From: Balamuthia mandrillaris
Lineage: Eukaryota
Assembly: GCA_031835245.2 (NCBI GenBank)
Contig: JAVKOQ020000004.1
Span: forward strand, 496,001-538,335
Direction: 5' to 3'
DNA length: 42,335 nucleotides
Shown: piece by piece, positions 1 to 42,335 of the stretch
Numbering within the stretch: the stretch's first letter is position 1
Layout of the letters: each line of letters begins with the position of its first letter
Notes under the pieces: model-generated
The model's input: the letters and a program-made list of their open reading frames with translations, nothing else
Database searches by the model: none
What the model was told of the DNA's origin: nothing
Translations under genes and position numbers: made by a program

Positions 1-855
1 ACGGCTATCCAGACAACGGCAGGACCGGTGCACCCTGTTGGAACATTCCGCCTTAAGATTGTGGAGCTACTGCGTTCCATCATCCAGGCAAACTTTATTA
101 TGTTCGACTTAAAACTTCGTGATTCTGGAAGTATTTCTGCTGCCTTGGTTTGTTCTGCTTCTGTACTCTGTTCTCTGTTCTCTGCTCTCTGCTCTCTCTG
201 CTCTCTCTACTCTCTCTTTTATCCTATGCTCTCCACTGATTTTGTCTGAACCCGTTTGTGTTGTCTTAAAGGATTTGTTTATCGACTACAAGTGGAACAA
301 CTTCCTGCATCACCAAGTGCGACGGTTCATAGCGGCCGCTCTTCATGCCAACAGAGAGCTCCTCACAAGAGAAGTCATTTCGGGATGTAATCTGTTGATG
401 GGCATTGCCTCCAAGTGCTCTGACGAATGGTTCGTTCATATATTCATTTATTTTTTTCGAAAATGGGTTTTACACAGTGCTTTTCGATTTACTCATTCAA
501 AAACATAAAGCGAAAAAGAACAAGGACAAAGGAACGGATACACGGGAGACCTTATTGAACTGGCAAAAGAAGTTATCAAGGCTGCTTCCGACAATGAGTT
601 GCTTCGCAGTTTGACCACTGGTATGCTCTTTCTCTCATTTTTTTTTCTATTTCTCCTCTTGTTCTCTTGTATCGTTTTAGCTAACACAACCAACTTAAAA
701 CAGAGAATGAAGTTTGGAAGGCGTTCACAGAGAACCAGCTGGCACAATGGCAAGAAACACAAGAATGGCCGTTCCCAAGACCCGTTTGGAGGCCTCCCAC
801 CGAGGAGGAGATCCAACGCTTCAAAGAAAGAGAAAACGCAAAGATGAACTCTTGA
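1..855 (+). CDS. SIT4/PP6 phosphatase-associated (SAPS-domain) protein, 3' part; gene begins upstream of the window
   Basis: Spliced peptides PVGTFRLKIVELL / DLFIDYKWNNFLHHQV / GYTGDLIELAKEVI / ENEVWKAFTENQL...KMNS* match the SAPS-family pattern (G..RLKIVEL, F.Y.WNNFLH, GY.G.L). Three GT-AG introns; stop TGA 853-855. Confidence 0.8.
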
Positions 856-967
856 ATATAAAAGAAAGAAAGAAAGAAAGAAGAAAGTATACAACAAAAA
901 CTGGTGTAGAAAATGTGGTAATGTTTGATACAAAAGATTTTAGCCAACCGTTTTCTCCTCTCTTTGT

Positions 968-1800
968 TTACAGGTACATGGAAGAAACGTATGTAGAATT
1001 GCTGTCTTGTTCGTTCCGCCGATCGTGGTAATGCTCTTCTTCATAGTCTTCAACTGTTGGGGATTGTTGTCCTCGTTCTTGTGCCTTTCGTTGTATTCTC
1101 TTCCTCGCTTCGTAGTCTTCATCCAAGGTTGGTAATTCGTATCGACATGTTGGGCATGTGTTCCTCTGTTGTTTTCGTTGGGTTGGATGAACGAAGAAGC
1201 AAGATGCGAAGAAGTAAGAAAGCTGGAGAAGAAAAAGAAAAAGAAAAAGAAAGCAGAAGCAGCAGCAGCAGCACCAGCACCGGCAGCAGCACCAGCAGAA
1301 GAAGAGCAACAGTAACAATAACAAGAGGGAAGGAAGAAAGAAGGAAGTGGCAGAAGGAAGAAGCAAGCAGCAAAGGAAAGAATGGTTACCCGAGAGAGCC
1401 ATGGCAAGAGGCACATATCGTGAAAAATGTGTTTACATGGCATTTGTTTGGCGTCTTCTTTTTGCTTGAACGCTGCATCAAAAGAGTGTATCCAGTTAGA
1501 GGAGCTTGTAGAGAAATGATGGCGGGTAAACCTACGGTTGCCACAAACAGTGCAGTCTAAGCCGCGATGGACGTGCTTGTCCTCTATGACCACGTCCGGC
1601 AACTCGCTGATGGACAGCTGTGAAGCAGGTGGGTTGCCGCCGTCGCTGCGTTTTTTAGAGGATGGGAACGCGTCAAAAGGAGGATGAGAGGGAGCTGAAT
1701 GGGAAAGAGAGACAGAAAAAAAAAAGCAGACGAACCCGCTGAGGTTGAAGCCCATTGCGCCGGATCGCAGCAGTTCAAGCATGTGTTGTACGTCCTCCAT
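968..1800 (-). CDS. RING-H2 E3 ubiquitin ligase (RNF181/RNF126-like), spliced
   Basis: MEDVQHML...GNPPASQLSISELPDVVI...DCTVC / FKQKEDAKQMPCKHIFHDMCLLPWLSR / NTCPTCRYELPTLDEDYE...SSMYL*. C3H2C3 RING preceded by the PPAS motif. Start codon is inferred. Confidence 0.85.
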
Positions 1801-2183
1801 CGCGCTGGCAAACGTTTCCCGCCCGTATAGTCCGTACTTGTTTCCTTTGCGCCTCGTAGCCCAACGAGAGAGAAGAAAAAGTCGGCGGTGTCTTCTCTCT
1901 TTTCTCTTTCTTTTTTTCTTTGCCAACCAATCATTTGGTGTCGACGAAAAAGAAGTTGGCATATTCCCCCAAAAAGTTCCATCCCGTTGGGTTACGATGC
2001 CATAATATATCACCCGCCTTAATTGTCGACAAATCGCTGAAAATAAATGAATGAACGGATTTAAGGTCTCCTAATCTCACGTTACACCAAAACCTATAAT
2101 TATGTAATGAATTACGGACGTTTAAAACACACAGAAGAAAAAAAGCGGCACACCCAAGGGCTTGTTGTTAAAACAAAAAAGAA

Positions 2184-5094
2184 ATGGCAACTGCTGGTGC
2201 GCAGCGGAAAGCCTGGGCCACTACGCAGCAGGCCAAACAAAGGGAATACGAGGAGCTGACGCGACAAAAGGCGGAATACGAGCAGAGGGCCAAGGCGGTA
2301 CGGCTTCGGCTGGTCGGGTCTGGCGCCGGCAAAGAGCCGCTGGAAAAAGAGATGCGGCGGCTGGTGGAGGAAGGGAAGACGCTCGTCCGCAAGTTGGACC
2401 GGTGCAAGAAGGAGATGCGCCAACATGCACGGCCGAACGATGCGGCTGCAGCAAAAGAGGAAGAGGGAGAAGAAGAAGGAACAAACAAGAGGCGAGCCCA
2501 AGAGGAGGCAACAAGAAAAGCAGGCGAAGCAAACAAAGAAGGAAAGGAAGCAGAAGAATGCACAGAGGATGCAGAAGAAGAGCACGACGACGACGACGAC
2601 GATGATGAAGACACCGAAGCATCCGAGGCGAGCGAAGATTCGAGTGAAGAGGAGGAGGAGGAGGAGGAGGAGGGAGCCAGTTTAGCAGAGCAGTTAAAAC
2701 AGGAGGAAGTGAAATTGAGCAGCATCACTTTTGCCAAACTCGCGAAAGAGGGTGAGGAGAGCCAGCAACGGGGAGATCTTACTGAGGAGAGCCTCTCCGC
2801 ACGGCAAAGAAGACTGGAAGAGAAGGAGAAAGAGCTGCAACGCAGCCACAAAGAACTGGTTGCCAAGATGAGAGACGTGGCCAAAGGTTTGCTGCAGAGG
2901 GAGCGAAAGTTGGAGAAGCAAAAACACCAACTGTTAGTGGAGAATAGAGAGCTGCTGAAGGAGAGACATCGCCTTGAGGACTGGAGCAAGAGTTTGAGGC
3001 GGTGGCAGGAAATGAAGGAGGAGTGGGAGAGCGAACGACAGTTGGAAGAGCTGAAGAAGGAAAGAGAGCTAGCCAAACAAGGCAAGACGGAGCGGTTACT
3101 CAAGTTCCAGTCTTTCTCCAGGCTGAGCGCTTCTGCTCGCATGGAGATCATGCAGGAAACCAGAGAGCAGTTGACTGGCTCTTCATTACGCCTGCGAACT
3201 CGTGCCAAGTCGTTAGGCGAAACGGATGGAGGCAACGACACTATCACCAACAATAATAATGCAGTGACGAAGAAGAGCACTGATAAAGGAGCAGGCGGAG
3301 GATGTGAGAGCAGCTTGGCTGGTCTGCATTTGGCTGTATCGCCGCGACATTCCGTGCATGAACTGATGGAGGAAGAACAAGGAAGCAGCAGCAAGAAGAG
3401 GAAAAGCGGTTCCAATTTGTATTCTCTGATCCGCAACAAAGATAAGAACAGCAGCCACGATTGCATCCGACAAGACTATGCAGAGGCCGCTCAAAACCAT
3501 TCAAAGAGCACAAAGAAGGACATCACTGAACTCTCCAAAGCTGAGCTATATTTCACCCGCTCGAAAATTTTGTCCGAGATAAAAACCTTTGAGAAGGGCA
3601 GTCAACTCAACTCTTCATCGACTTCGCTGGATATTCCTCGCAGGTCGCGCACTCTCTCATCTGACGAAGCAGCCAAGATCTTGCAGAGGCGGTGGAGACA
3701 ACGGAGAAAACCTTGCCTTCTTTATGCACTGGGTAATATAGGGAGCGATTCTTCTTTACCACCAGCCCTTTCCATTAACTGACCTGATTGTTTCTTATGT
3801 TAGTCCAACAGTACATTGCCTCAGAAGAGAGTGTGCCAGGAAAACAACGTAACATGGTGTACTTTGAGATTCTTCATAAAGAACGCGGTACGAGTTTTTT
3901 TTTTTTGCTGCTTTTCTTTGTATCCTTTCTCACTTAAATCCTCTTCACAAGACTATGTTGAAATGATGGAAATGGTGTTGAAGGTAAGTTCTATTCGTTG
4001 CTCACCTCCCTCCTTCTCCGTTTGCTTCAAATGGAAAAAAAAAGAAGAAAAATCTAAAGAACAGTGCGTAACGAATTGTTTTCTCTTACAGTGTTACATG
4101 GAGCCAATGCGAGCGTTGTCGCTGAGCGAAGGTGCATGCGTGACGCTGTACGATGTGGCAGCCATCTTTGGAAACTGGGAAAGTTTAGCTCACATAAACA
4201 AGGAGCTTTTGGCACAATTAGAAGAGCGAATGAGCGGGTGGCCTGCCATCACCACGGTTGGTGATGTGTTTGTCACGATGGTACGTTTTCATTGGCTCCA
4301 CACACCCCAATGTGATAGCATTCTAATAGTCACAAACTGCCTACCGCATCCAATCCTATGCCCTGCAATAGTTACCTTTGATGAGAATGTATGTCAAGTA
4401 TTATCTGAACTTTGACACCTCCAGCCAAACATTCGATCGGTGCAAGAAGAGCAAACCGTTTGCAGCTTTCCTCCAGCGTTGCCAAGCAGCGAGCAAACGA
4501 ATGGATGATTTGCCCCAGTTTCTTATAGCACCAGGTGTGTGCAAGCCTTTTCTTCATTTTGTTATGTTCTGTGCTTCGGCTTAACTGGACACATTTCCTT
4601 TCAAACAGTTCAACGGCTGCCGAGATATCAGCTTTTGCTTGAAAATCTATTCAAGTTGACTCCAGAACAACATGTACGTAGTTCATTTATTTTTCAAACA
4701 CGGCCACACAAACAACGTGCTTTCTTCTGCGAATAAGAAAGCATGGACGCTGTGTTGGCGGAGTAACGAGGACTAGAATTGTTGCAGTTTTTTTTAAAAA
4801 AATTCTTTGCTTGCTCTCCTGAGTTAGTGCATTGTTGCTTTCATGCTTGTACAGCAACAATGTGTTGCTGTAGAGCTACATGCACAGAGAAGGAAGAAAG
4901 GAAGATGAATGGATGGACAGAGAATAACTCCAATCTCCATTTTCTCTACAGGTCGATTACAGCAACCTTCAAAAAGCAATCAAGCAAATGAAGGCCCTAA
5001 TTGAATGGATAAACGAACAGACTGTTTTGGCTGATAAGCGCAAGCGCTTTTTAGAGGTGATGGACCAGATATCTGGCGATTCGTTCACTCTTAT

Positions 5095-5130
<36 letters not shown>

Positions 5131-6213
5131 CTTCCCCTATCCTTCCTTCTGCTCCTCTTGTCAAAGCGCTCACCCCATTCCTGCATGTCAAACAGAAACT
5201 GCGCACACCCGGCCATTACCAGTTCATCTTCAAGTCGGACATTACAGAAATCAAAGAGACCAAGAAGAGCTATGTGGGCGTCCTTTTGTCTCATCACCTC
5301 CTCCTCACCTCTCGCAAGTTGAAGCTGAAGAAGGTGTTTGCATTACAAGAAGATTCCAAGTGTCAACCGCTCTCTGACAACGAAGGTACCAGGTGTTACA
5401 AATAGATCTATTTGAACTTGACTAACGCTCATTGGGCAACCCAGAAAGAAAACACGCGTTCACGCTGGAGACCCAAGAACAAACGTTAACGTTGAGCGCC
5501 TCCTCTTCAGAAGAACGACGCACTTGGGTGCATCACCTCAGAAAAGCCATCAAAAACTTGGAACAACCCAACAAATCCCTCTCTCTCGCTGCGCCTGGAT
5601 CCCTTTCCAATCTTTACCAGCCCTCTTCCTTGCTCACTCTTTCTCCTCCTCTATCGCCTCTGCCGCCTGCTTCTGCTTCGCTGCCAATCATCGAAGATAT
5701 CAAAGAGCCCAAAAGTACGCCTTACTTCTTGATTCATCTCCTTTCTTCCTTCCTTCAAGCTCCTTCTTGCTTCAATCGTTCTCACCGTAATACATTTTTG
5801 TGTGTGAAGAAAAAACACGAAGCCCAGCCGCTCACAGAAGATCGCTTTCTCACAGTACGGTCCTCAAACTACGAAAGTTTTCTTTGGATCCATCCCTAAG
5901 TCCTCGCAAAGACGCCACCACTCCCCCTCACTCACCGACCAGAAAGGAAGACAAAGCCGCCCACAAGCACACCAGCCGCGCCAAAGATGAACAGAAACTA
6001 CGGAGCAGCATCTCAAAGACCCTTTTCTCCGGCACCAGCAGCACCGCCAACCTGGCGCACAATAACAAAGACGAAGAGAAGGAGATAACCATAGCTTCCG
6101 CTGCTGCTGGGCACATGCGAAAAAGCCTGAACAAGTTATCTGGCGCCAAGCTCACCGCCAGCAGGAAACGGAAAGGCAGCAAAGACAAAGATAAAGAATC
6201 AGCATTGCTTTGA
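2184..6213 (+). CDS. RhoGEF (DH-PH) with N-terminal coiled coil, acidic tract and IQ-like motif; multi-exon
   Basis: DH motifs EILHKERDYV..., IFGNWESLAHINKELLAQLEER, YVKYYLNFD, FLIAPVQRLPRYQLLLENLFKLTPEQHVDY. PH C-terminus HAFTLETQEQTLTLSASSSEERRTWVHHLRKAI. IQ-like AAKILQRRWR. Confidence 0.88.
4703..4883 (+). ncRNA. Candidate intronic box H/ACA snoRNA
   Basis: Lies in the unusually long RhoGEF intron 4674-4951. Two hairpins, each with an internal pocket (4703-4759, 4813-4876). ACA at 4878-4880 lies 14 nt after the upper stem of hairpin 2. The H box is non-canonical (GGAGTA after hairpin 1). Confidence 0.4.
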
Positions 6214-6220
6214 ATGAACC

Positions 6221-6313
6221 GCTCTGTCTCTGTCTCTCTCTGTCTCTGTCTCTCTGTCTCTCTGTCTCTCTGTCTCTCTGTCTCTCTGTCTCTCTCTCTC
6301 TCTCTGTCTCTCT

Positions 6314-6361
<48 letters not shown>

Positions 6362-6380
6362 CTCTCCCTCTCTCCTCTTT
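6221..6380 (+). repeat. (CT)n/(CTGT) compound microsatellite downstream of the RhoGEF stop
   Basis: Directly visible low-complexity tract. Confidence 0.9.
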
Positions 6381-6572
6381 CTGTCTTGGTTTTTTTTGTC
6401 ACATTCCTGACATTCCTCTGGAAGTAGAAATTTCTAGCGAAAGGTCACCACCATCCACCCACCGAATCAGCATCAAGCAAGGAAAAACCAAAAAAAGAAA
6501 AAAAATAAGACCTGCTACCAAAAAGCAAACAGGCGGCGTAGCAAAGGTTTTGCGGTAGCGACGCAGCAAAGG

Positions 6573-8126
6573 ATGGCGACCAACGCAGCAGCCAAGTTCG
6601 ATTTGATTGTGTGGGGCGCTACTGGTTTCACCGGTATCTTGTGTTTTTTTTTTTCAAACCAAGACTTTGATTATTTTCTTTTTTTTTTCTGATTAATAGC
6701 GCAAACCAACTACTTTTTTAAAACTTGGGGAATAGGCGCTTTGGTGGCTGAGTATTTGGCAGAGCACGCTCCTGCTGACCTCAGATGGGCTCTCGGCGGC
6801 CGCAATGAAGATAAATTGAAAGAGGTGAAGCGCAGAGCGGTCGCCTTGAACCAGAACCTCGAGAAGACCCTTGGGATAGTGCAAGGCGACGCCACCGACC
6901 AAGCCTCCATGGATCGAGTGGTCCAACAGACCAAGGTCATTCTCACTACAGCTGGACCCTTTGGTCGTTTTGGTACCACGCTGGTGGATGCCTGCGTAAG
7001 ACATGGGGTGCACTACTGTGATATCACCGGCGAGTCGCCCTGGATGAGGACCACCATCGATGACTACCATTCCCAAGCCAGACAGAAGGGTGTTCACATT
7101 GTGCACACTTGTGGCTTTGACTCCATTCCCAGGTTAGATTGTTTGCTTTCTTTGTGTTTGTTGTCTCGAAAACGTATGAGGAGGGCCTGATAACGACATT
7201 TTGGATAGTGATCTTGGGACATTCTTTCTTGTAGAACAAATGAGGAAGAAGTACCGCAAGGAGTGCAGCAACGTGACGAGTTATGTCAGACTGAAAGGAG
7301 GATTTAGCGGTGGAACGGCCGCTTCGCTGATTACTATCATCGAGGAAGGGAAGAGCATGAGGAAAAAGATCAAGAGCAAGGACCATACCAACATGAGGGA
7401 TCCTTTCTTCCTCAATCCCTCTGGAGAAGGTAAAGTAGTGACCAGTGTTGATAAGGATCAGGCGCTGCCAGCCTATAGCAAAGACATTGGGTATACTATT
7501 TCTTCTTGTCTATTATCAGCAAATGCCACAGAGAGGTAAATGATCATTGACCTCTTCTTCTTGTGATATACAGCAGGTGGACGATTCCTTTCGTAATGGC
7601 GGCTGTAAACACAAGAGTTGTGCGCCGTTCCAACGCGTTGATGAACGATGCCTACGGCCATGACTTCCACTATCGTGAAACTGCTGTTAGCAATTCCTTC
7701 CTTGCCGCCATCTTCACTTGGTTCATGATGGTGCTGGGCCTCATCGCCCTCCATGTGTCTTTTACTCGTGGCTTGTTGAAGAAGTTTGTACTCCCAGCAC
7801 CAGGTACTGGACCTTCGCGCGAACAGATGCGCAAGTCTTTCTTCCATTTCACGCTTGTTGGAAGAACCACGGATGGAGAGAAGTTAGTGGCAGTGGTTAA
7901 AGGTGGAGACCCTGGTTACCTTGAAACAGCCAAGATGCTCTCTGAGGCTGCCCTCTGCCTTGTTTATCAGCAGGATTCCCTTCCATCAAAGGGAGGCGTG
8001 TTGACTCCGGCTACTAGCATGGGCTCCCTCCTCGTAGAGCGTCTTCAACAGGCGGGCATTACCTTTGAAATTGTGGCGGATGCAAATGATGCCTCTTCCT
8101 CACAGAAAAATAAAAAAAACGCTTAA
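6573..8126 (+). CDS. SCCPDH: Saccharopine dehydrogenase-like oxidoreductase, spliced
   Basis: Rossmann motif FDLIVWGATGFTG; WALGGRNEDKL; TTAGPFGRFG; YCDITGE; CGFDSIPSDLG; FSGGT; FVMAAVNTRVVRRSN; GDPGYLETAKMLSEAALCL; GGVLTPA. Confidence 0.9.
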
Positions 8127-8351
8127 GCGCCTTGGAGAAGTGCAAAATGTGTTCGAAGCCTCTCCTTCATATGGTGTTTGTTTCTCTTTGTTGACCAATG
8201 CACAGGGCACCTGGAAGAGAGAACCTGTGAGACAATGTCCCAGCATTGATTGGTACTTTGCTACTCAATCCACTTATTACAATCGACAGCTCGCAATCAT
8301 ATTTAAGCCGCTAATAAGAAATGATAGAGTTTGAATATTTGTTAATCTAGC

Positions 8352-10466
8352 TTAATTGGCTTTCTTGGAGTACTTGGCTCGCTTGCTTTCATGAGGATGA
8401 AGCGGGATGATGTGTTTAGCGAGCTGTTCATCGTAGTTGCGGTAATCAATATCGTGTTTCCACCGCAACAACCGCACGTTGTTACCTGGTCGAGGTAATA
8501 CAATCGAGGTTGGCTGTTCTTCAATCTGTACAAAGCTGCAGGGCTCGCCTCCAGCTTTAAGTTTTGGGGGAAGGGCCTCTTCTCGGAACATGTCTGCTGC
8601 TTGGTGGTCGGGGAACTCAAACCACAACTCCATGATCACCAACTCGCTTCCTTGCCCACTTGGTCGGGATAGAATGATAAAGGCTTGGTTCACCATTTGG
8701 GAGGGTAGCGCAGAGACGCATGTTTCAACGTCCTCTTCTCCAACAAAGTCCATTCTCAACAGGTTATATTGACGATAGACCTGATGTTGACAATCGTAAC
8801 CATCCACCTTGGAACGAGATTCCTTTTGCATAACAAAACCTTGGTGTGAAGCTTTGTCTTGGCTTTCGTGGATTGCTACCCTCTCCATCCACTTTTGAAG
8901 CAACGGTCCTCCCCAGCGAGGTAAAGGCAATTCCTCCAACTGTGTAAAAGCCAAACGGACGAGGGTGGATTTACCTTCATGGGTGTCCTGCATAACTTGG
9001 GCATAAACCTGTCGCGGTCCCATCCACTCTGAGGAGAGGTTCTCTGGGTTGTTATGTTGTTGGTCCATAAGGTGGAAGCGATTGGCACCAATAATAAGGA
9101 ACATGCCGATGATTAGCTGCGTTTGCAAGTTCGGGTCGGGGTTCAAAGGGCTAGGAGTGTCCATTCCGAAAGAGGATCCTCTCATGCGAACTCCAGACAT
9201 ATACATCCAGAAAGTAAGACGGTCATCCTCAGTCAAATGCCCAAACTTGGACTCTGCATAACAGCTGCGCAGAGAATAGCCAAATGTTTGGAGAGGGTGA
9301 GAAAGGGGTCTAGGGCGAGAAATAGAAGTGAGTACGTGCTTATTGATGAAACCCATTTCAGCACTCCAAGCCCACGCCATCATAAACACATCTTCCTGTT
9401 GAAATAACTTTCCATCCGTCGGAAAAACGAATCGAATGATTGCCAGAGGTTCAACGAGAATGTGCCTATTCAGCTCTGCCAGCACAAACGCAGCATTTAG
9501 TGGGTTTTCTGTAGTATATGTGTCCAAAAGCTTGTACGGATGTTTAGCGATAGCCGTCTCGAATAGAGCACAATGAAACTCCACTCCCATTGCAGTTTGT
9601 AGCTGCGTCGGCGCATACTTCCTGGTTAGACTACCCAAGTTGGTGTTTTGCTGATAAGGGATGGTGACGATATCTCTTGGCAGGTGGATGTAGCGTGGCA
9701 CCATGCGAGGGTGAGCTGGAGTTTTAGTGGCTACCAGAAGCTCGTAGGTGTGATGCATACGGAGTTGCTCTACGTCATGGTGTACCTCCCAAATGAACGG
9801 ATTGATGGCTCCGGCATCAGGGCTCAGCAGGGCTCGCCGCAGAAGGTAATGGATGGCAAGATCTTCCAAAAAGTTATCGGTGTTCATGCAAATGACGTAA
9901 GGGGTGGTCACTTGTTCCAGAGCCAAGTTGATTGCCGCGAAGGGCGGAAGTAAACTCGTGTCTTCCACAACTGTTAGGACGTGTTTTCCAAGATTCCTCT
10001 CCTGCTCTCGCAGCCACGTCACCAAGTCAGGAGGTTCTAGGCCATTGAGGACGAACACGCTGCGTATGCCTGTCGAATCTTTGTTCCACCAGTCTTCGAA
10101 GACTTGCTTTGCGTGTGAGAACTTCTCCCGTGACGTCCAGACCAGTGTCACTAGTTGAGATACAACCGGATCGAGCAACTCTTTAACTAAAGTAGGTTCA
10201 TCTGTATCAAGGAGTGCAGTCAACAATTGTGGCGATAACAAAGGGGTACGGAGATGTGGTGCGTCGCCTGTGTGCCTTTCCTTTACTCCTTCACAAGAAC
10301 AGCAGGCAGATATCTCAGCACCGCCTGTTGCTGGAACTGACGGGGCAACTCTCTGGATTTGCAAGTTTGCCTGGTCATGGTGAAGGTAGATAAAAGTCGC
10401 CGGGCCTAACAGTGCGACTACTATCAGGAGCACTGCTGCCCTGCACACAAGTTTGTAGAACTTCAT
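8352..10466 (-). CDS. Type II membrane GT-A fold (GT2-like) glycosyltransferase, 704 aa, single long ORF
   Basis: N-terminal signal anchor (AAVLLIVVALLGPATFIYL). GT2-like core VFVLNG...AAINLALEQVTTPYVICMNTDNFL...AGAINP. The C-terminal half is not recognised. A short intron near 9290-9340 cannot be excluded. Confidence 0.6.
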   Translation of the reverse strand: MKFYKLVCRAAVLLIVVALLGPATFIYLHHDQANLQIQRVAPSVPATGGAEISACCSCEGVKERHTGDAPHLRTPLLSPQLLTALLDTDEPTLVKELLDPVVSQLVTLVWTSREKFSHAKQVFEDWWNKDSTGIRSVFVLNGLEPPDLVTWLREQERNLGKHVLTVVEDTSLLPPFAAINLALEQVTTPYVICMNTDNFLEDLAIHYLLRRALLSPDAGAINPFIWEVHHDVEQLRMHHTYELLVATKTPAHPRMVPRYIHLPRDIVTIPYQQNTNLGSLTRKYAPTQLQTAMGVEFHCALFETAIAKHPYKLLDTYTTENPLNAAFVLAELNRHILVEPLAIIRFVFPTDGKLFQQEDVFMMAWAWSAEMGFINKHVLTSISRPRPLSHPLQTFGYSLRSCYAESKFGHLTEDDRLTFWMYMSGVRMRGSSFGMDTPSPLNPDPNLQTQLIIGMFLIIGANRFHLMDQQHNNPENLSSEWMGPRQVYAQVMQDTHEGKSTLVRLAFTQLEELPLPRWGGPLLQKWMERVAIHESQDKASHQGFVMQKESRSKVDGYDCQHQVYRQYNLLRMDFVGEEDVETCVSALPSQMVNQAFIILSRPSGQGSELVIMELWFEFPDHQAADMFREEALPPKLKAGGEPCSFVQIEEQPTSIVLPRPGNNVRLLRWKHDIDYRNYDEQLAKHIIPLHPHESKRAKYSKKAN

Positions 10467-10819
10467 TCGAAGGGCGCCTGTCGTAAATATTTTTGTATTT
10501 TATCAATAATTATTTCCACTGATGCCACTCAGTTGCCCTCTCTCTCTCGCTCTCTCTCGTTTTGTTTACTCTCGATTTCTCTCTCACTGACTCTCTCTCT
10601 CTCTCTCTCTCTCTCCCTCGCTCAGTTTTGTACTCGTTGTTTTGCATGCTCTTCCGATATCACAGTCTCTTACGTCATGCCCTACTACGTTATGCCGATA
10701 CGTCATGGCCTCAGACTTCCGTTGTTGGAAAAACTGCCACAACTGCACTCTCTGTTCCTTATTTGACAAAAAGTTGTTCCAAAGAGATGAGGCATTGTTG
10801 GTATTCACGCTGAAAAGAG

Positions 10820-11985
10820 TTACTCCCTGAACGAGCCCAACACTCCGATTTGAGGGGGAGTGCTGGAAGCCCAAGAGCGGATGTCTTTGGAACGGCAAGC
10901 CTCTGTGAAGTAGTTGCCACATTCCTTGCACCAATCCCGAATGGAGTCGCCAACAATAGCGTTTGTTTTAACGGCTCTACAGAAACAGATACAGGAGCCA
11001 CTCATCAATGTAACATCATGACCAGACCAGTGAATATACTTCTTGGCATCGGCATCTCCAGATATTACCTTGTTCATATGATAAAGGGTTTCGTTGATAA
11101 GAGGACTTGCTCCCAAGTTACCCAACACATCCCATCGATGATTGATGGATTCCTGTATCTGCAATAAGAGGAGTGGGTGGAAAGAAATTTCAAAGACCCA
11201 CAGCTTGCAGCAAAGCAAAGAGCAACAACGTACCATAGAACTTCGGCAGGGAAACAGAAGCGCCTGGTGTGGTAAGTTGTGTTGACTTGAATCAGTCTCT
11301 AAGGGGCAAGCTGTTGAACATTTAAGTAGAGACGTACCAGTCACTTTGGCCAGATAGGCCAAGAACTCAGCATTATTTTTGAGCAATGTTTGCCATTCCT
11401 TTGTTTAATGCAGATTATATAGTCTCTGATTGTAACTGTAACAAGCAAAACAAAGGTTGTCAACGGAGAAAACACACAACAGAGCATAAAGGAGGAGAAT
11501 ACGAGGTGGAACATACGTTGGGCAGTAATTCTCACCCAAAAGATAGATCTCATCTGACCGTGGGATAGTATGAATGGGGACCAGTTGTATCCCGAATGGC
11601 AGAGCGGGTTGGTTGTTGACTATAGGACCAGTGCCTGGCGGGTAAACGCCTAACAAGATACACTCAACGCTCATCAGAGTGCGATCTATGTCGCTGGAGC
11701 GGAAGTAGGCCTCCTGTTTCCAGCCAACATCGTTGGTGACAAACAAAATCCTTTTAACAGTGAAACCAAGCAAGTAGTGAAGGAGAGTAGTACCTTGGCA
11801 ACATAAGACTGATTGAAAAGCTTGCTAGAGTATCAATTGTGCAAAAGTTGGCCCAGTTGATCAGTTTGCCTCATGTCTTCGCCCGTGAGTTGTCCTTCTC
11901 CCTCAGGTCATACCATGGGGTTGTTTGGAAGTTGTGTAAGTGATGTCCTGTCCCCATGATGACTGATAACTTGGACACCAACTTG
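10820..11985 (-). pseudogene. Histidine acid phosphatase (branch 2, lysosomal/prostatic type) pseudogene
   Basis: VQVISHHGDRT (catalytic RHGDR altered), GQLT, RSSDIDRTLMS, PIHTIP, WSGHDVTL, DWCKEC. In-frame stops at 11908-11910 (TGA), 11833-11835 (TGA) and 11405-11407 (TAA). No recognisable N-terminus. Confidence 0.85.
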
Positions 11986-12276
11986 ATGGGTAGGGAAAAA
12001 GCCTTTTAATAGAATGAATAGAAGAGATATATATACAAGGAGAGATAGGGATAGGTATTATGGGAAAGTGGTATAACAGAGTGAAAAAACATATAGGTCC
12101 AAGCCTGTTGGATAACTTCAACTAGGTTAGGGTTAGGGGCGGGTACTCAGAACCTACAGCATTCAACTCCCCATGGTCCATTCTATAAAACTCTAAGTCT
12201 ATAAGTCCAACGGATAAAGTGGGGCAAAGTAGCAATTTTTTCAATTTTCTCATAGGAATATATATATATATATAAT

Positions 12277-13016
12277 CTAACTGGATATAATCATAATATC
12301 ATCATCATCATCATCATCATCATTCTCCTTTGTTTCTTCCTCTTCATCCAAGATGGATATGACTGTAGTGGTAGTAGTAGAAGTAGGAGATGATGGGAGG
12401 GAAGCATGGTTGTCATCCGGTGTGTCAAAGTCCTCATCATGGGCCACCAAGTATTTGTCTTTTAAAGCATCAAGATTGTTGAAGAATTCTGTGAGGAGAT
12501 TGCGCCATTTGTCATAGCAATCATTGTTGGTTCGGCGTTGGGTAGGCAAGTGTTTGGCAATCTCCAACCAAGACCATCCATCACGCAAGTGCCAAGTGAC
12601 AAGTCTACGGATTTCTGGTGTCTGCCAAGCAATCCGTTGTCGATGACCATTCTTCTGATATTTGAGTCGATTGGATAACATTTGTTGTCGCTGAAGTGCT
12701 CTGTGAACTCGTTGTTGTGGTGGTGTTTTTTCTTTTGAGTTATGATTCCTTTCATCATCATCATCATCGTTTTTTTTCAGAACATCATTAGGAGAAGTAG
12801 GTAAGAATGGCTGCTCTTGATGACGAGAGGTGAGGAATGCTTTGTGAATGGGTGATCCGTTGACCAACTTGGGAAGTACAGGAGCTACAAACTCATCCAC
12901 CAGCTCATTCAAGCCACTGAAAAAACCTTGTAGAATGCCAGAGATATGTTGACAGCAAAGCTGATGATGAATATTGGGCCAACGAAGAGGAGATTTGTTT
13001 TTGGCCTCATAAGTTG
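12277..13016 (-). pseudogene. 5'-truncated intronless ORF with a Myb/SANT (telobox-like) domain
   Basis: RQRIAWQTPEIRRLVTWHLRDGWSWLEIAKHLPTQRRTNNDCYDKWRNLL has the three-Trp Myb pattern. The frame stays open upstream (TYEAKNKSPLRWPNIHHQLCCQHISGILQGFFSG) to the LTR junction with no ATG. Confidence 0.6.
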
Positions 13017-13205
13017 TGTAATTGAGTGACCCCTCATCTCATTACCCCACATAAGGAAGGAACGAACACGAACACGATAACACGAAACCACCATAAGGAC
13101 CACGATACCAATCCTTTTTATACCAACACTATCTTTATGTTTATCTCTACAGACACAGACTACAATACATACTCTTTTCCCATATACCTATTTACTCTGC
13201 TAACA
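13017..13205 (+). repeat. 5' LTR (189 bp)
   Basis: Identical to 17254-17443 except ACAC vs AAAA (2 substitutions) and one T missing at the 5' terminus. Ends in CTAACA. Confidence 0.95.
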
Positions 13206-13218
13206 GGTTATGGGCCCA
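13206..13218 (+). promoter_or_regulatory. Primer-binding site GGTTATGGGCCCA (half-tRNAiMet primer type)
   Basis: Immediately after the 5' LTR. Same motif class as Drosophila copia and yeast Ty5, which prime from the initiator-tRNA anticodon stem-loop region. Confidence 0.85.
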
Positions 13219-13269
13219 CAGTCAAACTAAAACTGCTACACTCACAATCTCCTTCAAACACACTGCACG

Positions 13270-13990
13270 ATGGACAAGTTGAAAATCAAACCGTTTGACG
13301 GACATGGATTCCAGGATTGGAAATGCCAGATGAGAACGCTCTTGAAGAGCAAGGGCGTATGGGGCTATGTTGACGGAACGATAACCATAGGAGCCAGCAG
13401 CAGCCAAAAGCAGGAAGACATCGAGTTTAATCCAGCGAATGACGCCATAGCCAGCGGTTTGATCTGTAGCTGTCTCACCCTACCACTCTTGAGACAGGTG
13501 ATGAACCTTGAAAGTGTGAAAGAACAGTGGGATAGGCTTTGCGAGAAATATGACAAGGCTGACACCACTAGAAGGACCGAGCTCCGCACCAAGCTTGCTA
13601 CAAAAATGAGGGACAATCAGGACCTCAACAAACACCTCGATAAGTTCAACAGCCTGATCGGCGAGGCAGACCTAATCTTCAGCAACGCTTCGATACCTGA
13701 GGACGAAAAGATCCACTACCTCCTAAACAGCTTACCAGAAAGCCTGGAGCACATCTCTTCTTCACTAACACTATCCTTGAAGGACAGCAGCACCTACAAG
13801 GAGATATTGGACAAACTTAGACTCGAAGCTGCCCGAAAGAAAAGCAAGTTTGATGGCAAAGGCGAATCAATCATGTATGGACGCCATAGACAACGTGGAA
13901 ACAGAAAGGACCATGGTTGTTGAGAGAAGAAAGATAAAGATATTGAGTGCTACAAGTGCCATGGATTTGGACACATAGCGAAGAAGCAGT
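13270..13990 (+). pseudogene. gag: copia gag, with premature stop and broken zinc knuckle
   Basis: FDGHGFQDWKCQMRTLLKSKGVWGYVDG...LLNSLPES. Stop TGA 13921-13923, then CYKCHGFGHIAKK lacking the last Cys, with a frameshift near 13985. Confidence 0.88.
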
Positions 13991-14023
13991 CAGAACGGTA
14001 GTAAGAAAAAGAAAGGAGAGCGA

Positions 14024-17000
14024 ATGATGAACGTGTCGCTCAAAGGAGGATCACCAACCGGAGACATAATCTTGGACTCCGGAGCATCCTGCCACATGAC
14101 GGGTAACAAAGGCCTGCTAACGGACTGTAAGCCAACAAAACCAACCAAGGTCTACTTTGCAAACGGCGAAAAGATAACCGCCACGGAAGCTGGTAACCTA
14201 CGTTATATAACAGAGACAAAGTACGGACACGAAACGTGTGTTTTCCAAGATGTACTCTACGTCGACGGATTCGACAAAACGCTAATATCCACGACGACCC
14301 TGGACCGAAGAGGAATAACCATTTCCTCATCCGGCGGAGTCACCAGACTCAAACAGGACGGAATGGTCATCGGTATCGGAATATTGGAGGAAGACGGACT
14401 ATACCACCTCCAAGGCAAACCAGAGCCGCGAAAAGAGCACGCTAATACCGCAGTGGACGAATGGCACAAACGTTTGGGCCACATCAGCATTGAAAAGCTG
14501 AAGGAACTACCGAAGATCACGAACGGAATTGATATACCCAGCGGCGCAACCCTCGCACCGTGTACTGCCTGCCTCAAGGGCAAGCAATCCCGAAACCCCG
14601 TTAGTACAGAACCAGCCACTCGAGCCACAGAGAAGCTCGAATTAGTGCACACGGACATATGCGGACCAATGCAGACCTCCATCGGAGGGTCCAGATACTT
14701 CATTACCTTCACGGACGACCTGACCAGACGAACCTGGGTCTACGGACTGGCCACGAAGGACGGTGCACTGGAACGATTCCAAGAATTCGAAGCTTTGGCC
14801 ACCAACCAAAGCGGCAAAAGGATCAAGGCACTACGAAGCGACAACGGCGGCGAATACATTAGCAAAAACTTCAGAAACCACCTACACAAGAACGGCATAC
14901 AAACCCAAACGTCTGCACCCCATACACCGGAGCAGAACGGAGTCGCTGAAAGAAAGAACAGGACGCTTATGGAGAAAGCACGATGTATGCTTCAACACGC
15001 TGACCTGGACGAGAAATATTGGGGGCCAGCCATCAACATGGCGAACTACATCACGAACCGCACCGGCACCAGCGCAGTCAACGGAATGACGCCAGAAGAA
15101 GCTTGGACTGGAAAGAAACCGTCTCTCCGACACATCCAAATCTTTGGAAGCAGACCGTGGACGCTCATACCCAGTAACGACCGAAAGAAACTAGATGCCA
15201 AAGCGAAGGAGCTCATCTACCTTGGACCCACATACCCTCTACAACCCAAAGACAAAGAGAATTACTCTTTCACGCAACGTAAAGTTCATCCAACCTGAAC
15301 GGAGCACAATGGACGACGAGAAAGAAAAACTCACCTCCATCAAAAACAAGCCTGAGCAACCGAAGAGGATGCAAACTTCAGACCTAAGCGACAAAGAGGA
15401 CTCTGACTCAAGCGAAGATGAAGAGGAGGAAGGCGAAGACAGCGAAACTAAGGCTGATGAGAACGCAGGCGAAACCAAAGGCAAGCAACCTATCAACAGC
15501 AGCGACGGAAACGGCAAAGCCATCATCGATAAGAAGACAACCAACCCTGCATTTTCATTCCTCAAAAAGCCACGAGCAGACGGGAAACGAGCTATCACGA
15601 TAACCTCGCGACTCATCGAAGAGGATCCCAAGAAGAAGAGTGCCAACCTGGTCACCTACGCGCTGATCGCAGCAATCATCGGGGAACCAAAAACCTACGA
15701 AGAAGCAATCAACGGACCAGATCGAGAGAAGTGGCTTAAGGCGATGTCAGAAGAGTTCGAAGCTCTGATGAAGAACAAAACTTGGCGACTCGTTAAACGA
15801 CCCGGAAGAGAGAGAACCATCGTCAAGAACAAATGGACATTCAGAATTAAGCGGAATGCCCACGGCGAGATCGAACGATACAAGGCCCGACTCGTTGCCA
15901 AAGGCTTCACTCAAGTGAAAGGAGTCGACTACTTCGAAGTCTATGCACCAGTCGTTCGAATGACATCGATTAGAATCATCATAGCCTTTGCGACATTCTA
16001 CGACCTAGAACTCCACCAGTTGGATATTGTCACAGCATTCCTCAACGCTACCATGAAAGAAGTCATCTACATGGAGCAACCTGTAGGATTCGTCGACCCC
16101 GAGCATCCCGACGACGTCTGCCTCTTAGAAAAGGGACTATACGGCACGAAGCAAGGAGCAAGAGAGTGGAACGGAGAATTTGATAGCACTCTCGTTGACC
16201 TTGGCTTCGAAAAAGCATCAGCCGACTGCTGCATCTACTTCAAATGGGAGAACAACAACATCATCATCATCGGACTGTACGTTGACGACCTACTGATCGC
16301 GGGAACAACCGAGAACATCAACAAGTTCAAGAACGACTTGAAGTCACACTACGACGTGAAGGACTTGGGACCAGCCCAATTCATCCTCGGAATCCAGATC
16401 AAACGCGACCGACAGAACCGACGCACAACACTACTCCAACCTACCTACATCAGCAATATGCTCGAGAAGTACAACATGCACAAAAGCAGGCCAATCGACA
16501 CCCCAACGCAAGTGGGAGTAAAGCTAACGAAGTATAGCAATTCGAGGAAGCTCGACCCCAAGGTTCCTTACCGAAACGCAATCGGAAGCTTAATGTACGC
16601 AGCCACCGGAACCAGACCCGACATAGCATTCGCCGTTAACGAGCTCGCTAGATTCACAGCTGACCCCAAAGTGGAACACTGGAAAGCCCTAAAAAGAATC
16701 TTTCGCTACCTCAACGGAACAAGAAACCACGGTATCACCTTCGACACCAACGACGCTAACGCTTCGAAACTTATTGGATACGCCGACGCCGACTACGCCA
16801 ACAACATCGACTCAAGAAGATCGACCACGGGATATGTCTTCAAATTCTGCGGAGGACCAATATCATGGCAATCGAGAAAACAGAAGACCGTCGCGCTATC
16901 TACAACCGAAGCCGAATATATGAGTATCACCGAAGCAACCAAAGAAGCTATCTGGTTAAGAAGACTGCTAGACGATATCGGAGAAACCCAAGAGGGACCT

Positions 17001-17267
17001 ACCATCATCTACGAGGACAACATTGGATGTATCGAACTGTCCAAGAACCCAGGAAACCACTCCAGAACAAAGCACATCGACATTCGACACCACAAGATCA
17101 GGGAAGAAACCAAGAAGGGTACCATCAAGCTGGAGTACATGGCCAGCGACGAGATGCCCGCCGATGTTCTGACCAAACCCCTACCGCGAGACAAACACGT
17201 CAAACTAATCACGGACATCGGAATGAGACAAGAGAATCGGGATCAAGTGGGAGTGTTAATTGAGTGA
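14024..17267 (+). pseudogene. pol: copia pol (protease, integrase, RT, RNase H) with a frameshift near 15230
   Basis: ILDSGASCHM (PR); WHKRLGH..CTAC; VHTDICGP/RSDNGGEY/PEQNGVAER (IN); YKARLVAKGF, QLDIVTAFL, LYVDDLL (RT); YADAD/STTEAEY/YEDN/ADVLTK (RNase H). The frame switches at LIYLGPT|TLYNPK. The stop lies inside the 3' LTR. Confidence 0.93.
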
Positions 17268-17443
17268 CCCCTCATCTCATTACCCCACATAAGGAAGGAA
17301 CGAACACGAACACGATAACACGAAACCACCATAAGGACCACGATACCAATCCTTTTTATACCAACACTATCTTTATGTTTATCTCTACAGAAAAAGACTA
17401 CAATACATACTCTTTTCCCATATACCTATTTACTCTGCTAACA
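17254..17443 (+). repeat. 3' LTR (190 bp)
   Basis: TGTTA...TAACA terminal inverted repeat, preceded by purine-rich AAGTGGGAG. Confidence 0.95.
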
Positions 17444-17459
17444 TGACCCATATTGGAGG

Positions 17460-17768
17460 GGCGACAACGGGGGCAACGGAAGACCTTCTTCCCTCCCAGT
17501 TTCTGGTGGATACGTCCGCATCTTCCACAGGTCTTGGAGGTGTAGTGCTCGTCCACGATCACGATGCCCCCGTTGTCGCCTGGAAGCAGACAGAGACATC
17601 CATGCTGCCAGGAACGTCCTTTTGTGTTTCCTGGCACATCAGGACATCATTGTGGCGAAAGGTAGGGAGCTGTACGGACAGAGTCCGGCAGCATTGGGTC
17701 CTACACCCGTGAATGCATCCACCCATTGTGGTGCATTTGTGCAAGATTTGCAAAATGTGCAAGTTTAA
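17460..17768. pseudogene. Fanzor/TnpB (IS607-like, Fanzor2-type) nuclease C-terminal remnant with internal inversion
   Basis: Minus strand 17460-17564 reads VIVDEHYTSKTCGRCGRIHQKLGGKKVFRCPRCR. Plus strand 17565-17768 reads CPRCRLEADRDIHAARNVLLCFLAH...QV*. Joined, these give the E.YTS-CxxC...CxxC-DRDxxAARN signature. Confidence 0.88.
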
Positions 17769-17794
17769 TGTAGGCGTGGAGGGAATCTTTCATA
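17669..17794 (+). ncRNA. Putative omegaRNA scaffold (~17669-17774) plus candidate guide (~17775-17794)
   Basis: Stem-loops at 17669-17692, 17696-17708, 17711-17738 and 17740-17752. Loop CCTAC (17700-17704) is complementary to GTAGG (17770-17774). Overlaps the 3' end of the nuclease ORF, as expected for TnpB/Fanzor omegaRNAs. Confidence 0.5.
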
Positions 17795-17882
17795 TCGAAG
17801 CTGACCCATATTGGAGGGGTTCTATCTAGACACGAAATTTATTAGAACTTTGTGGTCAGGTTTTTTTTTTGACCTCCCTCAC

Positions 17883-20127
17883 TCACTGGCTGCTGCCGCC
17901 GGTATGGGAGTCCAACCACTGCGCAACTGCATCACGATCGCGAGCAAGCCAGGCGGCGTTGCTCCTGATAGCCTCCAAGCTCTGCTTCACAGTCCTAGCG
18001 GCAGGCTCGTAAGGGTGCTCGGCAAAGAAATGCTCCACCTCTTCCGCTTTCTCCTCCGAGGTGAAGCCCTTGGTGGAGTAGCTGATCACGCGGGTGAGCA
18101 AGGTACCGCCATCGCCCAACAGCTCCATGTACTTGCTCCAGTTGTCCTGTACGAAGCGCCAGGTGATCTCGCGACCCTCCACGCTGTCGGCGGTGGAGAC
18201 GATGACGTACATAACGTCCTGCGCTCTGACCTCGTTAGTGTCCAGCGACATTCGCAACGTCCGCTGTAGTCGATCTATGTGTTACAGCGAAGATAAAGTT
18301 CAAAAGTTTTACATAAAATCGACATAGAAGGAGGAAGGCAGAAACATACCTTCATCGTGAGTGTATCCAAGAGCTCTCAACGCGCGGATCTTTTCTTCAT
18401 GGAGAGTGGCCTCTTTGTAGATTTTATAGACGCTGTCCCATTCAACAGCTCCTCCGTTGGACACCACCTGTTTGTTTCAAAAACGTTGTCAGCGTTTTCA
18501 TTATTTGCAAAGGCTCAACTGGGCAAAGGATTGCATACCGCTTTGTAGACGACACCTCGTAAGTCAGCAGGAATGGCTTTGCTATCGTTTAGGAACTTTT
18601 GGAAGCGGGTTTTGGCCTCGTTGATGGTTGCCTCATCGCCAGCATCCACCAACCTGCTCAACAGAACAGTTCTCAGGAGGGTTTGCAGATCTTCCTCTCC
18701 TTGCTTCTTATCCCTGTTGGGACAGCAAAAAAAAAAAAAAGATAAGTCAATAAAGGGGAGAGAGAGACAATGAGAAGGAAATAAGCGTACCAGCCAAGGT
18801 TGGAAGCCGCGGGGCCAATCAAGGAGCGAATGAAGGCGTTGAGCTGAGGAGCGGCAGGTTCAGCCTCCCAGACTGATGCCATTTGAGCCAAGTTAATTGA
18901 CAAATCCGACCAGATCGTGTAGTCCGTCTCATTGCCATACGCACTTGCCAATGTCAACACCTTTGAAAACAAGTCACATGAGTCATGTTGAAATTAAAAT
19001 TACATAGAAGGGAAAGGAAGAGGGACGAAGAGACCTGCGAGGTGGGGAGGTGACCAGCTTTAGCCAATGCAAAGGCGTCATTCTGGATACCTAGTCTGTC
19101 GATAGTGCCAAGACTGTGGCCATCAAGGGCCGCCAACAGTTTCTGCACCATCGCTGGCGAATACTTGACGCGGAAAAAGCCGGTGGAGTTCGCGTTGGCC
19201 TTAACCCAAGCAGCACCCTTTGCAGAGGTGACTTCGATCTCTTGTTTCGTGTCCTTGATGTCCACGCGCTCCGCCTCTTGAGATGTTGAACTATAGTGTT
19301 TTTATCAAAGAGAAGAATAGGAGAGTAATCATTTAGTTTTGTCTGCTAAGGAACAAAGAGACAGGAGAAAAAAAGAAAGGTGAACCTGATAAAACCGACA
19401 TTCATCCACCAAACGGTAGAGTTGCCCTCAACGGTCTCCCCAGAGGAGAGGAAGCGCTGCTGCTCAGTTGCATAGACGCCCGCTTTTTCAGTCTCCTCTA
19501 TAGAGAGCACAGGGTAACCGACAGCCTTGGTCCAGTTATCCATAAACTCTTTGACGGGCAAGCCAGAGCTTTCCGCAAGAGCCGCCCAAAGGTCCTTTTA
19601 AGTGGTAGGCAATTGATAACAGGTTCAGAATCGAAGGTCATAAAGAGATTTGAAGTGCAACGTACCTCAGTAACGGCATTGGCGTACTTGTGGCGCCCAA
19701 GATAGATTTGAAGACCCTTTTGGAAGCGTTCTTCTCCCAAGTAATTGGCCACCATGCGGATGACAGAAGCTCCTTTGCTGTAGCTGATGGCATCAAAGAT
19801 TTCGTTGACCTGCGCAGAGCTGGATACCTCCACTTCAATGGGATGAGAGTTCTTGAGGCCTACACATGGTTGAGTTGATATCAGTAAAAGAAACTAAAGA
19901 AAAAGGTAGAGACACACAAACCATCAAGTTCCAAGGCACGGGCAATGTAGTCAGTGACAAATTGAGTCCATATGTTCCACTCAGGGAACAATTGAGCAAC
20001 AGCTTGGTTGCCCATGAATGTAGCAAAGCCTTCATTCAGCCAAAGTTCCTTCCACCATTCCATTGTTACAAGGTTGCCGAACCACTGATGAGCCACTATA
20101 AGAGGAAAAAAGTGTCACTTTCAATTA

Positions 20128-20158
<31 letters not shown>

Positions 20159-20510
20159 GCTTCTCACGTTCATGAGCAACAACATAAGCAACGCGCTGCT
20201 TTTGGGACACCGAGGAGTTCTCGGGATCGATGAGAAGAGCTGTTTCACGATAGGTCACCAAGCCCCAGTTCCTATTGATAGAAAGGTTAGAAACAGTTGT
20301 GGTCGAAGAGGCAAGCGAATGTTGGCTCTTACTCCATAGCACCTGCAGCAAAGTCCGCAATTGCAATCATGTCTAATGTGCAAGCGCCATGTGAGTATAA
20401 AAACCAGAGGAAATTCTTCGCGATTTACTTACCCAGTTTAGGAAGAGGATACGGAATGTCAAACCAGTCGCTATAATAAGAGAGGATCTTCGCTGTTGTA
20501 AAAGTCAAGG

Positions 20511-20550
<40 letters not shown>

Positions 20551-21850
20551 GCGAGAGGGGTGGGACAAACCTCCAACATCAAGGGCGAATCTTCCTTGCT
20601 CCTTCTTTCCAACCGGAGTGTACACTCGAACAGTGACGTCTTCCTTGGTTTGCGTTTCTGTATAGTCAAACTCGCCAACAATGAAGGCAAGAAGATAAGT
20701 GGACATAATGGGAGTTTCCTGAAATGTGATGACATTCTGGCCCTTCTCGTTGGTGACCTTTGAGTCTTGAGGCATGTTGCTGAGAGCCTGCAACTCAGCG
20801 GGGATGGTGAGAGTCACCTCGAAAGTGGCTTTCACTGCGGGCTCGTCCCAACAGGGGAATGCCCTACGAGCATCTGCCAAAGTGATGTCAACAAAAGAGA
20901 GCAGAGAGAGCAGAGAGAGCAGAGAGAGAGGAGAGGTAACCAGTTGGCTCGAACTGAGTGGTGGCCATGTACTTCTCCTTGTCGCCAACCATGTACTTGG
21001 AGCGATAGAAACCCGCCATCTGATCGTTGAGAGTACCCCTAAAGTCCACTTCCAACTTGGAGGCATCCTCCTTCAATGCCTCATCAAAGGTAAACTGGCG
21101 ATGATGAATGACATATTGTCAGAGTGAGTGAAAAGATAATCGAGTGACAGTCCAGTGAACTTACAGTTACGGTCTCTTCCTTCTCATCATAAGAGATGGT
21201 GGCTGACTGTCCATCGACCTTTGCAGAGTCGATCTTGATGTCTCGAGAGTGGATGGTAAGTGTTTTGGTGGACGTGTTTACCTGCAGCAATCAAATCAAC
21301 CAAACAGTCAGTCTTTAACTTCGATGGTGGAGGGTGTACACAGCTGCACTAAAAACAGAGAAACAAAGGCACCACTGACCTTGATGTCCACAGTCTCCAA
21401 CCCATGGAAGGTAAAGTCATCAAAGTTGGGGGTGAGGTGAATGTAATACTTGAGAGGAATCACATCCTTGGGCAGCAACACTCGTGTGGTATTATTCATG
21501 CTGGGGGGGGGGGTGGAGGAACCGTGGTTCAAACCTACAAACAAGAATAGCAAGAAAACAAGCACAGCAAAGCCAATCAGCAACAGCACAGCTGGCACCA
21601 ACCGCTGTTCAGCGAAAGAAAATGGGCGTGGCTGGTCTTCTGGCGCTGGTAGTGGGAAGTCGTCTTCCCGGTCTGCTTCTCCTTCCTCTTGTTCCCGCAA
21701 GAGCTCTCTTTGGTCGTCGTCCTCCTCCCCTCCTCCAAAGACAGTCAAAGGCACGTCGTCCAGCGAGCTGTGGTTGCTGCTACCTCCTCCTCCGCTGCTG
21801 CTGCTTATGTAGCTTTCCGCTTGGTGGTGGTGGTTGCCTTTTGCCGCCAT
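17883..21850 (-). CDS. M1-family aminopeptidase (puromycin-sensitive aminopeptidase-like) with N-terminal TM anchor; multi-exon
   Basis: [91 protein letters not shown] (HEXXH split by an intron), [20 protein letters not shown]1_C-type C-terminus. Confidence 0.95.
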
Positions 21851-22326
21851 TTTTTTTTCCCCGTTGGTGCTACGCTTTTTCGCTCGAGTTTTTCCCCCCT
21901 CCTCACTTGCGCTTTTTTTGTTACCCGCCCTTGTGTTCCTCCTGTGCAAAAGTATACTGTCCCCAGTTTTTATCGACTCGAGGGCGGATGCGAGGGGGCG
22001 AGGGTGGGTTTGGATGAGTGGATGGATGGAGCGGGAAGGAGGATGGATGGGAGGATGAATTGTTTCTTGCTGTTTTGTTTTTTTTTTATTCGAGAAATTT
22101 TTATTCGTTCTCTCTCTCTCTCATGTGCAAATGAGGTCACAAAAAAAAAACATGACGGGTCCCAAAGGAGGAGGATAAGTGACAGGAATTACGATGAGAC
22201 TGGAGCCAGAGGGAAAGGATGGTTGTGGTATTGTAAGATGTTTTTTTTTGGTTTGTTTTTTTTTTAAAAAAATATTCAATATGGTCCTATCAACCAAAAA
22301 CCGCAATGGAGAGCAGGCAAGTGGCT

Positions 22327-24069
22327 CTATGGTTGATGAGAATGGTGGTGGGTTGGTTGCTGCTGTGGATGATGATGGGCAGGGGATTGGTGTGTTGGTT
22401 GTGTTATAAACTGGGACTGGGGTATCATGTGTGGAGAATGGGGATGATGCAACGCTGGATGGGAATGGTTGTGGGTTTGAGAAACCGACTGCGGCTGCTG
22501 TTGATGGTGTGGAGGTGGAGGAGAAGGTGCAGGATGGCCATGCGCATAGGCATGTGGGTGTTGATGTTGGTGATGTTGATGCGGATGTGATGGGCGTTGG
22601 TGAGCAGGAAGAGGGGAGTGTGGATGTGAGTGAGGATGAGCGTGTGGCAGAGGAGGGTGTTGGTGGGGATGAGAATGGGAATGGGCAGAAGGAGGGGGGT
22701 GATGGGAATGTGAATGAGCCGCAGGAGCAGAGTGAAGGTGAGGATGAGAGGAAGGAGGGGAGAGAATGTGGATGGTGGCTGCTGGGTCAGAGGCTGGGCT
22801 TAACGGTCTTCCCTGTAGCCGCTTGCCTGCAGCAGCAGTTGTAGTAGAGGAGGCAGAGGGAGAAGAAGCGGGTAGAACCTTAGCAGCTGAGTTCATGGCA
22901 TCCTTTCTGGCCTTTTCCTCTCGTTTTTGCCGCTTTCGGGTTTCCTTCTCCTCCGCAAGTTTGGCACGAGCGTTCTCTTTGCGTTTTCTCCGCTCCTTCT
23001 TAGCACCACCAACCAAGTCGATATGGCCATTGCAGATAGGAGGTTCTAAGGTCTTTAGGATAGGGTATTTGCATTTAGTGCCTTCAGGGCTGACGTACTG
23101 ACAACCAGTAAACAGCTTCTGGTTGGGATCTCGCAACAAATCTGTAGTAAGCAAAGTGAGTTATGTGCTTGCGAATAAAGCTTGAACCGAAAAACGTACG
23201 AGCAAAGCAGAATTGAGTGGGAAGAACACATTTGCCATGGCACCGTTTCACGCTACAATCCTTGGCTTGCTCTTCTACTTTCTCATTGTCTGCTGCTGGT
23301 TTGTTTAGGGCAGAAGAAGAGGAGGCCGCGCTGAGTTCTGCGGATGGAGGATGATTCGAGAGATTATCTATTCCTGCAAACTGTTGTTGCGGTTGGTCGG
23401 TTTCTACCTTCATTGCCACTTCTTTTGTTGCCTCTGTTTCTTGCTCATCAGCCCCCTTTTCTTTGTTCTCTTCGGTAACAGGCACATTTCCTAACAACTT
23501 TGCACGAGCGTTGCGCACGTGAAAGTACTGCCGCATGAGTCTATCGTACTCCTTTTGCTTCTGTTCTTGTTTTTCCAACAGGCTTTGTTTACCTTGGTTC
23601 GTTTCTGATGCTGTTCCCTCTGTTTCTTTATCCTTTTTATCCCCTTTCTTGCTTTGCTCTCCATTTTCTTTTTTCACCATTGCTGTTGCTTGGGCTTTTT
23701 CTTCTACATCCATTGAAGAATTGGTAGCGGTGGCCACAGAAGAGGAAGATAAAGTGCTACTTGACTTGATAGACACTTCCACAGGACGAGTCAAGCGTTG
23801 AAGTTCGCCTGTATACTTTTGGTGCTGTGCAACAAGGATATCTTGTAGCCGATAAAATTGTAGCTTGTAGAGCCGTAGCAACTTCTTTATCTTCAGCTGT
23901 CTCCTTCGTATCAGCTCCTCTTCTGTCAAAATTTGTGTTTGACTGATCCAAACGTGAGCACAAAGGAAAAAGTAAATATAGAAGAGTAGAGCGCAAAGAG
24001 AGGTTGAGAGGTGGAGAAATAGAAGAGAGATAGAGAGATGTTAACCAGAAATATCATAGACATAGCTTG

Positions 24070-24109
<40 letters not shown>

Positions 24110-24781
24110 AAAGCAAGAAGAAGAAACTGACCTGAGGTAATCCGAATCAGAGTCAGAGTCATTCAAGTGAAGAAGAAAGGAAGCTGCAGTAAAGGAAGCG
24201 TCTTCAAGCTCCAGGCTGTCGGACTCATCCTCGGAGCTGTCCGAAGGAAAATCATCACTTGATTCGACATCATCCTCTTCTAATAGCTTCCGTTGAGCGT
24301 CATTGGGTTGCAAAGAGCTGTCTTCCTTTTCAGTCTTTGTCGCTGTGTCATCGTCGTTCTTGTCTTTTGTTTGCTCTTCCTTCTCCAGGTTATGCCCATC
24401 TTCTACGGGTTGTTGACCTTTCCCTTTGTCCTCCTTATTCTCTTCTTTGAGTTGACTTTCGCTGTTGGAACAAAATTAGCTAATAGTCGTCGAGAGAGAG
24501 AGAGAGAGAGAGAGAGAAAGAAAGAAAGAACCGTTTTTCTTTAGCTGGGCTTTTGAGCAACAGGCCTTGTTTCTTCAGAAAGCTAACCAGTATGTCGTGA
24601 GCTTCCTTGGTATTGGAAAGGCTGCCGCCGCCACCACCAGCAGGCTTGCCGCCCTGTTGTTGTGGCTTTGCCTTTCGCTTCCTCGTGGTCATCGTTTTCT
24701 TGGGGCGTGCTGCCTTGCTACGCCTTGGCCGCTGTTCTCTCTTTGTCGGTTGTCCTCCGTCTTGTTCCGGTTGGTTGTGGT

Positions 24782-24813
<32 letters not shown>

Positions 24814-25070
24814 TCCACTTGGTTCTTCTCGCTCTCCTCTTTTTCAAGCGTGGCAAGACTTTGCGAGGGCCTCTCATCTCCTTCGGCGGCGGGGGGCTCT
24901 GCTTGCGCGCTCCCTTCGGACTCGCCTCCACTCCTTGGAGGAGCTGCCAGAAGAGGAGCGTCAGCTGCCTCCGCCTGTGGGGGATCTTGTTGTTGTGGCT
25001 CTACTTCCATGGCTTGGATGGCAGGGGTGGCTTGCACCGGCTCAGCAGCAGTGGAGGCAGGAGCTTGCAT
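22327..25070 (-). CDS. KANSL2/INO80D-like protein (zf-C3Hc3H domain) with His/Pro-rich tail; spliced
   Basis: TEEELIRRRQLKIKKLLRLYKLQFYRLQDIL resembles the KANSL2 helix. CSVKRCHGKCVLPTQFCFAHLLRDPNQKLFTGC...CKYPI...PICNGH matches the C3HC3H pattern. Start codon is approximate. Confidence 0.7.
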
Positions 25071-25365
25071 GACGTTGCCCACACACAGAGCACCCTCCTC
25101 CCCCCCCCCTACAAAAAATAAAATGCTCTACGCAGCAACACTCCCCCTTTTCTTATTTTTTCCCTTTCTTTTTTGTTTGTATTTTTTTCAGAGCATTTAT
25201 GTGTCAATTTCCTATTAGGTTGAAGAGGAGCAAATTGATATATATTATGTCTACAAAAATAACTGAGGCCTTGGTTATGACGTCAGCTCTGGAATTGGAA
25301 AAATGTGGCAACGAAGAAGGGAGCGGAACGAAGAAGAAGAAGGGAAGAAGAGGAAGAAGGAAAAG

Positions 25366-26449
25366 ATGCAAGGACGGAAGGGCGACTGGCAGTGTGGTTC
25401 TTGTCGGTTCCACAACTTTGCTTCCCGTAATTCCTGTAAAAACTGTTCATCTCCAAAGCAATTCGCCGCTTCCGTACGTGCATACCACATATATCGTTTT
25501 TTTTTCTCTAAATCCATTACATTCACATTCCTCTTATCGTACCGCGCGTTGTGCTAAAACCCATTCTTTCCTGCTTGGTTTGCGAAAAAAAACAAAAATA
25601 AGGGTCCTTCAACCAGTGGAGGTAGAGGCGGCGGCGCATTGGCAGCAGGCGCCAAGCCAGGAGACTGGTGGTGTTCTCGTTGCAACGAGCTCATCTACGC
25701 TTCCAAACCAAGTTGCCGCAAATGTGGAACGGCAGCTCCTTCCTCCTCCAACAACAACAGGAGTGGACCTATCTCTCAACCATCACAGCAGCGCCAACAG
25801 CAACCACAACAGCAACCACAGAGCCGTCCAGGAGACTGGAATTGTGGCAGGTTTGTATTATATGCTGTTTTTTGTTTTTGTTTTTGTTTTGCAAACAATT
25901 TCTTTTGACGTTTATTTCAAACTAGTTGTGGCAACCTCAACTTTGCTTCACGCACACATTGTCGGCGGTGTGGCGCTCTTCCTTCCTCTGCTGCTGCTTC
26001 TTCTTCTCCCTCCTTCTCTTCTGCTTCTTCAGCAACAACTGCCCAAGCGCAACAAAATGAAGAAGGCCAAAATAGGTATGTAGTGTTTTTATTTTCTATG
26101 TTCGTTTTTGTTTATTTCCTGTCCTCTCTCTCTCTCCCTCTCTCCCTCCCTCTTCTCCCTCCCTCCCTCTTCTCTCCCTCTTCTCTCTCTCTTTCTCTCT
26201 CTCTCCCTCTCTCTCTCGTTCTCTGGTATAGTTATGTGTGAAGATGGTGTTAGTAATGGCGTTGTTTGGTGCAGCAATGAGGAAGGAGAAGGTGAGTGCG
26301 TAGTATGCATGGACAACAAGGCGGATACAGCGGTAACATCGTGCGGCCACCTGGGGATGTGCAATGGCTGTGCCCAAAGGTTAAACCAGTGCCCCGTATG
26401 CCGAGCCACCTACACCCCTCAGCAACTGCTCAAAGTGTTTGTGGTTTGA
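25366..26449 (+). CDS. Three RanBP2-type zinc fingers plus C-terminal C3HC4 RING (putative RNA-binding E3 ligase); spliced
   Basis: GDWQCGSCRFHNFASRNSCKNC, GDWWCSRCNELIYASKPSCRKC, RPGDWNCGSCGNLNFASRTHCRRC; ECVVCMDNKADTAVTSCGHLGMCNGCAQRLNQCPVCR. Alternative start at 25303. Confidence 0.85.
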
Positions 26450-26913
26450 GCCCACCAAAACGCGCGCCCACTCGGCATGCCACAAACGGCGCAACACCAA
26501 ACAAGCCCACACCCCACTCGGATGTTCCCTCCATGTACACAAAGATTCAACATTCAGCTGTCCCTTCTCTCTCTTTCTCATTTTTTTTTTCGTTCGTGGG
26601 AGGGGAGGGCAGGGCAGAGGTTCCACAATTTGAAGAATTGGTCAAGCACAAGCTGTCTCATCTTCAGCGAGGCGATTCGGACACCCGTACCGACACCAGC
26701 GTACGACACCACGTCGCAATAAAGGGGTTCCCAGAAATTTTCCAGAATCCGTGCGCCTCCTCTCTTCTGTGAAACAACAACACACCTCTCCCCCCTCCTC
26801 CCTTCCTTGATCTTCTTTCCCCCCCCCCTTTCCCCTTCTCTCTCCTCCAGAGTCGACTAGCGAAGAGGAGGTTGTTTGAACTGATCGGCGGGGATCACAT
26901 AGACAAAAAAAAA

Positions 26914-28655
26914 ATGTCGAGCAAAGAAGCAGCGATAGCCTCGCTGTTGCGTAACTTTGGGGGGCAGCTGGACAGGGAGGTGCTGGAGAGCGTGCTGGAG
27001 ATTTGCGGAGGGGACGCTCGCCAAGCCACCAACTTTTTGCGCGTGCAGAATGAGGGGGACTACGTCGAGCCCACCGGCTCCAGCGCCCAGCAGGGGCCTT
27101 CCCTGCCTTCCGGCTACATGGACCGACCGAAAGGCTTCGTGATGCCCAAACAGGTATATTTATATTTTTTTTTCAAAAAAAAAAGCCTTGCCTTCTTCTC
27201 CGTTCTCTCATCGAATGCTAAATCTTTTGTGAATAAACAGGACGGTGAGAGCTCGGGAGCCTCGCAACACAGGGCAAACCGCCTCAAGAAGATTTTCTTA
27301 TCGGAGACGTCGTTTCTGGAACACCAGCAGCTGCTCCAGAAGGAATATCCGGACTATGTCGCCGTGTTGATGCTTCTCTTGAACAAGGCTGTGGAGTTGA
27401 GCCACAACACAAAGGCCCGAGTATTAGCTGCCGCTTGGGCTGCTCATGTATGTTTTTTTAATGCTGCTTTCTCTTCTTTCTTCTCTTCTTCTTTGAAAGC
27501 CCATTCTTATGAGGAACGGCAATAGGAATGGGAGTTGGCAGAGTTTCTGCTCTCTTTTGAGCAACATTACGCGCTGCCAGAAGTGTTGAAGGCAGTGAAG
27601 ATCCTGGACGCTCCTCGTAAGCTTCGTGCTTTGGAGAAGCGTATCGCACGCTTGGAAAAGCAAGGCACCGCCAAGGCCCGCACCATTGGTGTCATTAAGT
27701 ACGTTGTGAGATTCCTTCAACTGTGGCCGTTGAACGAGCTTGCTAACGATTCATGTTTCGTTTATGTTTGCAGAGCTCAAATCAACGATTTGAAGAAGGA
27801 CATCCCTACTGTTGAGGAACAACAAACATCTGTGACCAGCGCTCTTGCGAAGAGAGTGCGTAAGTGGGCAGGTTCCCTACAGCGAGCCAAGCTGGAATTC
27901 TTCTTGTTGCAGATGCCTAAGGAGCTTTGGTATTCGCTTTCTTTCTCTTTAGTTGTTTCTCTTTCTCTCTAATTAACACAGACCATGTACCAAAGGCAAG
28001 AGTTGGCAGATGTTGTTCACTTCCACCCTAAAGACTTCCAATTGGAATACTTTTTGGACGTGGTATTTGGCAAGCAGCCACCTACGGAGTCTGCTGTGGT
28101 ACAAGCCGCCCACCTCACAGAGGAAACCAGCAGCCATGAGCTTGTGGCCAAGTACCGCTTTCCTTACTCCTTCCTGCGTAAGCATTTGCCAGAGCTGTCC
28201 AACACAATCAAGGTAGAAGTCGCCAAGTACGAAACTTTGGACACCCTCATTTGGTACTATGAGGAGATCAGCGGTCCTCCTGAGGTTGACAGCATCATCC
28301 GTCAACGTCTCGCCGATGGTGAAGAGCCTCATTTTAGGTATATTCTCTTCTCTTCTCTTCTCTCTATCCTCTCTCATATTTTGGCTACCGAACAGTTATG
28401 GAAAGCTTATGGAACGTCTCATGTTCTTCAAGCAAAGCGGCGTTCCGTTCTTTGAACAGCTGATTCCCATTGCTGAGAGAAGGCTGCGCAGCCTTACACT
28501 GCCTCTTGAACCCCCTGTCGTTGTGTGTGGCGACGCTTCCTATTCCGTATGTACCTCTTTTTTTGGCCATTTAATCTGGATTCAAAATTAACTTAGAAAA
28601 CCAACAGATGGACGTTGCCATTCGGACAGCCACCATCATTGGTTCTTTGGTACGA

Positions 28656-28693
<38 letters not shown>

Positions 28694-29848
28694 CGTCCGA
28701 CGTTCAAACTAAATTCTCTTTTTTGTTTTTGTTCATTCAGCTGACGGCGTTAACAAATGCGGATCTCACGTTCTTCAATGTGAAGTTGTTCAGAGCGCCA
28801 GTGATGCCCCGCACCGTGGACGAGGTGTTGGAGGTAGCAACAACCACAAAAGCAGATGGCCTCACGGCTCCAGGTTGCTGCATATGGGAGTACTACAAGA
28901 AGAAGGAGGTGGTCAAGTTCTTTGTCATCGTCACGGACGAGATCGAGAACGAGCCCTTCAACGGCGAGTTCTTTGGTCAGCTGTTCTACAAGTACCACCA
29001 GGAGGTTTACCCTGCTAAGATCGTCTTTGTGAGCTTCCTCGAGAATCCTACTCAGAAAGGCAGAATGGTGCAGAGCCTCGAGAACCTTGGCTTTAATCCG
29101 TTGCAGTTCAGGCTGGACAGCCGCAGGCCTGACTTGACCAAGGTAGACACCTTGCTTGGTATCCTTTCATCCGAGTGCGAGTTCTTCTCTACACAAGCGG
29201 AAGCCTTGGCTGAAAGCGTCCTTGCTGGCATCGATCTAGCTGAAACAGAACAAGCGGGAGAAAGAAAGCAGACTTCTGAAGATAAGGAGAAAGGAAAGGA
29301 GAAACAAAAGGAAACAACTGAGGAAGTTGAAAAAAGCGCACAGAAAAAAGGAGCTGCTGCCGTGCAAAAGAAGAAACTGGCGCTTGCCATTCAGCGGCTA
29401 GAGGAGCTGCCCTTGCCAGAGACACTGCAGCAGAAGAAACAACAGGAAGCAGAGAAGCACAAACAAGGAGCTAAGGAAGGCAAGGACAAGGACAAAGAAG
29501 GAGAGGAGGACAGCGGCAAGAAGTCATCGCCTCGTCGCCGTCAGCAAGAGGATGACGGAGCTCCAGAAGAGTTTTGTTGCCCTATCACCAACGACGTAAT
29601 GGAGGACCCTGTCGTTGCTGCCGATGGCCAATGCTACGAGAGAAGCGCTATTGGTATGCTCCCCTCCTCCAGCTCCCTCCCCCAGCTCCCTCCCCCTCGC
29701 CTCTCATGACTAACGAGACTTTAAAACAGAGGAGTGGCTACAAAAGAATGATACATCGCCACTGACAGGAGCAAAGTTGGAGACCAAGGTCCTCTACCCC
29801 AACTACTCTCTTCGTTCTCGCATCAAGGAATGGAATGCCGACAAATGA
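26914..29848 (+). CDS. CUE-like + helical region + vWA (Ro60/TROVE-module-like) + U-box protein; multi-exon
   Basis: N-terminal LLRNFGGQLDREVLESVLEICGGDARQATNFL (CUE-like). MIDAS residues VVCGDASYSM...GLTAP...VIVTDEIEN. U-box PEEFCCPITNDVMEDPVVAADGQCYERSAIEEWL...SPLTG...YPNYSLRSRIKEW. Confidence 0.75.
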
Positions 29849-30005
29849 AAAGCAGAGAGAGCATAAGAAGGTGTTCTAGTGTCTCGTTGTGGATGTAAAA
29901 ATGAAATAACAAATAGGTTTGATGCTTTTTTGTTGTGATAGTTCTTCTACAATGTGCTTTTTAGAAGCGGCAGTAATAGGGTACAAACAGAACGACTTAC
30001 AGGTT

Positions 30006-30678
30006 TTAGCTCTCACCTTTCTTCTTTTGCTGCTTGAGCTTTTTCTTTGCTTCCTTTTCCTCTTCCTTCTTTTTCTTGGAAAGTTTCTTCCTCAACTTCT
30101 TGTCGTTCTCGTCCTTGCCATTCTCATCCCAACCCAAGGCCGCAAGCTTACCTTGCAGGTCCGCTATCTCCCGTCGCAACCTCTTTTCCGTTTCTTTCCA
30201 TTGCTCCTCTCTTGCCTCCCAAATCATTTGCTCTTTCTTCCAGATCAGCTCCTTCTTATCCCATTCCTCCTCTTTCTTCTTCCACTCAAGCTCTTTCTTC
30301 TTGGAGTACCCTTCTTCCTCTGCTACAGCAGTCGTATTGTCACCTCCGTTCTCTGTAGAAGACCCTCCTTTAGCTTGTTCAGCTTCTCCTTCGGCTTTCC
30401 TGGCGACAGGAGGAGTGGAAACAGTTGAAGAAGATGATGTCGGAGCCGGAGGATTGGAGTGGTGTGGTTGTTCTGTGGCTGTGGCGGGTGTTGTGGTGGT
30501 TGGCGGAGTGCTGGGCATCGTGGATGCTTTGGCGTTGAGCAGCTCTCTTATCTCGGGACTCTTTGCAACACTGCTGGGTGTGTCTCCTTGCGAGTTTTGA
30601 GCCATTGGATTTGCTCCGTGAGCAAGAAGCACCTCCACGACAGCTATGTGGCCGTTGTACGAGGCATAGTGCAACGGT

Positions 30679-30716
<38 letters not shown>

Positions 30717-31078
30717 TCAATTTACGAAGAGCATGGGATACGGGAAGAAATACGAACGTCCAAAGTTTGTGGGTTGTTGGATCGGGGTTTATATTTGCGA
30801 TTTTGAGAAGCAGCTCCACGCAGTCAATGTGTCCATGACCAGCTGCCCAATGAAGGGCTGAAGGTAAGGAAGGTTTACAGTCAGCGAAAAAGCCAAACAC
30901 GCGTAAGACGGCAAGCGAGATTACCTTGTTGCCCCAAGTTGTTTACCCAGGTTGGGTCAGCTCCTTCTTCGATCAAACTGCGAACATTTTCCACTTCTCC
31001 CGTTCCAGCAAAGTGGAGCAGCTGCCTGTCTCTTGTGTCCTCTTTGACCAGTTCTGGATCCTTGAGCCGAAGCGACAT
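30006..31078 (-). CDS. Ankyrin-repeat protein with C-terminal coiled coil; spliced
   Basis: LLHFAGTGEVENVRSLIEEGAD, ALHWAAGHGHIDCVELLL, PLHYASYNGHIAVVEVLLAHGANP...GDTP. Confidence 0.85.
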
Positions 31079-31401
31079 CCGCCAATTCGTCTGCTGTCCT
31101 CGCTTGCCTTTCCGCTTTGGCCGTTCATTTGTTTCAGCACTGAAGGAGACGGAAGACATTTTTTCGTGGGAGGAGGAAACAAACAAAGTTCGTGTTATTA
31201 TGGCCCTCTTCTTCTCCTATGTATTGGCTTTGAAACTAAAATAAAAAGGGTGTTGCCGAGCAGGAGTTTGTTTTGTGGTGTGCAAAGACCGATTATGGCA
31301 CAAGTTGAACGAAAAGGCGCCTTGCCTGAGGGGAAGAATTACCTATATTGGCACTTTTTGTTTTGGTTTCTTTTGGGTTGTTTGCAGGAGGAGGAGGTTA
31401 C

Positions 31402-31741
31402 TGGGACCAATCTATAGTGGTCTAACGTCCAACCAAAACCAGGAACAGAAGGCTAAGGAGGCTCCGTGCTAAAGTGGTCTGTTGTTTAGCTTCCGTGGTT
31501 ATGCCAGTGCACCCACTTGGTCTTCTAGATGCCAAAGGGGAGCCTCCTTATCCTTCTGTTCCTTGTCTTGGTTTTCTTCTGAGAGAGCCTTCTTTGGTTG
31601 ACCTGTTTTGCTCTGGTGGTGGTACTATTATATGGGTCTTGCTAGACACGCTTTTTTACGTACCAACACGACAAAATAATGACCGTTTCGGGCCGATTGT
31701 GTGGCTTATGAACCATACCATAGATTCTTTTATTGGTCCCA
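31402..31741. repeat. Intergenic fold-back element (nested inverted repeats; MITE-like or structured ncRNA)
   Basis: Outer IR TGGGACCAAT (31402-31411) / ATTGGTCCCA (31732-31741). Inner 35-bp IR 31431-31465 / 31539-31573 with 3 mismatches. Confidence 0.7.
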
Positions 31742-31753
31742 TTGGAGGGGGGC

Positions 31754-33728
31754 TCATTGATCCAAGTTTGGCGTTGGTTTAGGTTTGTCGGCCCAATGCT
31801 TGTCCAAGAAGGTCTGATAGGAAATGCCAGAGGCCAAGGCATTACGCAACGCCTCAAACGTAGATCTCTTGGCCATGCCCTGAAGAAACATAGTCACCAC
31901 CCAAGGCCTAATGTCTTGCACAGTTACTTCCTTTGCTTCTTCGTCCAGTTGTTGCCATATCTTGAACAAAATGGGTTTGCGCACAGAAGCAGAGGAGGAA
32001 GAAGGTTGGGAAGACAAGGATCTGGCAAACTTGGCTCGGTCGTTGTTGTAGAGTTGTTTCAGTTCGGTGACTTGTTGAAGCATCTCTGCGCAGTTCTTGT
32101 CGATCTCTTCCACCATTCGGCTTGAGAACTCGTCCATCGCGCGTCTGTCCTCTTCCACCAACCAAGCTCTCAGGTCATCGTACTTCTCCTCTGCAAGGCA
32201 TGCAAGCATTAAAAAGGACAAAGAAAGAAGATACGTAAGAAGATGAAGAAGCACAAGCACAAGAAGAAGAGAAAAGAGGAAAGGAGAATAAGCACCAAGA
32301 ATACATTTCCAACAGGATCGTTCTGAACCAGCATTAGAACGAGCCGAAGAGACAAGCTCCAAAGCCTTGTTGATATTGCAGTACCACTTCGTTTTGATTT
32401 TGTACATCAAGCCAGAGTCGAACCGAATGACAAAGCCCTCAAAGCCCTGGTTCTTTTCCCGAATGGCGTGCTGTAGCTCTGCAAGGCTTAGTCCTCCTTC
32501 TCCTTCCTGTCTCTCAGAAGCGGAAGATGGAAGATATACACCTAACTCCTCCAACGTGTAGGCCTTTACTACTGGTATTCCTGTTTTTTGTTTAAGAGAA
32601 AGAGAGGAGAGAGGAGAGAAAGAGAGGAGAGAGGAGAGAGAGAGGAGAGAGAGAGGAGAGCAGAGAGCAGAGAGCAGAGAGCAGAGAGCAGAGAGCAGAG
32701 AGCAGAGAGCAGAGAGCAGAGAGCAGAGAGCAGAGAGCAGAGAGCAGAGAGCAGAGAGCAGAGAGCAGAGAGCAGAGAGCAGAGAGCAGAGAGCAGAGAG
32801 CAGAGAGCAGAGAGCAGAGAGCAGAGAGAGAAGCAAAAGCAGAAGAAATAGAACGTGTTTCAAAAAAGTGAGATAGAGAACGAACAAAGATGAAAGCAAA
32901 GCCTACCATATTCCTCTGCAACTTTTTTCGTCTCAGCATAAGACAGATAGTCACCCGAGTGCATGTGCCGCAGACAAACAAGCGTCAAGGAATCCGTGGG
33001 ATAATCCAACACTACTCTCGTCTTATTGCTGCACCACTCATAGATGGGAGTGTAGCCACGCTCAATCCACTCCGCTGAAAACTCTTTGTACAACGACTTC
33101 TTCCTGTCTCCTTGATCTTCTGGCTCTGCATTGATGAAAGCCTCTGCCAAGAGAGAAGCGTCCGTGACGCCTTGCTTGGTGCAAAACCGGAGCTGCCCTT
33201 CCGTGTAGTAGGGAGAGACCATGGAGCCGTCAAGCTTCTCCAACACGACGAACGGCTGGCTCAGGTCTATCTTCTCTGCTTTGGCCTCCTCCACTTCATT
33301 CACTGTTCTTCATGTTGTTAGGAAAAGAGATAGAGAGAAGAGAAGAGAGAAGAGAAAAGAAAGAAGAGTGTAGAGAGAAGAGAGGATAAGAAGGAGAGAA
33401 AGAGAGAACCATTGAAGAACTTATGAAAGCGGCGAGAGATAACCTTTCCAGTTTGGGTGGAAAAGACGATGCCCCTACACTCCCTTCGCAGCTGCCACAG
33501 CAACCGAGTCCGCTCATCAGGGGCAGTCTCCGGGTCCGGAAAGATGTCCTTGGCCATCCCCAAAAAGTAGATGAAGATGCTGTGGTCGGGGAACGTCAGC
33601 TCCTTGAAGTCGACCCTGTCTTTGATGGCCTCCCTGACGTCCTCTATGCGGATGTCCTGCGGAAAGAGTGACGCGCCAGGCCTGTTGCGAGGGGTGCATG
33701 CATGGTCGCTGCTGCTCTCTCCTTCCAT
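31754..33728 (-). CDS. T4 RNA ligase 1 (Rnl1)-family ATP-dependent RNA ligase; spliced
   Basis: RRECRGIVF...VISRRFHKFFN, motif I EKLDGSMV, TPIYEWCS...RVVLDY, motif IV EGFVIRF, motif V YKIKTKWY. Confidence 0.9.
32656..32823 (+). repeat. Perfect heptamer tandem repeat (GAGAGCA) x ~24 in an RNA ligase intron
   Basis: C recurs every 7 nt from 32661 to 32822. Confidence 0.95.
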
Positions 33729-33754
33729 TTCTCTCTCCCTCTCTCTCTCTCACT

Positions 33755-33818
<64 letters not shown>

Positions 33819-34099
33819 TGTCTATCAAGAACAAATTTTTGTGTGGGTAATGCCTCCGCTCCTGTCCTGGCCCGTATCTGTCGACATTAATAGATATGAC
33901 GTGGTTTTTCCCTTATCAAGGAGAGGATGAGCTGTCTTTTGGAAATGAAGAAAAAGAAAGGAGCGAAGACGCACGATGGGAGGGAGAGCCGCTACAGCCA
34001 ATTTCTTTTCTTTTCCCTCTCCGTTGTACTACATGCTACTACACAACCTTTAAAACCGCCACCACTATGACCACACTGTGAACGTAAAAAAAACTTATC

Positions 34100-34783
34100 A
34101 TGAAGAGGATACCGATGGTACAGGAAGGAGAAGCCTTGGTATCTGAAACCAACCCAACAATGAACAACAACCACCCCAAGCAAGCTTTTGTGGTGCGATC
34201 GCTTCCTTCTTCTTCTCCTTTAACAACAAGTGAAAACAAAAAGGGCAAGGAGCCTTGTTGTATGGAAGACTTGCCGCCGGACCTGCTGAGCAAGATCTTG
34301 GCAAGCCTGCCCAAGGAGAACGTAGCGGTTGCTGCAAGGACCTGTCGCTCGTGGTACGCTTGCAGCCCCGTGCACCTCAGGCAGAAGTTTTCTCTGAGGT
34401 GGGTATGCAGCTGCTTGGGGGCCTTGAAGTGGGCACGCCTTGAACAGGGTTGCCCTTGGCACGCCAAGGTTTGCCAGGCCGCCGCAGGGACGGGCTGTTT
34501 GGCGGCGTTGAAATGGGCGAGAGCCAACGGCTGCCCTTGGGATGAGTACACTTGTGCCTACGCTGCTGGCTACGGCCAGCTGAAAGTGCTGAAATGGGCG
34601 AGAGCCAACGGCTGCCCTTGGGACGAGCACACCTGTGCCTTTGCTGCCAAGAATGGCCATTTGGAGCTGCTCATGTGGGCGAGAGAGAACGGCTGCCCTT
34701 GGAACTGGTGGACTAGCTTCAATGCCAAGAAGCACGGTCATTTGGAAGTGTTGGGATGGGCAAACGCTAACGGATGTTGGTGA
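34100..34783 (+). CDS. F-box-like plus 'WARANGCPWD' divergent ankyrin-repeat protein, intronless
   Basis: MEDLPPDLLSKILASL...AARTCRSWY (F-box-like), then repeats of CxxAAxxGxLxxLKWARANGCPWD. Start codon uncertain. Confidence 0.8.
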   Translation: MKRIPMVQEGEALVSETNPTMNNNHPKQAFVVRSLPSSSPLTTSENKKGKEPCCMEDLPPDLLSKILASLPKENVAVAARTCRSWYACSPVHLRQKFSLRWVCSCLGALKWARLEQGCPWHAKVCQAAAGTGCLAALKWARANGCPWDEYTCAYAAGYGQLKVLKWARANGCPWDEHTCAFAAKNGHLELLMWARENGCPWNWWTSFNAKKHGHLEVLGWANANGCW

Positions 34784-35015
34784 GAGAGCTCTTCGTTGGT
34801 CTATCCAGCTGATGGACTGTAGGAATGGCTTGTTGAAGGCGAGGAGCCCTACTGCTTTGTTGCTGGCCGGCAGTGAGTATAAAAATCTTTTCCTCATCTT
34901 GTTGTTCTTCTTGTTGTTCTTCTTCTTCTTCTTCTTTCTCTTGTAGTCTTTTTCGATAGCGAGTCCATTGGCGAGTGGGCCGAAGGCTCTCACATCCTTT
35001 TTCCTCCTGCTACCG

Positions 35016-35046
<31 letters not shown>

Positions 35047-35393
35047 GTAGAGAGAAGAAGGAAATGGCAGGAAGAGTAGGGTGGGAGCCAATGACGGTCC
35101 ACCAAAACACCGCTCGCAGAGCAAATCCTATACACACAAGAGTGCCTTTAGAGATTCCTTAGGCCTCATGACAGTGAGGCCAAAGGGCTACAAGCGCACT
35201 CACATTCTCTCTCTCTTTCTCTCTCTCTCTTGGCTCTCTTACTCATTCCTCTTTGCTTCTCTCTTTGCACAACAAAAAAGGCACAGATACAACAAGTTGA
35301 AACAATAGAGAGAGAGAAAAAAAAGATACAACAATAAAACAAGTGCAATAAAATAAAAACCAACCCAAGCGCCTCCCTCCATCCACCATCCTT

Positions 35394-38300
35394 TTAAACA
35401 AAACGAACCACCAAACATGCGATGTCGTCGCCGCTCCTCTCGTAGAAAGCAGTGTCACGAACCCTTACAGCCGCAGAGAGAGCATCCGGCTCGCTGAGAG
35501 CCACTCCGATGGCCTCCTTATCCGAGAGCACATCCCAAACTCCATCGCAGCCCATCACCAAGTACATCGGCGGGACCTCCACCGTCGAAACGGCATCGGA
35601 GGAGATGGCACCGGTATCCGTCACGTCGCTGCTGCTCGCCGTCAAGGAGCGGAGGGCGTGATGTGTGGGACGACTCGTGCGTCGAGAGCGTAACACAGGC
35701 GAAGGGAAGCGAGAGGAATTGGAAAAGTAGGCGGGAGAGGTGGAAGGAGAGCCGATAGGGGAGGTTGACGTGTCGGTTGTGACTTCCTGTGGCTCGCTGT
35801 CAGCCTCCAAGGCTTGAAGGTAGGGCTGAGCGTCTTTAGTGCGCATGGCCACGGTAGGGGTAGCGCACTCCGACTCGTTGCCGTGGTGGAGGGCAGTATA
35901 CCTCATACGCTTTATCTGCTTCTTTAGCCGTTTCCTCTTTTCCTTTTCCTGGTGTTTGTTGCCGCGAATGGGGAGCTCCGTGATGGTGATGGTGGGCTCA
36001 TCAGAGATGTAAGGCCGCCAGCTAAAATCGCCCATGGCTCTGGAGACGGCGAGACCGCCGTAGCCTCCACTGGCGAAAGTCTGGCAGATCCTGTACTGTC
36101 TGCTGACAATCTGATCGGCTCGCACCTGGCCACCAACGCCACGAATGCGGCGAGCCTCCTCATCATCCTCCGGCCGGTGGTCCGTGCTTAGCCGTACCAC
36201 ATCGTAGCCGTTAAAGAAGACGGCGCGGGAGTCTCCCACGTTAGCCACGTAAAGAGTATTACCGACGACCAGGGCCACCACCGCCGTCGTTCCGCACTCC
36301 ACCTTCATGTCGTGCTTCTGAAAGTGAGCCAGCATGCGAGCGTTAACCTCTGCGAAGGTTCTGCGCAGCGCCATTTCCGGCTCCGGATGAAGGTCCATCT
36401 GCTCGGCCAGAACGCGGTGGAACTGGGCGCTGCAAAAGGCGGAGGCGTGCTTGCCCCCGTGACCGTCAAACACTGCAAAGTAATCCTCGTCGTCGCGCCC
36501 GCGGAAGCAGCCGCGAACCACCAACACGTCTTCGTTCTTGCGGGCCATACCAATCATCTTGGCGCAGCCGTACTGGAACCGGGAGCTGAGATAACCCTCC
36601 TCGTGTTGGCCCAGGAAGGCAGGGAATGAGTACTCTTCCTCAGGAACGGCTGGGATAAACTCCTGTTCCAGTACGATGGGCTGAGGAGGCTTGTCCTTTC
36701 CCTTTTCTTTGTCTTTGTCATTGGATTTGCTGTCTCGGAGCATTTGTCCATGGCCCTTTTTCTTCTTCTTGTGGGACTTTTCCTTGTCCTCCTTCTTCCG
36801 TTCCTTCTCTTCTTTCTTGCGTTCCTTTTCCTCCTCTTTTTTCTTTTCCTTCTCCTCTTTCTTTTTTTCCTTCTCCTCCTTTTTCTTTTCCTTGGTCATA
36901 GCAGCTGATTCCTTCTTCCCTGTCACGAAGCTCTTCATCTTTGCTCCTCCTTTGCTGATCTTGGTTTTGGTTTTCGTGGAGCCCATGCCAGGAGGGGACT
37001 TAATCTCAGGGGGAGGCGGCGGAGGAGGGACAGAGGAATGTTGTGGCAGGGGTGGTGTGCCAAACGAAGTTTGTTGGTGGGCAGTTGTAGGAGTAACTTG
37101 CCGGGAACGTAGCGGTGAGGAAGCAGGGGCGGAAGAAGAAGATGGTTGTGAGTTTGGGTGATTGGGGCGTTGTAGAGAGGGAGAAGGGGAAGGGGAAGAT
37201 CGTTGCGATGAAGGAAGTGGAGTTAACTGTTGGTGAGCCGTTGCTCGATGCTGAGAAGGAGAAGGGTTGTTGAAGGAGACGTTGTGGCGTCGGGGAGAGG
37301 GAGGGGCGACAAGAGGAACGACTATATTGCCGTTTGACTTTTTGCGTATGCCAAACTTTGTGTCCGTTTTCTCTACTTCGCTGCTGGGCTCTGAGGTGCT
37401 GCTCTCCCCGTTCTCAGAATCTGAGGAGGAACGGTGCTCGCCACTCCAGCTTGAGGCACTGCCCTCCTCCTCAGTGTCTCCACCGCTGCCTCCTTCCTCC
37501 TCTCCAGATGGTAGAGGGTCTTCGGTGGTGGCATCTTCCCCAGAAGACAGATCCAACGTGAGCTCTTCATCGTCGTTCTGTGCTGCCTTCACAGTCTTCT
37601 CCAGGGCTTTGAGCTCCTGTTTCTTGATCTTCGGCAAGGTGACGTCAGGAGAAACATCTATCTCGAGGAGCTGCCGCACCAACAAGGGCAAAGTGGAGGG
37701 CAAGGAAGCCAGCGATGAGCCACGCAGGTAGAGCCGCTGCAGGTTGGACAGTGCGGGAAGGGTCTCAGGGAGGCGCAGCTGCACCCTATTGTTGGCCAGA
37801 GACACCCAAGTGAGGGCCTGTAGCTGGCTAATCTTTTTGGGGAGAGAGGGCAGCGCGTTGCCTGAGAGGTGCAGCTCCTGCAGAGCGGAAAGGCTGAGCA
37901 AGATACGCGGAAAATGTTCGAAACGGTTGTAGCTGAGGATGAGTTGTTTGGTGTTCATGCTCTTGGCGGCCATCTTGGTGTCAGCGAACATGGGCAAGCG
38001 CCCAATGCCTTCTGGCAGTTCAGTCAAAAGATTGTGGTAGAGATTTAGGGAGACAAGGGCAGTCATGTTCTCGATGGAGTCAGGCAGCTTTTGCAGCATG
38101 TTGGCCCCAAGGTGCAAGTCATAGACTCGAGTCATGCCGCTCATCACGCTATCCAAGGTTTCCGAATAGCGCAGCCGGTTATGTGCTACGTGCAGCACTT
38201 GAAGGGCGGGCAATTGTCCCACTTCCGGCGGCAGCTCTTCCAGCAGGTTGTGAGACACGTCCAGAGTTTCCAAGCAAACCAAACGGGTGATGTCGGCGGG

Positions 38301-40139
38301 CAGCGCCTTGATTGAGTTGTTGCGCAGGACCAAGGTCTTCAATGACCTAAGCGTTCTGTACACAAAGTCCGGCACGTACTTGAGCTTGTTGTTGTTGAGG
38401 AACAAGCGGGTGACTCCTCGCCACTTAATCAACTCCTGTCGCTCTGCTCTCAACAAAAGCTTCCGCCGTCTCTCGCCAGAGGTGTGTATAGCTTCCCAAT
38501 TTGCTTGCTTGGAAGCTCCACCTCTAGGTGACGTTATCCTGTCCTCCTTCTCAGCCCACCCACTCGACCTCGCTCGCCTGTGCTTCTTTCTCCGGTTGGA
38601 TGATGCTTGCTCTGCTGCCTCGGCCTTTTCCAGTGAGAGCAACATGGCGTCTGCACTGGAGCTCGTTTGGTGTGGCTTGATCATGTCTTCTGGTTGACTA
38701 TCCATCGAGCTGCTCCGTGTTAGCGGCTGTGGTATGGGCATTGGCTTAGATCTCGAGCTCTCAGCCTGTCTTTCTCCACCGGCATTGCTAGGACTCCCTC
38801 CTTCTCTGTCCGCCACAGCGTTGTCCTCCTCTGCTGTTGGAGACTCCTCCTCCGCCTCTATTTCTGCCTCTCCATCAAAGGTTAGACGTTTAATGGCTGG
38901 AGAGTCGTCTTCAATACTGCCTGAAATGCTGTCGCCTCCTTTTCTGCGAAGAGGAAATGACAGAGATGGTGCGGTAGTGTCAACATCAACATCACCTGGC
39001 CGCTTCCCCAGAGACTTGACTCTGCGAGGATGTTTCTTGTCACTTTCGTTGCGCATAATGTGCTTCAACTTGTTATCGCTGAGATCGATAACCAGAAGCT
39101 CGCTCATCATCCCCAGCTCTATCGGGACCTTCTTTAGCCGATTCTTGAACACTACTAACCGCTGCAGCAGCCGTAGTTGCCCAAGCTCTGGTGGTAGCAC
39201 TTGCAGTTCGTTTTCCACCAAGATCAACTCCGTCAACGCCCGTAAATTGCTTGTTTGTTGGCGTTAATAACCTGCGAGAAAGAGAAGAGAACGCGCGGAG
39301 AAGAGGGAAACCGGAGCAGAGAAAAGAGAAAAAGAGCGGAAAGCAGGTGCGAAAAGGCGTACCCTATTTCGGGAGGCAGAAATTGAAGGCGGTTGTGTCG
39401 AAGGTTAAGGAAGCTGAGGTTTTCTAGCAAGCCAATCTGAGGCGGAAGCAACGTAAGATAATTGCCACGCAAGTTAAGAACTCTGATCTGACCAGCAGCC
39501 TTCTTACAAAACGAGGCAGGCACGCACGTCAGCTCATTCCAGCCAAGGTCCAAGTCCTCCAGGCTTTTGAGATTGGCCAACTTTTGCAAGGCCGGAAGAA
39601 AGAGAAGAAGCAAAGAAACATAACAAAGAGAAAGAGAAATGCACAAGAGCGTGACATAAAATAAGAGAAGAGTTCCAGCACAAGCAGCAGCAATGGAGAA
39701 AAGAAGGAAAAAACGAGAGGAAAAGAATAGAAACAGCAGAGAAAAGCCAAGGAAAGAGAAAACAAACAGAAAAAGAAAGACGTACGACTCTTGGAAAACT
39801 GGAAAACCTGTTAAAACTGAGGTCCAGCACTTTGAGGTTGACCAAGTCCGCAAAGTCAGGCGGCAGCGCGCTCAGCCGATTGACCTGGAGGCCCAGCTTG
39901 GTGAGTGTGGAGAAGGAGTAGCAGAAGCCCTGCGGCAAGGCCAGAATGTCGTTAAAGTCGCAGGAGAGGACTGTCATCCGGCCGCGCAGCTGGATGAGGT
40001 CGGCCGGCAGCGTGGCGATGCCCAGGCGAGCCAGGTCCAGGTTGCCCGTTTTCAGGCAGTTGCGGATCTTCTTTTCCAGCTCGAAGCTGGAGTAGGAGAT
40101 GAAGGTTCTGCCCTGGGGCTTGCCTTCGATGTTACCCAT
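35394..40139 (-). CDS. LRR + PP2C phosphatase (PHLPP-like architecture) with possible N-myristoylation; spliced at the 5' end
   Basis: MGNIEGK start. Many LxxLxLxxNxLxxLP repeats. PP2C motifs NED, FAVFDGHGG, GTTA, ANVGDSRAV, DHRP, LAVSRAMGD, GCDGVWD, GDDI. Confidence 0.92.
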
Positions 40140-41361
40140 GGTGCCTCCTCTTCTTTCGCTTGTAGTTGCCCAGTGTGTAGAGGTAGTGCTCGATTGTGCG
40201 TCGTTGGGTCGCCGTTGTGGGTTATGAAGTGGGACGACTTGGCGGGTTTTTGGTTGTTGTAGTGGTGGTCACTGCTTTTTTTCTTCTTCCTCTTCTGCTG
40301 CTTCTTCGCAAGTCAAAAAATAAAATAAAAAAAATAAAAACCACCCACCCACCACAAAAAAAAGAGAGAGGGTCTCCTTGCTGACGAATTGAAGAGGTGA
40401 GTCAAGGAGCGAGAGACAGCCGCAAATAAAAAAAAAAATGGAGCAGTACAACCACACCACCCCAGTCAAATAAAAGAAAGAAGAAGAGAGCAGTGGAACG
40501 AGGAAGGGGACGAGAAAAAGAAGACAGCGAAAAAAAAAAAAAGAGAGGAGGAGGAGGAAAAAAATAAAATGGAGTAAGATGAAAAGGAGAGAAAGAAACA
40601 AACGAATCGATCGTGTGTTTTTTTTATTTCTCTTCTCTTCTTTTCTCCCTTTGTTTTATAACGAACAAAACACCAAAAAAAAATAAAATGGTTACAATAA
40701 TAAATAGCACAAGAGATGAAGGAAGGAGAGAGAGAGAGAGAGAAAAAAAAACAAATGTACAAGCAATCGAAAAAAAAAAGTACAAAAAAGATGAGTGCTG
40801 GTAGCAAAAAACAAAAACAAAAACAAAAAAGTCCGTTACTTCCTTCTCCCTTGTCGGCAAGAGAGAAAGAAGAAGAAGAAAAGGAAAGAAAGGGAAAGCA
40901 AAGCAAAGAAAAGGAAAGCAGAGAGAGAGAGAGAGAGAGGAGATAAGAAAGAAGATAGCGAAAGAGAGGGGCTTAACCCACCTTAAGAACGACGTTTTGT
41001 AGGGCGCAAAGGAGGCCGCTAAAGGTGGGAAAGGAAGGTTCGCGCGAACTCGTGTCGTGTGCGGGCGGTGCACGGGCAAAGGAAAGGGAAAAAAAAAATA
41101 ATTATTATGGTGACCAAAGGGGAAAAAAAAAAACAAAGAAGGAAGATTTTAAGGCGATTGGGGGGTTGGCTAAAATGACTGAAATTTCGTGTGTTCGATT
41201 GAACCAGGTTCGGGGAAATAGCCGCCCGATCGGATCTCACCTTCGGTCGCATTACGCAGAGAAGAGAAGAGAACAATGAAGAGAAGAAAAGGAGGAAGAG
41301 AAGAGGGCCGATGATGAGTAGAGAGAGAGCCAGAACCCAATCGTTCGTTTGCAGTGGTGTT

Positions 41362-42240
41362 TTAGGCGGGTTTATTATGAATCATAGGTTTGTCAACGTT
41401 GGCGCACTCCACGTCTCCAAAGAGCAGGCGGAAGATTGGCCGCTGCCCCGCGGTCACGGGCATCATCAATACCCTCTCCGGGGCGATCCTGCTCAGCTCC
41501 AACACCTCATTTCGCATTTCTTCGTACCATCGGATCATTTCTTCATCCGTCATGTGCAACGTGTAGCCGGTGGGGTGCATTGTCTGCCAGTATGACCAGC
41601 TCTTGCGCCACTCCGTCGGCTCCCTCTCCAACCAGATGTAGCGAGCGTCCGGCCAGAGGATGTTCTTCACCCTGATGTCCACCCCGGCGTACACTCCGTC
41701 CTCCCTCTTGTGTCCAGGGTGTCCTAAAGGAAAGTCGGAGAAGCTATCCTTGTCATCTAGAGCAGCCCTGAACTCTTTGCAGATTGTCCTAACATGTCGT
41801 TCAACGTGGGGAGGGATTTGATCCAAGGGAAAATGCCGAACAAGTTGGCTGGCATGGGTAAGGACCGCTTCCCACTTCAAATAAAAGGGATAATCCCAAC
41901 CCATGTCCCGAAAGCCTAGGGTTTCGAGCACTAGCCCGGTGGAGGTGGTGGCTGTCTTGGGAAGAGAATGAACAAATACTTTGAAGTTAGGACGCCCTTT
42001 GACGTGGCAGATTCCTGGCGGTCCGGCTGTCATCGTGGTGGCCACTCCAGCCACAGGCCAGGGCGGAAGCTGGGCTTTGGTAGACTCCGCGTGTGAGGAT
42101 ACGGAGGGTTCGGCGTCCTCTGAAACGACCTGTTTCATAGAGTTCATCCCCAGAAGATAGAGGAAAGGAAGGAGGAACACTATCGCCATCACTACTCCTA
42201 GAAGCTTGTTAGAATCTTCCTCTTCTGCTCTGCGTCCCAT
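41362..42240 (-). CDS. Membrane-anchored P-loop sulfotransferase-like protein, intronless
   Basis: N-terminal TM. KVFVHSLPKTATTSTGLVLETLGF (5'-PSB loop), FSDFP, WPDARYIWLEREPTEWRKSW (3'-PB), APERVLMM. Confidence 0.75.
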   Translation of the reverse strand: MGRRAEEEDSNKLLGVVMAIVFLLPFLYLLGMNSMKQVVSEDAEPSVSSHAESTKAQLPPWPVAGVATTMTAGPPGICHVKGRPNFKVFVHSLPKTATTSTGLVLETLGFRDMGWDYPFYLKWEAVLTHASQLVRHFPLDQIPPHVERHVRTICKEFRAALDDKDSFSDFPLGHPGHKREDGVYAGVDIRVKNILWPDARYIWLEREPTEWRKSWSYWQTMHPTGYTLHMTDEEMIRWYEEMRNEVLELSRIAPERVLMMPVTAGQRPIFRLLFGDVECANVDKPMIHNKPA

Positions 42241-42335
42241 CGGATTGTGTGTAGGGTAGTCCTGTCTTCTTTTTCCTCGTTTGCGACCAACAGAAAGACA
42301 AAAGTTGGGTGAAGGGATCCAGACCGGTTCCTTTT

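Follow-up and report, generated by a model that had tools for sequence, protein, structure and literature searches.

An inverted Fanzor element end between two 18-bp direct repeats beside a copia LTR in Balamuthia mandrillaris: anatomy of a complex rearrangement

A stretch of Balamuthia mandrillaris DNA of 42,335 nucleotides (the window) carries, at 17444–17819, a partly inverted end piece of a Fanzor element between two copies of an 18-bp direct repeat. The structure is real, and it is a complex rearrangement in a new member of a known element family. A retro-copy is possible, if unlikely. The insert is read here, tentatively and at somewhat less than an even chance, as a repair scar at a site that a Fanzor copy already occupied; either the faulty integration of the adjoining copia retrotransposon or the repair of a break would have re-copied the Fanzor sequence with two template switches. 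The weights given to this and all other readings are matters of judgement and were not computed.

Anatomy of the insert and its neighbours

The 340-bp insert (17462–17801) is composed of 99 bp in inverted orientation, a 4-bp filler, 212 bp in forward orientation and a 25-bp tail. The features of the locus are collected in Table 1. Contigs of 7 of 24 public sequencing runs were compared with the window, with rows of small share left out. The site is uncovered in X14 (0 contigs), X15 (one contig, at the coding end) and X22 (two raw RNA reads, neither on the insert).

Table 1. Coordinates of the features at and around the insert (positions within the window).
Feature	Positions	Strand	Evidence or remark
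Multi-copy Myb-like ORF, 3' part only, truncated where copia begins	12277..13016	-	PF00249, E 1e-4
Ty1/copia LTR retrotransposon without target-site duplication	13017..17443	+	gag, integrase and RT domains; LTRs 99% identical
3' LTR, its final CA directly before the left 18-mer	17254..17443	+	sequence; similarity to other copies is lost before 17254 and behind 17443
Left copy of the 18-bp host repeat	17444..17461	+	final 2 bases (GG) fit the inverted element piece too
Fanzor coding piece in inverted orientation, with the catalytic E six residues ahead of a C4 zinc finger	17462..17560	-	PF07282; best PDB match mimivirus TnpB-like L79, 9b0l
4-base filler at the inversion point, makes a 6-bp tandem repeat	17561..17564	.	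sequence; outside the uninverted contigs
Forward Fanzor 3' end: last RuvC motif (RD), predicted omegaRNA scaffold, right end	17565..17776	+	domain match, fold, contigs
CCTAC, complementary to 17770-17774	17700..17704	+	in or beside a hairpin loop in folds; also present in a diverged subfamily end
Two 8-bp direct repeats near the right end	17738..17763	+	sequence
Tail behind the element end; first 15 bases the would-be guide	17777..17801	+	25 bp; unique to the locus in X1 and X2
Right-hand 18-mer, native to the host	17802..17819	+	diverged single copy (15/18 alike) in the X11 empty allele
Near-match to the would-be guide, 12/15, first 7 exact	17812..17826	+	best match in the whole window, both strands
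Last exon of a host M1 aminopeptidase; insert at the end of its 3' UTR	17883..18281	-	ERAP1_C, E 4e-25; minus-strand AATAAA at 17838-17843

The initial annotation had described an exact 18-bp repeat around an insert that is both truncated and inverted at its 5' end, and each of these points is borne out. The 18-mer occurs at 17444 and 17802 on the plus strand and nowhere else on either strand of the window. About 3e-4 such repeats are expected by chance and, an ankyrin-repeat array aside, the window has no second complex repeat of this kind (exact, direct, 18 bp, copies within 500 bp). Since the last two bases of the left copy also match the inverted piece, the length of the duplication is 16–18 bp. 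The inversion splits a zinc finger: the minus strand of 17461–17562 encodes its start in a TnpB/Fanzor protein (PF07282, E 2e-8), and the plus strand of 17562–17711 continues it (E 3e-4). The uninverted form is present in X1 as one contig (joint 17476->17565 on opposite strands, 16 letters in common), and the inversion is thus derived. The inverted and forward pieces overlap by 14–16 bp with no gap between them, the bases at the end of the inverted piece recur in the filler, and other copies of the element continue beyond 17560 in contigs of the public runs. Among the contigs listed, none bridges either left-hand junction; both junctions are read from the window alone.

The right copy of the repeat is host DNA. 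The bin 17788–17818 has the depth of a single contig in every run that covers it, versus tens to hundreds for the element, so the 18-mer lies outside the element consensus, as had been supposed, and the candidate explanation that it is part of the Fanzor element was rejected. An empty allele with one copy of the 18-mer had also been anticipated, and X11 contains such an allele in diverged form, as an unbroken 1754-base contig in which the 18-mer is alike at 15 of 18 positions by eye. The ungapped alignment of this contig begins exactly at the 18-mer (16/19 alike); of the 11 letters that precede it, 3 agree with the end of the tail (by eye, with 30 letters of the diverged allele visible). The X11 letters upstream of the 18-mer repeat its first five bases, and an alternative alignment with a 10-base indel reaches 17/19 with one upstream letter left visible. 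The X11 allele also lacks a 4-base tandem duplication at 17821–17824 that lies inside the guide near-match and lifts it from 10 to 12/15 (by eye). At its loose end before 17825, the same allele can by eye be drawn as a small hairpin with a 6-bp stem and a 3-base loop; the loop starts at the base where the 18-bp duplication starts.

The copia element that adjoins the left repeat is flanked by mismatched DNA. None of 15 tests, with LTR starts at 13015–13019, produced a 4–6 bp duplication. The far LTR start differs by one base, and the LTR end beside the scar is intact. On the far side, tblastn matches of the Myb-like ORF end at 13016–13017, and its N-terminal 90–165 residues match nowhere in the window. 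From the missing duplication and the cut ORF, it follows that the two flanks of the copia element were not originally neighbours and, in turn, that the original left context of the 18-mer is lost. A deletion, recombination between copia copies and a misjoin would all look alike here, and the left edge of the 18-bp repeat may have been set by the LTR rather than by a nick. All 19 matches of the Myb-like ORF come from B. mandrillaris, where at least 19 similar proteins are found, many encoded on short contigs and several forming fusions with other gene models; the family is probably an unnamed transposon. The copia ORFs (13231–17267) are split by frameshifts despite the 99% identity of the LTRs, and three bases at 17391–17394 are present in the window only, which suggests residual sequencing errors.

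Elsewhere in the window, an exon on the minus strand (32860–33309) encodes a T4 Rnl1-like RNA ligase domain (PF09511, E 2e-20), and 34088–34783 on the plus strand belongs to an F-box and ankyrin-repeat gene, whose repeat wording we take to resemble that of pandoravirus-type proteins. An intron-free frame of 715 codons on the minus strand (8352–10499) has a weak glycosyltransferase-2 match (E 0.03) in a genome that is otherwise intron-rich. An exact look-up of a neighbouring ORF gave no match.

The Fanzor family, the tail and the guide match

The element is multi-copy, with a fixed right end at 17776 and a variable flank. In four of four runs, loose ends of contigs with different flanks lie behind 17776 (at least 9), 17777 (at least 16) and 17778 (at least 1), as counted among 24 of 75 rows. 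The extension past the element end, initially put at ~27 nt, is therefore corrected to the 25-bp tail, or 24 bp if the next T is counted with the element. The pieces at the locus contain a DEHYTSKTC...C motif followed by RD, a rearranged RuvC arrangement that defines Fanzor2-type enzymes in the available part of PMC13565253. The first motif is common to 134 of the 150 best relatives and the whole pattern to 109 of the 150. The best PDB match is mimivirus L79, both for the fragment (E 4e-4 over 34 residues) and for the relative P0006 (E 2.5e-26). From these matches, the element is likely a Fanzor2 of the IS607 type. It resembles known members of this group (mimivirus ApmFz L79, Naegleria NlovFz2) in the E six residues before the C4 zinc finger and the RD that follows, the sharp right end with varied flanks and the structured 3' RNA region; in contrast to them, only the last ~300 bases are present here, and these are partly inverted.

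The fold of the forward piece has a z score of -3.0, with 1 of 200 shuffles equally stable. A predicted pseudoknot between 17700–17704 and 17770–17774, its pairing deduced from complementarity, would set the guide start near 17777. The two 8-bp repeats have a putative role as sites of the kind that an IS607-type transposase would bind.

Other copies in the run contigs are truncated at their 5' ends at 17617, 17685 and 17741 and have unrelated flanks. The copy cut at 17685, a loose end in X3, is an insert in a DTW-domain gene model (P0003) that ends in element-derived residues. A second model, P0154, is 93% identical to P0003 and is without these residues; the two appear to be the filled and the empty haplotype within one assembly. 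Further loose ends at 17528, 17667 and 17727 resemble diverged versions of the element and indicate that subfamilies exist. The rise in depth toward the 3' end is partly due to these subfamilies and to overlapping contigs. A full-length protein of the element was not found, the best relatives listed being 58–81% identical with one row at 44%. A second Fanzor copy in the window was found neither by blastn nor by tblastn with 150 relatives. Pattern scans of viral and metagenome contigs gave no match to the element end, viral contigs gave none to the relative P0006, and an Rfam search returned a single chance hit.

The tail is unique to this locus in the contigs of X1 and X2. Contigs of X1 (17749–17969) and X2 (17749–17870) cross 17801 unbroken, both starting at 17749, where the third base of the tail first makes a 31-mer unique, and they alone explain the depth of the bin 17788–17818 (3.51 in X1, 19.4 in X2). 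A second locus with the tail would break these contigs, and their continuity thus argues against one in these runs. The donor locus with a 17775–17801 extension that the initial annotation had proposed was not found, no branch being present across 17779–17801 in the contigs of either run. Absence is harder to show than presence from contigs, and a donor of the IS607 type could since have been lost by excision. X3 has contigs of the element end with different flanks, and none of those listed has the 17777–17801 tail. A further X3 contig, at depth 500, enters the tail by 17 bases without a difference and ends at 17785; it is probably host mRNA, since the host gene stands at this depth, above the repeats. 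A pattern scan did not find the tail in metagenome contigs.

The near-match to the would-be guide begins with the first base after the element end and was tested post hoc. Matches as good occur in 6 of 41901 window 15-mers, 166 of 200000 shuffles and 32 of 30010 local comparisons (~0.1%), and in 77 of ~5000 cases in a looser test of the whole tail. Similarity ends at tail base 15, and 2780 of 5000 random 10-mers match at least as well as the remainder does. A Fanzor guide is 14–15 bases long according to the accessible part of PMC13565253. The three bases before the near-match are TAT, which is not G-rich; characterised Fanzor2 motifs are GGG, CCG and TAG, with T/A-rich motifs in other tests (PMC10530073, and PMC10432273 as far as its text is available). 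The 18-bp repeat spans positions -10 to +8 of the near-match, and the cuts on record lie at +9 to +21. Between the would-be guide and the X11 allele, agreement is 9/15 by eye. Two other explanations of the tail were tried and rejected. As a patchwork of filler from nearby DNA, 18 of its 25 bases can be accounted for, a coverage also reached by 588 of 6054 window 25-mers with a 35-bp neighbourhood and by 1875 of 6047 with a 60-bp neighbourhood. As a full-length tandem copy of host DNA, it would show similarity beyond base 15, which it does not.

Origin of the insert

IS607 transposition makes no long flanking repeat according to PMC3627910, PMC13565253 and PMC10711439, insofar as these texts are available. 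Under the favoured repair-scar reading, a Fanzor element would have inserted in front of the 25-bp tail, making the tail its native right flank. The copia LTR would have been joined to the first base of the 18-mer, and the LTR end, carrying 18 host bases, would have primed on the sense strand of the element through a two-base match. After 99 bases were copied backwards, a slip would have left the 4-base filler, and a switch to the forward strand 16 bases earlier would have carried synthesis onward through the element end, the tail and the original 18-mer. A single event would in this way yield the repeat, the inversion, the loss of the element 5' part and a copia element without target duplication. 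The template may have been DNA of a sister or homologous allele or read-through RNA of the same locus, which the data do not separate; RNA from the same locus would be compatible with the model since both new strands are antisense to the element, as fits a single-stranded sense template.

The anatomy, the element end, the uninverted donor form, the host origin of the 18-mer and the mismatched copia flanks are direct observations; the order of events and the native status of the tail are inferred. The repair-scar model is favoured because one event explains the position of the LTR, the absent copia duplication, the lost element 5' part, the absent donor and the absent poly(A). It predicts an LTR that ends exactly at the left repeat, which for a retro-copy is a coincidence. 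The caveat of the initial annotation that the duplication might reflect template-switch repair beside the LTR has thus become the best fit. At the left-hand junction bins, the X1 depths are 3.95 and 53.4 versus 3.95 and 53.39 expected from the uninverted contig alone. X1 therefore looks as if it holds the element end, the tail and the host without the rearrangement, which at a depth of 3.5 weakly suggests the unrearranged parent. Contigs across the left-hand junctions are missing from X1, which proves little given the low depth and the tendency of assemblers to drop rare branches. Against the model, the ungapped X11 alignment fits a foreign tail, and only the alignment with the 10-base indel rescues a native one. 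That the similarity breaks off after base 15 is likewise more in keeping with a guide than with an old tandem copy. The model has to accept two template switches in ~100 bp and, in X11, a 10-base indel precisely at the 18-mer. As a precedent, one-ended retroviral integrations are described in the available text of PMC5041404 as leaving duplications, deletions and, less often, inversions. Such aberrant retroviral or LTR integrations resemble the present case in the lack of the short LTR duplication and in a deletion on one side with a duplication and inversion on the other. The difference is that the rearrangement in the HIV cases described there is usually found beside a viral end that is damaged, but here beside an LTR end that is intact.

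The initial annotation had proposed a retro-copy made by twin-primed target-primed reverse transcription. In such a model, a transcript of a Fanzor at a different locus that ran 25 bases beyond the element would have been reverse-transcribed, with twin priming, by a non-LTR retrotransposon into an 18-bp staggered break, with copia arriving later at the same base. The geometry stands, and the reading as a whole is unlikely. The order and orientation of the pieces agree with twin priming, including an inverted 5' piece that starts at the left repeat, and the left junction has a 2-bp microhomology (GG), a single event for which two bases match by chance in about 1 of 16 cases. The 16–18 bp duplication lies within the range of about 5–30 bp expected for LINE-made copies and is near the 14–16 bp peak of L1 duplications given in the accessible part of PMC2912911. 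The X11 empty allele, with one 18-mer and, ungapped, no tail, also agrees, as do the 5'-truncated copies with unrelated flanks. These likenesses to 5'-inverted L1 insertions and retrocopies, namely the direct repeat, the inverted 5' piece and the 5'-junction microhomology, are offset by differences. There is no poly(A), as the initial annotation had cautioned (the longest A-run is 2), the junction is unlike the TTTT/A cut motif of L1, no donor with the tail is found in the X1 or X2 contigs, and the LTR at the same base is unexplained. For twin priming, an internal deletion is described in the part of PMC2837659 that is available, and an overlap with filler is seen here. Inverted 5' ends occur in 1 of 5554 Alu insertions, whose RNAs are of similar length, and in 4 of 477 SVA insertions (PMC2912911), an argument that a longer mRNA template would escape. 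No LINE is shown for B. mandrillaris. The accessible part of the Balamuthia genome paper names only a Ty3/gypsy element (PMC4665321), by which the absence of LINEs is not shown, and a literature search on non-LTR elements of Balamuthia, judged by titles, found no Balamuthia genome paper.

Involvement of the Fanzor nuclease is a rather improbable reading that takes one of two forms: in one, the guide led the RNA-protein complex here and a break was filled by copying its RNA; in the other, repair of a homing cut ~18 bases into the target began to copy the element and was aborted. The guide match argues for this, being the best in the whole window, with an exact 7-base seed and a start directly behind the element end. 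The cut of the non-target strand by Fanzor2 after base 17–20 (PMC10530073, and PMC10432273 in the part available) is near the repeat length, and the empty X11 allele has GGG, the motif of the mimivirus enzyme (PMC10530073), just before the 18-mer. Truncated Fanzor1 copies of Chlamydomonas, with 7–19 bp duplications behind a fixed motif (PMC3627910), are also consistent with it. However, TAT precedes the near-match and Fanzor2 motifs are described as G-rich in the available text of PMC13565253, the placement of the repeat at -10 to +8 does not agree with known cut positions, and homing needs the 18-mer right after the element end, where 25 bases intervene. The two halves of the argument use different registers, and the match itself is tempered by its post hoc nature, the looser whole-tail result and the poor agreement of the X11 allele. 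A more specific proposal has the Fanzor2 guide RNA steering its own insertion: a 15-base guide would have paired with the near-target, and the RNA would have been copied from both DNA ends, leaving a nuclease-free guide module behind an LTR promoter, with the 5'-truncated copies arising by the same RNA-guided and RNA-templated spread. This is unlikely; if true, guide-steered insertion would be a spreading route that is not driven by the recombinase of the element. An artefact is a further explanation of low probability, with the inversion and left repeat being an assembly or library chimera of LTR-bearing and Fanzor-bearing alleles. The unbridged left-hand junctions among the contigs listed, the copia flanks that do not belong together, the difference between the window and every run at 17391–17394, the frameshifted copia ORFs and the presence of two haplotypes in X1 and X2 are consistent with a chimera. 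Against a chimera, X1 and X2 bear out the right side, and bridging contigs may exist beyond those listed. A return to the original strand by two switches, with a 14–16 bp overlap and a templated 4-base filler, is more than a simple chimera yields.

Relation to known systems and significance

The Balamuthia family has parallels among other Fanzor systems. The Chlamydomonas Fanzor1 elements CRe-1/2/3 likewise include many copies that have lost the 5' end and kept the 3' end intact, often accompanied by duplications (PMC3627910), and the 'ghost' stand-alone omegaRNA loci of several species are guide modules without a nuclease gene, like the insert (PMC10432273, as far as its text is available). 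CRe-1/2/3 are, however, Helitron-linked and the ghost loci have both element ends, and neither is described with an inversion or an extra tail in the available parts of these sources. A full-text search found no published work on Fanzor in Balamuthia. No published retro-copied guide RNA was found, as judged by titles and the beginnings of abstracts in a search that lay mostly outside subscription papers.

The single scar alone is of little importance. It led to a multi-copy Fanzor2-type family in Balamuthia that comprises subfamilies and copies truncated at the 5' end; in one haplotype, one such copy interrupts a DTW-domain gene model. The origin of 5'-truncated Fanzor copies with variable 7–19 bp duplications has stood unexplained since the Chlamydomonas report (PMC3627910), and the Balamuthia family permits a direct test of retroposition versus aborted homing.

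What the first reader, a model, noticed from the sequence alone, without database searches (positions are those of the whole stretch)
17460..17768. Hidden Fanzor/TnpB RNA-guided nuclease remnant split across both strands by an inversion
Seen: the minus strand encodes VIVDEHYTSKTCGRCGRIHQKLGGKKVFRCPRCR. The plus strand, in a frame missing from the ORF track, continues CPRCRLEADRDIHAARNVLL. The CPRCR codons occur twice as a perfect 16-bp inverted repeat (17460-17475 / 17565-17580). Knowledge: Glu just before YTS-CxxC, a 4-Cys finger and DRDxxAARN are the C-terminal RuvC-II/ZnF/RuvC-III hallmarks of IS607-type TnpB and eukaryotic Fanzor2. Inference: this genome hosts or hosted a Fanzor family, possibly an undescribed one. 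Neither piece carries a stop within the conserved motifs, so intact copies may exist elsewhere.
Basis: partly seen in the sequence, partly recalled or inferred. Interest (0 to 1): 0.9.

Follow-up and report, generated by a model that had tools for sequence, protein, structure and literature searches.

The report
Inverted, truncated Fanzor2 copy in amoeba
This is a broken, partly flipped tail piece of an RNA-guided DNA-cutting jumping gene (Fanzor2) that has many copies in the amoeba Balamuthia; the piece is too short to encode a nuclease, keeps a predicted guide-RNA end, and was likely copied in from RNA, which would be unusual for this kind of element.

Summary
The two pieces match adjoining, overlapping parts of Pfam Cas12f1-like_TNB, and their best solved relative is mimivirus Fanzor2. 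The host is Balamuthia mandrillaris. Sequencing runs show a multicopy family: the un-inverted form exists, the reading frame continues upstream in other copies, copies share one right end (17776/17777), 5' ends vary, and the tail is transcribed. Close metagenomic relatives carry an IS607 serine recombinase and the same right-end motif; a loop/right-end pseudoknot co-varies (15 of 24 against 1.9 by permutation). One contig of one run holds the inversion junction; the left junction was seen in none of four runs. The layout (direct repeat, inverted 5' piece, forward 3' piece) is that of a twin-primed, 5'-inverted retrocopy, my preferred but unproven mechanism; template-switching repair from DNA is a close rival. 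No full-length copy was seen. Verdict: a dead copy of a Fanzor2 family not found in print for this host, in a known class; moderate-low interest, with a testable lead that guide RNAs are retro-copied.

The parts
13019..13205 (+). 5' LTR of a Copia retrotransposon; its start differs from the 3' LTR by one base or is clipped by three
   Evidence: 187 bp, 98.9% identical to 17257-17443
13270..17267 (+). Copia gag-pol in three separate frames (gag; protease-like/integrase; RT)
   Evidence: Retrotran_gag_2, Pol_BBD, rve, RVT_2; frames
17254..17443 (+). 3' LTR of the Copia; abuts the left direct repeat exactly; no 5-bp duplication shared with the left flank of the 5' LTR
   Evidence: (190-nt LTR contig in X4, many flanks at both ends)
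17444..17461 (+). left copy of an exact 18-bp direct repeat (candidate target-site duplication); last 2 bases shared with the inverted piece (microhomology)
   Evidence: not covered by any contig in 4 runs
17460..17560 (-). inverted Fanzor2 piece: catalytic Glu (17550-17548), YTSKTC motif and four-Cys finger
   Evidence: PF07282 20-46, E 9e-9; aligns to 9b0l 463-494; native continuation beyond 17560
17561..17564 (+). 4-base junction insert that makes a 6-bp tandem duplication (17554-17565); not in any family variant seen
   Evidence: sequence; loose ends in 4 of 4 runs; junction contig X1 17531-17593
17565..17768 (+). forward Fanzor2 piece: repeats 16 bp of the inverted piece, RD-xx-AARN motif (Asp at 17595-17597), C-terminal tail, stop
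   Evidence: PF07282 43-60; 9b0l to residue 510; un-inverted joint 17460->17581 in X3, depth 276
17696..17776 (+). predicted omegaRNA scaffold core and element right end: hairpin 17696-17708 whose loop 17700-17704 is complementary to 17770-17774 (pseudoknot), two further hairpins
   Evidence: fold z -2.0; co-variation in relatives; divergent flanks behind 17776/17777 in 3 of 3 contig runs
17777..17801 (+). 25 single-copy bases between the right end and the right direct repeat; the predicted guide of this copy; native flank or carried in from a donor copy (open)
   Evidence: single-copy depth in X1, and a 222-nt contig 17748-17969 without difference in X4
17802..17819 (+). right copy of the 18-bp direct repeat
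   Evidence: covered by X1 and X4 contigs
17883..21066 (-). neighbouring host M1 aminopeptidase exons (stop at 17883); context only
   Evidence: ERAP1_C and Peptidase_M1_N; spliced joints

Best explanation
17460-17776 is a 5'-truncated, partly inverted copy of the tail of a multicopy Fanzor2 element of Balamuthia mandrillaris, likely of the IS607 type, too short to encode the nuclease but keeping a predicted guide-RNA right end, and it was likely written into a staggered break from a single-stranded sense template, most likely the element's own RNA. Mechanism (inferred): one broken end primed at the 3' end of the transcript and copied leftwards to 17565; the other end (the left 18-bp repeat) primed inside the same transcript by 2 bases of microhomology and copied 101 bases further 5', which comes out inverted; the two copies overlapped by 16 bases and were joined with a 4-base slipped insert; fill-in left the 16-18-bp direct repeat (twin priming, as in 5'-inverted LINE retrocopies). 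The Copia arrived or recombined afterwards (inferred from its missing duplication). Shown: homology, multicopy family, un-inverted form, fixed right end, varied 5' ends, sense transcripts of the family tail. Inferred: dead state as a protein, omegaRNA fold, IS607 mobility of full copies, RNA template, order of events. Identity about 0.95; this insertion mechanism about 0.45.
For: Homology: (9b0l best, E 6e-9 for the two-piece profile; no Fanzor1 structure among 22 hits). 66 of 69 top relatives of >=400 aa have DPG and 69 of 69 the shifted Glu + CxxC. The best-scoring locus L001 and also L002-L004 carry a Resolvase ORF upstream (4 of 4 tested by Pfam). Right-end motif in 9 of 80 metagenome loci, 0 of 79 viral, 0 of 63 prokaryotic. 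Pseudoknot: 15 of 24 distinct loop/right-end pairs complementary, permutation mean 1.9, maximum 8, 10 different 5-mers. Host: window proteins cluster at 90% with named B. mandrillaris proteins; the family tail is a mis-called exon of a B. mandrillaris DTW gene, absent from its sister record. Family: X1 depth 277-858 on the ORF pieces and about 2000 on the last 90 bases against 19-93 on the unique flank; un-inverted 217-nt contig in X3; divergent flanks behind 17776/17777; foreign sequence at 5' points 17517, 17617, 17639, 17685. RNA: X22 reads on 17694-17781 have the mate orientation opposite to the minus-strand host gene, i.e. sense RNA. Inversion junction in one X1 contig at depth 12.7. Twin-priming geometry, ~15-bp duplications, microhomology and tailless ncRNA retrocopies: PMC2912911 passages.
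Against: No poly(A) tail. The right direct repeat starts 25 bases beyond the element end, and the origin of those bases is untested. The Copia abuts the left repeat exactly and has no duplication of its own, so the left side has been changed and the true duplication may have been longer (up to 43 bp). The left junction (17444-17459) had no cover in 4 of 4 runs, and the inversion junction was seen in 1 of 4 runs, with 30 and 28 letters a side (under the tool's 31 rule) and one base fewer than the window; X2 of the same sample lacks it. No LINE reverse transcriptase was shown in this genome (no assembly held). No full-length Fanzor or recombinase of this family was found in this host. The short profile does not by itself separate Fanzor2 from cyanobacterial pro-Fanzors (median 67.6 against 67.1 bits). 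The RNA signal rests on 60 reads in all, 70% from other copies. Of 137 loci only 28 had both motifs for the pseudoknot test, and related loci are not independent.
Confidence: 0.5

Rival explanations
1. Same dead Fanzor2 piece, but made by DNA-templated break repair with template switching: a Fanzor copy already sat at this locus (25-base flank native), a break near the Copia was healed by microhomology-primed copying of an allelic or sister copy, first inverted and then forward, which deleted the 5' part and duplicated 18 bases.
For: 2-base microhomology and a slipped 4-base insert are typical of polymerase-theta or template-switch repair (own knowledge). The Copia without a matching duplication shows the left side was rearranged. 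No poly(A). Two alleles exist at the locus. A 7-mer recurs at 17777 and 17812 (12 of 15 alike).
Against: Does not by itself explain the family-wide pattern of fixed right end and varied 5' ends, including a 92-base copy joined straight to a host exon. Needs two switches whose breakpoints fall within 16 bases of each other, which twin priming gives in one step.
Confidence: 0.3
2. Fanzor-driven abortive homing: the nuclease cut an empty site about 18 bases from its target motif and repair from a filled copy or from the bound RNA stopped early, leaving a 5'-truncated copy in an 18-bp duplication.
For: Fanzor2 cut sites at 15-21 bases (PMC10530073, PMC10432273 passages) match the 16-18-bp length. 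Bao and Jurka saw 5'-truncated Fanzor1 copies with 7-19-bp duplications just behind a fixed motif (PMC3627910 section 8).
Against: This model puts the right duplicate flush with the right end; here it lies 25 bases away. A GCG motif 16 bases before the junction was seen by eye in 1 of 3 other 5' junctions, within chance.
Confidence: 0.1
3. The inversion (or the Copia join) is an assembly or library artefact and the locus holds a plain 5'-truncated copy.
For: Left junction not covered in 4 of 4 runs, middle junction in 1 of 4. The young Copia (LTRs 98.9% alike) is split over three frames, and all contigs differ from the window at 17391-17394, which may mean consensus errors in repeats.
Against: A contig at depth 12.7, about half the single-copy depth, holds the middle junction with its 4-base insert. 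Contig sets drop low-depth links between high-copy repeats (tool text). The exact 18-bp duplication of unique flank is hard to get by mis-assembly. The right junction stands in a second sample (X4).
Confidence: 0.1

Closest known systems
Fanzor2 of IS607-type elements: mimivirus ApmFz2/ApmFNuc (protein L79, PDB 9b0l; PMC10530073), Acanthamoeba castellanii ACa-1/-2 (PMC3627910), Naegleria lovaniensis NlovFz2 (PMC10432273)
   Same: Shifted catalytic Glu before the Zn finger, C4 finger, RD motif; relatives with DPG, HTH_OrfB_IS605 and an upstream serine recombinase; omegaRNA overlapping the ORF end with a loop/right-end pseudoknot (10.1101/2023.08.09.552727 passages); amoebal host.
   Different: Different host and right-end motif; only 317 bases of the tail; no recombinase, left end or N-terminal half here; flanked by an 18-bp direct repeat, which IS607 transposition does not make (PMC3627910 passage); 5' piece inverted.
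5'-truncated Fanzor1 copies CRe-1, -2, -3 of Chlamydomonas (PMC3627910 section 8)
   Same: Fixed 3' end, 3' overabundance, varied 5' truncation, variable duplications of 7-19 bp (some 44-443 bp), occasional extra sequence at the 5' side.
   Different: Those are Fanzor1 in Helitron2 elements, explained by rolling-circle copying from the 3' end; this is Fanzor2 in an IS607-like clade with no HUH enzyme known, and the duplication is not flush with the right end.
5'-inverted LINE-1 and trans-mobilised retrocopies made by twin priming (PMC2912911)
   Same: Direct repeat - inverted 5' piece - forward 3' piece - direct repeat; ~15-bp duplication; microhomology at the 5' junction; tailless ncRNA retrocopies exist.
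   Different: Template is a DNA-transposon transcript; no poly(A); no LINE shown in this genome; left flank replaced by a Copia.
Ghost omegaRNA loci of Spizellomyces Spu-1 (PMC10432273 passages)
   Same: Protein-less loci that keep the guide-RNA end, more numerous than coding copies.
   Different: Ghosts keep both inverted-repeat ends; the copies here lack a left end where it could be checked.
Cyanobacterial pro-Fanzor IS607 TnpB (10.1101/2023.08.09.552727)
   Same: Same active-site arrangement; these are the nearest prokaryotic hits of the relatives' alignment, mostly 32-37% identical.
   Different: None of 63 prokaryotic loci has the right-end motif; the window's family is nuclear, inserted in amoebal genes.

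Membership tests
Fanzor/TnpB | C-terminal [TS][TS]xx-C4 finger-x(5,50)-RD motif / PF07282 | tested here: met
   profile positions 20-46 and 43-60; motif definition from PMC3627910
Fanzor/pro-Fanzor | Catalytic Glu shifted to just before the Zn finger | tested here: met
   Aligns with E467 of 9b0l; E467A abolishes cleavage in PMC10530073
Fanzor/pro-Fanzor | RuvC-I DPG motif | not testable with these tools
   That part is missing from this copy and no full-length family copy was reachable; 66 of 69 long relatives have it
Fanzor2 (against Fanzor1) | Closer to Fanzor2/IS607 TnpB than to Fanzor1; N-terminal HTH_OrfB_IS605 | tested here: met
   9b0l best hit for the pieces and for the relatives' alignment (E 1e-46); no Fanzor1 structure listed; HTH in L001, L002, P0006. 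No tree was built; HTH seen in relatives only
Fanzor (against prokaryotic TnpB) | Resides in a eukaryotic nuclear or viral genome | tested here: met
   Between intron-bearing B. mandrillaris genes; another copy in a host exon. Sequence score alone does not separate it from cyanobacterial pro-Fanzors
Fanzor/TnpB | omegaRNA at the right end with loop/3'-end pseudoknot, followed by a variable guide | tested here: met
   Complementary loop and right end, co-variation 15 of 24 against 1.9; variable flanks behind 17776/17777. Prediction only; no Rfam match
Fanzor/TnpB | Processed omegaRNA expressed; RNA-guided DNA cleavage | not testable with these tools
   Only total RNA reads: sense transcripts of the family tail, few reads. 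This copy cannot encode the enzyme
IS607 element | Serine recombinase TnpA upstream of TnpB/Fanzor2 | tested here: inconclusive
   Absent from this copy; present in L001-L004 and by motif in 22 of 79 metagenome loci; host genome not held
IS607 element | No terminal inverted repeats, no target-site duplication, intact left end | tested here: not met
   This copy has no left end and lies within an 18-bp direct repeat, so it was not placed by ordinary IS607 transposition
Twin-primed 5'-inverted retrocopy | Duplication flanking an inverted 5' piece and a forward 3' piece, with microhomology at the 5' junction | tested here: met
   duplication 16-18 bp, 2-base microhomology, 16-bp overlap
Twin-primed 5'-inverted retrocopy | Poly(A) or 3' microhomology at the 3' junction; empty allele with one copy of the duplication | tested here: inconclusive
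   No poly(A); the other allele aligns only from 17825 rightwards and its upstream letters were not shown
Twin-primed 5'-inverted retrocopy | A non-LTR retrotransposon in the host | not testable with these tools
   No genome held; paper searches gave no usable repeat census

The most novel reading that the evidence does not exclude
Fanzor2 guide RNAs in Balamuthia are retro-copied: transcripts holding the scaffold plus about 25 bases of donor flank are reverse-transcribed into new sites, so a DNA transposon seeds tens of protein-less guide loci that carry the donor's guide instead of the local flank. That would uncouple guide from locus, give the nuclease a spreading guide repertoire in trans, and make this 5'-inverted copy (downstream of an LTR that could transcribe it) the footprint of an RNA-based route not found in the papers searched.
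Probability: 0.18. Interest if true: 0.72.

Novelty: new member of a known kind. Interest (0 to 1): 0.36.

Why it matters
As a fragment it matters little: dead Fanzor tails are common. Two points have some value. It records a young, multicopy, transcribed Fanzor2 family in Balamuthia mandrillaris, which protein databases and the two surveys checked do not list; un-inverted copies are candidates for a further compact eukaryotic RNA-guided nuclease with a predictable guide scaffold. And the 5'-inverted, duplication-flanked layout plus many 5'-truncated tails bears on an open question since 2013: how Fanzor copies with fixed 3' ends, ragged 5' ends and variable duplications arise. In an IS607-type family a rolling-circle explanation is not available, so this genome is a good place to test RNA-templated spread.

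Tried and rejected
No whole genome is held, so no genome-wide copy census. Exact family DNA patterns found nothing in metagenome contigs or viral contigs. Protein searches for a full-length family member: 0 hits with the minus piece, only the mis-called DTW exon with the plus piece, one 49% relative with the two-piece alignment; all weak negatives. Rfam: no match in 17200-18000. Folding 17620-17820 was unremarkable (z -0.65); 17640-17776 and 17685-17776 gave z -1.1 and -1.3, only the shorter core reached -2.0, so energy alone does not show the RNA. PDB search with the plus piece alone: 0 hits. Left-end and target-motif mapping from relatives failed: no pair with the same right-end motif had both left flanks. 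My first reading of a fungal host was wrong. The loose end before 17727 in X3 resembles the element itself and was not counted as a truncation; 17696 coincides with a contig start and was not counted. Holes in cover (X3 17782-18221; X4 17562-17605; 17428-17459 in all runs) are not taken as absence. A canonical Fanzor cut at this site was considered and ranked low on geometry. No structure was predicted: the pieces are too short to add to the sequence evidence. Look-ups of earlier findings by place, sequence and a first word set gave nothing.

Full report
1. Observation. Six-frame translation shows both peptides at the stated places, without stops in the motifs. The exact inverted repeat is 16 bp (17460-17475 / 17565-17580); it is the only non-overlapping one within 500 bp in the window, and 1 of 20 Markov resamples held one. 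The repeat search also gave an exact 18-bp direct repeat, 17444-17461 / 17802-17819 (0 of 30 shuffles), and self-BLAST gave two 187-bp LTRs, the right one ending at 17443, around Copia gag, integrase and RT frames.

2. Homology. The minus piece matches PF07282 positions 20-46 (E 9e-9) and the plus piece 43-60 (E 1e-3), so they adjoin with an overlap; NCBIfam gives guided_TnpB and IS607_TnpB below their cut-offs. The best PDB match is 9b0l, mimivirus L79; the Glu aligns with E467, whose mutation abolishes cleavage (PMC10530073, passages), and the RD Asp with D501 (catalytic role recalled). A profile of the two pieces found 4623 proteins at E<=1e-3; 145 of the best 150 have the Glu-xx-TS-CxxC motif and 66 of 69 long ones DPG. 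An alignment of 22 of them plus the pieces hits 9b0l at E 1e-46, and no Fanzor1 structure is listed. One of ten top relatives looked up is named from the fungus Diversispora epigaea; the others have no taxon. In metagenome contigs the best-scoring locus L001 and L002-L004 carry a Resolvase ORF upstream. Prokaryotic relatives are mostly cyanobacterial at 32-37% identity, as described for pro-Fanzors (10.1101/2023.08.09.552727; first of seven parts and passages read). The short profile scores prokaryotic and metagenomic loci alike (medians 67.1 and 67.6 bits), so the Fanzor call rests on the nuclear setting and the right end.

3. Host. Two window proteins are in the collection and cluster at 90% with named Balamuthia mandrillaris proteins (2 of 5 window ORFs looked up). 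The plus piece's only long hit is a B. mandrillaris DTW-domain protein that holds 28 residues of the family tail at 96%; its sister record lacks them.

4. Family. Twenty runs of ten studies hold part of 17444-20400; I laid seven different runs, X1 twice. In X1 summed depth is 19-93 on unique flank, 277-858 on 17474-17693 and about 2000 on 17694-17781; X3 shows the same gradient (not a copy number). X3 holds a 217-nt contig at depth 276 that runs down 17560-17460 and on along 17581-17687: the un-inverted form. All runs show the ORF going on beyond 17560 with the same letters, up to 87 more bases before the contigs end. Many different flanks follow 17776/17777 in 3 of 3 contig runs. Foreign sequence joins the element at 17517 (X1), 17617 and 17685 (X4) and 17639 (X3, a 409-nt contig with both flanks); the letters before 17685, read by eye, encode the DTW exon, so that copy has no left end. 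In the raw RNA run X22 (60 reads laid, about 3% of the run) 11 reads continue into the native ORF, and reads on 17694-17781 have the orientation opposite to the minus-strand host gene, i.e. sense RNA.

5. Guide-RNA end. The window's last bases match a motif found in 9 of 80 metagenome loci, 0 of 79 viral and 0 of 63 prokaryotic loci. A hairpin at 17696-17708 has a loop complementary to 17770-17774. Of 137 loci with a C-terminal hit, 28 had both a hairpin and a right-end motif, 24 after collapsing identical ones (the window included); 15 of 24 are complementary against 1.9 by permutation (maximum 8 in 5000), with 10 different 5-mers. Kinship inflates the count, but the changing 5-mers are what a pseudoknot predicts, and this pseudoknot is described for IS607 TnpB and Fanzor2 RNAs. 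Folding energy alone is weak (z -0.65 to -2.0), and Rfam has no match.

6. Is the inversion real? One X1 contig of 62 nt, depth 12.7, spans 17531-17593 with the 4-base insert and one C fewer; it has 30 and 28 letters on the two sides, just under the tool's bridging rule, and X1 may be the assembly's own sample. X2 (same sample), X7 and X11 lack it, and none of the four covers 17444-17459. Contig sets drop weak links between high-copy repeats, so this is no proof of absence. The right junction stands without difference in X1 and in a second sample, X4. I put the inversion at about 0.85-0.9 real.

7. Mechanism. The order is: LTR end, 18-bp repeat, inverted 101 bases, 4-base slipped insert, forward 212 bases overlapping the inverted piece by 16, 25 unique bases, 18-bp repeat. 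The end of the inverted piece that touches the left repeat is its 3' end, sharing 2 bases with it. This is the layout of twin-primed 5'-inverted retrocopies, which have ~15-bp duplications and microhomology, and ncRNA retrocopies mostly lack poly(A) (3 of 25 had tails; PMC2912911, passages). With a single-stranded sense template both broken ends must prime on one strand, which forces the inversion; IS607 elements are not known to use such a DNA intermediate (own knowledge), while their tail is transcribed. I therefore prefer RNA-templated insertion (about 0.45-0.5). Against: no poly(A), no LINE shown, the 25-base offset, and the Copia, which abuts the left repeat and lacks its own duplication, so the left side was altered. 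DNA-templated switching from an allelic copy is the main rival (0.3). A canonical Fanzor cut (15-21 bases from the motif; PMC10530073 and PMC10432273, passages) fits the repeat length but not its place (0.1).

8. Known and new. Fanzor2 is known in amoebae (ACa-1/-2 in PMC3627910; NlovFz2 in PMC10432273). 5'-truncated, 3'-overabundant Fanzor1 copies with 7-19-bp duplications were described in 2013 (PMC3627910 sections 8 and 12 read whole). No paper of the library holds both Balamuthia and Fanzor; Balamuthia is absent from 2 supplement files of PMC10530073 and 9 of PMC10432273, one further file unreadable; those tables hold clustered representatives, and the supplements of the bioRxiv preprint were not seen, so a listing elsewhere is possible. 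Searches for truncated Fanzor copies made by abortive repair gave 0 papers and 9 of which none looked on topic from the listing. Three earlier notes of this scan describe similar dead Fanzor tails in other genomes (unchecked), which lowers the novelty of truncation as such.

9. Verdict. Real, correctly read, and ordinary in class: a dead tail of a Fanzor2 family new for this host. No full-length copy was seen. Interest 0.36; the retro-copied-guide reading has probability about 0.18 and would deserve about 0.7.

Noticed in passing
window 13019-17443: Copia with LTRs differing at 2 of 187 bases yet gag-pol split over three frames, no matching 5-bp duplication, and both LTRs differing from all laid contigs at 17391-17394: recent decay, inter-element recombination or consensus errors.
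   Followed up: partly
P0155 against P0156; X4 loose end before window 17685: A 92-base family tail sits inside an exon of a B. mandrillaris DTW-domain gene in one record and is absent from the sister record, so insertions are polymorphic and recent; the gene caller read it as host protein.
   Followed up: partly
window 17825-17982: A second allele (11 differences and 5-7 gaps in 158 bases) in X1 and X4 aligns only from 17825 rightwards; its upstream sequence was not shown.
   Followed up: no
window 17777-17791 and 17812-17826: The bases just behind the right end and a stretch 35 bases on are 12 of 15 alike with the first 7 identical; unexplained.
   Followed up: partly
window 17748-17969 (run X4): X4 shows spliced host joints although labelled DNA, so it is probably RNA; its contig across the right end may be the aminopeptidase 3' UTR reading antisense into the element.
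   Followed up: no
window 34100-34783: Single ORF with F-box plus 27-residue ankyrin-like repeats (81-bp tandem unit), an architecture I recall from amoebae and giant viruses.
   Followed up: partly
P0018: A 178-residue relative fuses a resolvase front half to the Fanzor2 tail: an internally deleted IS607-type element.
   Followed up: partly
L160, L177: The closest 'prokaryotic' hits lie on 2-kb contigs of metagenome bins and score like the eukaryote-type relatives; possibly mis-binned.
   Followed up: no
window 8352-10466 and 2184-3782: A 704-residue ORF with only a weak glycosyltransferase-2 hit and a 532-residue A-rich ORF without Pfam match.
   Followed up: no

Follow-up and report, generated by a model that had tools for sequence, protein, structure and literature searches.

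The window, by which we mean the whole 42,335-nt stretch of Balamuthia mandrillaris DNA analyzed here, carries a remnant of a Fanzor2 transposon in flanking DNA that is eukaryotic and rich in introns. The remnant is bordered upstream by the 3′ LTR of a Ty1/copia retrotransposon of the same orientation, which adjoins it directly, and downstream by the final part of a host aminopeptidase gene, which is on the opposite strand (Table 1). Positions 17565 to 17777 contain the 3′ end of a TnpB/Fanzor2 gene, an omegaRNA-type scaffold, and the right end of the transposon. No transposase or additional nuclease sequence was found elsewhere in the window. The copia element is full length with near-identical LTRs, and its 5′ LTR abuts a Myb-domain ORF (12277 to 13038, minus strand) that is possibly cut short. 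A long host ORF (35394 to 39263, minus strand) encodes leucine-rich repeats and a PP2C-like phosphatase stretch, recognized by eye from the translation.

Table 1. Coordinates of the Fanzor2 remnant and of the features around it
Feature	Position	Strand	Remarks
Ty1/copia retrotransposon	13015-17443	+	LTRs 13015-13205 and 17254-17443; 3′ LTR abuts Fanzor2 remnant
18-bp repeat, left copy (of downstream flank)	17444-17461	+	exact repeat
Inverted Fanzor2 ORF piece (zinc-finger region)	17460-17560	-	PF07282, E = 7e-9
Fanzor2 ORF 3′ end	17565-17768	+	last zinc-finger pair, DRD..ARN RuvC-III motif, tail overlapping RNA scaffold; stop 17766-17768
Hairpin H1 (predicted)	17669-17692	+	pair probability 0.89-1.0
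Hairpin H2 (predicted), likely nexus	17696-17708	+	loop CCTAC(A) = 5′ pseudoknot strand
Hairpin H3 (predicted)	17711-17738	+	pair probability 0.84-1.0
Direct repeats TGTGCAAG, two copies	17738-17763 (starts 17738, 17756)	+	candidate transposase-binding repeats
Fourth hairpin, folding-preferred	17744-17766	+	pair probability 0.71-1.0; replaces 17740-17752
3′ pseudoknot strand (T)GTAGG	17769-17774	+	
Terminal CG and one semi-fixed base	17775-17777	+	transposon right end at 17776
Predicted guide	17778-17797	+	local host flank; length taken over from other systems
18-bp repeat, right copy	17802-17819	+	exact repeat
Host aminopeptidase (ERAP1_C), last coding stretch	17883-18281	-	AATAAA on same strand at 17843

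About 300 bases of the nuclease ORF are kept, the left end is gone, and the last RuvC motif is the only one that survives in the window. The minus strand of 17461 to 17568 encodes the zinc-finger stretch that precedes the plus-strand piece, and the first 19 bases of this inverted piece repeat positions 17562 to 17580 in reverse (18 of 19 identical). Both pieces match PF07282 and full-length relatives (63 to 77% and 54 to 79% identity), and since they map to consecutive parts of these relatives, the 5′ piece has been inverted; the un-inverted parent form is present in contigs of samples X1, X4, and X11. The remnant retains a C-terminal [TS][TS]xx-C4 zinc finger followed by an RD motif, the combination used to define Fanzor2/TnpB proteins (PMC3627910) and shared with the IS607-type Fanzor2 elements ApmFz2/ISvMimi (PDB 9B0L), ACa-1/-2 of Acanthamoeba, and ISvNY2A/ISvAR158. 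A PDB search with the fragment itself gave no match. The best solved-structure match of the relative P0023 is the mimivirus Fanzor2 (9B0L, E = 7e-22); the element may be closer to Fanzor2 than to other TnpB/Cas12 proteins. A preliminary description, made from the letters of the window, had read the region as a Fanzor2/TnpB right end with an omegaRNA-type scaffold and a destroyed nuclease gene. Our analysis supports both points, only the inverted piece and the 3′ end of the gene remaining in the window.

All six motifs listed in that description (hairpins H1, H2, and H3, a hairpin H4 at 17740 to 17752, GTAGG at 17770 to 17774, and a guide at 17775 to 17794) lie where it placed them. When pair probabilities were computed over 17660 to 17797, H1, H2, and H3 folded as drawn, but H4 had a pair probability of 0.0 and the hairpin at 17744 to 17766 formed instead. 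The pair probability of H2 was about 0.5 and rose to 0.94 for three pairs when the pseudoknot strands and the guide were held unpaired. With H2, H3, and the fourth hairpin, the predicted RNA has the layout of IS605/IS607 omegaRNAs, in which the first of three stem-loops pairs with the end of the scaffold (10.1101/2023.11.20.567912), and in this it resembles the bacterial IS607 TnpB elements ISXfa1 and CboIStron, whose first stem-loop is the nexus. The z score of folding stability was −2.27 for 17660 to 17810 and −2.97 for 17669 to 17777, and 3 of the 106 sampled 109-nt windows of host sequence scored lower than the latter; the predicted stability thus exceeds chance, though it is not unique. 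No Rfam family matched at E values up to 10. The best 40 of 63 variant rows include seven variable positions between 17663 and 17725: five fall on unpaired bases, a sixth leaves a G-U pair in place, and the seventh breaks the pair that closes H2. In X1 and X2, a diverged sister family has retained GGTCCTAC ahead of an H3 whose sequence is rewritten, as judged by eye from a loose end before 17727. The guide-RNA fold, as predicted, is intact here and conserved in relatives.

Contig loose ends before 17617, 17685, and 17727 represent element variants that share only the last 50 to 160 bases, which suggests internally deleted elements or sister families keeping the nexus loop. The motif TGTGCAAG occurs twice within 40 bases of the element end, a weak likeness to the short direct repeat motif near IS607 ends (PMC6188088), and its two copies may be transposase-binding sites.

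The loop of H2 was proposed to form a pseudoknot with GTAGG, and compensatory changes among relatives support this pairing, which can reach 6 bp (17700 to 17705 with 17769 to 17774). Of 169 related loci that we collected, 147 allowed anchoring with 300 bases of downstream sequence, leaving 110 distinct ones. The bases directly preceding a CG, a dinucleotide picked after inspection of the loci, matched a hairpin loop over 5 bp in 27 of the 110 distinct loci, against 12.4 ± 2.8 in chimeric controls, of which none of 200 reached 27; the other 83 loci lacked such a helix. Among the 20 closest loci, 11 had the match (3.1 in controls), and an earlier run of the same count gave 21 of 98 versus 8.8. 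Only CG, GG (31 versus 14.1), and, less so, GC were enriched among the 16 dinucleotides, and the enrichment of GG reflects the same helix in families ending in CGG. In an alignment of the window with eight relatives, which were hand-picked by eye once the helix had been seen, 44 of 45 pseudoknot cells were Watson-Crick pairs, with two to four pair types at four of the five positions. The strand pairs were CCTAC/GTAGG, CTACA/TGTAG, CCTGT/ACAGG, CCTGG/CCAGG, and CTTCC/CGAAG, and only 1 of the 120 re-pairings of these five distinct motif pairs does equally well. The covariation check proposed earlier gave 0.250 versus 0.132 on an unedited MAFFT alignment in which two rows are one column off, and none of 500 shuffles was as high. 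By this computational covariation, the scaffold has the pseudoknot between nexus loop and 3′ end that characterizes omegaRNAs. A rival partner, CGCCT at 17577 to 17581 with the last five bases (the ApmFz2 spacing), was absent at the matching place in all 27 relatives. The scaffold of ApmFz2 likewise ends in a pseudoknot right before the guide, in which G-3 and C-2 take part (PMC11832414), but its nexus loop lies about 190 bases from the end, whereas here the distance is about 70 bases and the scaffold overlaps the ORF end.

The right end had been placed at about 17774, followed by a GG junction and a guide starting at 17775. Similarity between copies does stop sharply, but at 17776/17777 and not at 17774, so that the actual end lies 2 to 3 bases further right. 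We compared three studies (X1, X2, and X4) and left out X15 to X21, which had small word shares. Behind 17776, contigs diverge at least 2 times in X1, 1 time in X2, and 6 times in X4 (9 cases in the best 19 of 70 loose-end rows), and behind 17777 at least 4, 4, and 5 times, respectively (13 in the best 19 of 70); none of the best 19 of 70 diverges at 17774. The sequence past these points is unrelated among the diverging contigs, giving the sharp boundary and variable flank expected of an omegaRNA scaffold. The window and the eight relatives all end in the pseudoknot, CG, and one further base, which is T, A, C, or G. Since the contigs diverge behind G17776 or T17777 and the relatives end in this way, the GG is part of the pseudoknot strand and the guide is likely to start at 17778. 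The crossover dinucleotide is then likely G17776-T17777. ISXfa1 has a fixed first flank base, which belongs to its scaffold (10.1101/2023.08.09.552727); by the numbering of ApmFz2 and ISXfa1, T17777 would be position 0 and the guide would begin at 17778. A G-T rather than a G-G crossover predicts a target motif ending in GT. ISXfa1 and CboIStron are alike in counting a semi-fixed first flank base in the scaffold, but they have a GG core and GGG/TGGG target motifs, whereas G-T is the commonest here and relatives show GA, GC, GG, and GT. In IS607-type Fanzor2 elements the junction base is G, while here it is T or another base. The ends of L010, L012, L013, L014, L018, L020, L022, and L028 read pseudoknot-CG followed by different bases (T, A, C, and G), suggesting family-specific junctions and target motifs among related elements.

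The predicted guide is the flank of this very locus, since the junction between element end and flank is bridged in three other samples, X1, X2, and X4, where the guide sequence likewise follows the element end. In X1, contig depth reaches 429 within the final 50 bases, compared with 70 for the ORF and 3.5 for the flank, and although depth is not copy number, this is a rough sign of many element ends, including ORF-less or diverged ones. The heptamer TGGAGGG occurs at the guide start (17777 to 17783) and in both 18-bp repeats (17812 to 17818 and 17454 to 17460), which may be chance or microhomology used in rearrangement.

On the left side, the gene has been cut, partly inverted, and joined via 18 bp of duplicated flank to the copia LTR. 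The inversion joint carries a tandem duplication of the 6 bases CACGAT (17554 to 17565), which resembles a templated repair insert. While the right junction is bridged in three samples, the two left junctions were not seen in contigs of X1 or X2 (X4 is unreadable there). In X1, un-inverted copies suffice to explain the depth over both (computed and observed values agree at 5.93 and 62.0), and X2 has no contig cover at 17448 to 17509. Such holes are weak evidence, given that one also occurs within the host gene in X2 and that depth in X1 is only 2.5 to 10; gaps in coverage being no proof, the order of events remains tentative. We favor an older insertion shared between samples, followed by a later local rearrangement. 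This event, likely born of repair or replication, would account for the loss of the left end, the transposase, and the greater part of the nuclease, for the inversion of 100 bases, and for the 18 bp of flank duplicated beside the copia LTR.

The same architecture can be read differently. Positions 17462 to 17801 could be a reverse-transcribed Fanzor precursor RNA inserted by a LINE with twin priming, in which case the 18-bp repeats would be the target duplication and 17778 to 17801 a guide from another locus. Inversion, truncation, and duplicated flanks mark twin-primed inserts (PMC2837659), and like 5′-inverted L1 retrocopies, the remnant has flanking direct repeats, which are exact, a 5′ truncation, a 5′ inversion with a 19-base overlap, and short shared bases at a joint (a GG shared where repeat and inverted piece meet); in form, the left side looks just like such a copy, and the insert stops 24 bases past the element end, near guide length. 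In contrast to twin-primed L1 copies, it has no poly(A) tail, and its right junction is found also in samples that seemingly lack the left junctions. Among the rows listed, no donor locus had the same 24 to 25 bases branching at 17801. The left repeat begins exactly at the copia LTR, so that 18 bp may not be its full length. We regard this origin as improbable.

Somewhat less probable still is that the left-hand structure is an artifact of assembly or of chimeric reads and that the real locus carries an ordinary, longer element. The unseen left junctions would fit, as would the frameshifted copia ORFs, the lack of a 5-bp target duplication around copia (TAAGT or AGTTG on the left, TGACC on the right), and the mismatches at 17391, 17392, and 17394 between the 3′ LTR of the window and every LTR contig of X1, X2, and X4. 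An artifact does not easily account for an LTR that ends cleanly on CA, for pieces that are base perfect, or for the 6-base tandem duplication at the inversion joint, which is typical of repair. It would in any case leave the conclusions on right end and scaffold unchanged.

The family to which the rearranged element belongs was characterized through its relatives. All six upstream ORFs tested in related loci encode MerR/HTH-resolvase proteins, and relatives of the remnant, like IS607-type Fanzor2 elements, carry a serine-recombinase TnpA. The TnpA of L012 has its closest matches among glomeromycete IS607 transposases; a search with it returned fungal and metagenomic IS607 transposases, none of the 91 being named Balamuthia. 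The IS607 type rests on these relatives, since the window has no transposase and no intact copy was recovered from Balamuthia. Left ends of four relatives gave nothing readable by shared 7-mers, viral contigs contained no exact end patterns and none of the 17 candidates for P0002 in them was confirmed, and profile searches from two-row alignments, covering only the 67-residue piece, returned mostly repeats. In L004, a second, short copy of the chlorovirus element end follows closely downstream, and in L044 the Fanzor gene is flanked on either side by IS607 transposase genes in other orientations. As the GG dinucleotide of canonical IS607 elements is absent from the junction, we place the locus among IS607-like Fanzor2 remnants and outside the canonical GG-core IS607 elements. 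We consider it probable that the locus is the surviving right end of a multicopy Fanzor2 (TnpB-like) transposon, likely of IS607 type, whose last approximately 110 bases are a predicted guide-RNA scaffold closed by a pseudoknot just before the terminal CG at 17776, and which was later rearranged and is most likely a passive remnant.

A contig of X1 (depth, 61) showed no difference from the window over 17565 to 17755, and one of X11 none over 17565 to 17773. A protein search with the plus-strand piece yielded a single match, to a gene model of Balamuthia mandrillaris (28 residues, 96% identity). Two gene models of this amoeba that fall in one cluster are distinguished by a stretch derived from the element, which shares 96% identity with the remnant. 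In this pair, the DTW-domain gene model P0004 has the 28-residue element tail piece, and its homolog on another contig, P0224, does not; they are likely a filled and an empty site, or else element sequence has been taken as an exon. These near-identities suggest that the family moved recently. It is mainly this youth, and no demonstrated retention for use, that accounts for the intact scaffold. IS607-like elements with Fanzor2, among them ACa-1/-2 of Acanthamoeba, have been published (PMC3627910 and PMC10530073). Our literature search found no publication linking Balamuthia and Fanzor, although supplementary tables of Fanzor surveys may list the organism, and Fanzor, TnpB, and IS607 gave no match in the main text of the Balamuthia genome preprint (10.1101/2025.02.25.640156).

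In an intact copy, the transcript would read through the gene end into the flank and be trimmed to the scaffold and about 20 flank bases (a guide from 17778). This guide would lead the nuclease to cut the empty copy of the same site, and repair from the filled copy would restore the element, as inferred from work on IS607/IS605; the cycle of cut and repair was shown for bacterial IS607 (10.1101/2023.11.20.567912). Here the remnant differs from intact Fanzor2 elements and, having no intron, from CboIStron, and it has lost its own promoter region. LTRs are able to drive read-through into downstream sequence, and the same-strand copia LTR could supply it; a bacterial promoter scan was uninformative for a eukaryote. 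This copy is most likely passive, yet it could still yield a loadable guide if there is LTR read-through.

The preliminary description went further and saw the RNA module as a possible stand-alone guide. With a promoter added to this idea, read-through RNA from the copia 3′ LTR would be trimmed, loaded by the Fanzor2 of another copy, and used to cut the empty homologous allele. The scaffold is identical to the deep family contig and the LTR lies directly upstream on the same strand, the Balamuthia genome has been described as diploid-like (10.1101/2025.02.25.640156), and P0004/P0224 suggest a filled and an empty gene. Elsewhere, ghost omegaRNA loci of SpuFz1 were described and their RNAs act in trans, in human cells (PMC10432273). 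No target was found for the guide in the window, in viral contigs, or, among the rows listed, in sample contigs, however, and the search proposed earlier gave no hit beyond chance (4 matches in the window for a 14-mer at 3 mismatches versus 6.5 expected, and no match of the 20-mer in viral contigs). Furthermore, contigs run unbroken over the end-to-flank junction in X1, X2, and X4, with no empty-site branch among the rows listed, the guide is predicted to pair weakly with itself, and no intact nuclease from Balamuthia was recovered. We judge it unlikely that the locus is an expressed guide, rather than a passive remnant.

Use in trans would be plausible but of a published kind. Like the Spu-1 (Fanzor1) ghost loci of Spizellomyces punctatus, the remnant has an RNA module without a working nuclease gene, and here too the last 50 or so bases are far deeper than the ORF in contigs. 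The Spu-1 ghosts, in contrast, keep both ends, form a conserved 550-base family, and were shown to work in trans, whereas our remnant has lost its left end, retains ORF debris, and is a Fanzor2 with a pseudoknot whose use in trans is hypothetical; with one end lost and part of the ORF present, it is not a ghost locus in the strict sense. ORF-less, trans-acting ghost omegaRNAs being already published, what is added here is a boundary now corrected and a junction other than GG, from which a different target motif is predicted.

These results point to a young multicopy Fanzor2 family that lives in a culturable amoeba and has a compact scaffold, for which we define the pseudoknot and the end. Relatives end in pseudoknot-CG-N, where N can be T, A, C, or G, and this rule leads one to expect target motifs that differ from GGG, a point of interest for compact editors. 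On a speculative reading to which we give little weight, an orphaned Fanzor2 guide RNA has acquired the LTR as its promoter (or the orphan itself arose at another locus and was moved here by reverse transcription), and a recently mobile non-GG family with its own target motif would be fed stand-alone guides in trans, driving gene conversion between the homologous chromosomes of the amoeba. Whether eukaryotic Fanzors home could be tested naturally in a diploid-like genome that has both filled and empty sites.
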